From: Pseudomonadota bacterium
GTDB lineage: Bacteria; Desulfobacterota; Desulfobacteria; Desulfobacterales; RPRI01
Assembly (NCBI GenBank): GCA_043825875.1
Contig: JBDRRF010000079.1
Span: 1 to 64,000, forward strand
Length of the DNA stretch: 64,000 bases
Reading direction: 5' to 3'
The notes under the pieces were generated by a model. That model searched no databases and was not told the origin of the DNA. It worked only from the letters and a program-made list of their open reading frames with translations. This document shows positions 1 to 64,000 of this stretch, in pieces. The stretch's first letter is position 1. The number at the start of each line of letters is the position of its first letter. The translations under genes were made by a program, and so were the position numbers.

Positions 1-163
1 AATATTATCTTTATTTTATAATTATATATGATATTTATCTTGCATAATCTTTAATAATTAATGTTGCATATTATGTTGCTTTAACTTGACACCCCTTTTC
101 CGGTTTTCCTTTCATAAACAATATCATATTTAAATTAATAGATATCTTACTACCACCCTTTTT

Positions 164-179
164 TGGCACAACCTGTGCT
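164..179 (+). promoter_or_regulatory. putative sigma54 -24/-12 promoter
   Basis: TGGCACAACCTGTGCT has exact GG-N10-GC spacing, 75 bp upstream of the first ORF of the operon. Confidence 0.65.
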
Positions 180-253
180 GTTTATTTCCATATTAAATAC
201 GTAAAACATGTTTTTTATAAACGGAGCATTTCAGTTCGCCGAGGGAAACATTT

Positions 254-679
254 ATGGAACATGGAAATAAAATCAAAAAAATCTTAGTTGTAGCTGATGA
301 ATTGGATATACTGATTTTTCTTTCAAATCTATTGCGGGCCGAAGGCTTTGAAGTAGTTGAAGCCGATAATGGTGAACAGGGTTTAGCAAAAGCACGAAAG
401 AATTTGCCTGCCCTTATAATACTTGATGTCATGATGCCAGAAGAATCCGGGATTCAGACTTATCAGGCATTAAAGTATGACAAACGGCTCCAACGTATCC
501 CGGTTATAATGCTTTCGGCAATAAATAAAGAAACTTTTTCCCATTACCAAAAGTTTGAAAGTATAAAGGCAAGGCAAGGGATTCCGGAACCGGAAGCTTT
601 TCTGGAAAAACCGCCGGAAGCAGAAGAACTTATAAATGCCGTGCTTAAATTAATGCCAACGGATAGATATCATGAATAA
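254..679 (+). CDS. single-domain response regulator (receiver only)
   Basis: ILVVADE (first acidic residue is Ala), LDVMMP phospho-Asp, MLSA, FLEKP; no output domain. Confidence 0.9.
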   Translation: MEHGNKIKKILVVADELDILIFLSNLLRAEGFEVVEADNGEQGLAKARKNLPALIILDVMMPEESGIQTYQALKYDKRLQRIPVIMLSAINKETFSHYQKFESIKARQGIPEPEAFLEKPPEAEELINAVLKLMPTDRYHE

Positions 680-2975
680 TCATTCTGTAGATCCGAAACT
701 ATATAGTGAAGTTGCAAAATTCGGAGCAATGGATATGGAAATCTGCATGCAGTGCGGAGCATGCAGTGCATCATGCCCTTTGTCTGAAGGAAATAATCCG
801 TTTCCCCGAAAAATATACCGGTATCTCCAGCTTGGCTTAAAAGACAAGCTGCTGAAATCATCCGTGCCATGGATGTGTTATTACTGCGGCGAATGCAACA
901 AGGAATGCCCCAGAGGAGCAGAACCTGCAGAAACCATGATGGCTGCCCGGCGCTGGTTAACTACTCAATACGACTGGACCGGACTTGCCAAAAAGCTTTA
1001 CCTGTCTACAGCCTGGGAAATCGGTGCATTAGCCTCAGTAGCACTTTTTATTGTTTTACTTTTTGTTTTTTTCCACGGCCCAATAATTACCGATCATGTT
1101 TCGGTAAATACATTCGCACCGGTGATCTGGATTGAAATCGGCGATCTGTTGATGGCAACAATACTTTCCACTTTTCTTCTTTCCAATGCATTCAGGATGT
1201 TTCGATATATAATGGGGGACACAAAAGCACCCTTTATGCTTTATATTAAGGAAGCAAAAACATTTATTTTAAACTTTGCAACACAAAAACGCTGGATAAA
1301 GTGCTCAGATGATAAAAGCCGATGGATGAAACACTTTATCCTTGTAACCGGCTATCTTACCATGATGACACTTATCATTGTTTGTATACGATGGTTTCAG
1401 GTAGATGACAGCAGCTGGCATTTTACAAGTATTTTCGGCTACTATGCAACCGCTGTTCTTCTTTTTATAACAGTGGAAATGTTTTTAAGCCGCTTGAAAA
1501 AGCAGGAAACAATCCACAGATACTCAGAGCTTTCCGACTGGCTTTTTCTGATACTTCTTTTTCTTACAACTTTAACCGGAATATTGATGCATATAGTACG
1601 TCTTGCCGGATGGCCCATGGGAACATATGTAACATATGTTATTCATCTTGCGATTGCAGTTCCAATGCTTGTGATTGAAGTTCCTTTCGGAAAATGGTCC
1701 CACATGTTCTACAGACCGTTGGCTCTGTTTTTATCTGCTGTAAAAGATAAGGCATCAAAGGCATCCAGTATAGATATTGAAGAATTAATTGCAAAAGCCG
1801 GTGAAACATTTATGGTATGCCAGCAGTGCGGAACATGCACCAGCGTATGCCCCGTAAATTTAGTTTCAGATTACAGCCCACGCCGTATTTTGCGCAAACT
1901 TGCATTTGATAACGGAACACAGGAATCTGTCGAAAATGCCGCATGGGATTGTCTTACATGCAATACATGCGGTACAAACTGCCCGCGGGGGATAGACATA
2001 ATAGAAGTCATACGTGCTGTAAGAACTCTCAATATATCTTCCGGCAAAATTCATGAATCACTTAAAGCGCCTCTTGAAAGTCTGAAAAAAAACGGCAACC
2101 CATGGAACGAAGATCCTAAGAAGCGAATTGACTGGACAGGCGATTTAAGTATCGTATCTTTTACACCCGAAAACAAATACTGCCTTTTCACATGTTGCAC
2201 AACGGCTTATACTGCCGAAAACCAAAAAGCAGGACGTGCTTTAGTTCAACTTATGGATCATGCCGGAGTTAATTTCGGCACACTTGGCAATAAAGAAAAT
2301 TGCTGCGGCGATATAGCTCATAAGGCAGGTGCAACCGATACATTTAGTGGGCTTGTCACAAAAAACACAGAGATGTTTTTGCATGAAAACGTAAAAACAA
2401 TACTTATAACATCGCCGCATTGTTTAAACTCCTTTAAAAATAACTACCCCGGTTTAAAGGGTCATACAAACTGTGAACACTATACCGAACTTCTTGAAAG
2501 ACTGATTTTAAAAGGCCGTTTAAAACCTGTTGCCAGAATCGAATCAACGGTTACCTATCACGACCCATGCTATCTGGGCCGATACAATAATATTTATGAA
2601 GCGCCGCGCCGCATACTGCAAAGCATTCCAGGGCTTAAGCTCGTTGAAATGGGAAATAACAGAGAAGGCAGCATTTGCTGCGGCGGATTTGGCACAGACG
2701 CCTGGAATAATTACTACAATAATGGCCGGAAAAGCAACCAGCTTGGTATGTTGCGAATAGAAGAAGCGCTTGATACAGGCGCTGAAATACTTGTTACAGC
2801 ATGCCCGTTTTGTGTTCTTACTCTATATGATGCTGTAGAAAAACTTGGTGTAAAACACCGGATAACCGTTACCGATCCGGCACAATTGCTGCTGCAATCG
2901 GTAAATACAGTATATGAAGTTGATATTACAAATAACATCAAGCCGAGTTATAATAAAGAGGTCGTTTATGCCTGA
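672..2975 (+). CDS. QmoC-like (2x4Fe-4S plus membrane heme b) fused to HdrD-like (2x4Fe-4S plus CCG domains) oxidoreductase
   Basis: CMQCGACSASCP/CYYCGECNKECP, hydrophobic helices with His (KHF, IHLA, WSHMFYRP), second dicluster CQQCGTC/CLTCNTC, ENCCG, YHDPCYLGR, ICCGG, TACPFC. Confidence 0.85.
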   Translation: MNNHSVDPKLYSEVAKFGAMDMEICMQCGACSASCPLSEGNNPFPRKIYRYLQLGLKDKLLKSSVPWMCYYCGECNKECPRGAEPAETMMAARRWLTTQYDWTGLAKKLYLSTAWEIGALASVALFIVLLFVFFHGPIITDHVSVNTFAPVIWIEIGDLLMATILSTFLLSNAFRMFRYIMGDTKAPFMLYIKEAKTFILNFATQKRWIKCSDDKSRWMKHFILVTGYLTMMTLIIVCIRWFQVDDSSWHFTSIFGYYATAVLLFITVEMFLSRLKKQETIHRYSELSDWLFLILLFLTTLTGILMHIVRLAGWPMGTYVTYVIHLAIAVPMLVIEVPFGKWSHMFYRPLALFLSAVKDKASKASSIDIEELIAKAGETFMVCQQCGTCTSVCPVNLVSDYSPRRILRKLAFDNGTQESVENAAWDCLTCNTCGTNCPRGIDIIEVIRAVRTLNISSGKIHESLKAPLESLKKNGNPWNEDPKKRIDWTGDLSIVSFTPENKYCLFTCCTTAYTAENQKAGRALVQLMDHAGVNFGTLGNKENCCGDIAHKAGATDTFSGLVTKNTEMFLHENVKTILITSPHCLNSFKNNYPGLKGHTNCEHYTELLERLILKGRLKPVARIESTVTYHDPCYLGRYNNIYEAPRRILQSIPGLKLVEMGNNREGSICCGGFGTDAWNNYYNNGRKSNQLGMLRIEEALDTGAEILVTACPFCVLTLYDAVEKLGVKHRITVTDPAQLLLQSVNTVYEVDITNNIKPSYNKEVVYA

Positions 2976-5900
2976 TAGAATCGGATTTTATATCTGCCAT
3001 TGCGGCATTAATATAGCCTATAGGGTTCGCGTGAAAGAAGTTGCCGAATATGCGGCTACCTTACCAAATGTTGTGGTTTCACGTGATTACCTGTTTATGT
3101 GTTCAGATCCCGGACAGGAACTTATAGAAAAGGACATTCGAGAACATAATTTAACCCGTGTGATAGTGTCATCATGCTCACCCAGGATGCATGAAAAAAC
3201 GTTTCGCGCCGCATGTCAAAGGGGCGGCCTTAATCCATACAAAGCATTTCATATGGTATGTGTTCGCGAGCATGTTTCATGGGTAACCGAAAACGAAGAT
3301 GAAGCCACCGAAAAAGCAAAAACCCTAGTAAGAGCCGGCATTATGAGAGTTGTCAACCAGCACATACTAACTCCGGCTACGTTTCCGGTGTGCACAAACA
3401 CCCTTGTGGTAGGCGGTGGTATTGCAGGTATGCAGGCATCTCTTGATATATCCAAAGCAGGATATAAAGTATATCTTGTAGAAAGGCAACCTACAGTCGG
3501 CGGGCATATGCTGCAATACGACAAGACATTTCCTACCCTTGACTGTGCGGCCTGTATCGGCACGCCAAAGATGGTTTCAGTAGGTCAGGAGCCGAATATC
3601 AAATTACTCACTTATAGCGAGGTTGAAGATGTTAGCGGTTTTGTCGGCAATTTTAAAGTTAAAGTCAGAAAAAAATCCCGTTTTATTGAAAAAAACTGCA
3701 CCGGCTGCGGTGAGTGCGAAAAAGTTTGCCCGGTTGAATTTACAAATGAGTGGGATGTAAATACTAAAATCAGAAAGGCTATATACCGTCCGTTTCCCCA
3801 GGCAGTCCCTATTACTTATTGTATAGATAAGTACGACAGGGCTCCTTGTGTTCAAACCTGTCCGGCAGGCACAAATGTCCAGGGATATGTGGCTTTGATC
3901 AAATCGGGAAAATATAAAGAAGCCCTGAATCTGATTATGGAGCGCCTGCCTTTGCCAGCAACACTTGGGCGTGTCTGCCCGGCCCCGTGTGAAAATGCCT
4001 GCCGGAGAGGCGAAGTGGATAGCGCTGTTGCTATACGTGACCTGAAGAGATTTGCGGCGGATCAAACGGATATTTCTATGCTGCCCACACCCGATATTAA
4101 GGATCTTGACGACAAAGTGGCGGTTATCGGTTCAGGTCCTGCTGGTCTTACGGCGGCATATTATCTGCGCTTAAAAGGTTACCAAATTACTATCTTTGAA
4201 GCTCTGCCGGTTTTAGGAGGCATGCTTCGTGTAGGTATACCGGATTACCGGCTTCCGCCTGATATTCTTGATAAGGAAATCCAAAACATCCTGCGCCTGG
4301 GTATAGAAGTTCAAACGGAGAAAATATTAGGAATTGATTTTAGCCTTGATGATTTAAAAAGCCAGGGCTTTAAAGCGATTTTTCTCGGAATCGGCGCTCA
4401 TAACAGTCTTAAACTCGGCATTCCCGGTGAAGAAGTTTTAGAGGGTGTTATCGATGCTGTCAAATTTTTAAGAAATGTAAATCTGGGTGTTATAAAAAAG
4501 CCCGGAGACAAGGTCATAATTATCGGTGGCGGCAATGTGGCTATTGATGCTGCAAGATCTGCATTGCGAATAGGTTGCAAACAGGTGGATATTATCTATC
4601 GCCGCAGCCGCGAGCAGATGCCGGCTTATCATGAAGAAATCAGGGATGCGCTGGAAGAAGGAATCAAAATCCATTATCTTACAGCACCAATCTCTATTCG
4701 TGGAAATAACGGGCAAGTTGATGCTGTTGAGTGTATAAAAAACGAACTTGGCGCGCCTGATGCAAGCGGCCGTAGCCGGCCCGTGCCCGTTTCAGGATCG
4801 GAGTTTGTAATTAAGTGTGATACAGTAATACCGGCAATAGGACAAAAGCCTGAAGTAAAATGGCTTATAAAAGATAATCTTGTACAAGTTTCAAAACGAA
4901 ATACCATACATGTTAATCCGCATACCATGCAGACAAACATTCCATACATATTTGGAGGAGGCGATGCAGTCAGCGGGCCTGCAACTGTTGTAGAAGCCGT
5001 ATCCGCTGCCCGGAAAGCAGTTGATGCTATCCATTGTTATATTTGCGGAGATGATCTTGATATTTTTAGCGCAAACTTAGCTTCAAGAAAAGCACCGGGT
5101 CAAAACTGGGCTAAAATACCCCCATTTATCCAAAAAATTGACAAGGTAAACTTGCAGCATCGGGAGGTCAAGGAACGCATTACTTCTTTCAAAGAAGTCA
5201 GCTTAAGATTAGCGGAAGCAGAAGCAATAAATGAGGCTTCGCGTTGTATAAATTGCGGCGGATGCTGTGAATGCAAGCTTTGCGTATCTTCATGCGAAGC
5301 AAAAGCAATTAATCATTTAATGAAAGATGAGATAGAAGATATCGATGTAGGATCAATAATTGTCGCAACCGGTTTCGATCCTTTAAACCCAAGTCCGATG
5401 CATCAGTACGGTTACGGCAAGTATCCAAATGTATTCACCAACCTGGAGTTCGAGCGTCTTTCAAATGCTACGGGACCGACAGGTGGTAAAATCCTTAAAC
5501 GAAATACTTATGACCGTTTGAAGTTTACTGAACCTCCCAAGAGTGTCGCAATCTTACATTGCATAGGAAGCCGCGACATCAATTTCCATGAATACTGTTC
5601 TCGTACCTGCTGTATGTATGCGCTTAAGTATGCCCATCTTATCAAAGACAAGTGCGGACACGATACCGAAGTATACAATTTCTACATCGATATGCGCTGC
5701 TTTGGCAAAGGGTATGAAGAATTTTACAAACGCGTTCAAAGCGAGGGTGTACGCATGGTTCGCGGCAAAGCTTCACGGATTGAAGAAAAAAATGGTCTCC
5801 TGTTAGTAACAGCCGAAGACACACTTTCAGACAGAATATTAAAAATACCTGTTGAAATGGTTATCCTGTGTACTGCTATGGAACCGCGTCCCGATACAAA

Positions 5901-6348
5901 CGAGGTATCGCGAACATTTGGAATAAGCGTCGGAGGTGACGGCTTTTTTCTTGAAGAACATCCGAAACTCGAACCGGTTTCTACTGCTGCAAGTGGTATT
6001 TTTCTGGCAGGAACATGCCAGGGTCCAAAGGATATTCCGGATACCGTTGCACAGGCAAAAGGAGCTGCGGCTGAGGCTCTGGCCTTAAGTGCTTCGGGAA
6101 AAGTATCAGTATCTCCTATGATTTCACATATAGATCCGGACATATGTATAGGCTGCCGGATTTGCATAGATCTATGCGCCTATTCGGCAATTGAATTTAA
6201 TGAATTAAAAAGAATAAGCGAGGTTAATGAAGCCGTATGTAAAGGCTGCGGAAGTTGTTCTGGCTACTGCCCAAGCGGTGCCGCCCAGATCCGGCATTTT
6301 ACAGGCAAGCAGATTTTTTCGGAAATAGACGGCTTGCTGGCAGGTTAA
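2968..6348 (+). CDS. hdrA: HdrA-like flavoprotein with inserted GltD-like NAD(P)H oxidoreductase module (HdrL type)
   Basis: Start at ATG 2968 after GAGGT; YICHCG, VGGGIAG, KTFPTLDC, GRVCPAPCENACRR, GSGPAG, GGGNVA..YRR, EFERL, CSRTCCMYALK, C-terminal ferredoxin. Confidence 0.9.
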   Translation: MPDRIGFYICHCGINIAYRVRVKEVAEYAATLPNVVVSRDYLFMCSDPGQELIEKDIREHNLTRVIVSSCSPRMHEKTFRAACQRGGLNPYKAFHMVCVREHVSWVTENEDEATEKAKTLVRAGIMRVVNQHILTPATFPVCTNTLVVGGGIAGMQASLDISKAGYKVYLVERQPTVGGHMLQYDKTFPTLDCAACIGTPKMVSVGQEPNIKLLTYSEVEDVSGFVGNFKVKVRKKSRFIEKNCTGCGECEKVCPVEFTNEWDVNTKIRKAIYRPFPQAVPITYCIDKYDRAPCVQTCPAGTNVQGYVALIKSGKYKEALNLIMERLPLPATLGRVCPAPCENACRRGEVDSAVAIRDLKRFAADQTDISMLPTPDIKDLDDKVAVIGSGPAGLTAAYYLRLKGYQITIFEALPVLGGMLRVGIPDYRLPPDILDKEIQNILRLGIEVQTEKILGIDFSLDDLKSQGFKAIFLGIGAHNSLKLGIPGEEVLEGVIDAVKFLRNVNLGVIKKPGDKVIIIGGGNVAIDAARSALRIGCKQVDIIYRRSREQMPAYHEEIRDALEEGIKIHYLTAPISIRGNNGQVDAVECIKNELGAPDASGRSRPVPVSGSEFVIKCDTVIPAIGQKPEVKWLIKDNLVQVSKRNTIHVNPHTMQTNIPYIFGGGDAVSGPATVVEAVSAARKAVDAIHCYICGDDLDIFSANLASRKAPGQNWAKIPPFIQKIDKVNLQHREVKERITSFKEVSLRLAEAEAINEASRCINCGGCCECKLCVSSCEAKAINHLMKDEIEDIDVGSIIVATGFDPLNPSPMHQYGYGKYPNVFTNLEFERLSNATGPTGGKILKRNTYDRLKFTEPPKSVAILHCIGSRDINFHEYCSRTCCMYALKYAHLIKDKCGHDTEVYNFYIDMRCFGKGYEEFYKRVQSEGVRMVRGKASRIEEKNGLLLVTAEDTLSDRILKIPVEMVILCTAMEPRPDTNEVSRTFGISVGGDGFFLEEHPKLEPVSTAASGIFLAGTCQGPKDIPDTVAQAKGAAAEALALSASGKVSVSPMISHIDPDICIGCRICIDLCAYSAIEFNELKRISEVNEAVCKGCGSCSGYCPSGAAQIRHFTGKQIFSEIDGLLAG

Positions 6349-6406
6349 TATATCCGGAGCATATTATACCATATAAACTTCAGACGAATTGTTTTTCAAA
6401 ATGATG

Positions 6407-6482
6407 CAAGTATTCAAAAGTTCGGGGTTAAAACATAATCAGATTTCACTTGAACCCTTGACCCCTCGAATCCTTGAATCCT
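6407..6482. repeat. octamer-based palindromic intergenic repeat (TTGAACCC/TCGAATCC family)
   Basis: cttgaacccttgacccctcgaatccttgaatcc; related copies at 43793 and 61303. Confidence 0.7.
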
Positions 6483-6507
6483 AATAATTACAGAAAGGAA
6501 CAAAAAT

Positions 6508-6930
6508 ATGAGCGAGTTTGAACCGACAATTGTGGCTTTCTTTTGCAACTGGTGTACTTACACTGCTGCTGATTTAGCCGGAACTTCACGTCTGTCATAC
6601 CCTCCTAATATAAAAATCATCCGGGTAATGTGCACCGGTATGGTTGACCCGCAATATATCATCAAAGCCTTTTTGGAAGGCGCAGACGGAGTGCTGGTCA
6701 GCGGCTGCCATCCGGGCGACTGCCATTATATTAACGGAAATTATAAAGCACGCAGGCGAATCAAGCTGTTAAAAGAAATTCTTCCTCAATTCGGATTTGA
6801 TTCCAAAAGATTAAGATTAACATGGATAGGAGCAAGTGACGGAATTCGTCTGGCGGAAATTATGCGTGAACTTGTATCACAAATCAAAGAACTGGGCCCC
6901 GGCCAAGCAAAATTGAGTATGGTGATTTAG
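6508..6930 (+). CDS. mvhD: MvhD/FlpD [2Fe-2S] subunit
   Basis: FFCNWCTYTAADLAG, RVMCTG, SGCHPGDCHY. Confidence 0.95.
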   Translation: MSEFEPTIVAFFCNWCTYTAADLAGTSRLSYPPNIKIIRVMCTGMVDPQYIIKAFLEGADGVLVSGCHPGDCHYINGNYKARRRIKLLKEILPQFGFDSKRLRLTWIGASDGIRLAEIMRELVSQIKELGPGQAKLSMVI

Positions 6931-6948
6931 AATATATTCGGAGGGAAT

Positions 6949-8094
6949 ATGACGGTTACGGCAAAAATTAATATTAAAAATCAGGATATATCGGAATCCA
7001 TAAGAAGTTTTCTGGAAGATATTCTTAAAACCGGAATTGTTCAGGCAATGCTTGTGCCTCAGCATCTCCCGATGAAAAAAATGGTAATGCCCACGCTGGT
7101 AACTGATCCAAAACATTTAGAAGGTGTAGATACTATTGCTCCTGCATTTCCAATGACTGCGGCAACAATTGCCGCCAAACTCACACGCAAGCCAATGGGC
7201 GGTAAAATAGCAGCAGTATTGCGCCCCTGTGAGATCAGAGCATTTATTGAACTGGTTAAACTGAACCAGGCCCAAAAAGATGACATTATCTTGATAAGCG
7301 TAGATTGTTTAGGCGCATTTTCAAATAATGACTATTTAAAATTCTTTAGTCAAAAAACAAAAGAAGCAAGCACCATGTTTTATAAAAAGGTTATGGATGA
7401 AAATGCTGTTGAAATAGAAGGAGTAAAGCTTGCCGCAGCCTGTATGGCATGTGAACATCCGGTTTCCGAAAACGCCGATATCCAGATCGGCTTATACGGG
7501 ATGAATACCGATGAATCCTTGCTAATTAAGGCTCAAACACAAGCCGGAGATAATATATTAAAGCAACTTAACTTAAGCGCTGCAAATGAACCTGCGGGCA
7601 GACAGAACGCCATCAGCAGCCTGATTAAACAGCGCACTGAATACAAAGACAAAATGATCGCCAAAACAAGGGAAGCAACCGATAGCCTGGAAAAAATATC
7701 CGAGTATTTTGCTTCCTGCGTCAATTGCTATAATTGCCGGGTGGCTTGCCCTGTTTGCTATTGCAAAGAATGTGTTTTTGTTACGGATGTATTTAACCAT
7801 GATCCTTCCCAGTATTTAAGCTGGGCTAAACGGAAAGGGATCATTAAAATGCCTACCGATACCCTTTTTTATCATATCACGCGTCTGACTCATATGAGTA
7901 CGGCTTGTGTCGGCTGTGGCCAGTGCTCAAACGCCTGCCCGAACGATATCCCGGTTATGGAGCTGTTTCGCTCCATAGGAGATATCACCCAAAAGGCTTT
8001 TGATTACCAGGCAGGTAAAAGTATTGAACAAAGACCTCCTCTGTCGATATTTAATAAGGACGAATATCAAGAGGTGGTAGGAATAAACGATTAA
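6949..8094 (+). CDS. FdhB/FrhB-like iron-sulfur subunit
   Basis: LRPCEIRA, VDCLG, CVNCYNCRVACPVCYCKEC, CVGCGQCSNACP. Confidence 0.8.
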   Translation: MTVTAKINIKNQDISESIRSFLEDILKTGIVQAMLVPQHLPMKKMVMPTLVTDPKHLEGVDTIAPAFPMTAATIAAKLTRKPMGGKIAAVLRPCEIRAFIELVKLNQAQKDDIILISVDCLGAFSNNDYLKFFSQKTKEASTMFYKKVMDENAVEIEGVKLAAACMACEHPVSENADIQIGLYGMNTDESLLIKAQTQAGDNILKQLNLSAANEPAGRQNAISSLIKQRTEYKDKMIAKTREATDSLEKISEYFASCVNCYNCRVACPVCYCKECVFVTDVFNHDPSQYLSWAKRKGIIKMPTDTLFYHITRLTHMSTACVGCGQCSNACPNDIPVMELFRSIGDITQKAFDYQAGKSIEQRPPLSIFNKDEYQEVVGIND

Positions 8095-8103
8095 GAGGTA
8101 TTT

Positions 8104-11100
8104 ATGACCAAAAAATACGGCAAGGCTCTGGTTGTAGGCGCTGGAATAAGCGGACTTCGCGCCGCTTTGGATCTGGCAGAATACGGCTATGGCGTCACGC
8201 TGATAGACAAGGCACCGAATACAGGCGGCATATTAAGACAGCTGGATTATCAATTCCCAACGGATACTTGTGGAATGTGCAAGATGCTTCCGCTGTACAA
8301 TCGAGACAAAGGTTCACAATATTGTCTGCGTAAAGGTTTGTTTCATAAAAATATTGAAATACTTCTTTCAACACAACTTACATCGGTTGAAGGCGAAGCA
8401 GGACAATTTCAGGCAACGGTAAGACAGCATTCTAACTGGGTTGATCCAAATCATTGCACAGGCTGCGGTTATTGCGCCAATGTCTGTCCGGTAGTGGTGC
8501 CTGACGAATTTAACGAAAATATCGGAACTCATAAAGCAATTTATCTGCCTGTTCCTCATGCCATACCGAATCCGTATATAATTGATCTTTCATTATGCAC
8601 ACATTGCGGAGCCTGCATATCAGCTTGTCCGACAGGTGCAATTAATTTGCCTCAGGATAAACGAAAATCCTTTCATATACTGGTAGTTGATGACGAACTG
8701 ATTATGCGTGATTCTTTAAAAGAATGGTTAATAGACGAAGGGTTTTGGGTTGATATGGCAGCTTCCGGCACCGAAGCTCTCGATAAACTGAAAACACAGG
8801 CTTACGATTTAATGCTTTTAGATATCATGATGCCAGACATGGATGGAGTACAAGTACTTCAAAAAGCTAAAGAGATTTTTGATGATCTGAAAGTAATTAT
8901 GATGACCGCTTACGCAACCGTGGAAACCGCTGTCGAAGCCATGAAAATCGGGGCTTTGGACTATCTGGTCAAGCCGTTTGATCCTGATGTTTTAATCCCG
9001 ATGATTGCAAAGATATTTCAGGATACCGCAGCCGTTGTCGAAGAAAGGCAGCTTGACGTAGGCGCAATCGTGCTTTGTGGCGGAACCGGTTTTTTCAATC
9101 CAAAAAACGAAAAGAACTTGTTTGGTTATAAAGCTTATCCCAATGTTTTAACAAGCCTTGAATTTGAGCGCATGATAAGCGGAACCGGCCCATGCAATGG
9201 TACTCTGTTACGGCCTTTCGATAATAAACCTGTAAAAAAAATAGCATGGATACAGTGTGTCGGATCTCGCGATTTGCAAACTAATGCGGATTTTTGTTCA
9301 GGAATATGCTGCATGTTTTCAATCAAGGAGGCGCTGCTTGCTAAAAGATCAAGTACGCAAGATATAGAAACAACTATCTTTTATATGGACTTAAGAACAT
9401 ACGGAAAAACATTTCAGCGTTACCGTGAACAGGCCCAAAATATATATGATGTTAATTTTGTAAGAGCAAAAGTTCATTCGGTTTTTCCGGATACAGCAAC
9501 CGGAGATTTAATTGTCCGCAATATGGATATCTCCGGCAATTATAAAGAAGAAAGGTTTGATATGCTGGTGCTTGCTGTTGGCCAGAGACCGGCGCAAGGA
9601 ACATCTGAAATGGCGGAATTGCTGGGATTAGATTTAAATCAATGGGGATTCGGAAAAACCGAGCCGTTTTCGCTAACTAAAACCGGCATTGACGGAATAA
9701 CATTCGGGGGTTCTTTTACAGGGCTCAAAGACATCAGCGATTCGCTTATACAAGCGTCATCGGCAGCTGCTAATGCTTCACGGGTAATTCATTCAAAAGG
9801 AGGAGAGCTTTCATTAGAAGATAAGAAAAGTCCACCACAAAATGCCCTGGCAAAAGCAATCCCTAAAATTCTGACTGTAATTTGTACTTGCGGTAACAGG
9901 TTATCGAAATCAGCAGATTTAGATTATATCAGCAAGCGGCTTAAATCCGACCCCTTAGTTGAGAATATTGAGTTTTTGGAACAACTTTGCACAAGGCAAT
10001 CATTTGATACTCTTATTAATATAATTAATAAGTCAAATCCAAACAGACTTCTTATCGCAACATGTCTTCCCTATGTATATAAATTTAAGATAAATGTGCT
10101 TTGTAAACAAACAGGCCTTAATCCTGACTTAATTTCTATAGTTGATATAAATACCGATATATCACATTTGCTTCGCCCGGATTCCTGCGATGAAATACAA
10201 CAATATAATATTTCAGACACAAAAATATCACATGCTGTCGAACAGCGGCTTTTGTCCGTAATTGAAACCGGTATAGCAAAGCTTAAATGGGCGAATATGT
10301 CTGAAACTCAAACAATTCCGATTTGCCAAAAAGCCCTTGTAGTAGGCGGAGGGATAGCCGGTATGACAACTGCTCTGGCAATTGCCGACCATGGCTTTGA
10401 AGTGGATATCATAGAGCAGACCGAAAAATTTGGAGGCAACCTGAATTGGCTTAAAAAAACATTGGACGGATATTCTACAAACGAGTTGCTGGAAAAAACT
10501 CTTGATCTTGTTCAAAAACATCCGAAGATCAATACTTATACCCAATCAACAGTAACCGGTTCTTCCGGTGAAATAGGAAATTTTAGTACTGATATAAAAG
10601 ATTCCGAAAATCAGGTTCATACATTACAACATGGCGTTACCGTTTTAGCCACAGGAGGAAGACAGGCAGATACCCGGTCTTATACTTACGGAGCAAATCC
10701 ATCTGTTATCACCCAGAAAGAATTGGAACAAAAACTTTCGGATAATACTATTGATCCTGAAAAACTAAATTCCGTGGTAATGATCCAATGCGTTGATTCC
10801 AGGCAGGAACCGCGTAATTACTGTAGCCGCATCTGCTGTGCGAATGCCTTAAAACATGCGCTTTTTCTCAAAGAAAAAAACCCAGCTATCTCGGTATATA
10901 TTCTTTACAGAGACCTTATGGTATACGGTTTTCACGAAACATATTATACACAGGCCAGAAATGCGGGCATAATTTTTATACAGTATGACACTGATAACAA
11001 ACCCATTGTTAATGACGAAAACGATAAAACTCAAATCTCGGCATTTGAACCGATACTTAAAAAACAACTGCAAATTGAAACCGATCTTGTGGTTCTGGCT

Positions 11101-11571
11101 ACAGGCATTGTTCCGAATATGTCCCGTGATTTGGCGGAAGCACTCGGTGCATCGCTTGATTGTGATAATTTTTTTCAGGAAGCAGAATCAAAATGGAGGC
11201 CGGTCGATTCACTCAAAGAAGGAGTATTTGCCTGCGGTCTGGCCCATTCTCCCCGTAATATTGCCGAAACTATTGCCACAGCAGAAGCAGCTGCTCAAAG
11301 AGCACTTGTAATTTTAAGCCATAAAAATCTGGCCGGAGGAAAGATTAGTGCAAAAGTACATCACAGTATTTGCGCTTTATGCGAACAATGTATTGACGCA
11401 TGCCCATACGGTGCGCGTACCGTAGATTATGAAAACGAACAAATTATTATCAATCCATGCATATGCCAGGGCTGCGGGACATGTGTTGCGGTATGCCCTA
11501 ATTGCGCTTCCACATTAGATGGATTCGCCACGCAGCAAATATTTGCAACAATCGATGCAGTTATAAATTAA
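8104..11571 (+). CDS. hdrA: double-module HdrA-like flavoprotein with in-frame response-regulator receiver domain
   Basis: VGAGISG, QFPTDTCGMC, ferredoxin motifs, receiver (ILVVDDE..LLDIMMP..MTAY..KPF), EFERM, CSGICCMFSIK, second module VGGGIAG..CSRICCANALK, C-terminal ferredoxin. Confidence 0.9.
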   Translation: MTKKYGKALVVGAGISGLRAALDLAEYGYGVTLIDKAPNTGGILRQLDYQFPTDTCGMCKMLPLYNRDKGSQYCLRKGLFHKNIEILLSTQLTSVEGEAGQFQATVRQHSNWVDPNHCTGCGYCANVCPVVVPDEFNENIGTHKAIYLPVPHAIPNPYIIDLSLCTHCGACISACPTGAINLPQDKRKSFHILVVDDELIMRDSLKEWLIDEGFWVDMAASGTEALDKLKTQAYDLMLLDIMMPDMDGVQVLQKAKEIFDDLKVIMMTAYATVETAVEAMKIGALDYLVKPFDPDVLIPMIAKIFQDTAAVVEERQLDVGAIVLCGGTGFFNPKNEKNLFGYKAYPNVLTSLEFERMISGTGPCNGTLLRPFDNKPVKKIAWIQCVGSRDLQTNADFCSGICCMFSIKEALLAKRSSTQDIETTIFYMDLRTYGKTFQRYREQAQNIYDVNFVRAKVHSVFPDTATGDLIVRNMDISGNYKEERFDMLVLAVGQRPAQGTSEMAELLGLDLNQWGFGKTEPFSLTKTGIDGITFGGSFTGLKDISDSLIQASSAAANASRVIHSKGGELSLEDKKSPPQNALAKAIPKILTVICTCGNRLSKSADLDYISKRLKSDPLVENIEFLEQLCTRQSFDTLINIINKSNPNRLLIATCLPYVYKFKINVLCKQTGLNPDLISIVDINTDISHLLRPDSCDEIQQYNISDTKISHAVEQRLLSVIETGIAKLKWANMSETQTIPICQKALVVGGGIAGMTTALAIADHGFEVDIIEQTEKFGGNLNWLKKTLDGYSTNELLEKTLDLVQKHPKINTYTQSTVTGSSGEIGNFSTDIKDSENQVHTLQHGVTVLATGGRQADTRSYTYGANPSVITQKELEQKLSDNTIDPEKLNSVVMIQCVDSRQEPRNYCSRICCANALKHALFLKEKNPAISVYILYRDLMVYGFHETYYTQARNAGIIFIQYDTDNKPIVNDENDKTQISAFEPILKKQLQIETDLVVLATGIVPNMSRDLAEALGASLDCDNFFQEAESKWRPVDSLKEGVFACGLAHSPRNIAETIATAEAAAQRALVILSHKNLAGGKISAKVHHSICALCEQCIDACPYGARTVDYENEQIIINPCICQGCGTCVAVCPNCASTLDGFATQQIFATIDAVIN

Positions 11572-11605
11572 TACAATTATTTAATACGGAGATAATATTA
11601 ATAGT

Positions 11606-13099
11606 ATGTTAAAAGAAACCGGCGCAAATTGGTCTGAATTAAATATACATACAAGTGAATACCAGACTTTGTTTGAGCTGGTTCCCTGTCTTATAACATT
11701 ACAGGACAAAGAGTTCAGGCTTATTCGCTACAATCATTTGTTTGAGGATCATTTCCATCCCGAACCAGGTGATTACTGCTACCAGGCCTATAAGAAAAGA
11801 GATTCAAGGTGCGAGAAATGTCTGGTGGCTATGACTTTCGATGATGGAAAATCGCATTATGGAGAAGAATCCAGTCTTAACAATGACGGTACATTTACAT
11901 ATTGGATAGCGCATACATCTCCAGTAAAAAACGAAAAAAATGAAATTATCGCTGTTATGGAAGTTTGTCTTGATATAACGCATAGAAAAGAACTTGAAGA
12001 AAACCTGATAAAATCTGAAAAAAAATATTATTCAATATTCAATAATATTCCCAATCCTCTTTTTGTTCTTGATATAAATTCGCTTAACATCCTTGATTGT
12101 AATGAAAGAGTCACATCGGTTTACAGATTTTTGAAAGAAGAAATAATTAATACATCCTTCATGGATCTGTTTATAAAAAAAGAAAAAGTTGATTATACTT
12201 TTAAGATGAAAGCCTATTCAAAATTAAACCGGGTAAAACAATTAACAAAAAGCGGAGAAACTATCATAGTTAATATAGGAATTACTCCATCTGAATATCC
12301 GGGACAGAAAGTTTTACTTGTAGTAACAGATGATATAACAAAACGTCTCGAGGTGGAGCAACAAATAATACAGGCAGGTAAAATGGCAACTCTTGGAGAA
12401 ATGGCAACAGGAATAGCACATGAACTCAACCAACCTCTATCTGTTATTAAAACGGTCAGTAGTTTTTTTATCCGGAAAATAAATGACAATGAGTTGATAG
12501 ATCAAACCACTCTTAACAATATGCTGGTAAAAGTCGACAATAATGTTGATCGGGCATCCCGGATTATTAACCATTTGAGAAATTTCGCCAGAAAATCAGA
12601 AATAGATTTTGAAAAGGTGCAGGTTAATGAAGAACTTGAAAGAGCGTTTTCAATTTTTGCCCAACATCTCAGGGTAAGAGGTATTGAAGTCTTATGGGAT
12701 ATTGACAAGAACTTGCCAATGATTATGGCTGACCCTCAAAGACTCGAACAGGTTTTTATAAACCTATTAATCAACGCAAGGGATGCTATTGAAGAAAAAT
12801 ACAGGAATATGCATTCTGCCGAAGCTGAAAAGACAATCCGTTTAAACACATATATGGATAATAAGAATGTTGTCATTGAAGTATCTGATACCGGAACAGG
12901 AATTCCTGAGGCTATATCCGATAAAATATTTGAACCTTTTTTTACTACAAAGGAAGCCGGAAAGGGCACCGGCCTGGGTTTATCCATCAGTTACGGGATA
13001 ATCAAGGATTTTGGAGGAACAATATGTTCCAGATCCGAAGAGGGTCAGGGAGCATGTTTTATAATTACTCTTCCTGTACAGGATAATAAAAATGGATAA
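11606..13099 (+). CDS. cytoplasmic PAS-PAS sensor histidine kinase
   Basis: [10 protein letters not shown]-box, [25 protein letters not shown]; no transmembrane helices. Confidence 0.95.
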
Positions 13100-14216
13100 T
13101 CAAATACTGCTGGTTGATGACGAAGAAGATATTCGCGATGTTTTAGGCGTTTATCTGAAAGACAAGGGCTACAGTACACTTCTTGCAGAAAACGGCAATG
13201 AGGCTTTAAATATTTTCAATGAACATGCTCCGCCTATAGTTATTTCAGATATCAAAATGCCTGGTATAGACGGAATTGAACTTCTTAAAAAAATCAAGCA
13301 GGATAAGCCTGACACTGAAATTATAATGATAACCGGCCATGGTGATATGGAACTTGCCATTGCAAGTTTACAAGATCATGCGGCGGATTTTATAACAAAG
13401 CCTATAAACGTAAATATTTTGGATGTGGCTCTTAAGAAAGTAGAAGAAAAAATTATAGCACGAAGGCAGTTAAGAGAATATACCGAAAATCTGGAAAAAT
13501 TGGTTAAGGAAAAATCCGAACTGCAAAGTCATTTGTCTTCTTTAGGACTTATGTTAGGTTCCGTTTCTCATGGCATCAAAGGTCTGCTTACTTGTCTGGA
13601 TGCCGGTATGTACCAGGTAGAATCCGGGTTTTCGAAAGAAAATTCAGCCGAAATTGAAGAAGGCTGGAAAATAGTCAAACTCATGGTTGACCGTATACGA
13701 AGAATGGTTTTAGATATTCTGTATTATGCGAAAGAAAGAGATCTGAACTGGGAAAAAGTGGATGCGTTAAGTTTTTCCGCAGAAGTTGCAGATATTATGG
13801 AGAGAAAGATTACATCTGACGATATTGAATTCATACGTGATTTTGATGATACCCTGGGAAACTTTGAAATCGATACAGGTTGCATAAATTCCGCATTGAT
13901 CAATATTTTCGAAAACGCAGTTGATGCATGCATCAAAGACAAGTCAAATGAAAAACACAAAATCATATATAAGGTATCACAGGATAAGAATAATATCTAT
14001 TTTGAAGTAAGCGATGATGGAACAGGAATGGATGAAGATACACGCAGCAAGCTGTTTACCCTGTTTTTTTCATCCAAAGGCAGCAAGGGAACCGGGCTGG
14101 GTCTTTTTATTTCAAATAAAATAATAGAGCAGCACGGAGGTTCAATCAAGGTGTTTTCAGTGCCGGGACAAGGTTCAAAATTTACTATAAATATCCCGAA
14201 AATAACGGCTTCATAA
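13092..14216 (+). CDS. hybrid receiver plus histidine kinase
   Basis: LLVDDE, SDIKMP, ITKP; SHGIKG H-box, NAVDA, DDGTG, GTGLGL. Confidence 0.9.
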   Translation: MDNQILLVDDEEDIRDVLGVYLKDKGYSTLLAENGNEALNIFNEHAPPIVISDIKMPGIDGIELLKKIKQDKPDTEIIMITGHGDMELAIASLQDHAADFITKPINVNILDVALKKVEEKIIARRQLREYTENLEKLVKEKSELQSHLSSLGLMLGSVSHGIKGLLTCLDAGMYQVESGFSKENSAEIEEGWKIVKLMVDRIRRMVLDILYYAKERDLNWEKVDALSFSAEVADIMERKITSDDIEFIRDFDDTLGNFEIDTGCINSALINIFENAVDACIKDKSNEKHKIIYKVSQDKNNIYFEVSDDGTGMDEDTRSKLFTLFFSSKGSKGTGLGLFISNKIIEQHGGSIKVFSVPGQGSKFTINIPKITAS

Positions 14217-14235
14217 AATACTATCCCTCAAAGGT

Positions 14236-14679
14236 TCAGTAATACTGCTTATATGCTTTCTTCCATGGGTCACGGCGAAGTTCTTTAACATTGGCAAGGG
14301 CCAGATACAGCGCTCCTACAGCCAATTCCGCACAATGGAAATGATCTTCAGGCAGGGTTTCTAAATATTGAGCCACATCTTCAGGTATAACATCCCATGC
14401 CTTATCAAGCGTTTTACCTTCTATCATATCAATAATCGTATTAGCGCATGCAACAGTATTAAGGCAGCCGTTAACGTTATAGGAGGCAGTTTCGATAATA
14501 TCACCACGGGTTTTTAAATACAATTCAACGGTATCTCCGCAATCGCCCTCTTTTTTTCCATATCCATCAGGATTTTTTATTATTTCATTTTTATCGATTC
14601 TAAAAGCCATTTCAAGGTATTTAATAGAATGGTTTTGCCAAAAGTTCGATATTTCCGACTTATCTTTTTTTATTTCCAT
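14236..14679 (-). CDS. NifU/IscU-like Fe-S scaffold domain protein
   Basis: GDCGDTV, VNGC..TVAC, HCAELA. Confidence 0.85.
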   Translation of the reverse strand: MEIKKDKSEISNFWQNHSIKYLEMAFRIDKNEIIKNPDGYGKKEGDCGDTVELYLKTRGDIIETASYNVNGCLNTVACANTIIDMIEGKTLDKAWDVIPEDVAQYLETLPEDHFHCAELAVGALYLALANVKELRRDPWKKAYKQYY

Positions 14680-14735
14680 GACAATATTTCATAAAACTTT
14701 TATTATAAATCAAAGTACTAATAATACTCTTCAAT

Positions 14736-14984
14736 TCAGCGCTTACCGCAACAACTTCCCGGTCCCGCACACTGAGCCTGGTTGGGTGAAGTGCCACAGC
14801 AAGCCGTATCATTGGCACCGGGCAATTTCCCAGCCTGCTGGCCCATATAGGACGATGGCTTGGATAGTTGTTTCTCCATATTTTTGCTGCCACAATGTTT
14901 ACATAGGGGCATATCTTTATCAGCAACAATCAGGATTTCAGATGTTTTACCACAATCTAAACAAAGATAATCAAATAATGGCAT
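14736..14984 (-). CDS. FmdB-family zinc-ribbon protein
   Basis: MPLFDYLCLDCG..CKHCGS; Cys-rich tail. Confidence 0.85.
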   Translation of the reverse strand: MPLFDYLCLDCGKTSEILIVADKDMPLCKHCGSKNMEKQLSKPSSYMGQQAGKLPGANDTACCGTSPNQAQCAGPGSCCGKR

Positions 14985-15001
14985 ATTATAACTCCTTTAA
15001 C

Positions 15002-15148
15002 TAGTGTCCGTCCATAAACGGCATCTTGCGACACATATCTGCGTTCTCGCGTTTTTGAAATACTCGACGTAAGCCCATTACGCCTGCGTTTCCAAAAACG
15101 CTGCGGCCTTGATCTGAGCCGCAATCTACCATTTCTGGACGGACACTA
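15002..15148 (-). repeat. MITE-like structured repeat A
   Basis: 13-bp perfect terminal inverted repeat TAGTGTCCGTCCA; conserved core CAAGGC..CGCAGGCGTA..TACGTCGAG..AACGCAG on the minus strand. Confidence 0.8.
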
Positions 15149-15163
15149 ACTATATTTATTTTG

Positions 15164-15287
15164 ATACCATGTTGCATTCAAAAAGGTAGCAAGGCGGCAA
15201 GTAGGTTTTTCCGCAGGCGTATATGTAATACGCCGAGGATAGAACCTACGCAGCCAACGCAGCTAGAATTTGAATGCGGCTTGGTAT
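15164..15287 (+). repeat. MITE-like structured repeat B
   Basis: ATACCATGTTGCATTCAAA/TTTGAATGCGGCTTGGTAT termini; same internal core as A. Confidence 0.8.
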
Positions 15288-16114
15288 CAAAATGAATATT
15301 TCGCACCTGCATAGCCGGGCTTAACATGATCCTCAAAAGCTGTTTTCAATTCCTTCATTGCATCATCACCTGTGCAGTGACACGGGTGCAAATCTATCGG
15401 TAAAAACGATTGTAATGCGGAAATAGTCATATCAATCCGTTTTTTGTCCGCATGAAGCAGATGAAAACCCCCGATAACTGATAATATCTTCTGTCCCTTA
15501 TTCAAACGCGAAATATGGTTTAAAATATTTATCAATCCGGAATGGCAGCAACCCACAAATACTACAAGACCCTTTTTTGTTTTAATCCATAAAGCAAGAT
15601 CATCATCAATTAAATCTTCATATAATCCCTGCGGATCAAGGTAAAACGCCCCACCGGTATCCTCATAGCTTGTTGCCCTTGGTATTGGACATACTATGCC
15701 GATGTTTTCATTAATCAATAAAGTTTGGGAAATCCAGTTTATATTTTGTGGCGGTAAATTTAAAACGGCCTTCATAGAGTCCGGCTGGATATTAATCTGT
15801 CTTGCTTTGCCATCTCTTATAACATAACGGTTTTTCATAACTGCCGGATTACAATAAACGGCAACATTTTGCGAATTTTCCAGCACCCGGCAAACCCCGC
15901 CGGTATGATCAAAATGGCCATGGCTTAATACCAGAATATCGGTAAGACCCAAATCTACCCCCAGTGTATCCGCATTAGATGCAAGTGCGCCTCCCATTCC
16001 GGTATCAAACAAAATCCGTTCTTTTCCGGTTTCTATCCATAATGAAAGGCCGTGTTCCGCCAATAGCCCTTCAGCAGCCCGGTTATCCACTAAGATTGTA
16101 ACTTTAATTTTCAT
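15287..16114 (-). CDS. MBL-fold metallo-hydrolase
   Basis: EHGLS, FDTG, SHGHFDHTGG, GCCHSG, GGFHL, PCHCTG. Confidence 0.9.
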   Translation of the reverse strand: MKIKVTILVDNRAAEGLLAEHGLSLWIETGKERILFDTGMGGALASNADTLGVDLGLTDILVLSHGHFDHTGGVCRVLENSQNVAVYCNPAVMKNRYVIRDGKARQINIQPDSMKAVLNLPPQNINWISQTLLINENIGIVCPIPRATSYEDTGGAFYLDPQGLYEDLIDDDLALWIKTKKGLVVFVGCCHSGLINILNHISRLNKGQKILSVIGGFHLLHADKKRIDMTISALQSFLPIDLHPCHCTGDDAMKELKTAFEDHVKPGYAGAKYSF

Positions 16115-16156
16115 ATGAGTTAATTTGATATTTTAAATGAATAAATATTCGGTAAA

Positions 16157-16621
16157 TCATGATTCAATTATATGTTCACAATAACTATCCCCTGCCGGAA
16201 TGGATTTCCCGATGCTGTATTTTAATTTCGGATTCAATACTTCCACAACTGTTTTTTCCATAGTGGTATGGGCTAAGCACATTTTGGGGTCTTTGAAATT
16301 AAGAGGGCAATGATCGGCTCTGATTACTGCTTTTGTTTTGCTAAGTTCCACAAGACCGGTATCATTTTTGCCCCATGCCACTGTTTCAAAAATTCTTAAA
16401 ATAAAACCTGCAATAGATTCAAGGTCACGGTTTTCCAGTTTCTTTTTTGCCCTCTCGGCAATATTCAAACCGTATTCACGGCTCATTTCGGATATGATTA
16501 TTAATCCTTCATCACCAAATTTATTGTAAATAAAATCATAATTACTTCTCAATCTTGAATACAGGCCACTTACCGCACTTCTATAGATCTGTTCAAGAGA
16601 GCGTTCACTGTTAACATTCAT
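16157..16621 (-). CDS. hypothetical protein, ATC-hydrolase/V4R-like small domain
   Basis: DHCP..MC..SIPAGDSYCEH Cys pattern. Confidence 0.6.
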   Translation of the reverse strand: MNVNSERSLEQIYRSAVSGLYSRLRSNYDFIYNKFGDEGLIIISEMSREYGLNIAERAKKKLENRDLESIAGFILRIFETVAWGKNDTGLVELSKTKAVIRADHCPLNFKDPKMCLAHTTMEKTVVEVLNPKLKYSIGKSIPAGDSYCEHIIES

Positions 16622-16636
16622 ATTTTTTCATCTTTC

Positions 16637-16799
16637 GAGCCACTTTCAAAACGTTTCAGTTTGGTCAAGGTCAAGGCGGGTGAAAATTTTAACCGCAGGA
16701 ATACATGGAGTATTTCGAGGATAGCGCAATGCTTCACTACGTGCAAAATTTTCATCCAACGCTGAGATCGGCCGAAATGGGGCGTTTTGAAACTGGCTC
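16637..16799 (+). repeat. MITE-like structured repeat C, with ~22-nt insertion at 16723-16744
   Basis: GAGCCACTTTCAAAACG/CGTTTTGAAACTGGCTC termini; near-identical to the 21289 copy. Confidence 0.9.
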
Positions 16800-17537
16800 T
16801 TTCATCATTGTAAAAAGCTTTATTGATCCTGTTCTTTTTAACTGCCTGAAATTAGTACCCTCGCTTATATGTTTTAATGCAGTACTTACATCCGTAACTC
16901 TACTACCGGATATAATATCAAACCCGAAATCAAATATCACTTCGGTCATCGGAGTAGTCGGTCCCAAAAGCATTTTTAAACTGTTTTGCGGGCATAATTT
17001 TAATAGCTCCTGTAAAGTATGGTTTACCAATGTTGTGCTGGATATGGCTATAATATCTGATTGTGGAAGATATTTTTCGGCACTATCTTCAGGATAATCA
17101 CCTTCTATAGCTCTTTTTTCAATAACCCACAGATTCTTCGCCGTTTTTCTTAATGCATCGGTAAAAGGGAAATGCCCTATAACGGAAATATTTTTGTCTT
17201 GCCCATATTTTAACAATAACTCACCGGCATTGACATCAACAGTTTTTGATTCGTCAATTTCATTTAATGAATTTATTGCAGCAAGTCCTAATGAAGCTTT
17301 CGATATATCATATGAAAAACAATATTGCGCAAGTTCCATTGCAGTCATATCTGTAAGTGACACAGGAGTAATTTCTTCTCTTGCCTCGTGAGCACAGTGC
17401 TCGCCTATCATTGTTGATGAAAGCCCGCAATACCTGCTTACTACAGCAGTCCAGTGCAAACCTATCCTTACTTCCTGTATTTTCTCATCACCATCCAGAC
17501 TGTCCATAATGGCTCTTAAAATATACTGTCCATTCAT
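16752..17537 (-). CDS. DUF4213/DUF364 (putative heavy-metal chelation, Rossmann-like) protein
   Basis: GLHWTAV, ASLGLAAINS, VIGHFPF, TTLVNHT, LGPTTP; start moved to MNGQY because the longer ORF begins inside REP repeats. Confidence 0.8.
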   Translation of the reverse strand: MNGQYILRAIMDSLDGDEKIQEVRIGLHWTAVVSRYCGLSSTMIGEHCAHEAREEITPVSLTDMTAMELAQYCFSYDISKASLGLAAINSLNEIDESKTVDVNAGELLLKYGQDKNISVIGHFPFTDALRKTAKNLWVIEKRAIEGDYPEDSAEKYLPQSDIIAISSTTLVNHTLQELLKLCPQNSLKMLLGPTTPMTEVIFDFGFDIISGSRVTDVSTALKHISEGTNFRQLKRTGSIKLFTMMKEPVSKRPISADLSVG

Positions 17538-17600
17538 GTTTTGAATTCTGCTGTCTTTTAGCGTAGTTTCATCCAAATTATTTAATTCCCCTTGCATCCC

Positions 17601-17823
17601 GTAGAGACGCAAAATCTTGCGTCTCCACAATTTCGCGTCTCCACAATATCGCATCTCCACAATCCATTTATGTCTTGAAGGCTGCTATCTTTTACCGTAA
17701 TTTCATCCGAATGATTTAATTTCTCTTGTATCCTGTAGAAACGCAAAATCTTGCGTCTCTACGACCTTGCGTCTCTACATTTTGCATCTCCAAAATCTTG
17801 CGTCTCTATAATATCGTGTCCAT
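17601..17823. repeat. GTAG-type REP palindromes with tandem half-copies
   Basis: GTAGAGACGCAAAATCTTGCGTCTCCAC at 17601 and a variant at 17735, each followed by ~16-nt half repeats. Confidence 0.85.
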
Positions 17824-17878
17824 AAAATTCTGCATCTTAACGAACATGCGTATACACAAATATGGGGTAGGCTCCTGT

Positions 17879-18679
17879 TCACGAAGGTTCATGATAATAA
17901 TGCATGATCGCTTCCAAAACACTTCCGCCTATGGCACGAGCCTTTTCAGTAATAGTATAACAATATTCTTTATCGCTTCTCGGATCGATGTCTCCTATCT
18001 TTTCGTTTTCCGTTACATCGATTTCGCGTATAAGCCCGCGAAGTATTCCATCAATAGCTGCCGGCACCGGAGTTTTGTCCACATAAAGTATAATATCGCC
18101 TTTTTTAATTTCATCTCCAAGTTGTTTTACATGGCTTACCATGCCTTTATGGGGTGCTCGCAATACCCGTTCTTTGGTGTAGCCTTTTGTCGGACCGGGA
18201 ATACCTGTATGCGGTTCAGCCGAACCATTATAAATGAGCCTGCCAAGATTATGACCTCTGTTGCTTTCAATGATTACATGGGCGTTCTGGGATGCAGTAA
18301 AGCCGGGCCCCACACCAATAACCAGAGGTGCTTCATCAATTTTAGTTTTTGTAGTTCGCTTCGCCATTATTGCATCAACTACTACATCAGGCTTGATTTC
18401 ACTAATAATAGTCCATGATGGATCTATAATTACTGCAATATGTTTTCTACCCCATACTTTATTAACTTCATCAAAATTTACTATATATTCAGCCTTTACA
18501 CCTTCAACTTCTTTTTTGTTATCATACACAGCCTCTGAAAAAGCCACCATTCTTCTTACAGTAACCGGTTTTGGAATCTCCGTCATAACAATTTTTTTTA
18601 GATTTGACATATATAGTCTGCAAGCAATTCCAGTGGCCATCTCCCCTGCACCCTTTATCAATATTTTAAGATCTTGCAC
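17879..18679 (-). CDS. yqeB: selenium-dependent molybdenum hydroxylase accessory protein (YqeB/EF2563 family)
   Basis: IKGAGEMATG, VRRMVAFSEA, VDAIMAK, GPGF, RGHNLGR, KIGDIDPR, KARAIGGSVLEA; GTG start. Confidence 0.9.
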   Translation of the reverse strand: MQDLKILIKGAGEMATGIACRLYMSNLKKIVMTEIPKPVTVRRMVAFSEAVYDNKKEVEGVKAEYIVNFDEVNKVWGRKHIAVIIDPSWTIISEIKPDVVVDAIMAKRTTKTKIDEAPLVIGVGPGFTASQNAHVIIESNRGHNLGRLIYNGSAEPHTGIPGPTKGYTKERVLRAPHKGMVSHVKQLGDEIKKGDIILYVDKTPVPAAIDGILRGLIREIDVTENEKIGDIDPRSDKEYCYTITEKARAIGGSVLEAIMHYYHEPS

Positions 18680-18818
18680 CTATCCAAGCCCCCTTAAATC
18701 GTTTGATAAATATTCAGCATTTATTATGCCACATTCATTAAATGTCAATAATTTGTTGATATATAATCGATTTATATAGATATGTTTGTTTTAATGTGAA
18801 AAGCAGATATAAATGATA

Positions 18819-18876
18819 AGCGCATATATTTGCATATATGCGCTGTTTGTTATACACGGAATTGCATTGATGCAAT
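18819..18876. promoter_or_regulatory. paired palindromes (operator or terminator) between tex and yqeB
   Basis: AGCGCATATAT-ttgc-ATATATGCGCT and ATTGCAT-tg-ATGCAAT. Confidence 0.4.
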
Positions 18877-18921
18877 GTATTAATATCAAAGAATTTCTTG
18901 CTGTAATATTTTATCAGGTTC

Positions 18922-21192
18922 TCACTTTTGAATATCTAAAAGTTTTTCAAAAGGATTATTAAATGGCGTATTTTTCGGTTTTACAGGTTGTGCCGGTTTT
19001 CGATTAAATTTATTCTCTTTTATTTGTCCAGAGGAGTTTTCAGATTTTATTTTTTTACCAGGAACTTTTTTCAAAGAAAGTGAAATTCTTTTTCTGTCAA
19101 CATCAACCTCTATTACCGTGGCCATGACTTTCTGGTGAACTTTTACTACATCGCCCGGATTTTTAATAAACCTGTCCGATAGTTCGCTTACATGCACAAG
19201 ACCATCCTGGTGAACTCCTACATCCACAAACGCACCAAATGCCGTAACATTTGTAACAATGCCCGGAAGCTTCATACCGGCTCTTAAGTCTTCCATCTTT
19301 TCCACTCCGCTTTCAAAAGCAAATTCTTCAAGTTCTTCACGAGGATCACGACCCGGTTTGGCAAGTTCTTCCAATATATCATTTAATGTAGGAATGCCGA
19401 CTTCTTCCGTTACGTATTTTGAGATATCTATATTGCTTCTTTTTGAAGAATCATTTATCAAATCTTCCACCACGCAGGATAAATCTTCAGCCATTTTATA
19501 CACAATATGATAGCTTTCAGGATGTACTGCGCTTACATCAAGAGGGTTATCACCTTCTAATATTCTTAAAAATCCTGCCGATTGTTCAAATGCTTTTGCT
19601 CCAAGCCTTGGTATTTTTTTAAGCTCTTTTCTTGATTTAAACGGTCCGTTTTCATTTCTGTATATAATAATGTTTTTTGCAAGCTGAGGGCCAAGACCTG
19701 AAACATAGGTAAGAAGCTGAACACTTGCCCTGTTCACATCCACTCCTACTTTATTAACACAGCTTATTACAACATCATCAAGAGATTTCTTAAGAGCACT
19801 CTGGTCAACATCGTGCTGGTACTGGCCAACACCGATTGATTTAGGATCTATTTTAACAAGCTCTGAAAGCGGGTCCATAAGTCTTCTTCCTATTGATACG
19901 GAACCCCTTACAGTTAAATCAAGATCGGGAAACTCTTCTCTTGCAGTTTCAGAAGCAGAGTAAATTGACGCTCCACTTTCGTTAACCATAATAACCATAA
20001 TTTTCCTTGGAAAATCAATGTTTTTACAAAATGATTCCGTTTCCCTGCCCGCTGTGCCGTTTCCAATAGCTATGGCTTCAATTTCAAAACGTTCACAAAG
20101 TTCCTTTGTTTTTACAATGGCTTCTTTTTCGCCTTTTTCGGAAAAATGGGGATAAATTGTATCATGATGTAGAAGTTTTCCCTGCCGGTCAAGACAAACA
20201 ACTTTGCAACCGGTTCTGAATCCCGGATCAATTCCCATTACCCGCTTTGCTCCTAAAGGTGGAGATAAAAGCAGATGACGAAGATTTTCGACAAAAACCC
20301 TTATTGCTTCTGCATCAGCCTTTTCCTTGGTAAGAAGTCTTGCTTCAGTTTCCATTGATCGTGAAAGCAGCCTCTTATAACTGTCATGTACTGCGATTTT
20401 CACCTGCTCGGAATCTTTGCCTTCGGTTTTAACAAAAAGCTTTTCAAGCAAATTAATTGCATCTTCTTCATTTGGGGCAAGCGTTAAATTAAGAATATCT
20501 TCTTTTTCTCCTCTTCTCATTGCAAGTACTCTATGTGAAGGAGCAGAAAGAGCAGGTTCATTCCAGTCATAATAATCTTTATATTTTATACCGTCCTGTT
20601 CTTTGCCACCTGCCACTTTACTTATAAACATGCCTTTTGAAGAAAAAAGATTCCTTAAAGATGAACGCGCCTGTTGATCTTCATTAACTATTTCAGCGAT
20701 TATATCTCTTGCTCCTGAAAGTGCGTCTTCAACAGTCTCTACTCCCTTTTCAATATCAATAAATGCTTGTGCTTCCGTATAAGGATCTGCTCCTTCCTGT
20801 GCAAAAATAATCATGGCAAGCGGCTCAAGCCCTTTCTCCTTTGCAATAGCCGCTTTCGTCCGCCGTTTCGGTTTAAATGGAAGATAAATATCTTCTAAAA
20901 CTGCTATCGTTGGAGCAGCCATTACTTTTTCACGAAGTTCATCTGTAAGATGGCCATGTTGTTCCAATGATTTTAAAACAGCTTCTTTTCTGTTATCCAG
21001 TTCTTCAAGTCTTTTCAGCATATCTCTTATGTCAGTAATTACTACTTCATCAAGACTTTCAGTAGCTTCTTTCCTGTATCGCGCAATAAAAGGGACAGTG
21101 CCTCCTTCTTCAAGTAATGTTGAAACAGCTCCAACCTGCGATACTTTTAAGCTTAGCTCTTTTGAAATATTTGATATATGTGTTTCGTTCAT
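18922..21192 (-). CDS. tex: Tex/YhgF RNA-binding transcriptional accessory protein
   Basis: TVPFIARYRKE, GIDPGFRTGCK, ESGASIYSAS, GVGQYQHDV, S1 domain FGAFVDVGVHQDGLVHVS. Confidence 0.97.
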   Translation of the reverse strand: MNETHISNISKELSLKVSQVGAVSTLLEEGGTVPFIARYRKEATESLDEVVITDIRDMLKRLEELDNRKEAVLKSLEQHGHLTDELREKVMAAPTIAVLEDIYLPFKPKRRTKAAIAKEKGLEPLAMIIFAQEGADPYTEAQAFIDIEKGVETVEDALSGARDIIAEIVNEDQQARSSLRNLFSSKGMFISKVAGGKEQDGIKYKDYYDWNEPALSAPSHRVLAMRRGEKEDILNLTLAPNEEDAINLLEKLFVKTEGKDSEQVKIAVHDSYKRLLSRSMETEARLLTKEKADAEAIRVFVENLRHLLLSPPLGAKRVMGIDPGFRTGCKVVCLDRQGKLLHHDTIYPHFSEKGEKEAIVKTKELCERFEIEAIAIGNGTAGRETESFCKNIDFPRKIMVIMVNESGASIYSASETAREEFPDLDLTVRGSVSIGRRLMDPLSELVKIDPKSIGVGQYQHDVDQSALKKSLDDVVISCVNKVGVDVNRASVQLLTYVSGLGPQLAKNIIIYRNENGPFKSRKELKKIPRLGAKAFEQSAGFLRILEGDNPLDVSAVHPESYHIVYKMAEDLSCVVEDLINDSSKRSNIDISKYVTEEVGIPTLNDILEELAKPGRDPREELEEFAFESGVEKMEDLRAGMKLPGIVTNVTAFGAFVDVGVHQDGLVHVSELSDRFIKNPGDVVKVHQKVMATVIEVDVDRKRISLSLKKVPGKKIKSENSSGQIKENKFNRKPAQPVKPKNTPFNNPFEKLLDIQK

Positions 21193-21288
21193 TTATTCCC
21201 TTATTTTCACACTGTATTTTTTAAGATATGTTGTATGATTTAATAAATTGTGAAAAAAGATTCTTCTTTTTATGAAAAGGCATACTTC

Positions 21289-21433
21289 AGAGCCACTTTC
21301 AAAACGTTTCAGTTTGGTCAAGCTCAAGGCGGGCGAAAACTTCAACCACAGGAATACATTAAGTATTTCGAGGATTGAAATTTGAGCCCAACGCTTAAGA
21401 TCGGCCAAAATGGGGCGTTTTGAAACTGGCTCT
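21289..21433 (+). repeat. MITE-like structured repeat D
   Basis: same termini as 16637-16799; abuts the stop codon of the 21434 ORF. Confidence 0.9.
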
Positions 21434-21877
21434 TCAATTTGACTTTATCTTGGTTCTATTCAATCTAATAATTGCATCTTTAAATGAAATATATTCACCT
21501 TGATTACCATAATTTTTATATGGAACAACGGTGGGTTTTTTATGAACAATTCTTGCAATACCTTCCCTGAAACTGAAAAATTTTTCCTCATCCTTCTTTG
21601 AAAGATAAGGCTCTACTGCGGAAGATATCTTTATTTCATCATTTTTATCATCAGCAATTGGTTCAAATATAAAGCCGTCTTTTGCCGGAATTGCTCTTAC
21701 TTTTATATTTATTGTTCCGTTTACAGGTTTTGCGCCAGTTTGGGCTATAGCTTCCCGGCAGAACCTGTTTAACTCATCTATCCTGTTTTTAACCATAGGT
21801 TCATTGCCGGCTGATAATGGCAATGAACTTAATATTGTAAAGGATAAAACCATAAGAAATATCAAGATTTTTTTCAT
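21434..21877 (-). CDS. hypothetical exported protein
   Basis: AAGGAGG RBS, signal peptide MKKILIFLMVLSFTILSSLPLSA. Confidence 0.75.
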   Translation of the reverse strand: MKKILIFLMVLSFTILSSLPLSAGNEPMVKNRIDELNRFCREAIAQTGAKPVNGTINIKVRAIPAKDGFIFEPIADDKNDEIKISSAVEPYLSKKDEEKFFSFREGIARIVHKKPTVVPYKNYGNQGEYISFKDAIIRLNRTKIKSN

Positions 21878-21974
21878 ACAGCCTCCTTATGTTTATTGTA
21901 TAAATAATTTGAGCTTATTTAGCGTTACAATACCATTATTACATATTTCGGTCAATTTAATGTTTGTATTTAAT

Positions 21975-22203
21975 CAGGGTAACCGCATTTGGAAATAATG
22001 GTTTTGCGCAAACAGCCAAAACCGTCATACCGGACTTGATAAGCCTGCCCCGGCAGGTTGTAAGCCGGGGTTATCCAGAACCCAATGTAATTACTGGATA
22101 GCGCTAAAGGTTAGCGCTTATGCTTCACTACGTGTCACTTCGTGCCCTGCTTTTGCAGGAATGACAAAAGGAGTTGTTACTGTTTTTTATTTTCACTTCC
22201 CTA
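21975..22203. repeat. nested repeat: CAGGGTAACCGCATTTG MITE end enclosing a GTCATACCGG-type REP (22024-22165) with sub-insertions
   Basis: left end matches the 28271 element; REP arms gtcataccgg..tatccag..ctggat..gcaggaatgac match the 57181 REP. Confidence 0.7.
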
Positions 22204-22315
22204 AATCGTAAGACCATAAAAACGGTTTGAATTTGGCTAATACTTTTTCTTTTTCCTGTTTCATATTAATATTTATAGTATTTCTTGAGGCAACAATCAA
22301 TATTATAAAAATAAT

Positions 22316-22495
22316 GACCGCAAGTCCGGCGGTGAGCTGATATCGAGTTACTATTACACCCCGGGACCTGCCAACAACCGTTTATCCGTTGCCGAAGAAA
22401 GTAGAAGAACAGTCAATTACACCTATGACACCCTCTACCGCCTGACCCGGGAAGCCATTGCAGATCCTGCCCTGGGCAATGAGATCATCGGCTGT
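22316..22495 (+). pseudogene. RHS/YD-repeat protein fragment
   Basis: translates DRKSGGELISSYYYTPGPANNRLSVAEESRRTVNYTYDTLYRLTREAIADP; no start codon, GC-richer than flanks. Confidence 0.75.
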
Positions 22496-22701
22496 GCAAT
22501 GGTGGTAGTAATAAGTCTATGTTTTTATGTGATTTTAAATGATGTCTTTACAAATAGTAGTTTATGAAGAAGGATTAGTCTTTTTATCAGGAATGACCAA
22601 GCAAAGAAGTAAAATAAAATATATCAGCAGTTGCTCCCTTGGAGGGGGCTTGCTGAGGTATAGTTCTCCGGGGGAGCCTTACTTTAAAGAATTATTTTTG
22701 T

Positions 22702-22730
22702 TTGCTTTATGTAATCATGTGTGTTACAGT
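22702..22730 (+). promoter_or_regulatory. higBA sigma70 promoter with overlapping operator
   Basis: TTGCTT-17bp-TACAGT with extended -10 TG; TGTAA-N9-TTACA palindrome; ATG 5 nt after the -10 box. Confidence 0.6.
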
Positions 22731-22735
22731 GTATC

Positions 22736-23032
22736 ATGATTAAAAATTTTCGTGATAATTGGCTACGAGATTTTTTTATAGATGACATTCAATCTAAAAA
22801 AATACCTGTTGTCATTAGTTTACGATTATTTAGAAAGTTACAGTTACTTGATGATGCTATAAGTGATGCTGATTTAAGAAGTCCACCCAGCAATCATTTT
22901 GAAAAATTATCTGGTAAACTAAAGGACAAATGTTCAATACGTGTAAATGATCAATGGCGCATAATTTTTATTTGGGATGATGAACGTGGAGAAGCGGGTA
23001 GCATTTATCTTGATAATCATGCATATAAATGA
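22736..23032 (+). CDS. higB: HigB (RelE/ParE family) toxin
   Basis: MIKNF.., RKLQLLD, DLRSPPSNHFEKLSG, SIRVNDQWRIIF. Confidence 0.92.
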   Translation: MIKNFRDNWLRDFFIDDIQSKKIPVVISLRLFRKLQLLDDAISDADLRSPPSNHFEKLSGKLKDKCSIRVNDQWRIIFIWDDERGEAGSIYLDNHAYK

Positions 23033-23040
23033 GGCGAAAA

Positions 23041-23352
23041 ATGATTTTAACTAAACGTCAACCTGTCAGTGTTGGTGAAATGATAACTGAAGAATTTATG
23101 ATACCATTAGGAGTTACTCAGGGGCAACTTGCTACTGCAATGGGTGTCAGCCGTAGAACAGTAAATGAGCTTTGTACCGGCAAAAGATCTATCACCGTTG
23201 ACACTGCATTAATGCTGGCAAAAGTATTCGGCAATACCCCAAATTTTTGGCTCAATATACAGCAGCGCAATGATATATGGACAGCATTACACTCACCAAA
23301 GCGTATGGAAAAAATTGAGAGTGTTAAACCGATTCGTGAAGCGATGACTTGA
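23041..23352 (+). CDS. higA: HigA antitoxin (XRE HTH)
   Basis: GEMITEEFMIPLGVTQGQLA..GVSRRTVNEL..FWLNIQ. Confidence 0.93.
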   Translation: MILTKRQPVSVGEMITEEFMIPLGVTQGQLATAMGVSRRTVNELCTGKRSITVDTALMLAKVFGNTPNFWLNIQQRNDIWTALHSPKRMEKIESVKPIREAMT

Positions 23353-23540
23353 GTTTGATAATTATCTGACAGGCCAACCGTAGTAGATAACGCCCTTTAG
23401 TTATAAAGTTTATAATCTAAAAGGAGTTAAACAGGGTTGCATCTTAACTATTCAATATTGACATGCGTAAGGTAGTATAACAAGGTAGTAACTCAAATTT
23501 GTATGATATACGCAATCGGCCTCTACCTTTACGATGCCAA

Positions 23541-23724
23541 GGGTAGTAATAGGGGCGCTTTAAACTTACAAACTTATTTATTAAAAAGAAATACCTTTGT
23601 GAGTTTCTTGCTGCATATAACTGCTTTGCCAACAACCGTTAACAATAGATTCCTTCGGCTGGAAAGCGATATCAGTGTTATATACTAAATTAAGTTTAAT
23701 AGTATAATGCCATATTTACTCCCC
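23541..23724. mobile_element. ~190-bp inverted-repeat element, copy 1
   Basis: GGGTAGTAATAGGGGCGC..TATTTACTCCCC; homologous to the 24831 and 26006 copies. Confidence 0.85.
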
Positions 23725-23775
23725 AATACGAAACCTGACCGGCAACAGTATGCATGGTCACATAGAGGTTAAAGC

Positions 23776-24531
23776 ATGAATAGTCTAAAAAAGCATGAAA
23801 GTGTTTCTTATAAGTGGAGGTATATTTGGGGGGCTGTGGCGGTAAGCTGTTTCTTAGTGTTTGCATTCGGCTTGTACTATTTTCTTTGGGAATTCAATCC
23901 GCTTGTTAGCGATGAAGAGATGATTGCTCATTTTCGTGCCCACCGGGCCGAGTTCGAAGAGCTGGTCAGGCGCTATCGGGAATATCCACGCCCTCCTGAC
24001 AAAGACCACTCTTTTTGGTATAGGGAGGGAGATACCCCGGAGCTGATGCGACGTGCCGGGGTGGCTCGCCTTGCTCGTCTCATACCTGCCTGGTTCCCCA
24101 ACCCCTATTCTGTTGAGGCATCAAAGAGGTTCAGGGAGGCAATTACAAGTGGGACGGCCCGTAAGTTAGGGTTGTTTAACAAGTATGGTACAATTGGCAT
24201 TTCTCCTGTTTCCCAAAAATCGCCGCTGATTCAGGGCAACTCCAACCAGTATCATCTCATTACCCCTTTGCGTGGTGCAATCTGGAAAACTTATGCTCAT
24301 ATCCCGGAAATACCGCGCATCGAGGATGGCGAGCTGTTATGGCCTCTGACAATTGTAGGGAAAGGTGCTCCACTGACTTATTATAAAGAAATAGATGGAG
24401 TTCCGGTGTCACAAATACGAAAGCGAGTTCTTCCATCGTTAAACAAGTTTCCTGAGCAATGGAGGGATTATGAGTGTGTTTATAGGCAGATTGAAACGCA
24501 GTGGTTCATTCGCATGTGTAACGGTCATTAA
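23776..24531 (+). CDS. hypothetical membrane-anchored protein (candidate immunity protein)
   Basis: N-terminal TM helix, RBS GAGGT, GC-richer than neighbours, directly upstream of a truncated toxin-like gene. Confidence 0.7.
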   Translation: MNSLKKHESVSYKWRYIWGAVAVSCFLVFAFGLYYFLWEFNPLVSDEEMIAHFRAHRAEFEELVRRYREYPRPPDKDHSFWYREGDTPELMRRAGVARLARLIPAWFPNPYSVEASKRFREAITSGTARKLGLFNKYGTIGISPVSQKSPLIQGNSNQYHLITPLRGAIWKTYAHIPEIPRIEDGELLWPLTIVGKGAPLTYYKEIDGVPVSQIRKRVLPSLNKFPEQWRDYECVYRQIETQWFIRMCNGH

Positions 24532-24555
24532 CCATAAAAATTTAAGGAATAAGAT

Positions 24556-24830
24556 ATGGCAACCGTAACCTATTTGACTGATGCAGCCGACGAAACCTAC
24601 AAGGATGAAGCCTTTGGATATATCAAGCCGTTTGCAGGACATTTTATATGCCGCCGATGCTGTTGATATCTCCGCCGGAGCCATTGCGGGTGCAATGGTG
24701 GAGGAAAATAATGGCTATAATGATGTTGACAAATGGCTTGACCGCTATGCCGCATCATCCACCGATCCTGTTATTGCTGCCACGACTCTGCCGCTTGCAA
24801 TGGCTGGAGGCGCTACCGGGCTTGCCGCAT
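24556..24830 (+). pseudogene. frameshifted, 3'-truncated gene (possible secreted toxin N-terminus)
   Basis: AAGGA RBS; MATVTYLTDAADETYKDEAFGYI continues in another frame as SSRLQDILYAADAVDISAGAIAGAMVEENNGY..; ends at repeat copy 2. Confidence 0.55.
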
Positions 24831-25019
24831 GGGTAGTATTAAGTACGCATTAAACTTCCAAACTTATTTATTAAAAACAAATACCTTTTTACCTTTGTGA
24901 GTTTCTTGCTGCATATAACTGATTTGCCAACAGCCGTTACCGACAGATTCCATCGGCGGGAAAGCGATATCAGTGTTACATAATAAAGTTTAATAGTTGA
25001 ATGTCTCACTATTTACTCC
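24831..25019. mobile_element. ~190-bp inverted-repeat element, copy 2
   Basis: GGGTAGTATTAAGTACGCATTAAACT..CTATTTACTCC. Confidence 0.85.
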
Positions 25020-25192
25020 GTTGGTTATCAAGTAGTTAAATGGCGTGTATTATTAACACGGCAATTGAATACCTGACCGGAAATGGAGCAGCATTCTCTT
25101 AAACACTAATAAACCGTGCATACGTCGGAAGTATTGTTTGCTGTTGGTCTCCTATTTAATTGCCAGGTTAATAGAACCATGAATGAGGTAAA

Positions 25193-25984
25193 ATGCCACT
25201 AATAGTAAACTTATACTTTGAAAGTTTTGACGTTTTCAAGCTTGTCGATATTGCTGAACAAATCGAGAGTGATTGTAATCGAAAATTTACTGATAATTAC
25301 TTACGCTACTTCATACCACTCAAATTTGACGATGAATACCACTACACAAATATTCATGATTTTGAAGTGAAGCTAAAAAATAGGGGGGTAAAGGATCTTT
25401 TTTCAATATTTTTTACGGTAGAGGGCTCAGGAAAAATTCAAGGTACTGAAATAACTCTCATGCTTAAGCCAAAAATTAAAAAAAACATACCATTTGTTCA
25501 ATTATATTTTCAAATTGATGAAAACATCGTTAAGCATAGTCATATTGAAATCTTAAATAATTTAATAGAAAATTGTTCGTCACTTGGAAATATCCGATAT
25601 GGACTGTTAGATCAAATGCCATATTCAAAACTACCATTGTTGTATTATTTTGAAACTTTTAATGATGACCTTTCAAAAAAAGAAGAAAATCGTATTTATA
25701 CTTGGAAGATGCACAAAGACAAATACGACACTAAAATCTGGGATGTTTTTTTAGGAAACGTCTTTACGGAAAAGCATATATCTGGTGACCCCTCAATTAT
25801 TAATGAAATAAAGTCTATAGTTGGGCCGGATAATTTTATTGCTAAGAATAAATTATTTTTATTTGTTTTACCAATTAATAAGCATACAACAGATTTAACT
25901 GTTAAACTTGAAATGTTATTTAAAAACAAAAACCTATTAATGACACAACAAACAGAAGCTGATTACTATGATTCATTAACTTGA
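25193..25984 (+). CDS. hypothetical protein (candidate orphan immunity protein)
   Basis: GAGGT RBS, 263 aa, very AT-rich, bounded by repeat copies. Confidence 0.7.
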   Translation: MPLIVNLYFESFDVFKLVDIAEQIESDCNRKFTDNYLRYFIPLKFDDEYHYTNIHDFEVKLKNRGVKDLFSIFFTVEGSGKIQGTEITLMLKPKIKKNIPFVQLYFQIDENIVKHSHIEILNNLIENCSSLGNIRYGLLDQMPYSKLPLLYYFETFNDDLSKKEENRIYTWKMHKDKYDTKIWDVFLGNVFTEKHISGDPSIINEIKSIVGPDNFIAKNKLFLFVLPINKHTTDLTVKLEMLFKNKNLLMTQQTEADYYDSLT

Positions 25985-26005
25985 TTTTTATACCTCGCAA
26001 ATTGA

Positions 26006-26201
26006 GGGTAGTATTAGGGGCGCATTAAACTTACAAACTTATTTATTAAAAAGAAATACCTTTTTGCCTTTGTGAGTTTCTTGTTGCATATAACTGCTTT
26101 GCCTACAGCAGTTACCGATAGATTTCTTCGACGGGAATACGATATCAGTGTTATATACTACATTAAGTTTAATAGTTTAATACGTACTCTATTTACTTCC
26201 C
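26006..26201. mobile_element. ~190-bp inverted-repeat element, copy 3
   Basis: left GGGTAGTATTAGGGGCGCATTAAACT; right end reverse complement GGGAAGTAAATAGAGTACGTATTAAACT. Confidence 0.85.
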
Positions 26202-26282
26202 TATGGTTCAATTGCAGCTGGCATTTATTATATTACATATGAAATTTACGATTTAGTATATAGATAATTAAGGGCGAAAAAC

Positions 26283-26591
26283 ATGTGTGATTCACATAGA
26301 TTTTATTATGCAGGTACAAAGACTGAGATAAAGTTGGGTGATAACATTATATTTAAAAAGTTCTTTTTTAAAAAAATTAATGGCATAGTTTATTATATTC
26401 CAAGCCAGTCACCAGTAAATCCTGAAATGGAATATGAAAATGTAAAACATTGGACCATTAAATTAGATGATGGCAGAGTTATCTCATGGATATATTCACC
26501 CAATGAAGTACAACCGAGTAAAAGGGTCTTATTTATAAAGAGAGCAGATTTGGATAAAGAAGGGCTGCAACCTGAGGATAACTTAATTTGA
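26283..26591 (+). CDS. small hypothetical protein (candidate immunity protein)
   Basis: 102 aa, YYAGTKTEIKLGD..FIKRA, AT-rich. Confidence 0.65.
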   Translation: MCDSHRFYYAGTKTEIKLGDNIIFKKFFFKKINGIVYYIPSQSPVNPEMEYENVKHWTIKLDDGRVISWIYSPNEVQPSKRVLFIKRADLDKEGLQPEDNLI

Positions 26592-26804
26592 GGGCGATTG
26601 GGGTCTAAGGATAACTTTTGGAATATTTAAGTAAAGGTTGTGATGCCCTGAACCATCTGTCAAGCACGATTGCCCCGGATAGCGGAGTGACAATTGTAAC
26701 AAAATCAGAAAGGAGTTCTTTTGTGAGCGAAACAAAGAATCTTATTAATAATCTGATTTCATATTCATTTAAAATTTATTTTAGAAAGAGGGATATAAGA
26801 AGAA

Positions 26805-26944
26805 AGCGGCGGTCGGGATTGTTTGAACAGCAAAAAGTGGTTTTAAAGTGGTAAGCTGCTTATTCAAGCTGCTGTCACTCTTTTGAGAAGTGTATTCCAG
26901 TAAGCCATATCCGGTGATTTCTTGTTAAGGCTTTGATGCCGCCA
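26805..26944 (-). mobile_element. degenerate IS3-family transposase 3' end and right terminus
   Basis: frameshifted RHQ/ALNKKSPDMAYWNTL/..VTAA* followed by CTGTTCAAACAATCCCGACCGCCGCT. Confidence 0.45.
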
Positions 26945-27042
26945 TGAATGTTTACTGAATGTTTTACTGAAATTGCAGCTTTATTTTGACACCGCTATTG
27001 GTTTTACATAAAATCAGATAACAACAATCTGCTATTATAAGG

Positions 27043-28071
27043 ATGAAAGTTATGAATGATAATCAAAATCGGGCAATGGGCGCAGTAATGGGCACTCTGA
27101 TCGGTGATGCGCTTGGAGTCGGCCCTCACTGGTATTACGATCTTGACCAGTTAAAGAAAGATTACGGGGAATGGATCGACAATTATACTGAACCGAAAGC
27201 AAACAGATACCATGCAGGCCTTAAAGCAGGTGAAAACTCTCAAACCGGCCAGGTGGTAACAATGCTGCTTGAGTCAGTATCAGACTGCGGTGAATACGTG
27301 GAATCGGATTTTACAAACAGACTCGATGATCTTCTTAAAACACTGGACGGCACTCCTTCAAGCGGTAGATACACAGATAAAGTCATGCGTAATGTGTGGG
27401 TTTCCAGGCAAAAAAATGAGCTGGACTGGTCAGAAGCCGGTAGCTTTGGAGACACAGCCGAAGCCGCAATCAGGACACCTGTTTTGGCTGCCCACTATTA
27501 CAGAGATATTAAAAGCCTTATGAATACCTTACGATCAAATGTTTTGCTGACTCACCGCGACCCTTTCATTGCAGGTCAATCGGCTGCTTTCGGTTTAATT
27601 ATAAGCTGCCTTATTGAAGGTAACAATCTGGGAGATGTTTCAAAAATTATTTTCAAAAAAGCCTCCAAGGAAAATATTCACACGGTAATTGAAGTGCCGG
27701 ATCACCATAATGGAAAAAGAGCAGTATCATTCAATGATGCTCTGCTTCAGCCTTCCTGGTCATATAAAGCGGCAAATGATCCGGCTATTAAAATTGAGCC
27801 TGCTCTGGCGGTCTGCCGTCTTTTCGGCCTGGCCTGCACCTTGGGATTTATGCTGCCTGCTGCATATTATTTGGCATCACGTTTTGAAAATGATTTTTAT
27901 AAAGCCGTTATGTCAGCACTAAACGGCGGGGGGAATAACATGGCACGTGCCGCCCTAACCGGGGCTTTGGTAGGTGCACAGGTCGGTCTTGACGGAATAC
28001 CGAAAAACCTCATCAAAGGCCTTTTCGATCATGAACGTTTGCTGAATATGGCGGAAAAGATTACTGCGTAG
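27043..28071 (+). CDS. ADP-ribosylglycohydrolase-family protein
   Basis: GTLIGDALG, LTH, ALNGGGNNMARAALTGALVGA..GIP. Confidence 0.85.
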   Translation: MKVMNDNQNRAMGAVMGTLIGDALGVGPHWYYDLDQLKKDYGEWIDNYTEPKANRYHAGLKAGENSQTGQVVTMLLESVSDCGEYVESDFTNRLDDLLKTLDGTPSSGRYTDKVMRNVWVSRQKNELDWSEAGSFGDTAEAAIRTPVLAAHYYRDIKSLMNTLRSNVLLTHRDPFIAGQSAAFGLIISCLIEGNNLGDVSKIIFKKASKENIHTVIEVPDHHNGKRAVSFNDALLQPSWSYKAANDPAIKIEPALAVCRLFGLACTLGFMLPAAYYLASRFENDFYKAVMSALNGGGNNMARAALTGALVGAQVGLDGIPKNLIKGLFDHERLLNMAEKITA

Positions 28072-28092
28072 GATTAGGTCTGGAAAAACCAT

Positions 28093-28130
28093 AAAAAAAG
28101 GGCTGCGGGAAAACCGCGCCCTATTGTTTT
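28093..28130. terminator. bidirectional intrinsic terminator
   Basis: A-tract, AGGGCTGCGG-gaaaa-CCGCGCCCT hairpin, T-tract, between the convergent ADP-ribosylglycohydrolase gene and tRNA. Confidence 0.75.
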
Positions 28131-28133
28131 TGC

Positions 28134-28210
<77 letters not shown>

Positions 28211-28270
28211 ACAAGTTTTATCCATTTAACACTTCGATATCGGCATGTCAATATATGAATAATTCAATAT

Positions 28271-28418
28271 CAGGGTAACCGAATTTGAGATTAATATGAT
28301 CAACCTAATTTAACAAAAGTAAATCCATGCGAATTCTGTCTTTATAAAGAATACCTGCCACTCCAAATTCCCCTTTCAAAAGTGGGAATTCGGAGTAATT
28401 GCAAATGCGATTACCCTA
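28271..28418. repeat. MITE-like element
   Basis: CAGGGTAACCGAATTTG/CAAATGCGATTACCCTA termini, internal hairpin actccaaattccc..gggaattcggagt. Confidence 0.65.
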
Positions 28419-28555
28419 AATCCAAAATCACTATAACCCTCTCCGCATCTGTGCATTGTTTATTCAGCAAAATAAAATAACGGAAATCTTGTATTTGAAC
28501 TAAAAATTAAGATAATAAAGAGCCAGTTTGTAAAATATACATTAAAAGGAACCAG

Positions 28556-29392
28556 ATGGTTACAATTAATTCTATGGATAAAACTGCGCCGGGCAGTGTT
28601 TATCTTTGCCAGGTAAATGAGAATGTTTCCTGCGGTGCATGTTGCGGATTATATAATATTGCCGATCTGTCTTTTGAAAAATTGAGCAAAATGCTTTCGG
28701 ACAGAACTGAAGCATTCTTAATAATTGCACGCGAAATTGATGCTATTATTGAATTTGGGGAAAATATACTGGCTGCGGAAAAGAAACAAAGACCGTTTCC
28801 TGAATTTTATCATTGCCCGTATATCGGATTTATCGGAAAAAACAAAACGCGTGTTGGATGTCTTTTGCATCCAGCGGCAGAAGGGAACAATGGGATTGAT
28901 TACCGGGGGCTTAGCTACTATGGCAGTATGACTTGTAATATTTACTTTTGCCCGACATACACTATAGTTCCCGATAATTTTAAACAAATAATCCGCTGTG
29001 CTTCTATGGGCTGGTACTCTTATGGACTGATCATAACCGAAAGCATACTTATAAACGCTTTTTTATCCGAGGCAGAAAAACTCATCAAAAGAAAAATTAA
29101 TGAAGAAGATATCAGAAAGAATCCGTGCTTTGCCGAAGCAATAAGAGATTTTATAAATCTTAAACTATCCTGGCCATTCAGGCCGGCATCTGACACACCA
29201 GCCAATTATTTTTTTAAAGACAAGCTTTATGCAAAAAAGAATGTTGATTATTCCAGAATCAGCACCCGCTCTCCTGCTTCCAGTTTTGATATGATTTTTA
29301 GGGAACTCGGTTCATCTTTTAAATCGGATAAAGAAATCAGGGAAGCCGAAATAATAATAGAATCGCTTTTGGGAAAGATCGCAAAACGATAA
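28556..29392 (+). CDS. Cys-rich hypothetical protein
   Basis: LC..VSCGACCGLYN..CPYIGF..VGCLLHP..TC..YFCP; AAAGGA RBS. Confidence 0.8.
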   Translation: MVTINSMDKTAPGSVYLCQVNENVSCGACCGLYNIADLSFEKLSKMLSDRTEAFLIIAREIDAIIEFGENILAAEKKQRPFPEFYHCPYIGFIGKNKTRVGCLLHPAAEGNNGIDYRGLSYYGSMTCNIYFCPTYTIVPDNFKQIIRCASMGWYSYGLIITESILINAFLSEAEKLIKRKINEEDIRKNPCFAEAIRDFINLKLSWPFRPASDTPANYFFKDKLYAKKNVDYSRISTRSPASSFDMIFRELGSSFKSDKEIREAEIIIESLLGKIAKR

Positions 29393-29431
29393 TTTATAAT
29401 GGATTATATCTTACTATATTTACATATAAAT

Positions 29432-30403
29432 ATGATTAACAAGTTATTTAAAAAAGTAATAAGTACTTTTTTGTTATCTATTGTTGCATTATTCTTGTTC
29501 ACATCATGTTTCAACAAGACACATAATATAAAATACTTAACGAATAAACATTCCGTACCACTTATTACTTTTGTCTTTGATGATGGGAACGATACAGATT
29601 ACCTTGTTGCCAAAGATATTTTTGGAGTAAAAGGTGAAGTAGCTTGTTCAGCTATTGTTACTGACTGGATAAATACTAAAAACTACTTAACGGTTTCACA
29701 ACTCCAGGAACTCCAGGATGATGGTTGGGAAATACTGAGCCATACAAAGTCTCATCCCAAACTAACAACACTTTCAGAAAAACAAATTAATGATGAATTG
29801 TATCAATCGAAAGTAGTTCTTGAACAACTTGGATTAAAGGTGAATAATCTAGTATATCCATACAACAAATATAATGATGATGTCATAAAAATTGCCGTAA
29901 AATATTACAGGTCAGTCAGAGGCGGACATAAAATAAAATATATAACTATTCCTGAACAATACCAATTAGTGTCTTATGCAAATAAACATACATTCAACAA
30001 AATAAAGGGCATTATTGATAATGCATCTTCTGAAAAACAATGGCTAATATTATTTCATCACAGAATTGATGCACGAATAAAATATTTTAATAAAAAAGGT
30101 AGATATTTACCGGAAGAGATATTATGTTTTGAACCTTCAGGTGCTACAGGAAAATTTATCAAGGAAAATGGTATTGCAATTCTTTTCGTTCCTCTATCCG
30201 GTACCCCATTGATAAACGATACTGTAACCGGCCGTAATAGTGGAACTACCTCTGTTTTATCTAAAGTAGATTATAATGACAGGGAAAGTATAGCCGAGCT
30301 GATAGAATATATTCATACCAATCACCCGGATATGCGGTTTGTTACAATTAATGAGGCACTAGATATTACTATTGCATCTTTAAACCCGCACCTTCAGAGG
30401 TAA
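29432..30403 (+). CDS. polysaccharide deacetylase (CE4/NodB) lipoprotein
   Basis: lipobox LFTSC, TFVFDDG, EILSHTKSH, VYPY, ILFHH; start approximate. Confidence 0.85.
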   Translation: MINKLFKKVISTFLLSIVALFLFTSCFNKTHNIKYLTNKHSVPLITFVFDDGNDTDYLVAKDIFGVKGEVACSAIVTDWINTKNYLTVSQLQELQDDGWEILSHTKSHPKLTTLSEKQINDELYQSKVVLEQLGLKVNNLVYPYNKYNDDVIKIAVKYYRSVRGGHKIKYITIPEQYQLVSYANKHTFNKIKGIIDNASSEKQWLILFHHRIDARIKYFNKKGRYLPEEILCFEPSGATGKFIKENGIAILFVPLSGTPLINDTVTGRNSGTTSVLSKVDYNDRESIAELIEYIHTNHPDMRFVTINEALDITIASLNPHLQR

Positions 30404-30422
30404 AAATATACAACTCATGACT

Positions 30423-31856
30423 TTATCTTTTCAACTTTCCGCTTGCAGTCTTTTCAAGTGTTTTTACAGGAATTATGTTTTTAGGGACCTTATATGAAGG
30501 AAGATGATTATAACAGAATCTGCGTATCTCATTTGTATCAAAATCAGAATTCATATCATCTTTAAGTATAATCTTAGCAAAGGGAAGCTCACCGAATCGT
30601 GGATTTGGGACCCCATAGACAAGAGATTCCCTGACCGCAGGATGGCGGTTTAAAACCGATTCCACCTCTTCGGGAAATATTTTCATGCCGGTAAAATTTA
30701 TAACATTTTTATCTCTTCCCGATATAGTCAGAAAGCCTTCATTATCAATACTTCCAAGATCTCCCGTTTTAAACCACCCGTTTAATAAAACATCTTTTCT
30801 GTTTTTCCACGGGGAAAAATAGGCATCAAACATTCCTTTGCCTTTTATAAAAAGCTCACCCACCCCATGTTCGTCCTGATTTTCGATTTTTATTTCATAA
30901 TCCGGCAGAACCTTTCCTGTAGAACCTCTTTTTTCTGATAGACCTTCAAAATTAACAAAGGGAAGCCCTACTTCAATAATACCGTAAGCTTCACAAAGTT
31001 CATATCCGAACTTGTTATAAAATTCCGATGCTGTTGACTGCGGTAATTTCATAGCAGTCGATACCGCAATGCGAATGTCTGATAACTGATCAGCTGGCAG
31101 ATCATCAGAATTTGAAAGCAGATGATAATGGAAAGGGGATGCATAAATAAAAGTTGGTTTAGTATTTTTTATGCTTTCAATAAAGGATTCAGGAAAAGAA
31201 CTTCCGCTTAAAACAATGGTTGAAGCTCGTCTTAAAAAAAGAAGAATTGTTACTACAAAGTGGTAGCTCATGGAAAGAACCCATATAACAACATCATTAT
31301 AATTCATGCAAAGAGCTTTGTCTGCTGCATCCGTTCTTTCAATTATTGATTCGTGGGAAAGCAGAACTCCTTTGCTTTCGCCTGTTGTACCAGATGAGAA
31401 TCTAATAAAGGCAGGATTTACAGTATAGTAATCTTTATTAACATGCTCTTTAGCATTTCTGCTGTGTATAAAAATCTGCCGGGCATTATCAAACCCGGAA
31501 TAAAAAAAACTGGCATCTTTTGTGGAATAAGCAGATTTGTCAAAAATCAGATAATTAACATCAATCTTTTTTAAAACAGCATCTGCTTCATCCCATGAAA
31601 GAGATGGCGATATAGGAACAACAACCGCTCTTACAGAAAGTATCGCAAGACTGATAATAATATAATCAATGCAGTCATTGCAAAGCATTGCAACTCTATG
31701 CAAAGGTTTTATGCCGTAATCTTTTAAGTTTAAAGCCAGATTGTCCGCACTATCAATAAGATCCTTATAAGATATATTACGATCACCTTCTATCACGGCA
31801 ATTTTGCTTTGGTGTCCGGCTGTTTCTTTTTTTATTGTTTCAAAGATATTTACCAT
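30423..31856 (-). CDS. AMP-dependent acyl-CoA/acyl-ACP ligase
   Basis: FSSGTTGESKG, YGIIE, TGDLG, GRDK, KTASGKLKR. Confidence 0.92.
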   Translation of the reverse strand: MVNIFETIKKETAGHQSKIAVIEGDRNISYKDLIDSADNLALNLKDYGIKPLHRVAMLCNDCIDYIIISLAILSVRAVVVPISPSLSWDEADAVLKKIDVNYLIFDKSAYSTKDASFFYSGFDNARQIFIHSRNAKEHVNKDYYTVNPAFIRFSSGTTGESKGVLLSHESIIERTDAADKALCMNYNDVVIWVLSMSYHFVVTILLFLRRASTIVLSGSSFPESFIESIKNTKPTFIYASPFHYHLLSNSDDLPADQLSDIRIAVSTAMKLPQSTASEFYNKFGYELCEAYGIIEVGLPFVNFEGLSEKRGSTGKVLPDYEIKIENQDEHGVGELFIKGKGMFDAYFSPWKNRKDVLLNGWFKTGDLGSIDNEGFLTISGRDKNVINFTGMKIFPEEVESVLNRHPAVRESLVYGVPNPRFGELPFAKIILKDDMNSDFDTNEIRRFCYNHLPSYKVPKNIIPVKTLEKTASGKLKR

Positions 31857-33283
31857 CTTTTATCCGTCAAATAATCTTTATAAATGTTATATAAGGAGAA
31901 AATATACTTTGTGCCTCCTGTGATGGCTCTGTATAGATCCTTTTTTGGAATTTTTATTTTATTAACTCTGATGGGATTTGCACGTAATGCAAGGCTGTTT
32001 AACCTCCCAAAGTGTTGATAAAAGCGTTTCAATGGAAGCCGTGTCGGAAGTACGGAATGCATACAATCGTAGAAACGGTAAGGATCACAAATAAATTTAT
32101 TTTTATTGTCATACCATGACTTAGTGCCTGGTGAAGGCGATAGAACAGTAAAAGTAACTTCAGCCGGACATAAGTTTTTAACTTCTTTTTCAAGCCGCTT
32201 AAAATCATCAGAAGTAAATTCAGGATGAACTATAAATGCCGCATGAAGCGTTATTCCGATTTGTCTTAAAAGTTCGATTGCCTTCCTGTTTGTATCAACA
32301 TCTGTCCGTTTTGAATACTCGTCCAAACGTTTTTTATCCATAGATTCAAGCCCCACATAAACTAATTCAAGACCTGCTTTTTTCCAAAGTTCAATGACTT
32401 CAGGATATTTGATTATAGTATCACTTCTTGCCCAGCTTATATATTTCTTTTTAATACCACGCTCTATAAGAAGTTCGGCAATTTTAGTAACTCTTTCAGG
32501 ATTTAAAAACATTTCATCATCAACAAAATAAATATGCTCTTCCAAAATGCCTGCTATCTCATCTGCAACATCTTCCGGACTTCGCTGTAAGTATTTACCA
32601 TGCATAAGAAAGGGAATAACACAGAAAGAGCAGGCAAAAGCACAGCCAACAGATGTCCTGATACTCGCAACTCTTGGAAACATAGTATCAAGCTTTTTAG
32701 ATTGGCTTGATGTCCATACACAAAAGTATTTTGATCTTTGAACAAGATCTCTTCTGGGACGGGGTATATGTTCAACAGATGGATAAACCGGAGGCGGAAG
32801 ATTAGCTTTTATCTTAAATTCAGGATCTTTCGGAGATAAAGCATGATTATCATAATGCAATGTTTCACCTTTTTTAAAACGGGCAAGCATTTCTTTTAAA
32901 ACCGTTCCACCCTCTCCTCTTACTATAATATCTATCTCTTTTACAGCATAATCATCGGGAAGAAGTGTAGCATGAACTCCTCCTACAAAAGTTATAGTGT
33001 ATGGATCATGGCTTCTAACTGTTTTTGCAAGGCTTTTTACAACATCTAAGTTTGTACTGTATCCAGTAATACCAACCATATCCGGTGAGATAGAAACCAG
33101 CTTGCTCCAAAAAACTTCAAGCGGATTGTGCTCTATACTCAGATCCAGAATAAATACTTCATCTTCTGCCGGAACCCCGCCTGCAACTATTTCAAGCTCA
33201 AGAGGTTCAAGATGCAAAAAACCTTCCTGAAGACGCTTTGCAACCAAAAGCTCTGTATAAGGTTTTACAAGCAGTATTTTCAT
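31850..33283 (-). CDS. B12-binding radical SAM protein
   Basis: EPLELE, GGVHAT, GEGG, GCAFACSFC, FVDDE, GLES. Confidence 0.92.
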   Translation of the reverse strand: MKILLVKPYTELLVAKRLQEGFLHLEPLELEIVAGGVPAEDEVFILDLSIEHNPLEVFWSKLVSISPDMVGITGYSTNLDVVKSLAKTVRSHDPYTITFVGGVHATLLPDDYAVKEIDIIVRGEGGTVLKEMLARFKKGETLHYDNHALSPKDPEFKIKANLPPPVYPSVEHIPRPRRDLVQRSKYFCVWTSSQSKKLDTMFPRVASIRTSVGCAFACSFCVIPFLMHGKYLQRSPEDVADEIAGILEEHIYFVDDEMFLNPERVTKIAELLIERGIKKKYISWARSDTIIKYPEVIELWKKAGLELVYVGLESMDKKRLDEYSKRTDVDTNRKAIELLRQIGITLHAAFIVHPEFTSDDFKRLEKEVKNLCPAEVTFTVLSPSPGTKSWYDNKNKFICDPYRFYDCMHSVLPTRLPLKRFYQHFGRLNSLALRANPIRVNKIKIPKKDLYRAITGGTKYIFSLYNIYKDYLTDKRW

Positions 33284-34467
33284 AAATTTTTCCCTGACAA
33301 GTCATTAACAGCCGCAAGCCCGGCTTGTTCGCCGGTTGATATGCATGTCCCCATAACCCTTGCTGATCCGAGAGCCTCATGTGATACGGAAATACAGCGC
33401 CCTGCTCCATACAGGTTTTTAATATTTATGGATTTTAAGCACCTCAAAGGAATTTCATAATAATCGCCGGTTTTAATATACTGATAAGTTGGCCCTTTAT
33501 CCTGATCCCATAATTCTATAGGCCAGGCATTTTTTATTACACCATCAGGAAATTTTCTTGCAGAAAGCACATCTTCTTTTGTAAGCATATATTGTCCAAC
33601 CATCCGCAATCCTTCACGTTCGACAATTTCAGAAGACATTTCTGCTATATAAGAGTTTTTAAATGAAACAATTGAATCAGAAATAATATCATGAACTTTA
33701 GCAGCAAGCTTTTGGATATCCTGTGTTTCTTCAAAACCACTTTTAAGAGGAATATTTATAAGACAAAAGCCTTCATCATCATTATTTCCGGAATAATATT
33801 TTGTGTACTTTAAATAAGGGGGAAGTTTCTTTTCGTTTACTTCACGAAATATGTAATAAGGTACTTTTATTGAAATTTCTTCGGATTGGTTTTTTATTCC
33901 TTTAATTTTGAAGCAAAATCCCGCAAGCTGGCGCTTATCAGAAGTTGATATTTCACAATTTGCACCACTTAAACGGATTACTTCTCCATCACCGCTACAG
34001 TCAATAACAACTTGCGGAAAAATCTTTATCTCTTCGTTAAGTTGTTTTGCTATTGCACACTTTATGTCGCTTTGATCAGTTATTACCAAATTAATTTTCG
34101 TTTCATAAAAAACTTTTAGACCTGTTTGTTTTTCAGTTAAAAGCTTAAAAACTTTTACAAGATTTTTTGTAACAAAAGGGAAAACATAAACTTTTCCAAT
34201 CCTGATTGCTTTTGTTCCAGGGGAAAGTTTTTCAAGTTCAATGCATATTTCTTCTGCGATTCCTCCGTTTAATGTAGCCGCCGGAGCATGTAAATCCGAA
34301 GGATACAGGCCACAGATATATTTGTGCATAGCATTAACAGGAATTCCACCAGGAAAGTTATCTTTTTCGATAAGGAGTGTATTTGCCCCTTCACGGGCAG
34401 CCTTGATAGCAGCAGAAATGCCGGCCACACCTGCCCCAACAACAAGAATATCACAGGAAATTGCCAT
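33280..34467 (-). CDS. FAD-dependent oxidoreductase
   Basis: VGAGVAG, IDCSGDG, IPLRCL, AGRCIS, RVMGTC..GEQAG. Confidence 0.88.
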   Translation of the reverse strand: MAISCDILVVGAGVAGISAAIKAAREGANTLLIEKDNFPGGIPVNAMHKYICGLYPSDLHAPAATLNGGIAEEICIELEKLSPGTKAIRIGKVYVFPFVTKNLVKVFKLLTEKQTGLKVFYETKINLVITDQSDIKCAIAKQLNEEIKIFPQVVIDCSGDGEVIRLSGANCEISTSDKRQLAGFCFKIKGIKNQSEEISIKVPYYIFREVNEKKLPPYLKYTKYYSGNNDDEGFCLINIPLKSGFEETQDIQKLAAKVHDIISDSIVSFKNSYIAEMSSEIVEREGLRMVGQYMLTKEDVLSARKFPDGVIKNAWPIELWDQDKGPTYQYIKTGDYYEIPLRCLKSINIKNLYGAGRCISVSHEALGSARVMGTCISTGEQAGLAAVNDLSGKNL

Positions 34468-34470
34468 TGC

Positions 34471-35790
34471 TTATTTTACACCAAGCATGGATCTTAGTAA
34501 ATTCATTATCTCTTCTGCTTCATCGTTTTTCAATATGCCGTCTATGTAAGAAAGTATTATATTCAGCCTTTCATTTGACCGTTGAAAAAATATGCCGATG
34601 CCGGGTGGAATCGGAACTCTTGGCATATGAAACAGGTTAAGCACTTTGCTCGCCATAAAATCATCAGATGTATATATAGCTTCTCCAAGATAAGAAAAGC
34701 TAAAAGAGGCAACCTCTCCTTTTAAATATATTTTCATAAGCCTGCCAAGAAGAAAAAGCGGTGCTATTCTCATCAATAGACTTGCCTTGCATAAATCACC
34801 GGGAAGATCTTCTTTAACTTGATTATACATTTGCTCTTTAATTGAGTTAAGCAAACCGGGGAAATTTTCGGCAAGATCGGCTTTAATCTTGAAAATGAAA
34901 AAAGAAACATTATTAAAAAATTCACTTTTTTGTTCTTTTGCCTGTTTTTTTATATTAACTGAAACAGGAATTACATAGTCACCGGATGTAATTGATCGAT
35001 TTATAAATATCTTATTAAAGCAATAAACCGACACCGCCAGAGCGTATGGCATCAGCATAAGATAACCGGCTTCATTAAATGCTTTTTCAGCAATTTCATC
35101 AGCAGTTTGTTTATCAAAGGATAAAATTTTAAATTTAAAGCCGTTTTTTGAGGCAGGCAGAGGAAACACACGCGGAGGAATTTTGTCTGCTATTTTAAGA
35201 AATGCCCGATTCACACGCTGACCTGCCAAAAATTTTTGTTTCCACAAACTAAGATGGGGCGGCTCCGGGATAATATTGCTATCCGGATATTTTGCATCTA
35301 TCCATTGTTTTTGAAACAATTGGATAAATGCTTCAGCATTTGCTGCATCAAAAATCAGATGATCAAATCTCATCGCAATATAGCTTTTGTTTTCAGAATT
35401 GATCAAAGAAAATGCTAAATGATGCCTTTTGTCTTGAAACGCAGTATTTATCTTTTTTTCAAGAAACTCTATGATATTTTCAAAACCATCATCATATCCG
35501 GCCGTAATGAAATCAAACAGTACTTCTGTCTTTTTTAAAGCCGGGATTTTCCAGTAAGGAGCAAGGTTAATATCCCTTGAAGCATAACCATATAATACAG
35601 GATATTTTTTTATAAAAGCATTTAGACTTTTAAAAAGCTCATCAACATTTACTTTGCCAACTACCTCTATAACTATCTGAGACATAAAGCCTGCGCCGGT
35701 TTCTTTCAATGTCATGTAATTTAATACATGAATAATCCAGTCGATTCCGGTTAAATAACGCTTGGTTTTGGAATATGGCAAAGATAACAT
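34471..35790 (-). CDS. condensation-domain/CoA-dependent acyltransferase-fold protein
   Basis: FDHLIFDA (HxxxD), IPVSVN, FFNN, FSFSYLG. Confidence 0.65.
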   Translation of the reverse strand: MLSLPYSKTKRYLTGIDWIIHVLNYMTLKETGAGFMSQIVIEVVGKVNVDELFKSLNAFIKKYPVLYGYASRDINLAPYWKIPALKKTEVLFDFITAGYDDGFENIIEFLEKKINTAFQDKRHHLAFSLINSENKSYIAMRFDHLIFDAANAEAFIQLFQKQWIDAKYPDSNIIPEPPHLSLWKQKFLAGQRVNRAFLKIADKIPPRVFPLPASKNGFKFKILSFDKQTADEIAEKAFNEAGYLMLMPYALAVSVYCFNKIFINRSITSGDYVIPVSVNIKKQAKEQKSEFFNNVSFFIFKIKADLAENFPGLLNSIKEQMYNQVKEDLPGDLCKASLLMRIAPLFLLGRLMKIYLKGEVASFSFSYLGEAIYTSDDFMASKVLNLFHMPRVPIPPGIGIFFQRSNERLNIILSYIDGILKNDEAEEIMNLLRSMLGVK

Positions 35791-35795
35791 TTAAG

Positions 35796-36047
35796 TTAAA
35801 TTAATTCTTTTATTTTCAAAGAAAGAGCCTTGATAGTCTTAAAATCGTTTTTGGTTAATCCGGATTCCATCAGCTTGATATTGAATTTATTTTCCATAAT
35901 AACAAGAAGCTCAACAAAACCGAGAGAATCAAGACCCATCTCATGTAAAGGGGTTTCAGGATCAATTGCGCCAATATCTTGCGATAAAATTGCTGCGATC
36001 TCAAGTTTTAGCGCTTCTTCGATAACTTTATATTTTTCTTTGTCCAT
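35796..36047 (-). CDS. acyl carrier protein
   Basis: MGLDSLGFVEL. Confidence 0.92.
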   Translation of the reverse strand: MDKEKYKVIEEALKLEIAAILSQDIGAIDPETPLHEMGLDSLGFVELLVIMENKFNIKLMESGLTKNDFKTIKALSLKIKELI

Positions 36048-36070
36048 ATCAATAATTCTTCCAGACTTTT

Positions 36071-36790
36071 TTATTCTTCATCAATGTCATCATCTTCATC
36101 AGCAGCATCAGCATCTTTTGTATTAGGTTGTTTCTTCTGCTTTTTTGCTTTTAGTTCATCTTTTTTTACGCCACCGATTTTTTTAACATCAGGTTTGATA
36201 AATCCAGGGTGTGGAATAGGCCCTATAGTCTCTATTTTAAAAACTTTATCATTTTTGAAAAACACATTAACCTTATGCATGCGCGCATACCAATAGCGCC
36301 AGGCATCACTTGATAATTGGGGTGTTTTATGGGTAGGAGGATATCCATAGGCCATTATAACCGCCTTCTTGCTCATGCCTATAGTAATAATACCTTTTTT
36401 AATATTTTCGATATCGGCTACAGATGCCTTATTATAATCACCGGCACTGAGGTTAATCTGTTTTAAAGAAAAATACCTGTTAAACAGTTTATCAGTACTT
36501 ATAGTACTTGTATTTTTTTGGTTTATAATTGTAAAAAGCTGCCCGCTTCCTTCAGGGGTAAATTGAATTTTGTGGTCTTTTATGCTGTGGATTTTAGCTT
36601 TTGTTCCTATAGGTAAAATATTACCCCTGTGATAATTTGTCGATAAGATCCTGTTGGGTCTTTCATACCAGATATTTACTTTTGTATAATAAGTTTTTCC
36701 TTCAAAGCCTGCTGCAAACAATGAGGAGTAAGTAAAAATTAAAAAAATCCCAAGAATAAGGCCTGCTAGATATTTTCTTTTTACATTCAT
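36071..36790 (-). CDS. exported hypothetical protein with BamE/SmpA-like region
   Basis: signal peptide; IGMSKKAVIMAYGYPP..WRYW..FFKNDKV; acidic tail. Confidence 0.65.
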   Translation of the reverse strand: MNVKRKYLAGLILGIFLIFTYSSLFAAGFEGKTYYTKVNIWYERPNRILSTNYHRGNILPIGTKAKIHSIKDHKIQFTPEGSGQLFTIINQKNTSTISTDKLFNRYFSLKQINLSAGDYNKASVADIENIKKGIITIGMSKKAVIMAYGYPPTHKTPQLSSDAWRYWYARMHKVNVFFKNDKVFKIETIGPIPHPGFIKPDVKKIGGVKKDELKAKKQKKQPNTKDADAADEDDDIDEE

Positions 36791-36800
36791 GGCATCTCCT

Positions 36801-37844
36801 TTATTTTTTTATATTGATTATCGAATATTTATCAGACCGGCATATTTTGATACAATTTATTTCGTTTATTTTTTCATCTTGTATCGTAGAGCATAAATTT
36901 ATATTTGTATTATTATCCAAAACAGGGCACTTGTAGAAAAGCTGATTTCTTAGCATCAGACAAGCAGCCGCAAAATTAAATGCGCTTCCTATTATCATAC
37001 TCCCGAAAACAGGCGAATATCCGGATATCGGCAAACCATTATTTGATATTTCTTCATAGCCTGATTCATCACCGGCCATGCCGTCAGCATCAATAATTAT
37101 AATATCAGGATTATTCTTTAATGCCTTTGAAAAAGAAATTTGAGAAACATTACCATAATTATTCTCACATTTTTCTTTAGATAACATTAAAAAAACTGAG
37201 CCTTCGCCCAAAACAGAAACAGGAGAATCCGAAAACATGAATGGCTTTATTTTTCCATCTGCTGCTGTTTTCAGTTTTATCTTGCAGGCATATTCCATAA
37301 CTGCGCTTAATTCATCAACACATCCACATAAAACATGTTCGCATCTATCTTCTTTAAGCCATGCATCGGCAAGAAGCAAAGCATTTTGAAACGGAGATGA
37401 AAAATCCGTAATTGTTACTGTCGGGCCCCGGCTTTCAAGAACAGTTGAAATATAAGAAACAGCAGCATTATGCACAGAGTTTGAAAATTTCGTTGGCGAT
37501 ACATTCGCATCTCCATAATCAAGTATATCATCAATAAAGCTGAATGTTGTTGTATGAGGGCCAAAAGCTGTAGCAAGTACTACTCCAAGCTTTTCATCAT
37601 TATTTAATGTTAAGCCACTGTCTTTGTATGCATCAACAGCTGACAGAACAGCCATTTTGCTGAACTTATCCGCCCTTCTTAGCTTTTTTGATAAAGTTTT
37701 GTCAGATAAAATATCTTTCGATACACGATATGCCGGAAACGAATCTGTCCAAAAAGGGTCTGCCCAACCTTGTTGTAAGGCGTTTTCAAAGCAATCGATA
37801 CCGCGACCGCGTGTAAAAACTATTCCAATTCCGGAAATATACAT
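36801..37844 (-). CDS. ketosynthase-like chain-length factor (no catalytic Cys)
   Basis: RRADKFSKM, SPTKFSNSVHNA; Cys position reads DFSS. Confidence 0.85.
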   Translation of the reverse strand: MYISGIGIVFTRGRGIDCFENALQQGWADPFWTDSFPAYRVSKDILSDKTLSKKLRRADKFSKMAVLSAVDAYKDSGLTLNNDEKLGVVLATAFGPHTTTFSFIDDILDYGDANVSPTKFSNSVHNAAVSYISTVLESRGPTVTITDFSSPFQNALLLADAWLKEDRCEHVLCGCVDELSAVMEYACKIKLKTAADGKIKPFMFSDSPVSVLGEGSVFLMLSKEKCENNYGNVSQISFSKALKNNPDIIIIDADGMAGDESGYEEISNNGLPISGYSPVFGSMIIGSAFNFAAACLMLRNQLFYKCPVLDNNTNINLCSTIQDEKINEINCIKICRSDKYSIINIKK

Positions 37845-37861
37845 ATCAAAACCAATTCTAT

Positions 37862-39025
37862 CTAAACTTTTTCAACAACAATCGCAGCATTATTTCCCCC
37901 AAAAGCAAGAGAAGTCGATACTGCATAAGAACCGCTTATATTTGTATTAACAGTAACAGGGTTAATAGGTATTTCATCACCTTTGGATATAAAGCCTGCG
38001 CTTGCAGGTATCCATTCCTGTTTAAGCGCTGCCGCAGTATAAGCAGCTTCAATACCTCCTGCACCCCCAAGCGTATGCCCTGTATATCCCTTTGTTGAAA
38101 AATATCTTATATTTTGCCCGAATATTCTCGATAATACTGCACTCTCCACTTTATCATTATCTATAGTACCTGTACCATGTGCATTTACAAAACAAACATC
38201 TTTTGCAGATATACCGGAATCTGACAAGGCTTTTTTTATTGCCGATTCAAGCCCTTTACCATCCGGCCGCGGTGCGGTAAGATGATATGAATCAGCAGCA
38301 GATCCATATCCCGAAAGATATAAAAGCGGGGTACCTCCTCTTTTTATATAAACATCTTCTCTTTCAAGAATAAGTATCCCTGCCCCTTCTCCCAGATTAA
38401 GGCCTGTCCTGTCTTTATCAAAAGGGGCACACAAAGAATTACTCAATATCCCTAAAGATCCGAATCCGCAATAAGGAACACGATTAAGTTCATCTGCTCC
38501 TCCGGCAATAACCATATCACAAATACCGGACCTTAGCCATAAAAGAGCTATACCTATTGCATCAGTGCCTGATGAGCATGCGTTTGCAACCGTAACTGAC
38601 GGTCCGGTTGCTTTTATCAAATGTGCAAGAGCTTCGGAAAGATTACCGCGTAAAAAGCGATCAACCGCCTTTAAGTCGGCATTACCAAATTTACGGAAAG
38701 TACTGTAAAAATCAATATCATTAAGTTGGCTTGCGACTGTTGTCCCCAGGCAAACACCAACATTAAATCCTGAAAGCGGCATTGAAAGTTTTGCATCACT
38801 AAAAGCCTCTTTTGCAGCAGTAAGAGCAAGATAGAAAGTGCGTATTCCTTCCATTTCCTTTTTTTCAGGAAGGTTTTTTACTTCAAAAACAGGATAGGCC
38901 AAGACATTTTGAAAAAGAGAAACCAATCCCGCGTTTCTTTTGCCGTTTTTCATAGAATTGAGGTTTTCTTCCAAATTAAAACCTGCAGCTGAAATTGTTC
39001 CTATCCCGGATATTACTACTTTCAT
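37862..39025 (-). CDS. beta-ketoacyl-ACP synthase
   Basis: NACSSG, NAHGTGT, KGYTGHTLG. Confidence 0.93.
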   Translation of the reverse strand: MKVVISGIGTISAAGFNLEENLNSMKNGKRNAGLVSLFQNVLAYPVFEVKNLPEKKEMEGIRTFYLALTAAKEAFSDAKLSMPLSGFNVGVCLGTTVASQLNDIDFYSTFRKFGNADLKAVDRFLRGNLSEALAHLIKATGPSVTVANACSSGTDAIGIALLWLRSGICDMVIAGGADELNRVPYCGFGSLGILSNSLCAPFDKDRTGLNLGEGAGILILEREDVYIKRGGTPLLYLSGYGSAADSYHLTAPRPDGKGLESAIKKALSDSGISAKDVCFVNAHGTGTIDNDKVESAVLSRIFGQNIRYFSTKGYTGHTLGGAGGIEAAYTAAALKQEWIPASAGFISKGDEIPINPVTVNTNISGSYAVSTSLAFGGNNAAIVVEKV

Positions 39026-39058
39026 AAATGATAATATATATTTTTATCTAAATGATTA

Positions 39059-39340
39059 TCAGGTTCTGGTGTTTTCATATACATATTTGGCAAGAGTATT
39101 TATAGAATAAAATATCTCTTTCCCCTGGTTCATATCTTTTACTTCAAGACCGAAGTTTCTCTGAAGCAGTACTACTATCTCGACAGCATCCAAAGAATCG
39201 AGACCAAGCCCTTCTCCAAAAAGGATTTCATCATCACCAATATCATCCGGCTCAATATCTTCTAACGAAAGGCTTTCAATCAACAGCTCTTTGAGCAGCT
39301 TTCTGATATCATCCAGATTCATTTTTTTAACTTCTTCCAT
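39059..39340 (-). CDS. acyl carrier protein
   Basis: LFGEGLGLDSLDAVE; start MEEVKK after AAGGAG. Confidence 0.92.
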   Translation of the reverse strand: MEEVKKMNLDDIRKLLKELLIESLSLEDIEPDDIGDDEILFGEGLGLDSLDAVEIVVLLQRNFGLEVKDMNQGKEIFYSINTLAKYVYENTRT

Positions 39341-39458
39341 CAACCATTCTCCTTCATTACCTTTCACAGCATTTGAATGCATCTTCTAACTGAATATGAA
39401 ACAAAAACACCAATACTTAAAACCCTATTTAATATTTGAAAGTGGCTCTAAGATTCCA

Positions 39459-40382
39459 TTATTCATCTTTCCATATATCATGAAAAAGAAAACACTGATA
39501 CGGATATCTGTTTGCAAATTCCTCCAATATATTGGCATATTGCTGTAGCCAGGGCACAAGCTCAATATCCTTTTTTCTCCTGCTGCATTGCGGATATAGA
39601 ACATTTGTCACATCAACAACATATTCATGAGCTGTGTTTTTTGCAGCAAGCAGTACCACAACCGGACATTTCGCCGATGCTGCTATAGCAAAAGCACTAT
39701 ATGGGAAATATGCATAATCGCCTAAAAAGTTTACTTTAGATGCTTTGGAGCCGTATCTCCTGTCTCCCATTATTGAAACAATATGCCCTTTTGAAAGAGC
39801 ATTCACAATTTCAATCACTCCGCCAAACTCCTGTTCGGGTGATATTATGTTTATGTCTCCTTTTTCATTTCCTACATTAAGAAAATCCCTAACTGCCTGA
39901 TTGTCTTCTTCCCGCATAAGAAGAAATACTTTTTTATCAAGTTTGTTAAGAGCTGTTAGCGCTATCTGCCAATTTCCGAAATGAGACGTAAGTAAAATTA
40001 AACCTTTTTCCGACTCTTGTATAATATTTTTAAGTTTTTCATAACCATTAAGTTTTAAATCAAAAACATCCTTCTTAGAGCAAATAACGGAAAAACGGTC
40101 AATAAGCTGCCTGCCCTGACTTATAAAAAGTCTGTAAATATGAAGATATTTTTTAAAATACCCGCTTTGCGGAAATCTCTTTTCTATATATGGCTTTGCG
40201 GAATATACAGCCTCTTTGTCAAAAATAATATAGTAAAGAGATACAATATACAAAAAGCCGTATGCTCCATAAAGTCCGGAAATACGGATAAACATCTCAA
40301 AAAACCAAAAGCCTAATCTGTTTCCTCTTTTTCTGGTTGCTGGCTTATCAATGTTATTTGTTTTTTGCCGATCCATTTTCAT
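39459..40382 (-). CDS. LpxL-like lipid acyltransferase
   Basis: LLTSHFGNWQ, IMGDR, FLG..FP, YPYQCFLFHDIW. Confidence 0.85.
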   Translation of the reverse strand: MKMDRQKTNNIDKPATRKRGNRLGFWFFEMFIRISGLYGAYGFLYIVSLYYIIFDKEAVYSAKPYIEKRFPQSGYFKKYLHIYRLFISQGRQLIDRFSVICSKKDVFDLKLNGYEKLKNIIQESEKGLILLTSHFGNWQIALTALNKLDKKVFLLMREEDNQAVRDFLNVGNEKGDINIISPEQEFGGVIEIVNALSKGHIVSIMGDRRYGSKASKVNFLGDYAYFPYSAFAIAASAKCPVVVLLAAKNTAHEYVVDVTNVLYPQCSRRKKDIELVPWLQQYANILEEFANRYPYQCFLFHDIWKDE

Positions 40383-40388
40383 ACTGTC

Positions 40389-41135
40389 TTATAAAGGCGA
40401 TACCATCTTTTTTTTAAATAAGACAAGTTGCATAATACGTTTACCGACAAGTCTTGTATGCATAAGTGATATACGCACATTATCCAAAAATGGTTTAAAT
40501 GCCGATACTCTTTCTTTTGGCTCAGGATACCAAACGCCTATATCTACTGTCTTTAATTTAAGGCCTGCCCATACAGCTCTTGCAAGAACTTCAGCTTCGA
40601 AATCATAATGTGAGCCATAACATTTAATTTTAGATACATACTTTACCGGATATGCCCTGAAACCGCTCTGACAGTCATTAATCGTGACGCCTGTTTCCAC
40701 TTGCAACCAGAACGATGCAAATTTTCTTCCAAAACGGCTTGATCCCGGTACGTTCTTAATATCAAAATCTCTGCAACCCACAATAATACTGGTTTCATTA
40801 TCTTGTAAAAGTGGTATAAATTTTTTTAAATCTTCAGGATAATGCTGGCCATCAGCATCTATTGTTACCATAAAAAGACCGTCTTGTTCTGCTATGTATT
40901 TCATAGCAGTAATTATGGCCTCTCCTTTTCCCCTGTTTTTATCATGTCTTATTACTTTAATTTTTGTTTCTGCAAACATTTTGACAATATCTGCATCAGT
41001 ACTTCCATCATCAACAACAAGAATATTTTTTAAGTATAAACTGCATTGATCGGCAATATTTTCAACCGTAAGGCAATTGTTATAAACCGGAATTACGCAC
41101 CAGATCCGGTCTGATCTAAAATCACTTTCCTGCAT
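40389..41135 (-). CDS. glycosyltransferase family 2
   Basis: IPVYN, VDDGSTD, NRGKG, DADGQH, DCQSGFRAYP. Confidence 0.93.
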   Translation of the reverse strand: MQESDFRSDRIWCVIPVYNNCLTVENIADQCSLYLKNILVVDDGSTDADIVKMFAETKIKVIRHDKNRGKGEAIITAMKYIAEQDGLFMVTIDADGQHYPEDLKKFIPLLQDNETSIIVGCRDFDIKNVPGSSRFGRKFASFWLQVETGVTINDCQSGFRAYPVKYVSKIKCYGSHYDFEAEVLARAVWAGLKLKTVDIGVWYPEPKERVSAFKPFLDNVRISLMHTRLVGKRIMQLVLFKKKMVSPL

Positions 41136-42495
41136 GAAGTCTATGCTTTCTTAGTTTTTTCTCGGATGGAACAAGCATATCCCACAATGATCCGGAATAA
41201 CCAAGCTTGTGCAAAAACTGCAAGCTTCCGTCCATGGCATCCGGAGGAAATACACAAGTCCTGATGCCGGAAAAGCCATCTGTCAGAGTCTTTTCAAGCC
41301 ATTGCCTTTCAATTCCTGGAGCAATATAATACACCGATTCAAGAAGAGAATCATCTTTTGAAACAAGCCCTTCTTCAATCGCAATTTTATGCAGTATAGT
41401 ATTCGGAAGTATCCGTATTCCCATAAAAATAAATGATGCCGTTTTCTTAAGACTTTTTATATTCTCAAGACCCTCAATCACCGTATCCTTGGTTTCTCCC
41501 GGACAGCCAAACATGTAAAAATGTGCTGTTGCCACTTTATGCCTTGCAAAAAGATCATTGCATTCAGCAATATCTTTAAACAAAAATGATTTCCCAAGCC
41601 TTTTTAATGTTGTATCAGTTGATGCGTCTGCTCCTATCTCAACTGCTTTAAGCCCAGTCTCTTTCATAAGCAAAATATCTTTATCTTTTAATCCTTCCGG
41701 TTTAAAAAATGCCGTCCATGGTATATTGATATTTCTCTTCTTCATTTCATGGATAACATCCAGATAGGCACCATCATCATCATTAAATACCGAATCAGTA
41801 AAAAAAATATAACTGGCCTTATGATCATTTATCAAAAGCTCTATATCATCTGCTACCGATACCGGATCACGCATACGAATGGCAGGACCCTCCAAAAGAG
41901 GGTAAGAGCAGTAAATGCATTTATGATTACATCCCCGTTTTGTTTGAACAGAGGCTATATTTCCGCTTTTTAGATAAAACTGCATGATATCCGGATCGTA
42001 GCAGGTGAATGGTATTTCTTTTCCGCTCATAAATTTTGATGCCCGGATGCAGCGTTTTTCCGGATAACTTCCCTTTTGTGCATTATCAGCAAATTGAACC
42101 ATCAGGGCTTCGCCTTCTCCCACTATTCCATAATCTGCACCTACTTTACTTAAAATTGCTTCCGGCATAATTGAAAACCCTGATCCGCCCATAACAACAG
42201 GAACTCCCGTTAGATTGTGGACTCTTTTGACAATCTGTTCTACTGCATCAACATAACGCTGTTCATTTAATAGGTTTACATTATCTATGTTTCTCATTGA
42301 AATTCCGACAAGATCAGGAGTAAATGACCGGATTTCGTTTTCAATCAATTCCAAAGACATATTGCTTTGAAGAAAATCGATTTGACGCACTTTGTGGCCG
42401 GCATTCTTTAATGCCGAAGCAACCATGCCAAGTCCTAATGGATAAACATAATATGGCGTACTTGCTACATTTGCGCTTATCAATAGTATCTTCAT
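41122..42495 (-). CDS. lipid-biosynthesis B12-binding radical SAM protein
   Basis: VYPLG, SMRNIDNV, GGSGFS, QTKRGCNHKCIYC, FTDSVFN. Confidence 0.92.
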   Translation of the reverse strand: MKILLISANVASTPYYVYPLGLGMVASALKNAGHKVRQIDFLQSNMSLELIENEIRSFTPDLVGISMRNIDNVNLLNEQRYVDAVEQIVKRVHNLTGVPVVMGGSGFSIMPEAILSKVGADYGIVGEGEALMVQFADNAQKGSYPEKRCIRASKFMSGKEIPFTCYDPDIMQFYLKSGNIASVQTKRGCNHKCIYCSYPLLEGPAIRMRDPVSVADDIELLINDHKASYIFFTDSVFNDDDGAYLDVIHEMKKRNINIPWTAFFKPEGLKDKDILLMKETGLKAVEIGADASTDTTLKRLGKSFLFKDIAECNDLFARHKVATAHFYMFGCPGETKDTVIEGLENIKSLKKTASFIFMGIRILPNTILHKIAIEEGLVSKDDSLLESVYYIAPGIERQWLEKTLTDGFSGIRTCVFPPDAMDGSLQFLHKLGYSGSLWDMLVPSEKKLRKHRLHAGK

Positions 42496-43766
42496 GGTTT
42501 TATGCCTCTGCTTTTTAATAAATCTCTATTGCGGGTTTTGGCAACAGGAACTTTTTTATATGTTCCGTCACGTTTTTCTTTTTCTATTACTTTAATAAAA
42601 AGCCTGGCCATCTGTATTTCCTTGCACATCTTGGAATAAAATGTTTCCCAGGCATATTCATACATTTTTTGAAGTGCATCAACACTCATTCTGGCAGGTT
42701 TAAATACAACTTCATCAGCAGTATAGTGAATCCAATCATTGTGAAGAATCCTGTTTTCTTTATCAAGCTGTGCTCTTATGGGTGTGTGAGGAAATGGGGT
42801 AAGAATTGTAAATTCAGCAAGATCCAGATCTATTTCCATCAGAAAATCAACAAGTCTTTTGATATAATCTTCATCATGATCATCTGTACCAAGAATAATA
42901 GTGCCTTCTACACCAATACCTCTTTCTTTTAAGCGTTTTATTCTTTTTCTGATGTGATCGGAAGTATCGACAATCGCCTGATAAACATACCAGCACCCGG
43001 CTTCTACAGCAAGATCCAGAATCTCATCATCATCTTTTATAGGATGTGATATCCATTTTCTTTTCAAAGGAATTAAGGCTTTAAACAGGGCTTTTTCCCA
43101 TTCATCATCCTGGGCCAAAGAGTTGTCAACAATAAACAAACGGTTGTTTTCTATACTTTCTATCTCGGCAACTACTGCATCAATAGGACGCGGCCTGAAT
43201 TTTCTTCCTCCAAGATACGGAGTGCAGCAGGGAAAACAGTTAAACCTACAGCCACGGGATGCATGTACAAGATCAACCATTTGAACACCGCGAAAATTAT
43301 AACTCTCACGATTTAATATACTTCTTCTTGCAGTTCCTATTAATGATGTCTCAGGAAAATCATGATAATAATTATATAATTTTTTAAGTTTGCCATCTTC
43401 AAAATCTTTTAAAACTTCATCAAAACGACCTTCGGCTTCTCCAACAAATACTGAATCGGCATGCAGTGCTGTTTCATCTGCATGAAGCATTGTGGCTATA
43501 CCGCCAAATATCACTTTTTTACCCCGCGCCCTGTATTCATCTGCTATTTCCCAGGCACGCGGCATCTGGCATGTGAGCATGACAGACATTGCAATCAAGT
43601 CTGCATCTTCATTAAAATCAAGGGGCTCAATATTTTCATCGCAAAACGATATTTCAATATCATCTCTTACAGCTGCGGCAAAAACTACCGGGCCATGAGG
43701 AGGAAGGTTAAATTCCGGCTGGTTTTTTAATTTTGGCCATTTCGGATAAATCAGTTTTATTTTCAC
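42492..43766 (-). CDS. B12-binding radical SAM protein
   Basis: GTG start VKIKLIYP after GAGGG; FGGI, GEAEG, SRGCRFNCFPC, VDNS. Confidence 0.9.
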   Translation of the reverse strand: MKIKLIYPKWPKLKNQPEFNLPPHGPVVFAAAVRDDIEISFCDENIEPLDFNEDADLIAMSVMLTCQMPRAWEIADEYRARGKKVIFGGIATMLHADETALHADSVFVGEAEGRFDEVLKDFEDGKLKKLYNYYHDFPETSLIGTARRSILNRESYNFRGVQMVDLVHASRGCRFNCFPCCTPYLGGRKFRPRPIDAVVAEIESIENNRLFIVDNSLAQDDEWEKALFKALIPLKRKWISHPIKDDDEILDLAVEAGCWYVYQAIVDTSDHIRKRIKRLKERGIGVEGTIILGTDDHDEDYIKRLVDFLMEIDLDLAEFTILTPFPHTPIRAQLDKENRILHNDWIHYTADEVVFKPARMSVDALQKMYEYAWETFYSKMCKEIQMARLFIKVIEKEKRDGTYKKVPVAKTRNRDLLKSRGIKP

Positions 43767-43792
43767 AAAATCCCTCTTATTAATAAACTTTG

Positions 43793-43875
43793 AGGATTCA
43801 AGTGGTCGAGGGTTCAAGATAGATATCAATCACATCTATGCCTTGAGCCCTTGAATCCTTGACCCCTGGAACCCT
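43793..43875. repeat. octamer-based palindromic repeat
   Basis: ggattcaagtggtcgagggttcaag..cttgagcccttgaatccttgacccctggaaccc. Confidence 0.75.
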
Positions 43876-43876
43876 T

Positions 43877-44557
43877 TCAGCTAAAACAATTTAAATCCGT
43901 TAAAGCTGACACCATCTCATCAAATACTGCTTTTTCTGATGCTGTAACAACATTTTCAAAATTCAAGTTTTTTTTGTTTAATACATTATCTTCTTTTTCC
44001 AAAACAAATGCTATGGCACAAGACTCTTCTGCTTTAACTGCTATCATTGTGGGAGTTTCTTTATCGGTTATGCTTTTTTTTGCAAAATACAACATAGAAG
44101 AAAATTTTCTATCGCTAAAAGACATATGAAGCAACGGGCCGGATAATCCAAAATGAATGGCAGCCTCTGCCATAGGAGTTGACGGCAGCGTATATATAAA
44201 AAGATTTCCTCTGGCAAGTATTCTCCCGCTCTCAATATAATCTTTATAGTAATTAATATTCGATTCAAGGCATCCTTGTTCATTGGTGCCCAAAACCCCT
44301 ATATCACTTTTATCCGCATGTTTTTGGTCATAAGAATAGATTATACCTGCATCTTTTAATGCAAGTGCTACACTAAAGCATGTATTTTTTGATATAATAT
44401 CAAATCTTTTAAAGTTTTTTACAGGGTATGAAAAAATTGATTCATTTTTAAAACAAGCATACAAGGAATCAAACCCTTTATACGATTTTTTATGTTTTCC
44501 GATAGTATATCCGTATTCTTTATCGTCAAGCCAGCCTATGCCCGTTACAACAATCAT
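43877..44557 (-). CDS. short ketosynthase N-terminal-like protein (CLF-like)
   Basis: NFKRFD, RGNLFIYTLPSTP..AAIHFGLSGP; no active-site Cys motif. Confidence 0.75.
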   Translation of the reverse strand: MIVVTGIGWLDDKEYGYTIGKHKKSYKGFDSLYACFKNESIFSYPVKNFKRFDIISKNTCFSVALALKDAGIIYSYDQKHADKSDIGVLGTNEQGCLESNINYYKDYIESGRILARGNLFIYTLPSTPMAEAAIHFGLSGPLLHMSFSDRKFSSMLYFAKKSITDKETPTMIAVKAEESCAIAFVLEKEDNVLNKKNLNFENVVTASEKAVFDEMVSALTDLNCFS

Positions 44558-44565
44558 GAAAATTC

Positions 44566-45690
44566 CTAATTTTTAAGAATAAGCGCAGAATTAACTCCGC
44601 CAAAACCCGAATTGATTGAAAGAGTATAATTACTTTTATAAGATTGAGAAGATGAAAAAACCCAGCCCATTGCTTCTTCATCTACATTATTTAAATTAAC
44701 AGTTGGAGGTGTAATTTTTGTATTCAAAGACTCAAATGAAATTATTATTTCAAGAATACCCGCAGCACCAAGTGTATGACCTATTCCACCCTTAATCGAA
44801 TAAACAGGCAGTTTAGGTTCACCAAAGATTTTTTTAATTGCTTTCATTTCCATAGAATCATTGTATACAGTGCCGGTTCCGTGTGCCGATACGGACCCGA
44901 TTTCATTTTCAGATATTCCGGCAGATTGTAATGAATTAGAAATAGCTTGGCAAAGGCCGCTTCCGTCTCTTGAAGGGCCGGTTATATGGTTTGCATCATT
45001 TGACAAACCCCAACCTGCAACCTCACCCAGTACTTTCACATTATTTTTAACAGACCTTTCTTCACTCATAAGAAGCACATAACCGGCTGCTTCGCCAAGA
45101 CTTAAACCCCGTCTGTTTTCATCAAAAGGTTTTGCCTTGTCAGGATCAAGGGCCATCAGAGAAGAAAAACCGGCAGTAACAAATTCGGAAACACAATCAC
45201 AGCCTATAACTAAAACACTATCATAATCATTGTTTCTAATCAATGAAGCAGCCCTTGATACTGCAATGCTTGATGAAGCACATGCCGATGATACAACCGT
45301 TCCTTTGCCACAGGTTCCGGCAAGCCTCATTATCTTATCAAGCAAATAATCCGGCAGGCTTTCTTTTGCGCTTTGTTCTTCGCCCAAAACAAAGCGTTGC
45401 AGATATTCAATCTCACCATTTGTTGTAGCAAGAATAACAAAAGTATCATCAGGAATTTTTACCGTGTCCTTTGCAAGAAGCGGTCTTATCATCTGCATGA
45501 CAAGAGACTCTTCCTGTCTTATTTTAAGGCCCTCAATAATTCCGGCATTACCGGTTTGCATATTTAATGTGGCAAAACGCTCGATTGGCCGGATTGCGGT
45601 TATACCTGAAAAAAGCCCATCCCAGCATTTATCGGTGCCCCAGCCATAAGATGTAACCATATCGTATGCAACCGCAACAGCTCTTGTCAT
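44566..45690 (-). CDS. beta-ketoacyl-ACP synthase
   Basis: SSACASS, SAHGTGT, KGGIGHTLG, SGFGG. Confidence 0.93.
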   Translation of the reverse strand: MTRAVAVAYDMVTSYGWGTDKCWDGLFSGITAIRPIERFATLNMQTGNAGIIEGLKIRQEESLVMQMIRPLLAKDTVKIPDDTFVILATTNGEIEYLQRFVLGEEQSAKESLPDYLLDKIMRLAGTCGKGTVVSSACASSSIAVSRAASLIRNNDYDSVLVIGCDCVSEFVTAGFSSLMALDPDKAKPFDENRRGLSLGEAAGYVLLMSEERSVKNNVKVLGEVAGWGLSNDANHITGPSRDGSGLCQAISNSLQSAGISENEIGSVSAHGTGTVYNDSMEMKAIKKIFGEPKLPVYSIKGGIGHTLGAAGILEIIISFESLNTKITPPTVNLNNVDEEAMGWVFSSSQSYKSNYTLSINSGFGGVNSALILKN

Positions 45691-46187
45691 TTAATCTCTC
45701 CTGCCATCCATCTTTTGCGGCATCTTTCAAGAAGTTCGGGGGATGCTATAATAACTTCACCGCTTAAAGCATCTGTAAACATCTGTATAGTATAACCTGT
45801 TGCAGCAATACTTTTATCTTTTTTTGTAATTATAAATTCGGTATTAAGTCTTGCGCCTTCATTCCAGATAAGAGAAGCAGTAACACTAAATTCTTCATCT
45901 AACATCAGCGAAAGATAATAATCTATATGAAGCTGTATTATCGGAGCCCTTAAATTTGAATCATAGAAATCTTTATAAGTAAGATTGCATTTTCTTCCAA
46001 GCGCAGCAGATGCTTCTTCAAAAAACTCTGGATACCTCCCATGCCATGAAATTCCCATAACATCGGCTTCGCTGAATCCGACACGTCTTGTTATACTTGT
46101 CAAAACAGGATCTGGAACACCTTTAACACGTTCGAAATAACCGTTTTTTCTTCTGCGCAATAATGTGCGATCTTTATTTGTATTCAT
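45687..46187 (-). CDS. acyl-CoA/ACP thioesterase (4HBT hotdog)
   Basis: FSEADVMGISWHGRYPEFFEEA. Confidence 0.9.
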   Translation of the reverse strand: MNTNKDRTLLRRRKNGYFERVKGVPDPVLTSITRRVGFSEADVMGISWHGRYPEFFEEASAALGRKCNLTYKDFYDSNLRAPIIQLHIDYYLSLMLDEEFSVTASLIWNEGARLNTEFIITKKDKSIAATGYTIQMFTDALSGEVIIASPELLERCRKRWMAGEIK

Positions 46188-46188
46188 A

Positions 46189-46560
46189 TTAAACCAATGA
46201 CACTTTCAATTGTATTTCTGCTACCTTTGTATCACCGCTTGTAACAGATGCCTTTATCTTTGATTCTTTTACTTCTTCATTAATTTTTGTGGATACAATT
46301 ATAATTTCCTGATTTACAGTTACCGAAGCAACAAATTTTGCCAGCAAAATCTCTGTTAAGCAAATTTTTTTTCCATGATATTTTTCAAGCATTGCAATTA
46401 CCGACTGAATTTTACAAACACCCGGCAAAATAGGCCTGTCCGGAAAATGACCTTTAAATCCTGTAAATTCAGGCAAAAAAATAAATCGGGCTGTTATACC
46501 ACCTTTACTTTCCGTAAGCTCAAACATGGATTCATTTATCTGTTGCATCAGGATATTCAT
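46189..46560 (-). CDS. FabA/FabZ-like 3-hydroxyacyl-ACP dehydratase
   Basis: FKGHFPDRPILPGVC, AKF. Confidence 0.88.
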   Translation of the reverse strand: MNILMQQINESMFELTESKGGITARFIFLPEFTGFKGHFPDRPILPGVCKIQSVIAMLEKYHGKKICLTEILLAKFVASVTVNQEIIIVSTKINEEVKESKIKASVTSGDTKVAEIQLKVSLV

Positions 46561-47225
46561 TGCCTGACCTCTTTTAGCCTTAATATCAACCTATAATCAT
46601 ATTTGTAATTATTAAGGATTATTCCGGATGGATGTATTTTGCCACATTTATTCTTATATTCATAATAATTAACACACCATATGACATCATCTTTAACAAG
46701 GTATCTTTTTTTAACAAGAAAATTGTTTTGCCCTGCAAAAACATATTCAGTAGTTAAATCAGCATCTTTTTGGCTAAAAACAATTTCACATTTATTTTTA
46801 TGTACTTTTGAGCCGTTTTCAGGCAGACGATCAAAAAATATTTTCCTTATATCATCTCCCACAGCTTCGGCGAAATTCCCTTTTTTGGTAAATTCTTCGA
46901 TAGCAAATTTTAATATGTTTTTATCCTTTTCACCAACGAGTTCAAAAAGTTTGATTCCAACCGGGTTTATACCTGCTACCGTAAACACTTTATCTTTCGT
47001 ATCAATATCCGAATATCCTATAAATGAAATGGACTGCCCCTTATATTCAAAAACGATAGTATTTATTATCTGAAATTTTTCAGGAAGCACCAGCGCAAAG
47101 TTTTCTATTACACTGTCAGGATCAACATTTTCCATCAAAACACAGGAAGTTTTATTAAAGGGAATATTGCTGCAACCAGCAAATAATAAAAAAATAATCC
47201 CTGTAATAGCAAAATATCTTAGCAT
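46557..47225 (-). CDS. lipoprotein (DUF3261-like)
   Basis: lipobox LFAGC, NPVGIKLFEL, DIRKIF; position typical of aryl-polyene-like clusters. Confidence 0.7.
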   Translation of the reverse strand: MLRYFAITGIIFLLFAGCSNIPFNKTSCVLMENVDPDSVIENFALVLPEKFQIINTIVFEYKGQSISFIGYSDIDTKDKVFTVAGINPVGIKLFELVGEKDKNILKFAIEEFTKKGNFAEAVGDDIRKIFFDRLPENGSKVHKNKCEIVFSQKDADLTTEYVFAGQNNFLVKKRYLVKDDVIWCVNYYEYKNKCGKIHPSGIILNNYKYDYRLILRLKEVRQ

Positions 47226-49675
47226 TTAATACCTTTTTTTGTAAGCCAAAGCCTGTAAATACATGGTATTGCAATAACAGAGGAAAGAAATCCGACCAGA
47301 AGTCCTGTAAAAAGTATTGTCCCTATTGAAAATAACACAGGGTGTTTTGCAAAAAGCAGAACGCCGGTTCCTATCATACTTGTCAATGCAGCTAGAAACA
47401 CCGCCGTCTCCGTACCTGTATTGTAGTTATGGCAACATTTATAAACCATAAATATTCCGTAGTCACTGCAAAGCCCGACAAGAATCATGATTGCAATCAA
47501 ACATGGAGCATTCAAGCTTAAGCCGACTATGGGAAGAACACCCAAAGCTGCCGCCAGACCCATAAAAACCGGTACAAGCGCAAGGAAAGTCAGCTTAATA
47601 TCTTTTAGTAATATCATCATCAAAATAGGAAGAAAAATTCCTGCAATTATAGATATATATATAATCTCATGTGAAATTACATCTGAAAGAGCTGTTGAAA
47701 TTTGCTTTCTTGATACAATAAATGTATCCTGGTGTACTTTGCTTATTTTTGCAAATTCTGAAATATATGATTCTTCATCAGGAAAAAAAGTTAATACGTA
47801 AAAGCCTTTTTCATGTTTTAGAATAAACCTTTCTTTTATTTTTTTTAAAAATTCATTCTCATCAGTGTTTACTAAAACATCAGTACCATTATAAAGATTA
47901 TCAAAAAAAGGATTAAAAGCATTGTCAGAAAAATTATAAGCCCTGCCCTCTTTTGCAAAAAGCTCTTTTAATTTTGTAACCTTTTCTTTGGTCCAGAATT
48001 TTTCCCAAAAAACGGCATTCTCGCTTCTTGTTTTTAAAGAAGGCCATATAGCAGCAAAACTTGAAATATTGTCATTTCCAAATTTATTAACAGCCTTTTT
48101 ATATATAAGTTCTGTTACAAGAATTGCTTGTTCAGGATTTTTATTAAAAACAACCAGTATTGCAGGATCATCATTTTTTACCCATGCTTTTTTAAATGAA
48201 TCTTCCGCTTTAAATATTTCAGGATTGCTTCCGTCAAATTGCTTTATATCGCTGTCAAACTGAATTTTGGATAAGAAAAAAACCATTATAAGTGCTAATA
48301 ACACCCATATGAAAACCCATATTTTATCATTTATTTTGGCGGTGCTTTTTCTATCATCGGGTTTTGAAAATACTGCTAATCTGTTAAACAGGCCATGCAT
48401 CTTAAATTCATTGTTTGTTTCAACAAAAGGCGGCAGAAAATAAAGTGAGCAAATCAGTGAAAAAATAATGCTGATTACAGAAAACACTGCAAGCTGACGG
48501 TATCCGGGAACATCCGAAAAATAAAAAGCTGCAAAAATACCTATTGTTGTTAAAGTTCCTGCGATTACCGGCTTTTTTACCTGTTTAACGGCATCAAATC
48601 TGTTGCTGCTGCATCTTATGGCAGTATAAACGTGTATTCCGTAATCAACTGAAATGCCGGCTATAGTTGCTCCCATGCCTATAATAAAATAAGATAATTT
48701 ATCTAAAAAAAAGGAAGATAGGCTGACTGCAACCGCAACCGAAGCAAGGGGAATTAAAAAAACCAACCCGGCTTTTATATCACGGAAGAAAAACAAAAAT
48801 ACGAGAAAAAAAGCAACTGATGCAATTATCATTGTAAGCTGTATATCGCTTTTTATAACATCCTCATTGCTTATAGTATGAAGATGAGCAGAAATTATAT
48901 CAGAAGAAATATGAGGGGGAAGTGCATCAAGTTTTTCATGAAGATAAGCTATAAGCTTTCGCGATCCGAAACCATCGCTAACCGCAACCGGGGTTTTTAG
49001 TATCATTAAAGCATGTCTTTTGTCCCGGCTTAATAAATGGCCGTTTTTTATTATTACTTCATAACCGGTTGAAGAAGAAAATTTTTGCAATTTTTTAAGC
49101 AACCCGTTTTTTATTCCGAAAGGATCGGATCTTACAAACAAAGTTGCAAACATGCCAGATGGAGAAATGATCTGCATGTAATTTTTTTTCAAAACCAAAT
49201 TTATTCCATCCGTATTAATTAAAGAATCAATATTTAATAAAGTTTCTTTATCTGTAAGCTGGGGTGTGTATTTTAAAAATTCCAACATATCCTTAAAAGA
49301 TTCGGTTTCCGAAACATTAAAAAACACCTCGGTAATTGAAGGAGGTTCTAAGGATAATGCAAGACGGTCAACTTCTTTTATAAGATCGGTTTCCGTTTTA
49401 TTTACATCATTAAGCTTTAATGAAAGTACTATCTTTTCCGAAAATTCAGACTCTCTTAAAAAACGTATGCTTCTTATAATTTCAGTTTCTTCGGGAAGCA
49501 TCGACTCCATATTGTTGTCAAAAGAAACAAAAAAAAATCCGGCTACAGATATTGCAATAACAAGAAAAAAGATTCCGGTTATAATTAACTTCTTTTTTTT
49601 ATTGTTTATTTCGGATTTTATTTTTATATCATCCGGCAATGGGAATAAGCCTCCATGCGGCAGGTTCAATTTCAA
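47219..49675 (-). CDS. MMPL/RND-family lipid exporter
   Basis: two TM bundles, GISVDYGIH and GLCSDYGIF; start uncertain. Confidence 0.88.
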   Translation of the reverse strand: MKLNLPHGGLFPLPDDIKIKSEINNKKKKLIITGIFFLVIAISVAGFFFVSFDNNMESMLPEETEIIRSIRFLRESEFSEKIVLSLKLNDVNKTETDLIKEVDRLALSLEPPSITEVFFNVSETESFKDMLEFLKYTPQLTDKETLLNIDSLINTDGINLVLKKNYMQIISPSGMFATLFVRSDPFGIKNGLLKKLQKFSSSTGYEVIIKNGHLLSRDKRHALMILKTPVAVSDGFGSRKLIAYLHEKLDALPPHISSDIISAHLHTISNEDVIKSDIQLTMIIASVAFFLVFLFFFRDIKAGLVFLIPLASVAVAVSLSSFFLDKLSYFIIGMGATIAGISVDYGIHVYTAIRCSSNRFDAVKQVKKPVIAGTLTTIGIFAAFYFSDVPGYRQLAVFSVISIIFSLICSLYFLPPFVETNNEFKMHGLFNRLAVFSKPDDRKSTAKINDKIWVFIWVLLALIMVFFLSKIQFDSDIKQFDGSNPEIFKAEDSFKKAWVKNDDPAILVVFNKNPEQAILVTELIYKKAVNKFGNDNISSFAAIWPSLKTRSENAVFWEKFWTKEKVTKLKELFAKEGRAYNFSDNAFNPFFDNLYNGTDVLVNTDENEFLKKIKERFILKHEKGFYVLTFFPDEESYISEFAKISKVHQDTFIVSRKQISTALSDVISHEIIYISIIAGIFLPILMMILLKDIKLTFLALVPVFMGLAAALGVLPIVGLSLNAPCLIAIMILVGLCSDYGIFMVYKCCHNYNTGTETAVFLAALTSMIGTGVLLFAKHPVLFSIGTILFTGLLVGFLSSVIAIPCIYRLWLTKKGIKC

Positions 49676-50303
49676 TATTTACATTTGTGTCAACAAACAT
49701 GAGTGAGGTTGTATCACCGCTTTTTTCCTCAATAAAAATTTTCTGGATGTATTGTTCGTCTTTTCTGAAATCAACTGTTACGCTTTTAATAACATTGCCT
49801 GCAAAGGTTTCAGTCTTTGGAACAAACTTTAGTGATACGGGTTTATCGCAAACAAGGATAACATCATAATCTTTTACCAGCTGTGTGTAAGCGCCTGAAA
49901 ACCATCCCCGCATCTGACCGATAACTGCTTCAAATGCCGGATTTTTTGACAGAGAAATCTTTTGAACCTTTTTTGTATCTTCATCCCACTGGCTGATAGT
50001 ATTTTCGGACATAATCATAATATATTGCAAAGGCTCATTTACACGCCATGCCAGCCGATACGGTTTTTCGATATAAATCATTCCTTTTAATACAACTTTA
50101 CTGTTAAAAACTGCCAGTTCTTTTTCCTGAATAAATGCGGTTTTTAAGGTTTTTATCTTTGCCATCTTTGTTTCAAGCCTTTGCAATACCTCATCTAAAT
50201 CGGTTTTGTTATCAGCCATAGTATTTGTTTGCTCTGCCAATACTGATGCTGCAAATAAAATCATCAGCATTAAAAGAGTAAATATTCGTATCGTTTTAAA
50301 CAT
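49629..50303 (-). CDS. LolA-like outer-membrane lipoprotein carrier
   Basis: signal peptide, FIQEKEL, KP..LAW..P, EKSGDTT. Confidence 0.85.
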   Translation of the reverse strand: MFKTIRIFTLLMLMILFAASVLAEQTNTMADNKTDLDEVLQRLETKMAKIKTLKTAFIQEKELAVFNSKVVLKGMIYIEKPYRLAWRVNEPLQYIMIMSENTISQWDEDTKKVQKISLSKNPAFEAVIGQMRGWFSGAYTQLVKDYDVILVCDKPVSLKFVPKTETFAGNVIKSVTVDFRKDEQYIQKIFIEEKSGDTTSLMFVDTNVNIEIEPAAWRLIPIAG

Positions 50304-50315
50304 TGCCTGTTCCTT

Positions 50316-51410
50316 TTATTCCTGATCCGTATTATGCCAGATCTTAATCTCTCCAAAAGCAAGTACTTCGTTATCTCTTTTAATAATCCCTTTTACTATG
50401 CCGAAACCACCAAACTTGGCATACTTAAAAACATAGATAGAAAGTCTATCTCCAACCTTTGCGTTAGAGTTTATAATAAGTTTTTTTCCTCCCAGAAGAT
50501 AACCTTCCGGAGCAGAACCAGTTGCTTCCATATTTCTGAACCCATTGAGTGCGGCAATAGATTGTGCCATCATTTCAAAGTAAGCGACATTATCTATACT
50601 GCCGTCTTTTTCCGCAAAAGGCATCCCTTCTTTGATCAACACAGAACATTTTGCGCTGCGTTCCGCCAATTTGTCAATTGTATCAATAATTCGCATAGGA
50701 GGCATTTGCGGTATTATTCCATCAAGTTGCTGTGGAAGGGAGATAATGTCATATCTGCGTTCTTCATTTCTTTCACATAAAGGGTCTGGCGCAAGATAAT
50801 CTCCTGTAATAAGATACGATCTGCCACGGCATCCATAACATATTTTGGCTTTTTCGCATATGCGACATGGCCCTTTTATTTTATTTTTGTAGTCTTTCAA
50901 ATCGCATAATATTTCACTGTCTTTTATAATATCGCTTAGCTTTTGATAATGGATATTTCCCAAAGGTATTTTAAGCCCCGGACAGGGCAAAACATAACCG
51001 TAAGATGTAACAATGCATGAATATCTATGGCGCATACATAAAGCGGGAGTACTTTTTTCTGAATATGCATTACAAAAACACTGTTCATCCAAGATAGTAG
51101 CATCAATACCAAGACTTTTTGCAAAAGATAAAACATTTTGTATTTTGGGGAAGTATTTAACTCCTTTCCCTGAAACTACAATCACTTTTACCCCAAGAGC
51201 TTTTGCCTCATTGATTATATCGCAGATCTTTTCATCAGAAAGTTTATTTTCCGGCAATGAAACAGGATTAATAAAGGCTGTAGAAAACCCGAAATCAACC
51301 GGATCTCCCAAATATATTTCAAGAGCATAAAGATTGTTTGCCTTATCTTCATTCATATCCTTATTAAAGGAAAACAGGGAGTCGAATATCCGGCTGCATG
51401 ATTCAGCCAT
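50316..51410 (-). CDS. degenerate radical SAM/SPASM domain fused to hotdog dehydratase-like domain
   Basis: no CxxxCxxC; SPASM CMRH..C..PCPG..GNI..CRIC..CYGCRGR..DPLC; C-terminal IPQMPPMRIID..EMMAQ. Confidence 0.75.
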   Translation of the reverse strand: MAESCSRIFDSLFSFNKDMNEDKANNLYALEIYLGDPVDFGFSTAFINPVSLPENKLSDEKICDIINEAKALGVKVIVVSGKGVKYFPKIQNVLSFAKSLGIDATILDEQCFCNAYSEKSTPALCMRHRYSCIVTSYGYVLPCPGLKIPLGNIHYQKLSDIIKDSEILCDLKDYKNKIKGPCRICEKAKICYGCRGRSYLITGDYLAPDPLCERNEERRYDIISLPQQLDGIIPQMPPMRIIDTIDKLAERSAKCSVLIKEGMPFAEKDGSIDNVAYFEMMAQSIAALNGFRNMEATGSAPEGYLLGGKKLIINSNAKVGDRLSIYVFKYAKFGGFGIVKGIIKRDNEVLAFGEIKIWHNTDQE

Positions 51411-52167
51411 CTTTTTTACTTTCCATTATTTTGATCTCATCTATCATTATCTGACGAACTCTGTTTTTTAATTTAAAAGGGCTGTAATTTTTATATTCAT
51501 CATCAGTTATGGTTTTAAGCTTATGTATTTTTATGACCCCGGGTCTTAAAAGAAGGGTTCCTCTTGCCGGAATATTTTCATTTCCTGTAATGCATACGGG
51601 CACAATCGGATATCCTGATTTAAGCGCAACTCTGAACATTGAACTGTGAAACTGCCCAACCGAACCATCTTTAGAGCGGGTCCCTTCAGGAAAAGCAGCA
51701 ATGGATACACCTTCGTTTAAAAGCTCAATAGTTTTTTTCTCAAAATCTTCAAACGGCATTTCTCTTACACTCAAATATCCGGCACTTTTTGCCATAAAGC
51801 CAAGTATCGGGATTTTAAAAGGCCAAATGTTTACTACCTGTATAACTTCTTTATATGGAAGATAAGCCATCAGAAAAGGATCAGAGGCTGATCTGTGATT
51901 ACAGATAAAAATAAACGGCCCCGGATTGTTTGATGCATCAACATCCTTATAAAATATACGCACAAAAGGAAATGGAAGAACCTTGCATACTCCAATACCA
52001 TACCAGGCAACAGCTCTGCGAAATTTTTTCATTGCTTTCCGATGGGAAATAAACAGAGCCTGAATTGCTACAATAAGAGAAAAAAGTGGAATCCCAAAAA
52101 CAGAAAAAACGATAAAGAAAAAATAAAATAGTAAATTGAAAAAAAATAGTGTAAAAAAGTCTTTCAT
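51403..52167 (-). CDS. PlsC-like lysophospholipid acyltransferase
   Basis: NHRSASD, FPEGTRS. Confidence 0.92.
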   Translation of the reverse strand: MKDFFTLFFFNLLFYFFFIVFSVFGIPLFSLIVAIQALFISHRKAMKKFRRAVAWYGIGVCKVLPFPFVRIFYKDVDASNNPGPFIFICNHRSASDPFLMAYLPYKEVIQVVNIWPFKIPILGFMAKSAGYLSVREMPFEDFEKKTIELLNEGVSIAAFPEGTRSKDGSVGQFHSSMFRVALKSGYPIVPVCITGNENIPARGTLLLRPGVIKIHKLKTITDDEYKNYSPFKLKNRVRQIMIDEIKIMESKKDG

Positions 52168-52191
52168 CTTAATTAATAGAGCATTTCTGTA

Positions 52192-52443
52192 TCAATATTC
52201 TGCTTTTAATGTAAATATGAAATTATATATATCCTGAAGCGTTCTTATGGTCTGTATCCTCTCGTCGTTTCGTATTTTTACGCCGAATTTCTCCTGTAAA
52301 GCCACAACAAGATCTACCACATCCAAACTATCTAACCCTAGATCCTGGAATATATTCACTTCCGGTTTTAATAGTTCTTTTTCGATTTCAAACGATTCTT
52401 CAAAAACCTGATTTGTCAGTTTAATTATCTCTTGTTCTGTCAT
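52192..52443 (-). CDS. acyl carrier protein
   Basis: DLGLDSLDVVDL. Confidence 0.93.
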   Translation of the reverse strand: MTEQEIIKLTNQVFEESFEIEKELLKPEVNIFQDLGLDSLDVVDLVVALQEKFGVKIRNDERIQTIRTLQDIYNFIFTLKAEY

Positions 52444-52467
52444 TTAATATCCCGTTATATTTTATAA

Positions 52468-53691
52468 TTACTTCAATTTTTGGCATATTATTGAAGCATT
52501 GATTCCTCCGAAAGCAAAACAATTTTTAACTATTACATCAATCTTTCTTGTTAATTTTTCAGTTACATGGAAAATACCATCACATTCAGGGCTAACTGTT
52601 TCAAGATTTAATGTGGGATATATACATCCTTTTTCCATCATAATAAGTGATGCTATTAACTCAATTGAGCCGGATGCTCCCAGAGTATGCCCCATATATC
52701 CTTTAAGGCTGCTTACGGGAATATGATCTCCAAATACTTCTTTTATGGCTTCAGCTTCTTCCTTATCTCCATTTAGAGTAGCTGTTGCATGGGCGTTTAT
52801 ATAATCGACTTCACCGGCTTTAATTTTAGCTTCTTTTAGTGTTTGCTTAAAACAGGCTACCATTGAATCCTTGTTGGATTTACTTATATGTACTCCGCTT
52901 CCGCATGTATGATAGCCGGTAATTTCAGCATAAATTTTGGCATTTCTTTTTAATGCATGTTCATATTCTTCAACAAGAAGAATACCACTTCCTTCTCCGC
53001 AAACAAGACCATCTCTTTTTACATCAAAAGGACGGGGCGTTTTATGGGGTTCATTATTGTATCCGGCTGATGTAGCAAAAAGGATATCGAAAGAACCGGT
53101 AACGGTCGGGTGAAGATCTTCTGCTCCACCACATAATACTGCATCCTGTTTTCCGAGTCTTATAAGATCATAAGCAGCACCTATAGCCTGAAGAGCCGAA
53201 GCACATGCCGCCGATGTTGCAAGAACATAGCCTGTAATTCCCAGATACTGTGCTGTATTCATTGCAGCTGTATGGGAGATACATTGAAAAAACTTCATTG
53301 AAGAAAGTTTTGTAAGATCTTTATCGGGAATCATAATTTCAAAAGTATCATTAATACTTTCAGCACTTCCCATGGTAGACCCAATTATGCATCCCAGGCG
53401 ACCTGATGAAAGCAGTTTACGGTCTATACCTGCATCCAAAAGAGCCTGTTCGGCAGCCTGAACCGAAAATATGCTCATTCTTCCCATTGATCTTCTGCTT
53501 GAACGTGGGATAGCCTTTTCATTTACCATCTTTGCAGGTGCCCCCACAAGACTTCTCAAGCCTATATATTTATCCCAACCATCCATGTAACGAACGCCGC
53601 TTTTTCCGGCCTCAATACCGCTGATCATGGCCTGTACATCAGTGCCCAATGGAGAAACAGCTCCTATACCGGTAATAACAACTCTTTTCAA
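52468..53691 (-). CDS. beta-ketoacyl-ACP synthase (FabF/FabB-like)
   Basis: SAACAS, NAHATAT, KGYMGHTLG, FAFGG. Confidence 0.93.
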   Translation of the reverse strand: MKRVVITGIGAVSPLGTDVQAMISGIEAGKSGVRYMDGWDKYIGLRSLVGAPAKMVNEKAIPRSSRRSMGRMSIFSVQAAEQALLDAGIDRKLLSSGRLGCIIGSTMGSAESINDTFEIMIPDKDLTKLSSMKFFQCISHTAAMNTAQYLGITGYVLATSAACASALQAIGAAYDLIRLGKQDAVLCGGAEDLHPTVTGSFDILFATSAGYNNEPHKTPRPFDVKRDGLVCGEGSGILLVEEYEHALKRNAKIYAEITGYHTCGSGVHISKSNKDSMVACFKQTLKEAKIKAGEVDYINAHATATLNGDKEEAEAIKEVFGDHIPVSSLKGYMGHTLGASGSIELIASLIMMEKGCIYPTLNLETVSPECDGIFHVTEKLTRKIDVIVKNCFAFGGINASIICQKLK

Positions 53692-55193
53692 CTTTCAAGC
53701 CTTTTTTTAATAAAATCAATATATAAATCTTTTCCGACAACGCTGCGTCCTATTATAAAAGACGAAAGCATAGCACCTACAATTCCGGGAAGCACCGCAC
53801 TTTGCCCGGCTGCATAAACATTTCGTATAGGAAGTTTTCCGAAAAGATTAAACTGCCCGATTTTCTGTTTTATTCCGTATGCAGAACCATCGGGCGAATT
53901 AAGATAATCCTTAAAGGTCAGCATTGATGCCGCATCTAATACCTTGAAAGAATCTTTATATTCCGGGTAAACCATAAATATTCTTTTCATTATGTTTTCA
54001 ATGCGGTCTTTCTTATATTCCTGATATGCTTTAGGACGTTTGCCCAGTTTGGAATCTTTCCAGTCCCTGACATGCTCTGTAAAAGAAAGCTCAAGAGCAG
54101 AAACAACCATATGCTTTTTCCCGTTCACTGTTTCCTGATTCTTCAATATAACAAGAGCCGGATTGCCGGAATATAAGGGATCTATAATCCGATTCATATC
54201 AGTGGTTGAAAAAACCGATAGAATGGTAGGTTCAGAGTCTCTGTCCGTGGGAATGTAATTTTGTACTACTCCAAACAAAGCAAAAAAGCCGGCTGACGAT
54301 TCAAAGGCATTCACCCTATTTATAAATGCTTTCGTAAGATGTTTTTTGGGAAGAACATCTAAAATTGCAGCGGGATGTATAGTAAAAACACATCGGTCTG
54401 CAATAATTTCTTCGCCGGTATTTAACACAAATCTTCCAGCAATATTGTTATTTACATCTGCACATTCTGAAATACAGCTTTCAGTACGTATATCAATATC
54501 ATAATCGATAAACCGCTTTTTAAAAGCCCTGATAAAAGCATCCCCCCCGTCTTTTACCCTTGCAACAGATTCATAAAGCCCGAAACTTACCCTGCTGTGA
54601 TTTGCAAAAGATATTTCCGAAGGTTTTACTCCATAGCACATACAGTATTTTGAAAGCAGTCCTTTAAGCCTGTTATTTTCCGTAAGCTTATTTAATACCT
54701 CCTCTAAGCTGATATAATCTTCATCAATCCAGTGGTGGGAAAGTGAAATATTTCGCAAGTCAAGCGACACTGTTTTGTTGCAGACTTTTAAAATCATATC
54801 GAAATATTGATCAATAGCCTTTTTCTCTCCCGGAAAATACTCTATCATTCTTGCTTTTTTTTCGTCATAGCCAAATGGAAAATCATAAACCGAATTGTCT
54901 TCTTCAAATATTAATCTGATTCCATCATCTTTGGTTATGAATATAGGCTGAATCTGATCTCTTATTCCAAGAACAGCAAGCATGTCAGACAGAATTCCGT
55001 TTTTATAAAATCCTCCCGTAAAGTGAAAGCCGGTATCAAGCGGTATTCCCTGTTTATAAAACCTGGCCATTGAACCGCCGATATTTTTGCTTTTTTCAAG
55101 AAGCAGTACTCGATGACCGTTCATCCCAAGCAAAAGTGCAAGGGTCATCCCGCTTATTCCGCTTCCAACAACAATATCGTCATATTTCTTCAT
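53688..55193 (-). CDS. phytoene-desaturase/retinol-saturase-like FAD oxidoreductase
   Basis: VGSGISG..LEK..GG, DTGFHFTGG, GSAYG, AGQS..PGIVG. Confidence 0.88.
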   Translation of the reverse strand: MKKYDDIVVGSGISGMTLALLLGMNGHRVLLLEKSKNIGGSMARFYKQGIPLDTGFHFTGGFYKNGILSDMLAVLGIRDQIQPIFITKDDGIRLIFEEDNSVYDFPFGYDEKKARMIEYFPGEKKAIDQYFDMILKVCNKTVSLDLRNISLSHHWIDEDYISLEEVLNKLTENNRLKGLLSKYCMCYGVKPSEISFANHSRVSFGLYESVARVKDGGDAFIRAFKKRFIDYDIDIRTESCISECADVNNNIAGRFVLNTGEEIIADRCVFTIHPAAILDVLPKKHLTKAFINRVNAFESSAGFFALFGVVQNYIPTDRDSEPTILSVFSTTDMNRIIDPLYSGNPALVILKNQETVNGKKHMVVSALELSFTEHVRDWKDSKLGKRPKAYQEYKKDRIENIMKRIFMVYPEYKDSFKVLDAASMLTFKDYLNSPDGSAYGIKQKIGQFNLFGKLPIRNVYAAGQSAVLPGIVGAMLSSFIIGRSVVGKDLYIDFIKKRLES

Positions 55194-55213
55194 TCAATAT
55201 GTTTCCGTAAGTT

Positions 55214-55948
55214 TTATATTGCAAGGCCGCCATTAATACCTATAACCTGACCGTGAATATACATATTTTCTTCGGTGCATAAAAAATTTACTACTGATGC
55301 CACATCTTCTGGCTTCCCAAACCTGTTAATCGGAATAAGGGGCAGCAATTTATTTTTATCTAAAGATTCAACCATATCAGTTAAAATAAGTCCTGGGGCC
55401 ACAGCATTGACAAAAATATTTCTTTTCCCGATTTCCCTTGCAAGCGCTTTAACAGCTCCTATTAATCCTGCTTTTGAAGCCGAGTAATTTACCTGGCCTG
55501 CCTGTCCGATTTGTCCTGAAGTTGATGAAACAACTATAATACGCCCTCTTTTTTCCCGCAGCATTGGAAAAAGCACTGTGTTTATAACATTATAAAACCC
55601 ATCAAGATTTACAGAAAGGACGGAATCCCATTCTTCTTTTGTCATCCAGACCATCAGATTATCTCTTGATATTCCCGAATTGAACACAACTACATGGGGG
55701 GGATGTTCATCCGACTTTTTTTCAAGAGCGGCTTTTGTGGCATCATGGTCGGAAATATCAAATGCACTGATTTCGCATTTTTTACCTATAGTTTCTATCT
55801 CAGATTTTACCTTATTTGCCGCTTCATGATTGCTTTGATAGGTTAACCAGATATCAAACCCGGATTGCGCAAGACGAAGAGCAATTGCACGTCCAATTCC
55901 CCTGCTTCCACCTATAACAAGAGCTGTTTTCCCATTAGATTCTTTCAT
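55214..55948 (-). CDS. fabG: 3-oxoacyl-ACP reductase
   Basis: GGSRGIG, NYSASK, NAVAPG, GQVIGINGG. Confidence 0.93.
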   Translation of the reverse strand: MKESNGKTALVIGGSRGIGRAIALRLAQSGFDIWLTYQSNHEAANKVKSEIETIGKKCEISAFDISDHDATKAALEKKSDEHPPHVVVFNSGISRDNLMVWMTKEEWDSVLSVNLDGFYNVINTVLFPMLREKRGRIIVVSSTSGQIGQAGQVNYSASKAGLIGAVKALAREIGKRNIFVNAVAPGLILTDMVESLDKNKLLPLIPINRFGKPEDVASVVNFLCTEENMYIHGQVIGINGGLAI

Positions 55949-56423
55949 CTGCTAATACCATCCCTTAATACGCCAATCGCTATTGATCTTTGAAATATAC
56001 AATAAATACAATTTGTACAGATTATTCATAGTAAGTATTTATTATATCCTGTAAAGCAGAGTTGCAATATGATTAAAAGTTTTATTTAATATAAGTTATT
56101 ACAGAAATCGTCAATATAATAGTTCGGCTGTAAAAGCTGAAATGCCGGATACAATATTTACATTTCTTTATTATTTTAAAATGTTATAAATATAGCACAG
56201 TTATTATTAGGAAGGAATATTTACCGTAATGTGGTTTAGCTGGTTAATCAGTTCATTCAGATTTTATATCGTATCAAGAAATTATTTGCTTTAATGCTTA
56301 TTTTAGCTATGATAAAAAAATGCTTATTTATTGACAACAATAAAATTGTTGATTAAAGTCGATATATTAGTTTATGGTGTTTTTTGTTAATTTGCCTCTT
56401 TCATTTTTGCCAAATAATATTTA

Positions 56424-57098
56424 TTGGAACTATCAAAAGTGCAACACACAAACATATTAAAAAATATACCGATTTTTTCCTGCCTTGATGAGGATGAACT
56501 TTTTGAACTTACAAGAGTAGCAAACAAAAAGGTATTTCCTAAAAATTCTCTTTTGATTAATGAAGGTGACAAAACCGATTCTCTTTATATTATTACAAAC
56601 GGCAAAGTAAAAGCAGTTATTACAGATGAAAACGGGAAAGAGGTTATACTTTCGATTTTCGGACCCGGAGAATATTTTGGTGAGCTAGCCTTCATAGATG
56701 GTGAAGATAGATCAGCCAGCATAATTACCAGGGAACCCACAGAAGTTTTGATCATATCAAGAGAAGGCATCAGAGATATTTTAGCTTCAAATCCAAATCT
56801 TGCATTTAATTTGCTGATCGGGGTTGTAACAAGGCTTCGCGAAGCTAATAAACAAATAGAAAGCCTTGCTCTTATGGATGTATACGGCCGTGTGGCAAGA
56901 CTTCTTGTCCATCTTGCCAAACCCCTTGGCAAGAAACTATGTATTGAAGAAAAGCTTACTCACCAGGAAATTGCAAACATGACCGGCTCTTCAAGAGAAA
57001 TGGTCAGCCGTATTTTTAAAGATCTTGTATATGGCGGATATATAATCGTAAAAAACAAGCAGATTACTTTAAATAAACAGCTTCCGTATTCCTGGTAA
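56424..57098 (+). CDS. Crp/Fnr family cNMP-binding transcriptional regulator
   Basis: FGELAFIDGEDRSAS, LTHQEIANMTGSSREMVSR; TTG start. Confidence 0.92.
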   Translation: MELSKVQHTNILKNIPIFSCLDEDELFELTRVANKKVFPKNSLLINEGDKTDSLYIITNGKVKAVITDENGKEVILSIFGPGEYFGELAFIDGEDRSASIITREPTEVLIISREGIRDILASNPNLAFNLLIGVVTRLREANKQIESLALMDVYGRVARLLVHLAKPLGKKLCIEEKLTHQEIANMTGSSREMVSRIFKDLVYGGYIIVKNKQITLNKQLPYSW

Positions 57099-57163
57099 TC
57101 ATTCATATCCGGTATTTAATTCTTTTGATTCACGCCAATAATTAATCACTTTGCCAAAAGTTA

Positions 57164-57286
57164 TAAAAAGTCCCCAAACCGTCATACCGGCGAAAGCCTG
57201 TATCCGGAACATATTGAGATCACTGGATTCCGGATCGGGTCCGGCATGACGAAACAGGCATTTTCCGACTTTTTACGGGATCATCA
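57164..57286. repeat. MITE (TAAAAAGTC/GACTTTTTACG ends) containing a GTCATACCGG REP
   Basis: gtcataccggcgaaagcctgtatccgg..ctggattccggatcgggtccggcatgac at 57181-57250. Confidence 0.75.
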
Positions 57287-57497
57287 CTTTTTACGAAATT
57301 GTCACTTTTTATTTTCACATCAATATTTATCATGATTGACACCTGCATTTTTCTCGTGTTACTAATTAAAAATTATTAAAATGCTAAAAGCTGCAAACTC
57401 TTTTATTGCTGCAAATTCAGGCAGTAATGGTTTTGAATAACTTACAGTTGTCACATCGGAGGTTATTTTAAAACCTCGTTGCTATAAGGTTGTTACT

Positions 57498-58301
57498 ATG
57501 TCGCAATTCTCTGTTTTAATAAATCCAATTACTGCTCTTGGAAAATGGATAATATTCATAGTCCAGGAAATGGGGCGAATAGCAATTTTCTTTTTCAAGA
57601 GTTTTTATTTGATGTTTTCCCGCCCTTTTCAAATAAAAAAGATTCTTCAGCAAATACATTTTATCGGAGCAAAATCCGTATTTGTAATATGTCTTACAGG
57701 GGCTTTTACAGGTATGGTTCTTGGCCTGCAAGGTTATCATACACTAGTAAAATTCGGCTCATCAGGATTTCTAGGCGCAGTTGTTGCTCTTTCACTTATC
57801 AGGGAGCTTGGCCCGGTACTCGCAGCCATTATGGTTACAGGAAGAGCTGGCTCTGCGATAGCTGCAGAAGTTGGCATAATGCGTATATCGGAAGAAATTG
57901 ATGCTCTTGATACAATGGACATCAATCCTCTGCGGTTTCTAGTAAGCCCCAAGCTGGCTGCTGCGCTGATAAGCATGCCGCTTCTTACTGCCCTTTTTGA
58001 TGTTATCGGTATTATCGGCGGATATATTTCGGGTTCCCTTCTGCTCGGTGTAAGCGGCAGTATATACTTTGCGCGCATAGAAACAAGTGTTGTGATGGCG
58101 GATGTAACCGGAGGTTTTATCAAATCTTTAGTTTTTGCGGCTGTTATTGTAACAATATGCTGTTTTCAGGGTTATTATACACATACCAGAAGTGAAGGTT
58201 TCGGCGCAAAAGGCGTCAGCCTTTCTACTACTTCAGCTGTTGTAATTTCCTGTGTCATTATTCTTATAACTGATTATGCATTAACATCATTACTGCTGTA
58301 G
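57498..58301 (+). CDS. mlaE: Mla ABC transporter permease
   Basis: RELGPVLAAIMVTGRAGSAIAAE, EEIDAL. Confidence 0.95.
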   Translation: MSQFSVLINPITALGKWIIFIVQEMGRIAIFFFKSFYLMFSRPFQIKKILQQIHFIGAKSVFVICLTGAFTGMVLGLQGYHTLVKFGSSGFLGAVVALSLIRELGPVLAAIMVTGRAGSAIAAEVGIMRISEEIDALDTMDINPLRFLVSPKLAAALISMPLLTALFDVIGIIGGYISGSLLLGVSGSIYFARIETSVVMADVTGGFIKSLVFAAVIVTICCFQGYYTHTRSEGFGAKGVSLSTTSAVVISCVIILITDYALTSLLL

Positions 58302-58306
58302 GGTTT

Positions 58307-59053
58307 ATGAAAGATCCTTTTATTCAATTCAAGAACGTTTATAAGAGCTTTGGTGAAAACCATGTTTTGACGGGTGCCGATCTCAGTATTTATAAAGGTG
58401 AAATCACAACCATTATAGGTAAAAGCGGAGGTGGGAAAAGCGTACTTTTAAAACATATAATAGGACTTCTTGAGCAGGATTCGGGGGCCATACTGTTTGA
58501 GGGTCGCCCTCTCTCGGATATGAAAAAAGCCGAAAAAAAAGCCTTAAAAAGAAAATGCAGTTATATGTTTCAGGGAACAGCTCTTTTTGACTCTTTAACC
58601 ATATATGAAAATATAGCCCTTCCGCTTAAAGAAACAACCCGTTTATCCGATTCCGAAATAAACAAACGGGTAAAAGATAAAATGGATCAGCTGGATCTTA
58701 ACGATATAGATGAAAAGTATCCTTCACAGCTTTCCGGAGGAATGAAAAAAAGAGTAGCTCTTGCAAGAGCTCTTGTAACAGATCCGGAAACTGTTTTATT
58801 CGATGAACCAACTACCGGGTTAGATCCTATCCGTAAAAAATCGGTACATGAGATGATATCGGATTATCAAAAGAAATTCGGGTTTACCGGAGTTGTGGTA
58901 AGTCATGACATACCTGATATTTTTCATATTTCACAACGGGTCGCAATGTTAAATGAAGGTCGCATACTTTTTGAGGGAAGCCCCGAAAATTTGGGTCAGT
59001 CCTCGGATCCTGCAGTTAAGGAATTTATCCAGGGACTTTATACCGGAAAATGA
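58307..59053 (+). CDS. mlaF: Mla ABC transporter ATPase
   Basis: GKSGGGKS, LSGGMKKRV, FDEPTTGLDP. Confidence 0.95.
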   Translation: MKDPFIQFKNVYKSFGENHVLTGADLSIYKGEITTIIGKSGGGKSVLLKHIIGLLEQDSGAILFEGRPLSDMKKAEKKALKRKCSYMFQGTALFDSLTIYENIALPLKETTRLSDSEINKRVKDKMDQLDLNDIDEKYPSQLSGGMKKRVALARALVTDPETVLFDEPTTGLDPIRKKSVHEMISDYQKKFGFTGVVVSHDIPDIFHISQRVAMLNEGRILFEGSPENLGQSSDPAVKEFIQGLYTGK

Positions 59054-59112
59054 TAATGGATGCATCCATAAGAAACAATAAAATATATTTAAGCTCTTGA
59101 GTTGGAGGAAAT

Positions 59113-59559
59113 GTGAAGAGAAAATCAATAGAAACATCGGTTGGAATATTTTTTTTACTCGGACTCATATGTGTGGGATATCTTACAATCAAGCTTGGAA
59201 AAATGGAGTTGCTAAGTGACAACAATTATCCGGTCTACGCTAAATTCAACTCCGTTTCAGGACTTAAAAAAGGCTCCCAGGTTGAGATGGCAGGCGTCAA
59301 AATCGGCACCATTGATTCCATTTCTCTGAGTAAAAAAGATGCCAGAGCACTTGTTAAAATTAAAATAGCTAATGGGATTGTTTTAACAGATGATGTTATT
59401 GCTTCGATTAAAACATCCGGATTGATCGGAGATAAATATATCAAGATCTCTCCAGGTGGTTCCGATATAGTTCTTAAATCAGGTGATACCATTACCGAAA
59501 CGGAATCAGCCGTTGATATTGAAGAGCTTATAAGCAAGTATGTTTTTGGCGGCGTTTAA
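59113..59559 (+). CDS. mlaD: MCE-domain lipid asymmetry protein
   Basis: FNSVSGLK, AGVKIG, IKTSGLIGDKYI. Confidence 0.95.
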   Translation: MKRKSIETSVGIFFLLGLICVGYLTIKLGKMELLSDNNYPVYAKFNSVSGLKKGSQVEMAGVKIGTIDSISLSKKDARALVKIKIANGIVLTDDVIASIKTSGLIGDKYIKISPGGSDIVLKSGDTITETESAVDIEELISKYVFGGV

Positions 59560-59590
59560 CAATAAGAGCCAATTTTAATAGGAGAAATGC

Positions 59591-60199
59591 GTGAAAAAAA
59601 TAATAGTTTTTACAATATTAATGATTTTTACTTTTGTTACACTTTCATTTTCTTCCGGCTTAAGCCCTTTAGATTCGCTTAAAGGTCCTGTTGATGAAGG
59701 TTTAAGCCTGTTAAAAGATCCAAAATACAAAGATGAATCTCAAAAAAAAGCCCAGCGTGAAAAAATGTGGGAAATAATTCGCAAAGCCTTTGACTTTAGA
59801 GAGCTTGGGGGTCGGGCACTTGCAGTAAACTATAGAAAATTTTCTCCCCAGCAAAGAAAAGAATTCACCGAAGTTTTTGCAGAAGTCCTGGGCAATGCAT
59901 ATCTTGATAAGATTCAAACAGGATACAGCAATGAAAAAGTAGCATATATTGATCAGGAATTTGTGACAGATAACAAGGCGGTTGTGAAAACAAAAATAAT
60001 ACAGGAAAATAAAGAAATCGCAGTTGACTACAGCATGAAGCTTATCAATAATGAATGGAAAGCATATGATATCAAAATCGAGGGCGTAAGCCTGGTTCAA
60101 AATTACAGGTCTCAGTTCAATGAAATTTTGTCAAAGGAAACCCCGGATGAACTTATAAAACGGCTCAACAAAAAGCTTAAAGACCAGGAAAAGAGTTAA
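59591..60199 (+). CDS. mlaC: periplasmic phospholipid-binding protein
   Basis: signal peptide, FDF, WKAYDIKIEGVSLVQNYRSQF. Confidence 0.93.
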   Translation: MKKIIVFTILMIFTFVTLSFSSGLSPLDSLKGPVDEGLSLLKDPKYKDESQKKAQREKMWEIIRKAFDFRELGGRALAVNYRKFSPQQRKEFTEVFAEVLGNAYLDKIQTGYSNEKVAYIDQEFVTDNKAVVKTKIIQENKEIAVDYSMKLINNEWKAYDIKIEGVSLVQNYRSQFNEILSKETPDELIKRLNKKLKDQEKS

Positions 60200-60207
60200 A
60201 AAATATT

Positions 60208-61059
60208 ATGAACAAATTACCAGCCATTATTGCTTTTACCGTGCTTTTTTTCTCTGCTAATTCTCTAATTGCATACGATCCAGATATCTGGTCATCTCCG
60301 GAATATGGCCACAAGACAATTTTAATTGCTTCCGAATCGGATAATTCCTATCAGGATTTTTTAGATGATGAGCCGGATTTTTTAAAAGAAGAACTCGAAC
60401 GGCAAGAAGAGACCATAACTATTGCCGATCCTTTGTATTATTGGAATTTTTCCATGTATTATTTTAATGACAAAATGTATTTCTGGGCTTTAAAGCCAGC
60501 CTCAGAAGCTTACCGTGCTATAACTCCAGCTATTGTAAGAACCGGGGTAGATAACTTTTTTTATAATATTAAAATGCCCATTCGTTTTGTAAATTGTATC
60601 CTGCAGGGTAGAATAGTAATCGCAGGCCATGAGCTTTTAAGATTTATGATAAACAGTACCCAGGGAATTTTAGGTTTTGATGACCCTGCAAATGATTATA
60701 CATGGCTAAAAGAAGGAAAGGAAGACCTGGGACGGACTTTTGCTGTGTATGGAATAGGCGACGGAATATATCTTGTCTGGCCTTTTTTCGGCCCTTCTAC
60801 CCTTAAAGATTCTTTCGGTATGTTTGGAGATAGATTCTTAAACCCTGTTTCATATCTTGAACCAATTGAACTGTCACTTTGTGTTACAGGTTACCAAACC
60901 CTTAACAAAACATCTTTCAAGATTGGAGATTATGAAGCATTCAAAAAAGCTTCTCTTGATCCATATGAGGGTTTAAAAAACGCTTATATCCAGAATCGCA
61001 GGAAAAATATTAATGAATCTCCGCTGAATATGCTTTCCGAAGACTTGCTGGAATGGTAA
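60208..61059 (+). CDS. mlaA: VacJ/MlaA family protein
   Basis: DPL..N..FND, RFMINST.G, EDLG.T, YLVWPFFGPSTLKD. Confidence 0.92.
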   Translation: MNKLPAIIAFTVLFFSANSLIAYDPDIWSSPEYGHKTILIASESDNSYQDFLDDEPDFLKEELERQEETITIADPLYYWNFSMYYFNDKMYFWALKPASEAYRAITPAIVRTGVDNFFYNIKMPIRFVNCILQGRIVIAGHELLRFMINSTQGILGFDDPANDYTWLKEGKEDLGRTFAVYGIGDGIYLVWPFFGPSTLKDSFGMFGDRFLNPVSYLEPIELSLCVTGYQTLNKTSFKIGDYEAFKKASLDPYEGLKNAYIQNRRKNINESPLNMLSEDLLEW

Positions 61060-61064
61060 AATAA

Positions 61065-61289
61065 TTACTGGTTCCCTAACCCGTTCTGACCTCCACAGTC
61101 AGGGCACTGCCAGGTAATTCCATTACATGACATTCCCCAGAAATTTTCTTCCATGCAGACCTGGCATATGGTGAAACCACACCTGCACCTCCAGCAAAAA
61201 GGAGCTTCCTGTTTGCAGCAGTAACAATTGCTTTCTTTTGCCTTGCGGCGTTTTTCTCTGTATGTTAGTTTAGTCGGATTATTTGTCAT
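61065..61289 (-). CDS. small Cys-rich zinc-finger (RING-like) protein
   Basis: 11 Cys in 74 aa: CYCC..CRCGFTICQVC..CPDC. Confidence 0.7.
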   Translation of the reverse strand: MTNNPTKLTYREKRRKAKESNCYCCKQEAPFCWRCRCGFTICQVCMEENFWGMSCNGITWQCPDCGGQNGLGNQ

Positions 61290-61302
61290 AGTTATAAAAA
61301 AT

Positions 61303-61407
61303 AGGGTTCAAGGTTTCCAGGGTTCGAGGGTTCAAGTGAGGATTCAGGTGATCAAATATACCTTTTTTTTTCGCTCGAACCCTTGACCACTCGAATCCTT
61401 GAACCCT
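61303..61407. repeat. octamer-based palindromic repeat
   Basis: gggttcaaggtttccagggttcgagggttcaag..ctcgaacccttgaccactcgaatccttgaaccc. Confidence 0.8.
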
Positions 61408-61457
61408 TAAACTATTACAGCAACAGCGCCCTGTCAAGGTGCTTTGGAGCCTTATAA

Positions 61458-64000
61458 ATGGTTGTTTCTGCCGAAATAAAAAACAAAGATTTAGATAAAA
61501 CCCTTTTTCTTATAGATGGAAGCGCATACATCTATCGTGCTTACCATGCAATAAGAAATCTTTCCAATTCCAAAGGGCTTCCTACAAATGCAATTTTCGG
61601 TTTCGCCCGCATTTTAATCAAGCTTATAGAAGACTGGGCACCCAAATATGTTGTTATGGTTTTTGATGCCAAAGGCCCGACCTTCAGGCATGATCTTTAT
61701 AAAGACTACAAAGCCACACGACCTCCCATGCCGGATGATTTGCAGATACAGATTCCCTATATAAAAGAAATCACAAAAGCTTTTAACCTGCCTGTTATAG
61801 AAATACAAGGTTATGAAGCTGATGATGTTATAGGCACTCTTGCACACCGGGCCGAAGACTCGGGTTTTTCATCTGTTATGGTAACAGGAGACAAAGACTT
61901 TCTACAGCTTGTAACCGATAAATCCATCATCTGGGATCCCATGAAAGACAAAGTAACCGATTTAAATTCCTTTAAGGAAGAATTCGGTCTTATGCCAAAA
62001 CAGATGATCGATGTAATGGGGCTTTCGGGAGATACCTCAGATAATGTTCCAGGAGTTCCCGGAATCGGTCCCAAAACAGCTCTTGATCTGATAAAAAATT
62101 TCGGGAGCATGAAAAACCTTTATGATAATATTGATTCAATTACCAAAAAAAAGCAGCATGAAAACCTGATCCAATTTAAAGAACAAGCGGATTTAAGCAA
62201 AAAGCTTGTAGAAATAGACACAAACGCACCTGTTGATTTTGAGCAGGATGCTTTTTGTTATAAAAAGCCGGACAACCAAAAATTATCCGCGCTGTTTCAG
62301 GAACTGGAGTTTCGACAGCTTCAGCAGAGTTTCTCCGGCCATTCGGATCTTTCAGAAAAAAAGTACAGTATTATTGATGACATAAAATCACTTTCCGAAC
62401 TAGTAGAAAGGCTTAAGACCGCAGACCATTTTGCCCTTGATACGGAAACAACATCTGAAAAACCATTGAAAGCAAAGCTTGTAGGAATATCTGTATCACT
62501 AAAAGCACACGAAGCATTTTATATCCCTCTGGCTCATGAATACGAAGGCGTGCCCAAACAGCTTGGCATGGATGAAACAATTAAAACGCTTAAAACTGTA
62601 TTTGAAAATCCTGATATAAAGAAAATAGGCCAGAACATTAAATACGACTGGATAGTGCTCAGGCGTCACGGCATTGAGCTTGCCGGAGTATATTCCGATA
62701 CAATGGTTGCATCTTATCTGATTAATCCCTCAAAGCGGGCGCACAATCTTGACCAGATAGCTCTTGATTTTCTCGGGCATAAAAAAATAACTTTTGAAGA
62801 AACGGTTGGAAAGAAAAAGCCTGAATCCGGCTTTGCTAACGTACCTTTGGAAAAGGCTGTCTCATATGCCTGTGAAGACGCTGATATCACTCTTATGGCT
62901 CACGAGGTGCTTTTACCAAAGCTAACCGAGATTGGCGTTAAAGACCTTTTTGAAAACGTTGAAATGCCTCTTATCCCTGTTCTTATGAAGATGGAAACAA
63001 ATGGAATATGTGTGGACAGAAACAGGTTATTAGAACTTTCAAAGCATTTTAAACAGCAGTTAGAAGATCTTGAAGAAAATATTTATTCAACTGCCGGAAT
63101 GACTTTTAATATCAAATCGCCACAGCAGCTTGGAGAAGTTCTTTTTGAAAAGCTTATGCTTCCGGTAAAGAAGAAAACGAAAAAAAAGACGGGTTATTCA
63201 ACTGATGTGGATGTACTGACAGAACTTGCAGAAAAGCATGAACTCCCTGCGCTTGTATTAAGGCACAGAACGCTTTCCAAGCTTAAATCAACCTATACTG
63301 ATGCACTGCTTGAAATTGCAGACCCAAAAACAGACAGAATACACACCTCATTCAACCAGACAGTAACAGCTACCGGAAGGCTTAGCAGTTCAAATCCCAA
63401 TCTTCAGAATATTCCTATAAAAACCGATGAGGGAAGAGAGATAAGAAGCGCTTTTGTCCCACAAAATGGCTGGAGTCTTATTTCAGCCGATTACTCCCAG
63501 ATAGAGCTTCGCCTTCTTGCCCATTGCGCGGAAGATGAAATACTGATCAAAGCTTTTTTAGAAGATGAAGATATTCATACAAGAACAGCTATAGAAATAT
63601 TCCAGATTTTCCCGGATTTTATAACACCTGAGTTAAGAAATCAGGCAAAGACAATAAATTTCAGCATTATATACGGGATAAGCGCTTTCAGCCTTGCAAA
63701 GGATCTTGGTATCAGCCATAAAATGGCCCAAACGTATATTGATAATTATTTTGCGGGATACAAAGGAGTAAGCAAATTTATCGAAAAAACCATTAATGAC
63801 GCGCATGAAAATAAAAAAACCTCTACACTTTTGGGGCGCATAAGACTTCTTCACGATATAGATAGCTCCAACAAAATTGTAAAAGCAGCGGCAGAGCGCA
63901 TCGCGGTTAATACTCCTATACAGGGCACAGCCGCTGATCTGATAAAGATTGCTATGATAAATATAGATAAAGCTTTTACACAAAAAAATCTTAAAAGCGC
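61458..64000 (+). CDS. polA: DNA polymerase I (runs off the window end; absent from the ORF track)
   Basis: LFLIDGSAYIYRAYHA, EADDVIGT, DNVPGVPGIGPKTA, ALDTETT, TGRLSSSNPNLQNIP, ADYSQIELR, NTPIQGTAAD. Confidence 0.97.
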   Translation, partial: MVVSAEIKNKDLDKTLFLIDGSAYIYRAYHAIRNLSNSKGLPTNAIFGFARILIKLIEDWAPKYVVMVFDAKGPTFRHDLYKDYKATRPPMPDDLQIQIPYIKEITKAFNLPVIEIQGYEADDVIGTLAHRAEDSGFSSVMVTGDKDFLQLVTDKSIIWDPMKDKVTDLNSFKEEFGLMPKQMIDVMGLSGDTSDNVPGVPGIGPKTALDLIKNFGSMKNLYDNIDSITKKKQHENLIQFKEQADLSKKLVEIDTNAPVDFEQDAFCYKKPDNQKLSALFQELEFRQLQQSFSGHSDLSEKKYSIIDDIKSLSELVERLKTADHFALDTETTSEKPLKAKLVGISVSLKAHEAFYIPLAHEYEGVPKQLGMDETIKTLKTVFENPDIKKIGQNIKYDWIVLRRHGIELAGVYSDTMVASYLINPSKRAHNLDQIALDFLGHKKITFEETVGKKKPESGFANVPLEKAVSYACEDADITLMAHEVLLPKLTEIGVKDLFENVEMPLIPVLMKMETNGICVDRNRLLELSKHFKQQLEDLEENIYSTAGMTFNIKSPQQLGEVLFEKLMLPVKKKTKKKTGYSTDVDVLTELAEKHELPALVLRHRTLSKLKSTYTDALLEIADPKTDRIHTSFNQTVTATGRLSSSNPNLQNIPIKTDEGREIRSAFVPQNGWSLISADYSQIELRLLAHCAEDEILIKAFLEDEDIHTRTAIEIFQIFPDFITPELRNQAKTINFSIIYGISAFSLAKDLGISHKMAQTYIDNYFAGYKGVSKFIEKTINDAHENKKTSTLLGRIRLLHDIDSSNKIVKAAAERIAVNTPIQGTAADLIKIAMINIDKAFTQKNLKS

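Follow-up and report, generated by a model that had tools for sequence, protein, structure and literature searches.

We analyzed a 64,000-nucleotide stretch of bacterial DNA (the window) and found an operon (254-14216) that encodes an HdrA flavoprotein, here called HdrA-REC, with a receiver domain built into the enzyme. The inserted receiver is a genuine CheY-type domain, predicted from its residues to be phosphorylatable, and is placed where the ferredoxin arm rejoins the flavin domain. As judged from its distribution among relatives, the fusion is ancient and widespread. We give an even chance to the reading that phosphorylation adjusts how electrons flow at the ferredoxin arm, in which case signalling would act on the enzyme itself, one of a kind by which anaerobes split electron pairs, and not on genes. 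By its sequence HdrA-REC appears to form the flavoprotein core of a soluble redox complex of the Hdr type, with HdrL, MvhD, the FdhB-like protein and the HdrBC-like CCG protein of the same operon as its likely partners. The features are as follows.

164-179, plus strand: sigma-54-type promoter motif TGGCAC-N5-GTGCT, located 90 nt ahead of the first gene, with one mismatch to the sigma-54 consensus
254-679, plus strand: stand-alone receiver protein (RECsolo), 141 aa; Pfam Response_reg, E 1.1e-17
672-2975, plus strand: HdrD-like protein, a fused HdrC and HdrB, 767 aa, with ferredoxin-type clusters and two CCG domains; Pfam CCG, E 2e-28, and Fer4_8, E 3.1e-20
2914-6348, plus strand: HdrL, an HdrA with an inserted GltD/NfnB-like NAD(P)H module, 1144 aa; Pfam Pyr_redox_2 at 401-699 and Fer4_20 at 308-385
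6508-6930, plus strand: MvhD-type [2Fe-2S] adaptor, 140 aa; Pfam FlpD, E 4.1e-55
6949-8094, plus strand: FrhB/FdhB-like iron-sulfur protein, 381 aa; Pfam FrhB_FdhB_C, E 1.1e-7, and Fer4 motifs
8104-11571, plus strand: HdrA-REC, a fused two-module (type II, BamE-like) HdrA with a built-in receiver, 1155 aa, uninterrupted ORF
8434-8661, plus strand: ferredoxin domain inserted in module 1 (aa 111-186), with two 4-Cys motifs; Pfam Fer4_7 at 117-179
8662-9039, plus strand: receiver insertion including linkers, aa 187-312
9040-9813, plus strand: second half of TrxR-like FAD domain 1, with E355, K408 and cluster cysteines 385, 398, 402 and 403; aligns to 5ODC_A 318-511
9856-11553, plus strand: module 2, from Pfam and 5ODC_A stretches 4-104 and 476-649
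11606-13099, plus strand: HK1, a soluble PAS_4-PAS_9-HisKA-HATPase kinase (Pfam), 497 aa, phospho-His H272
13092-14216, plus strand: receiver-kinase hybrid (REC, DHp-like helix, HATPase), 374 aa; Pfam Response_reg, E 2.3e-30, and HATPase_c, E 7.9e-23

A sequence-only reading had placed a complete receiver at about 8671-9020, in frame between the ferredoxin insert and the second half of FAD domain 1, and had proposed a domain search and structure prediction as the check. Both agreed with it. Pfam identified Response_reg at aa 192-301 (nt 8677-9006; 105.8 bits, cut-off 30.2, E 1.7e-30), and the (beta-alpha)5 elements predicted in the AlphaFold2 model spanned 191-308. Every receiver motif quoted in that reading was found: VVDDE at aa 194 (D196, D197), LLDIMMP at 238 (D240, the phospho-acceptor, codon at nt 8821-8823), MTAY at 267 (T268) and VKPF at 289 (K290). 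The HdrA motifs that it had described as retained, EFER and CCMxxxK, were located at 353 and, as CCMFSIK, at 402-408. Profile comparison indicated that the inserted receiver was most like AtoC/ZraR-type receivers. When HdrA-REC was compared with the methanogen HdrA chain 5ODC_A by phmmer, it aligned in four stretches (E 4.4e-109), and this alignment was split around the receiver, with query 7-185 falling on chain residues 145-313 and query 316-510 on 318-511. The ferredoxin domain of module 1 aligned as far as residue 313, which indicates that the receiver is inserted cleanly and in frame where that domain ends. The AlphaFold2 model was confident throughout (mean pLDDT 92.7, pTM 0.92, receiver pLDDT about 88-96). 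Its top Foldseek matches were the HdrA chains 8rvy_A (E 2e-46), 5odc_A and 7bkb_A, and the TM-score was 0.93 (target-normalised) for 8rwn_A. By Pfam and the 5ODC_A alignment, module 2 occupied aa ~585-1155 and consisted of an N-terminal-type Cys domain (585-700), TrxR-like domain 2 (740-1075) and a C-terminal ferredoxin domain (1080-1150). HdrA-REC combines two HdrA units in a fused pseudo-dimer, as do BamE and archaeal type II HdrA. Module 1 retains every hallmark of the bifurcating-flavin site together with the sole inserted ferredoxin domain of the protein, a domain that serves solved relatives as a mobile exit at low potential.

Of 301 sampled genomes of the order, 137 had a contiguous match to aa 1-599 of HdrA-REC, as did 107 of the 221 that were of high quality, which ruled out an assembly chimera. 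All 120 best database matches carried PF00072. The receiver residues, whose conservation in orthologs the sequence-only reading depended on, were indeed kept: D196, D197, D240, T268 and K290 in 166 of 168 aligned relatives and the aromatic switch Y287 in 162 out of 162. The receiver was the segment with the highest mean identity to the window protein (0.75, n=162), followed by TrxR1a (0.73), the ferredoxin domains, TrxR1b and TrxR2 (0.60-0.63) and the N-terminal-type domain (0.42). Within the receiver, top-residue frequencies were 0.93-1.00 in the active-site loops, 0.96 in alpha4 and 0.86 in the kinase-docking helix alpha1, and in alpha2 and alpha5 they were 0.67-0.68. C56, C59, E355, K408 and the cluster cysteines 385, 398, 402 and 403 of module 1 were kept in all 163 full-length relatives; in module 2, E875 was kept in 149 and K917 in 158 of these 163. 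Ferredoxin-domain cysteines C118, C165, C168, C171 and C175 were invariant in a 12-sequence alignment; in a 120-sequence alignment only C118 and C175 were, with the other cysteines at 90% or more. The insertion site comprised only about 8-12 residues in receiver-less relatives. One lineage (P0130) had a degenerate receiver (D-P-D-G-H) with the domain still present, and receiver-less P0129 nested within the receiver-bearing clade, so the receiver has been lost again at least once. From these two cases, the enzyme can evidently work without a phosphorylatable receiver.

The two genes directly after HdrA-REC had been described as a PAS-PAS kinase and a receiver-kinase hybrid, and their Pfam architectures matched that description; the start of the hybrid overlapped the HK1 stop by 8 nt. 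Four cysteines in the first PAS (PAS_4) of HK1 (C28, C58, C69 and C72) were kept, along with H272, in 25 of 25 orthologues, which elsewhere are ~760 aa long and have additional N-terminal sequence as well as a HAMP domain. Among 40 related loci, a same-strand kinase lay within a 17-kb stretch at 33 and an HK1-type kinase directly downstream at 24; at the other 7, no same-strand kinase was seen in the 17-kb stretch. The proposed co-occurrence of HdrA-REC with kinases was therefore upheld, but kinases and two stand-alone receivers also accompanied 5 of 7 receiver-less HdrA loci with the same gene order, so the neighbourhood alone does not tie these kinases to the built-in receiver. Moreover, with three receivers (RECsolo, the inserted one and that of the hybrid) and two kinases in the operon, other wirings are possible. 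At the same 20 loci, identity was 0.885 in the phospho-His helix of HK1, 0.70 in the inserted receiver and 0.38 in RECsolo, whose acidic pocket was variable; in the window its residues are A-D-E rather than D-D-E. In their alpha1 helices, the inserted receiver and that of the hybrid had a common (I/V)-R-D-x-L core, suggesting that one kinase could plausibly serve both.

From the anatomy, conservation and neighbourhood we infer both what might phosphorylate the receiver and what phosphorylation might do. An operon-encoded kinase would phosphorylate D240, with HK1 as the best candidate; its PAS with four invariant cysteines may bind a metal or an Fe-S cluster as a redox sensor, and the hybrid may serve as a relay. 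The usual T268/Y287/alpha4 rearrangement would then shift the position or accessibility of the ferredoxin arm, and low-potential electron flow would be tuned or gated after translation.

The signal could also run the other way, which we regard as rather unlikely. The redox state of the flavin or the nearby clusters would alter the rate at which the receiver gains or loses its phosphate, and the enzyme, as a phosphate sink or reporter dependent on redox state, would bias a branched relay in which HK1 feeds the inserted receiver, that of the hybrid and RECsolo. Consistent with this, the enzyme is the only output domain that the operon offers its three receivers and two kinases, the hybrid directly downstream could read such competition, the shared alpha1 core would fit it, and the receiver is tethered a few residues from an Fe-S domain. 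On the other hand, the conserved alpha4 and the invariant T268 and Y287 form an output-driving pattern, though one compatible with a sink, and no sequence feature connects the cluster redox state with the acidic pocket.

It is unlikely that the receiver, phosphorylated or not, serves chiefly in assembly or docking, by dimerising the complex or by covering the ferredoxin-docking face so that electrons go to a fixed partner instead, in much the way that the GltD module works in HdrL. HdrL (NCBIfam HdrA2, 773 bits; PRK12771, 536 bits) carries its NADH-binding GltD module at the same insertion site as the receiver of HdrA-REC, other relatives have extra domains there (P0153, P0162 and P0202), the P0130 lineage retains its degenerate domain, and the confident model suggests fixed packing rather than a free tether. 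A purely structural role, however, would not need the phospho-acceptor set and active-site loops that are conserved, and loss of the receiver in P0129 indicates that it is dispensable for folding.

We also considered whether the kinases act chiefly on transcription. The sequence-only reading had noted no DNA-binding regulator, and Pfam likewise detected no DNA-binding domain across 254-14216. A motif of the same sigma-54 class occurred at 18 of 30 loci, no more than 350 nt ahead of the gene for the stand-alone receiver, with only 23 matches in the 1.39 Mb of strand-bases of all 41 loci. The sole DNA-binding regulators found beside such operons in other genomes were sigma-54 activators. Of 12 adjacent activators examined, 10 were PAS-AAA-HTH proteins with a PAS in place of the receiver, and 2 (L050 and L054) carried one. 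The conserved motif and the mostly receiver-less activators suggest a separate route for operon transcription, and the operon kinases probably have a non-transcriptional target. HK1 is most like AtoS/ZraS and resembles NtrB-type kinases, and the genome has 39 sigma-54 activators, so a transcriptional partner elsewhere is possible; still, it is very unlikely that the kinases work chiefly through an NtrC-type activator encoded elsewhere that drives the sigma-54 promoter, with the built-in receiver as a side branch or decoy that hardly affects the enzyme, as none of the 39 is on the window's contig, most adjacent activators have no receiver, and a decoy leaves the top conservation of the receiver within the protein unexplained.

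Response regulators of the CheB, PleD and RpfG type join a receiver and an enzyme on one polypeptide, and their receivers are terminal and linker-joined. HdrA-REC likewise has a canonical receiver and an enzyme in one chain, which by analogy would imply direct post-translational control by a histidine kinase, but its receiver is inside the enzyme fold, and that enzyme belongs to energy metabolism as an iron-sulfur flavoprotein. A literature search found no description of a receiver inserted in HdrA or in such an iron-sulfur flavoprotein. The closest relatives in layout have no such domain. BamE of the class II benzoyl-CoA reductase of Geobacter metallireducens, as described in its cryo-EM preprint, is one polypeptide of two fused HdrA units, with the bifurcating FAD, the flavin lysine and a nearby Cys59-Cys62 pair in the first TrxR domain and an inserted ferredoxin domain as the low-potential output, which is reached once a conformational change has reduced one cluster distance from 23 A to 12 A (10.64898/2026.04.10.717634). 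C56/C59 and K408 of HdrA-REC match the Cys59-Cys62 pair and the flavin lysine, through the text of that preprint and HdrA numbering rather than sequence alignment, and E355/K408 correspond to E356/K409 of HdrA (PMC12054007; 10.64898/2026.04.10.717634). BamE also has two partners of kinds that the window operon encodes, an MvhD-type adaptor and a CCG subunit that resembles a fused HdrBC. In contrast, by the same account, BamE is without a receiver and no kinases are described for it, its second FAD site has Gln for the Lys that is K917 in HdrA-REC, and its input and output partners are BamGHI and BamBC instead of HdrL and the FdhB-like protein (10.64898/2026.04.10.717634).

Archaeal type II HdrA, according to a survey, has two thioredoxin-reductase domains from two HdrA classes and is clustered with mvhD and fdhB, a domain layout and neighbours that the window shares, while type III has a GltD module near the inserted ferredoxin domain that is proposed to block ferredoxin access; there, too, a foreign domain lies near this domain (PMC12054007). 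The survey, of 1,152 archaeal HdrA sequences, describes types II and III as without biochemical study, and the word 'receiver' does not occur in it (PMC12054007). The window insert differs in being a signalling domain and not a redox domain, and its host belongs to a sulfate-reducer-type order of bacteria, whereas the others are methane-metabolising archaea. Methanogen HdrA (HdrABC-MvhAGD and related; PDB 5ODC, 8RVY/8RVU and 7BKB) shares the fold and cofactor motifs, but HdrA-REC is under the NCBIfam cut-offs for true CoB-CoM HdrA (667.5 against 1100 and 528.4 against 1400 bits), is fused rather than a homodimer, has one inserted ferredoxin arm per pseudo-dimer and has the receiver. New here are the common receiver/GltD site, the conserved sigma-54 promoter, the four invariant PAS cysteines of HK1 and the presence of kinases with stand-alone receivers at receiver-less orthologous operons. 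Around the fusion, a RECsolo homologue was present in 29 of 40 related loci, and most other loci had separate HdrC-like and HdrB-like genes after HdrA-REC instead of the fused HdrD-like gene.

The window begins at base 1 of contig C79 (source genome 4.77 Mb in 118 contigs), and the operon is readable from there on. We identified eight genes arranged head to tail on the + strand (254-14216) as the operon, and a further gene converges on its end:

254-679 (+), stand-alone receiver (Pfam Response_reg, E 1.1e-17)
672-2975 (+), HdrD-like protein with two CCG domains (Pfam)
2914-6348 (+), HdrL, an HdrA with a GltD/NfnB-like NAD(P)H module
6508-6930 (+), MvhD
6949-8094 (+), FrhB/FdhB-like iron-sulfur protein
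8104-11571 (+), HdrA-REC, 1155 aa, the fused two-module HdrA with a built-in receiver
11606-13099 (+), HK1, a PAS_4-PAS_9-HisKA-HATPase kinase
13092-14216 (+), receiver-kinase hybrid, its start overlapping the HK1 stop by 8 nt
14236-14679 (-), NifU-like Fe-S scaffold gene, converging on the operon end 20 nt past the hybrid stop

The domain search found that none of the operon's genes encodes a DNA-binding domain, which confirmed the claim of the sequence-only reading that the operon has no DNA-binding regulator. Domain matches also bore out the proposed succession of a PAS-PAS kinase and a receiver-kinase hybrid after HdrA-REC. The sole Rfam match in the 64-kb window was a tRNA (28137-28210, -), with none inside the operon. 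We noted that in the genus of the window, and in a small number of others, HdrC and HdrB are fused as a 765-773-aa HdrD-like gene before HdrL (672-2975 in the window), whereas most loci carry separate HdrC and HdrB genes after HdrA-REC (for example, L062:11916-13405).

A complete receiver had been proposed to lie inside this HdrA. We found that aa 192-301 of HdrA-REC scored 105.8 bits for PF00072 (cut-off 30.2; E 1.7e-30) and covered profile positions 1-110 of 111, and every receiver residue named earlier was present (D196, D197, the phospho-acceptor D240, T268 and K290). When the protein was aligned to 5ODC_A, the solved HdrA of Methanothermococcus thermolithotrophicus, aa 7-185 corresponded to residues 145-313 and aa 316-510 to residues 318-511 of the structure. 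Since the alignment splits there, the receiver and its short linkers are located where the ferredoxin domain returns to the thioredoxin-reductase-like (TrxR-like) FAD domain. An AlphaFold2 model built with 120 relatives was confident over the whole chain (mean pLDDT 92.7, pTM 0.92; about 88-96 in the receiver). In this model the receiver had a regular (beta-alpha)5 fold, with strands at 191-195, 215-219, 236-240, 263-268 and 286-289 and helices at 199-211, 222-231, 248-258, 273-282 and 294-308. The first Foldseek matches were HdrA chains, namely 8rvy_A (E 2e-46), 5odc_A and 7bkb_A. Thus the Pfam match, the 5ODC_A alignment and the predicted fold, which together make up the domain and structure check suggested for the insertion, all supported an internal receiver. 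Response regulators with an enzymatic output have a terminal receiver and a linker, whereas the receiver of HdrA-REC is internal, between aa 186 and 313.

We assessed the conservation of the receiver residues in 168 aligned relatives, comprising the 120 best matches, 40 genome loci and 8 representatives at 50% identity. Poor conservation in orthologs would have spoken against the original idea; D-D-D-T-K was kept at the five canonical positions in 166 of the 168. The two exceptions were the locus L033, an ORF fragment without this region from a gene with an in-frame TGA, and the representative protein P0130, which reads D-P-D-G-H and falls below a Pfam match at 1e-8. The aromatic switch Y287 was unchanged in 162/162. 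The receiver was the best-conserved segment of HdrA-REC, with a mean identity to the window protein of 0.75 (n=162), followed by the first half of TrxR domain 1 (0.73), the ferredoxin domains, the second half of TrxR domain 1 and TrxR domain 2 (0.60-0.63) and the N-terminal-type domain (0.42). Within the receiver, the active-site loops (0.93-1.00), alpha4 (0.96) and alpha1 (0.86) were the most constrained elements, and alpha2 and alpha5 (0.67-0.68) the least. Alpha1 is the usual kinase-docking helix of receivers, and alpha4 belongs to their usual output face. Judged by these patterns of conservation, the inserted receiver looks functional. The lineage of P0130 has kept the inserted domain and lost the receiver chemistry, and it offers a natural pseudo-receiver control.

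All of the 120 best protein matches from a collection of 5.8 billion proteins carried PF00072, at 63-96% identity over aa 1-600. One of these came from a complete 8.03-Mb genome named Desulfonema magnum by its source, and Desulfobacterales or Desulfobacteraceae MAGs were also among the sources. A match to aa 1-599 (E <= 1e-100) was found in 137 of the 301 sampled genomes of the window's order (107/221 high-quality genomes, 76/155 genera); nearly all matches were contiguous across the receiver, and the contiguous ones included complete single-contig genomes. These two distributions ruled out the assembly chimera that the sequence-only reading had named as its own possible undoing. Receiver-bearing forms also occurred in other families of the phylum (L092-L095). 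Most of what a search of genome contigs with aa 133-399 recovered was HdrA without a receiver or unrelated receivers (29-63% identity). The receiver-less fused relatives were ~1010-1050 aa long and otherwise had the domain layout of HdrA-REC. In a quick, unrooted FastTree tree of 120 chosen fused HdrA sequences, from which the receiver columns had been removed, 47 receiver-bearing rows and the receiver-less P0129 formed one clade (support 90), with the receiver-less P0134 as its sister. Two state changes sufficed to account for receiver presence and absence on this tree, a pattern in keeping with a single insertion followed by one or more losses. The receiver is degenerate in P0130 and lost in P0129; therefore, the enzyme can do without phospho-control, and both cases fit a receiver that would serve as a regulatory add-on.

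We also considered whether the inserted receiver arose by capture of a copy of the stand-alone receiver encoded nearby, in the manner of a "Rosetta stone". The bit scores ruled this out. Stand-alone receivers beside receiver-less HdrA reached 61-92 bits with their counterpart in the window but only 24-49 bits with HdrA-REC, which 3/13 did not match at all. By these scores, the stand-alone receivers are a family of their own. This family is fast-evolving, is tied to this operon type and has an extended region between beta4 and beta5; its acidic pocket reads A-D-E in the window and G-D, S-E, H-E or V-E elsewhere.

The second half of HdrA-REC also aligned to 5ODC_A, aa 587-687 with the HdrA N-terminal domain and aa 983-1153 with the C-terminal part. 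The alignment of both halves indicated that HdrA-REC consists of two unequal HdrA units in one chain, the first with the inserted ferredoxin domain and without N- or C-terminal domains, the second with both of these domains and without the insert. Module 1 alone contained the ferredoxin domain with its two [4Fe-4S] motifs (aa 111-186, aligning as far as 5ODC_A 313). In module 1, C56, C59, E355, K408 and the cluster C385/C398/C402/C403 were kept in 163/163 full-length relatives. In module 2, the cluster C896, C907, C911 and C912 was likewise kept in 163/163, E875 in 149/163 and K917 in 158/163. E355 and K408 are the counterparts of E356 and K409 of HdrA, which a 2025 survey treats as markers of bifurcation (PMC12054007). 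Scores against the NCBIfam models of CoB-CoM HdrA were below the cut-offs (NF041778, 667.5/1100 bits; NF040770, 528.4/1400; NF041891, 520.3/1300). Because it falls below these equivalog cut-offs, we filed HdrA-REC as HdrA-like, type II / BamE-like. Module 1 contained the TrxR-like FAD domain with the 4-Cys motif and the E356/K409 equivalents that define the structural family, while the partnership with HdrB/HdrC-type CCG proteins and MvhD was seen by gene neighbourhood only (in the window, the HdrD-like CCG protein and MvhD).

BamE of the class II benzoyl-CoA reductase is described, in sections of a preprint (10.64898/2026.04.10.717634), as a fused HdrA dimer. According to these sections, the bifurcating FAD is bound in the first of its TrxR domains, close to Lys280 and a Cys59-Cys62 pair. 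The low-potential exit is formed by the inserted ferredoxin domain and is reached after a movement that cuts a cluster distance from 23 to 12 A. As in type II / BamE-like proteins, two TrxR-like domains of different HdrA classes are found in the single polypeptide of HdrA-REC. The second FAD site of BamE is reported to be without bifurcation hallmarks, whereas K917 and E875 are mostly kept in HdrA-REC. By the markers from the HdrA survey and from BamE, the module that holds the receiver is the bifurcating one, and the insertion lies at the base of its low-potential arm.

A BLASTP comparison of HdrL with HdrA-REC aligned HdrL 164-319 with aa 9-178 and HdrL 806-1047 with aa 313-550. These segments place the ~485-aa GltD module of HdrL at a site equal to that of its neighbour's receiver. 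In three fused relatives (P0153, P0162 and P0202), the N-terminal unit carried a GltD module or extra ferredoxin domains. The survey, which covers archaea, proposes that a GltD module inserted near the inserted ferredoxin domain blocks ferredoxin access to the arm, and the word 'receiver' has 0 occurrences in it (PMC12054007).

We examined a 17-kb stretch of gene neighbourhood for each of 40 receiver-bearing genes, all from different genomes; these loci were chosen for long contigs and are neither random nor independent. HdrL, MvhD and the FdhB-like gene preceded HdrA-REC in 39/40 loci, and 38/40 had either HdrC-like and HdrB-like genes after it or, as in the window, a fused HdrD-like gene upstream. 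A stand-alone receiver was found in 29/40 loci, an HK1-type kinase directly downstream in 24/40 and a receiver-kinase hybrid in at least 12/40, many stretches ending before its place. Typical HK1 orthologues were ~760 aa long and had a HAMP domain and additional sequence at the N-terminus; those of the window's genus were shorter (497-503 aa), and this form is probably soluble. In the first PAS domain of HK1 (aa 23-129, 11672-11992), C28, C58, C69 and C72 were invariant in 25/25 orthologues, as was H272. The four cysteines suggest a metal or Fe-S site, possibly with a sensing role.

As a control we used 20 loci of receiver-less fused HdrA, 7 of which had the order HdrL-MvhD-FdhB-like-HdrA. Five of these seven (L072-L075 and L077) carried two stand-alone receivers and a kinase downstream; of the remaining two, one had a kinase on the opposite strand and one was without a kinase in the stretch. 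The notion that kinases are present only where the receiver is inserted was thus ruled out, and the two-component genes are part of this type of operon whether or not HdrA carries the insertion. The proposed survey of co-occurrence therefore gave a divided answer. Some same-strand kinase did accompany HdrA-REC in 33/40 loci, but the kinases of the receiver-less loci weaken the argument that such kinases are cognate to the inserted receiver. The same control lends weight to a broader idea, in which this Hdr complex is a target of receivers without another output. Over 20 loci, identity was 0.885 in the HK1 helix around the phospho-His and 0.70 in the inserted receiver; in the same set it was 0.70 in the hybrid's receiver (9 loci) and 0.38 in the stand-alone receiver, with its variable acidic pocket. 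The best matches were AtoS-like for HK1 and AtoC-like for the inserted receiver. Together, the matched conservation levels and the AtoS/AtoC-like matches are a weak hint that HK1 serves the receiver inside HdrA-REC, that of the hybrid, or both of them.

A sigma-54-type motif, TGGCAC-N5-GTGCT, was located at 164-179 (+), 90 nt before the first gene of the operon. In 18/30 loci, the 350 nt before the stand-alone receiver gene contained the pattern TGGCA[CT]-N5-NTGC[AT], which had just 23 matches in the 1.39 Mb of strand-bases that the 41 loci make up together. In 18/40 stretches we found genes for proteins with the GAFTGA signature, and the 12 examined comprised 10 PAS-AAA-HTH_8 activators without a receiver and 2 of the NtrC type with one. 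The window's genome had 39 sigma-54 activators, with 0 on the window's contig. Transcription of the operon is probably set by a directly sensing activator. A scan for sigma-70 promoters stayed at shuffle level (42 sites vs 43.9 in shuffles); terminator-like sites were somewhat above it (24 vs 14.0, sd 4.0), with no interpretable operon boundary among them.

HdrA-REC is a BamE-like HdrA whose bifurcating module has a single ferredoxin arm, and a canonical, strongly constrained receiver stands at the foot of this arm. The gene belongs to a sigma-54 operon that also encodes two kinases and two more receivers. In the reading we favour, to which we give an even chance, HK1 would phosphorylate D240, perhaps sensing redox via its cysteine-rich PAS domain and perhaps with the hybrid kinase as an intermediate. 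A putative T268/Y287/alpha4 switch would then move the ferredoxin arm or change how accessible it is, and low-potential electron flow would be altered with it. A more specific version can be put forward only tentatively, namely that phosphorylation physically gates the mobile arm and that the cysteine-rich, possibly Fe-S, PAS kinase switches low-potential output within seconds. If such gating is real, two-component signalling would be seen here for the first time to act directly on a redox enzyme of energy conversion and not on gene expression or motility. Signalling in reverse, with the enzyme as a redox-dependent phosphate sink, we consider unlikely. A mainly architectural or docking role could be pictured from the domain that P0130 retains; beside the active-site residues of nearly all other relatives, it seems quite improbable. 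That the kinases act on transcription, with the inserted receiver as a side branch, is very unlikely: the sigma-54 motif and the mostly receiver-less activators leave the kinases without an evident transcriptional target, which is in line with the inference of the sequence-only reading, short of proof.

Electron bifurcation governs how anaerobes split scarce energy between ferredoxin reduction and exergonic acceptors, and to our knowledge the post-translational regulation of bifurcating enzymes is largely unknown. A conserved, intact receiver at the low-potential exit of a BamE-like HdrA, in about half of the sampled genomes of a major order of sulfate reducers, gives a concrete and testable handle. 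It offers a single Asp (D240), an HK1 of 497 aa without the HAMP domain and N-terminal part, and receiver-less and degenerate-receiver relatives as natural controls. Direct control of HdrA-REC by phosphorylation, if true, would be a new output class for two-component systems and a new control principle in bioenergetics.

Type II HdrA and response regulators with enzymatic outputs are kinds already known. We found no description of a receiver inside HdrA in the full-text literature, a body of text with most subscription journals outside its coverage. Public annotations call such proteins 'response regulator', 'FAD-dependent oxidoreductase' or 'heterodisulfide reductase subunit A'. The genome paper of Desulfobacterium autotrophicum, in its available parts, draws 'response regulator' and 'histidine kinase' beside hdr loci and is silent on a receiver-HdrA fusion (PMC2702500).

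The window's genome also encodes a receiver-less fused HdrA of ~1019 aa (G000:C109:10971-13964, -) with one in-frame TGA. An in-frame TGA was also present in its orthologues from three other sampled genomes (G065, G040 and G255), and these may be selenocysteine codons.

Follow-up and report, generated by a model that had tools for sequence, protein, structure and literature searches.

Miniature TIRtrons delimit an accessory gene array in a Desulfobacterales genome and may mark an integron-independent route of cassette gain

Examination of a 64,000-nucleotide stretch of DNA from a Desulfobacterales genome (hereafter the window) revealed a block of co-oriented genes and gene fragments separated by three copies of a repeat of about 190 bp. 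The repeats are internally deleted, non-coding derivatives of TIRtrons, and the cargo between them is general accessory DNA rather than interbacterial defence alone. Our favoured reading, held at a probability of about 0.58, is that the array was built through a TIRYT transposase encoded elsewhere, with units of cargo plus end being added, lost and reordered at resident ends. With ends of this sort, these bacteria can probably gain, lose and rearrange gene cassettes in the absence of an integron. A wider proposal is put forward tentatively, at somewhat less than even odds: that TIRYT and its ends form an integron-independent cassette system which uses a short G-rich signal to capture DNA from beyond an end, inserts, removes and reorders cassettes of gene plus end at resident ends, and has produced arrays of toxin-antitoxin, immunity and polymorphic-toxin genes in many bacteria.

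The three copies lie at 23541-23724, 24831-25020 and 26006-26201, all on the plus strand, as a sequence-only reading of this DNA had proposed (184-196 bp; BLAST E-values of 1e-49 to 1e-57; pairwise identity of 86.8-89.1% over ungapped columns). Their terminal inverted repeats measure about 35 bp, are best kept in copy 3 and have a decayed right end in copies 1 and 2. The delimiters had been attributed to a non-integron, HUH-type source, and this is borne out: the copy ends match those flanking the ~330-amino acid Y1/HUH transposase genes of this genome (TIRYT, subclass 2.1), and the antisense interior of the copies translates like the last ~38 TIRYT residues, a remnant which in copy 1 lies on the minus strand. 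Element and transposase tblastn matches overlap at four loci (L003, L004, L009 and L017), and homologous inverted repeats flank the Y1 gene at C83:70396-71484, in the intact gene on C134 of the related genome G008, and at L016 and L019. The TIRYT proteins have a Y1_Tnp domain and contain the motifs HFH (HuH) and YIHLNP (Y---NP); the Bac_DnaA_C profile matches the C75 protein at 2e-12 and the two closest proteins at 0.003, which is under the cut-off. Transposase-linked ends read GGGGAC[AG], which fits the first six bases of GGGG[AT][CG]A[CG] and differs in the last two, and the core in the window copies is worn (GGGGCGC, AGTACGC, GAGTACG). The best-matching TIRYT of this genome, on C83, carries a nonsense codon, the G008 version being intact, and many TIRYT genes are decayed. 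Further copies were found at C41, where a partial one lies between ordinary genes, and in G013, which has a full one (71-73%).

With their terminal inverted repeats, lack of coding capacity and several copies, these elements resemble MITEs. A classical MITE spread by simple insertion was rejected: the true ends of the copies show no target duplication, and the flanks of copies 2 and 3, the two open to this comparison, come from unrelated DNA and are not two halves of one locus. An IS1-type MITE, an idea raised by the GGTAG end, was ruled out by the TIRYT-derived interior and the missing duplication. REP or REPtron elements, which are GTAG-tagged hairpins of 20-40 bases in many copies, were also set aside: the inverted repeats that form the ends lie 190 bp from each other, DNA folding gave no REP-like stem at the copy ends, and whole copies fold weakly (-15 to -18 kcal/mol for lengths of 184-196 bases).

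The cargo can be followed along the plus strand. Positions 22196-22493 hold the leader of an RHS orphan module together with an internal repeat piece. They share 93.6% identity with the RHS array at C96:6074-5777 of the same genome, which continues in frame. The piece comes from inside the genome's own arrays and is not a toxin tip. This fragment had been described as stopping just before 22504; it does stop near that site, but homology ends ten bases earlier, at 22493, in an internal repeat stretch. The sites at 22504 and 23381 are end-like, as had been noticed, but they are worn ends of other TIRtron subfamilies. The first (22504-22545) is a solo end that has lost its GGGGAC core and travels with higBA: a matching end lies upstream of a 92%-identical higBA in G013, and the RHS-22504-higB join recurs in a contig of run X2. 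The embedded higBA module was confirmed, with higB at 22721-23032 (Pfam PF05015, E 5e-27) and higA at 23029-23352 (TIGR02607, above cut-off); the 3' half of higA recurs in the RHS array of C74 (94.9% to C74:5615-5891). The second solo end (23380-23407), recognised by eye and missed by the strict patterns described below, resembles the TIRYT gene end at C79:72412 and is common to C74 up to 23397. Two GGTAGTA motifs at 23471-23491 could conceivably, from the letters alone, be stacked end linkers.

Behind copy 1, a foreign gene of 251 codons with an N-terminal hydrophobic helix occupies 23776-24531. Its family (91 proteins at E<=0.001, itself included) is often encoded directly upstream of type I-secreted RTX proteins, RTX motifs being found downstream at 14 of 27 homolog loci, with 7 of the 27 too short to judge, and the gene may have an immunity or accessory role. 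The predicted model (pLDDT 92.6) found no fold match above Z 4.0, and the protein falls in no Pfam or NCBIfam family. After it, at 24556-24830, stands the N-terminal part of a gene for an RTX-repeat protein. Copy 2 truncates this part, as had been seen, and it is additionally frameshifted near 24620; both frames match RTX proteins of 2000-2700 amino acids, with homology up to residue 82 of the 83 in the second piece. Positions 25021-25192 matched nothing among the sequences compared. Next comes an orphan gene of 263 codons (25193-25984), likely conferring immunity to an RHS toxin: its homologs follow RHS toxins and overlap the stop of the upstream gene at 2/2 loci, the upstream gene being RHS-type in L093. 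The family holds 68 proteins at E<=0.001, itself included; the gene was not found in 300 other genomes of the phylum, and its homologs have no Pfam family (in 28) and no solved structural relative. Its Atlas structure neighbours include TsiV, Imm52, Imm64 and DUF5953 clusters, mostly below the naming bar, and its single-sequence fold was unusable (pLDDT 40.8). Exactly at the end of copy 3, as had been reported, begins the 3' tail of a longer gene (26202-26267), and then a gene of 102 codons in immunity-gene position (26283-26591) with one other homolog (54%), no protein family or metagenome locus, and Atlas matches under 0.9. A GGGGTC-type end-like site, seen by eye at 26592-26612, stands directly behind its stop codon and occurs with three changes in a contig of run X3. 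Spacer DNA common to the genome's own RHS arrays follows at 26614-26802 (86.9% to C96:4057-3974, 86.5% to C74:1288-1398), and the start and finish of the block thus both lie in DNA of these arrays.

Cargo GC contents of 47.6%, 30.3% and 30.3% against 39.1% for the genome agree with the earlier impression of mixed composition. Since coverage in the likely source run is even (~28x) with overlapping contigs, the block is not an assembly artefact. A tRNA gene, the only Rfam match, lies 1.5 kb from the block at a synteny break.

Every copy sits at a junction of unrelated DNAs: the neighbours of copies 1 to 3 are the foreign 251-codon gene with the cut RTX start, the orphan 263-codon gene and the mid-gene tail. 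The joints fall ~8-11 bases outside the GGGGAC core, with a G or GG from the flank and about 8 bases from the end; at the position where the window's TGG leads into the end, RTX homologs still encode Trp. The X3 contig (1192 bases) is 95% identical to 26200-26636 and carries 755 other bases upstream, 30 of which keep the frame open; at the break the bottom strand of the contig has a sequence resembling GGTAGT, both points being judged by eye. For 29 ends the outer flank could be matched to a homolog within the genome, and in 17 of these the homology stops 4-14 bases outside the core. The genome has 0 sites that could represent an empty palindromic target made of the outer 11 bases. The copies diverge from each other by 11-13%, against 95% identity between X3 and the cargo following copy 3; the copies therefore did not arise by recent amplification in place. 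The proposal that cargo is cut at the repeats is borne out at copies 2 and 3; the RHS cut at 22493 lies 10 bases from the motif, which counts against capture.

A strict scan of the whole genome recovered 93 ends against 9 in a control, replacing a loose scan that was noisy (170 against 117). A stop codon lies within 30 bases outside the end in 17/77 cases (200 draws of intergenic control gave a mean of 5.7 and a maximum of 14) and on the inner side in 2/77; the other 60 have none within that outer distance, a count against capture. The ends also have a preferred polarity, frequently follow a stop codon immediately, and occur in stacks. Nine of 26 end clusters are within 4 kb of an RHS core, a zone covering 1.2% of the genome, and 10/11 matches are on the RHS strand, figures inflated because one end seed derives from a Y1 gene next to an RHS piece and because RHS arrays sit at contig ends. 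Across the class, 27 ends were found in 20 RHS regions against 2 in 19 controls of similar non-coding length, these controls being mostly core genome and not other islands. RHS arrays do not need ends, since 11 of the 20 regions have none; the strand split was 15 to 12, 5 of the 12 belonging to a single locus that has RHS cores in both orientations. Y1 genes occur at 4/27 loci of 251-codon homologs and in 4/20 RHS regions against 0/19 controls, too few to weigh. Ends are enriched at RHS loci in this genome and across the class, and they are spread over the whole genome. The cargo's link to toxin loci stands, through the RTX pair and the RHS-type immunity gene. A dedicated interbacterial-defence array is an overstatement: good immunity evidence concerns one cargo only, the RHS piece is home-grown, most ends lie away from RHS loci, and congener cargo is mostly toxin-antitoxin pairs.

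One congener, G009, has on C76 a 12-kb array of Pfam-confirmed toxin-antitoxin genes in which 27 of 29 end motifs are on the gene strand, against 3 in a reversed control. Comparison of G008 and G000 (relatives at 94-97%), the kind of strain comparison that had been suggested, gave one unit cleanly gained or lost and another pair reordered. A 929-bp unit made of an end, a gene pair with a PIN toxin and a linker is present in one genome, and the other has a single hybrid end with identical flanks, at C89; this difference could have arisen by simple loss, through recombination between two ends of similar sequence. At C38/C135 two units stand in swapped order. Two of four additional G008 comparisons gave little, and the block's two flanks are on different contigs in G008, so that no empty site could be compared. 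Run X2 also contains a shorter allele, from which 23369-26804 is missing and whose joints do not coincide with an end; this counts against capture. No circles or excised forms were seen among the contigs.

In the favoured reading, TIRYT acting from elsewhere would use a short G-rich look-alike in foreign DNA to join it to an end, by analogy with the single-strand cleavage and rejoining of IS200/IS605 and TnpA-REP; in the literature searched, no activity of any subclass 2.1 enzyme is demonstrated. Units may travel as circles or enter by end-end recombination, as in IS26 arrays, and selection would retain intact immunity and toxin-antitoxin genes while toxins get cut. The RHS orphan module region would be the landing place here, the block being bounded on both sides by the genome's own RHS-array DNA.

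The same boundary, the tRNA gene at the synteny break, the toxins cut mid-gene, the many decayed TIRYT genes, the ends scattered mostly away from RHS loci and the fourth copy between ordinary genes at C41 would also suit a less favoured but still live alternative, in which selfish TIRtrons and their miniatures insert in dispensable islands, trigger deletions on one side and are cut back by host recombination, the array being compacted debris in which selection has left immunity and toxin-antitoxin genes. Random insertion, however, fails to predict the 27/29 co-orientation, the stacked linkers, the post-stop ends and the unit reordering; it requires four unrelated loci to have once lain in a row here, and the copies are older than the joints. 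It is improbable that the ends are passive homology patches, with end-bearing foreign DNA entering by RecA between ends or RHS cores and the transposase only seeding ends: the hybrid end at C89, the flanking RHS-array DNA and the greater homology offered by full 190-bp copies fit such a process, but solo ends are ~35 bp and imperfect, the window copies are just 87-89% alike, and the first joint of cargo to end is left unexplained.

Small genes in one orientation and toxin-antitoxin pairs are what integron cassettes typically carry, and the genome has four integron integrases, the nearest at C79:66182, ~39 kb from the block and outside the window. No attC-like site was found in 21901-27100 by a crude scan that recovered 1 site in 4 integrase-flanking controls (an initial version matched no positive control), nor in the G009 array by the same weak scan and a reading of its intergenic sequence; neither intI nor attI was found at the array head. 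With these results, no recombinase gene in or adjoining the block and cargo cut mid-gene, an integron or tyrosine-recombinase array (CALIN or rAID-like) invaded afterwards by TIRtrons is hardly credible.

The kind of element is already described but little studied. TIRtrons and TIRYT were presented by Di Nocera et al. 2013 (PMC3733652), and subclass 2.1 of TnpA-Y1 was defined by Quentin et al. 2018 (PMC6006769); both papers describe the same inverted ends, GGGG[AT]C core and long Y1 transposase with a C-terminal HTH, and likewise solo, paired and clustered ends, whereas the 190-bp internal-deletion form is particular to the present case and a gene-capture role, cargo bias and joint structure are not given in those parts. 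In the literature searched, mostly outside subscription journals and without supplements, no description of cassette arrays with TIRYT ends came to light. Should the ends serve as sites of capture and entry, an enzyme family common enough to occur in 14.9% of strains surveyed (Quentin et al., PMC6006769) gains a function. Cassette arrays would then have a second route, outside integrons, and the joint rule (a G-run ~10 bases outside the core, no duplication) would allow a direct assay.

Integrons are polarised arrays with a site often behind the stop codon, toxin-antitoxin cargo, and gain, loss and reordering of cassettes. The present arrays share all these traits, but no intI or attC was found at the array, the attC scan being weak, and cargo may be cut mid-gene. 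IS26 is a DDE element. Its arrays (Harmer and Hall 2021, PMC7885326) likewise hold genes among directly oriented elements, with entry at a resident copy, but need identical ends; the elements here are HUH-derived, non-coding and 87-89% alike, and solo ends suffice as delimiters. REP sequences and TnpA-REP groups 2 and 3 (Corneloup et al. 2021, PMC8266576) belong to the same HUH family, and the end of this subfamily starts with GTAG; here, however, there is no short REP hairpin, the subclass is different and GTAG is lost in other end subfamilies. Finally, the accounts of rAID-1 arrays (bioRxiv 10.1101/471110) and polyimmunity loci (Zhang et al. 2012, PMC3482391) describe co-oriented orphan immunity genes of low GC with repeated intergenic motifs, much as here; the present block differs in lacking a 5' XerD-like recombinase ORF, in carrying toxin pieces and higBA, and in having transposon ends as its delimiters.

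Examination of the block at about 22-27 kb revealed three copies of a repeat on the same strand, at 23541-23724, 24831-25020 and 26006-26201. They are pairwise 86.8-89.1% alike and their inverted ends, of about 35 bp, are imperfect, in agreement with the sequence-only reading. Target-site duplication, which that reading had taken as a sign of plain insertion, was absent from the true ends of the copies. The cargo has a GC content of 47.6%, 30.3% and 30.3%, compared with a genome value of 39.1%, and the block is covered evenly, by overlapping contigs, in the likely source run. In the close relative G008, the block (21974-27019) is missing beside both flanks, which are 94-98% identical there and lie on two different contigs. 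At its left border, the point at which synteny with G008 is lost, the block carries another multi-copy palindromic repeat (21974-22194). A tRNA-Pro gene lies at 28134-28210; at 28076-28093, the genome of the window lacks a 3-kb gene (L058:1776-4863) that in G008 separates the ADP-ribosylglycohydrolase gene from tRNA-Pro. The window also holds two copies of a hairpin repeat of about 165 bp with many copies genome-wide (16632-16804 and 21285-21437), a row of tandem 16-bp units that extends over a gene start (17529-17837), and dispersed clusters of 8-base, TTGAACCC-like units in both orientations (6444-6507, 43774-43883 and 61278-61407).

A search of the genome yielded 13 Y1_Tnp matches, five of them open frames of 318-338 aa. 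These transposases carry HuH and Y---NP motifs and a C-terminal HTH; a Bac_DnaA_C match is weak in the two closest and strong in the C75 protein. The features agree with TIRtrons and their transposase, TIRYT, and with TnpA-Y1 subclass 2.1, as described in PMC3733652 and PMC6006769, respectively. Because its ends are like those around the C83:70454-71458 gene and around related genes in congeners, because its interior, translated on the minus strand, resembles the last ~38 residues of the C83-type transposase, and because the motifs fit, the window repeat is, judging from sequence, a TIRtron with most of the transposase gene deleted. The TIRtron itself is an already described kind of element. 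Further copies were found at C41 (a partial fourth) and in the congener G013 (a full one, 71-73% alike). The best-matching TIRYT of the genome is interrupted by a nonsense codon and is whole in G008; a 335-aa TIRYT, 59% alike, lies at C79:72412.

RHS-array DNA bounds the block on either side, since 22196-22493, an internal repeat piece, is 93.6% identical to the RHS array on C96, 26614-26802 matches spacers in the C96 and C74 arrays, and half of higA is also present in the latter. In G013, the higBA homolog is flanked by an end on each side, and by eye such a pair was absent from the other nine loci viewed. On eight contigs of the genome (G000; C17, C23, C33, C72, C74, C86, C96 and C116), putative immunity genes of RHS orphan arrays are followed by TIRtron ends; on C17, the end of a TIRYT gene adjoins an RHS tip that is truncated a few codons short of the DPxG motif.

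The 251-aa gene (23776-24531) has 90 homologs, with RTX motifs downstream in 14 of 27 loci, 7 of the 27 being too short to tell. The adjoining 24556-24830 is the frameshifted start of an RTX protein of the kind found behind these homologs, with homology reaching the cut. From its position, the 251-aa protein may protect against the RTX N-terminus. No second copy of the 251-aa gene or of the RTX piece was found in the genome, and a confident model of the protein (pLDDT 92.6) matched none of the solved folds. The family has two invariant C-terminal cysteines and often lies upstream of RTX giants, sometimes with just an RTX stub beside it. For the 263-aa gene, 67 remote homologs were identified; the gene was not found in 300 other genomes of the phylum, and its Atlas neighbours include immunity families, mostly below the naming bar. 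At each of the two loci obtained, the homolog overlaps an upstream gene at its stop; in one (L093), the upstream gene has its start in common with an adjacent RHS-core protein and contains RHS motifs recognisable by eye, though it matched no family itself. The start-less tail noticed at 26202, at the end of copy 3, proved to be the end of a longer gene, because a contig of run X3 matches the window from 26200 onward at 95% with different DNA upstream. Searches of homologs, Atlas and metagenome loci gave no function for the 102-aa gene.

Simple insertion does not account for copies 2 and 3, whose left and right flanks derive from unrelated DNA. Where an uncut version exists (the RTX Trp codon and four G008/G000 pairs), the flank supplies G or GG, with about 8 further bases from the end; in one pair the entire G-rich linker is apparently target-derived. 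At 26200, the uncut strand of the X3 contig has, by eye, a GGTAGT look-alike. Seven pattern families gave 93 ends in the genome against 9 in a reversed control, and linkers are stacked in tandem at several places. For 29 of the 93, the outer flank has a homolog ending within 40 bases; by hand count, homology stops 4-14 bases outside the GGGGAC-type core in 17, 0-2 in 4 and 18-40 in 8. IS200/IS605- and REP-type HUH enzymes choose cut sites by four-base guides (PMC8266576), and by analogy TIRYT might do likewise.

After removal of 16 stacked ends, a same-direction stop codon lay within 30 bases outside the end in 17 of 77 (60 without); the control gave 5.7 on average, with a maximum of 14 in 200 draws, and the inner side 2/77. 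Of 26 end clusters, nine are situated no more than 4 kb from an RHS core, a zone of 1.2% of the genome, and 10 of the 11 RHS-near matches are on the RHS strand; an RHS-linked gene was the source of one seed, and the RHS arrays sit at contig ends. Across the class, 20 RHS regions chosen for strong cores held 27 end motifs in 55.6 kb of non-coding DNA (in 9 regions, split 15 to 12 by strand), against 2 in 53.3 kb in 19 control regions. Ends of the window element occur in 12 of 16 congeners and, elsewhere in the order, in 1 of 44 genomes.

For the capture idea, the most suitable test case is a 12.3-kb contig of the congener G009 (C76; L071, 1-12340), made up of about 15 toxin-antitoxin modules; between them lie co-oriented TIRtron ends that belong to several subfamilies and have stacked linkers. 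Pfam matches, mostly of toxin-antitoxin kind, were obtained for 16 of the 17 genes scanned, the gene strand carries 27 of the 29 end motifs, and a weak scan with reading revealed no attC sites. In G008 (L075, C134:28000-47800), one intact TIRYT and three stubs all lie behind the same left end, and the genes joined to them on the upstream side differ from one to the next.

Differences between the relatives are examples and not a rate, because the G008/G000 loci were picked for holding ends. A 929-bp unit of G008:C34 (end, gene pair and linker) corresponds in G000:C89 to a single hybrid end between the same flanks; C38/C135 have two units in swapped order and an extra gene pair in G008; C83/C134 join the same left end to different DNA; and the C51 comparison gave no difference at an end. 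In run X2, one contig lacks the three copies and connects higA with the right flank, but its joints are not at ends.

We favour, with a probability of roughly 0.6, a model in which TIRYT would join TIRtron ends to new DNA, units of cargo plus end would enter, leave and reorder at ends already resident, and selection would retain immunity and toxin-antitoxin genes. That selfish TIRtron insertion and one-sided deletion compacted an island is a possible but less likely explanation. No account of TIRtron ends as cassette delimiters was found in the literature searched, most subscription journals and supplements lying outside its reach. What the locus adds is the joint structure, polarity counts with controls, unit gain and loss, and the link to polymorphic-toxin loci. 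The layout resembles that of integrons and of the IS26 array (PMC7885326), and part of the cargo that of rAID-1 (10.1101/471110), but the array described here is a member of none of them.
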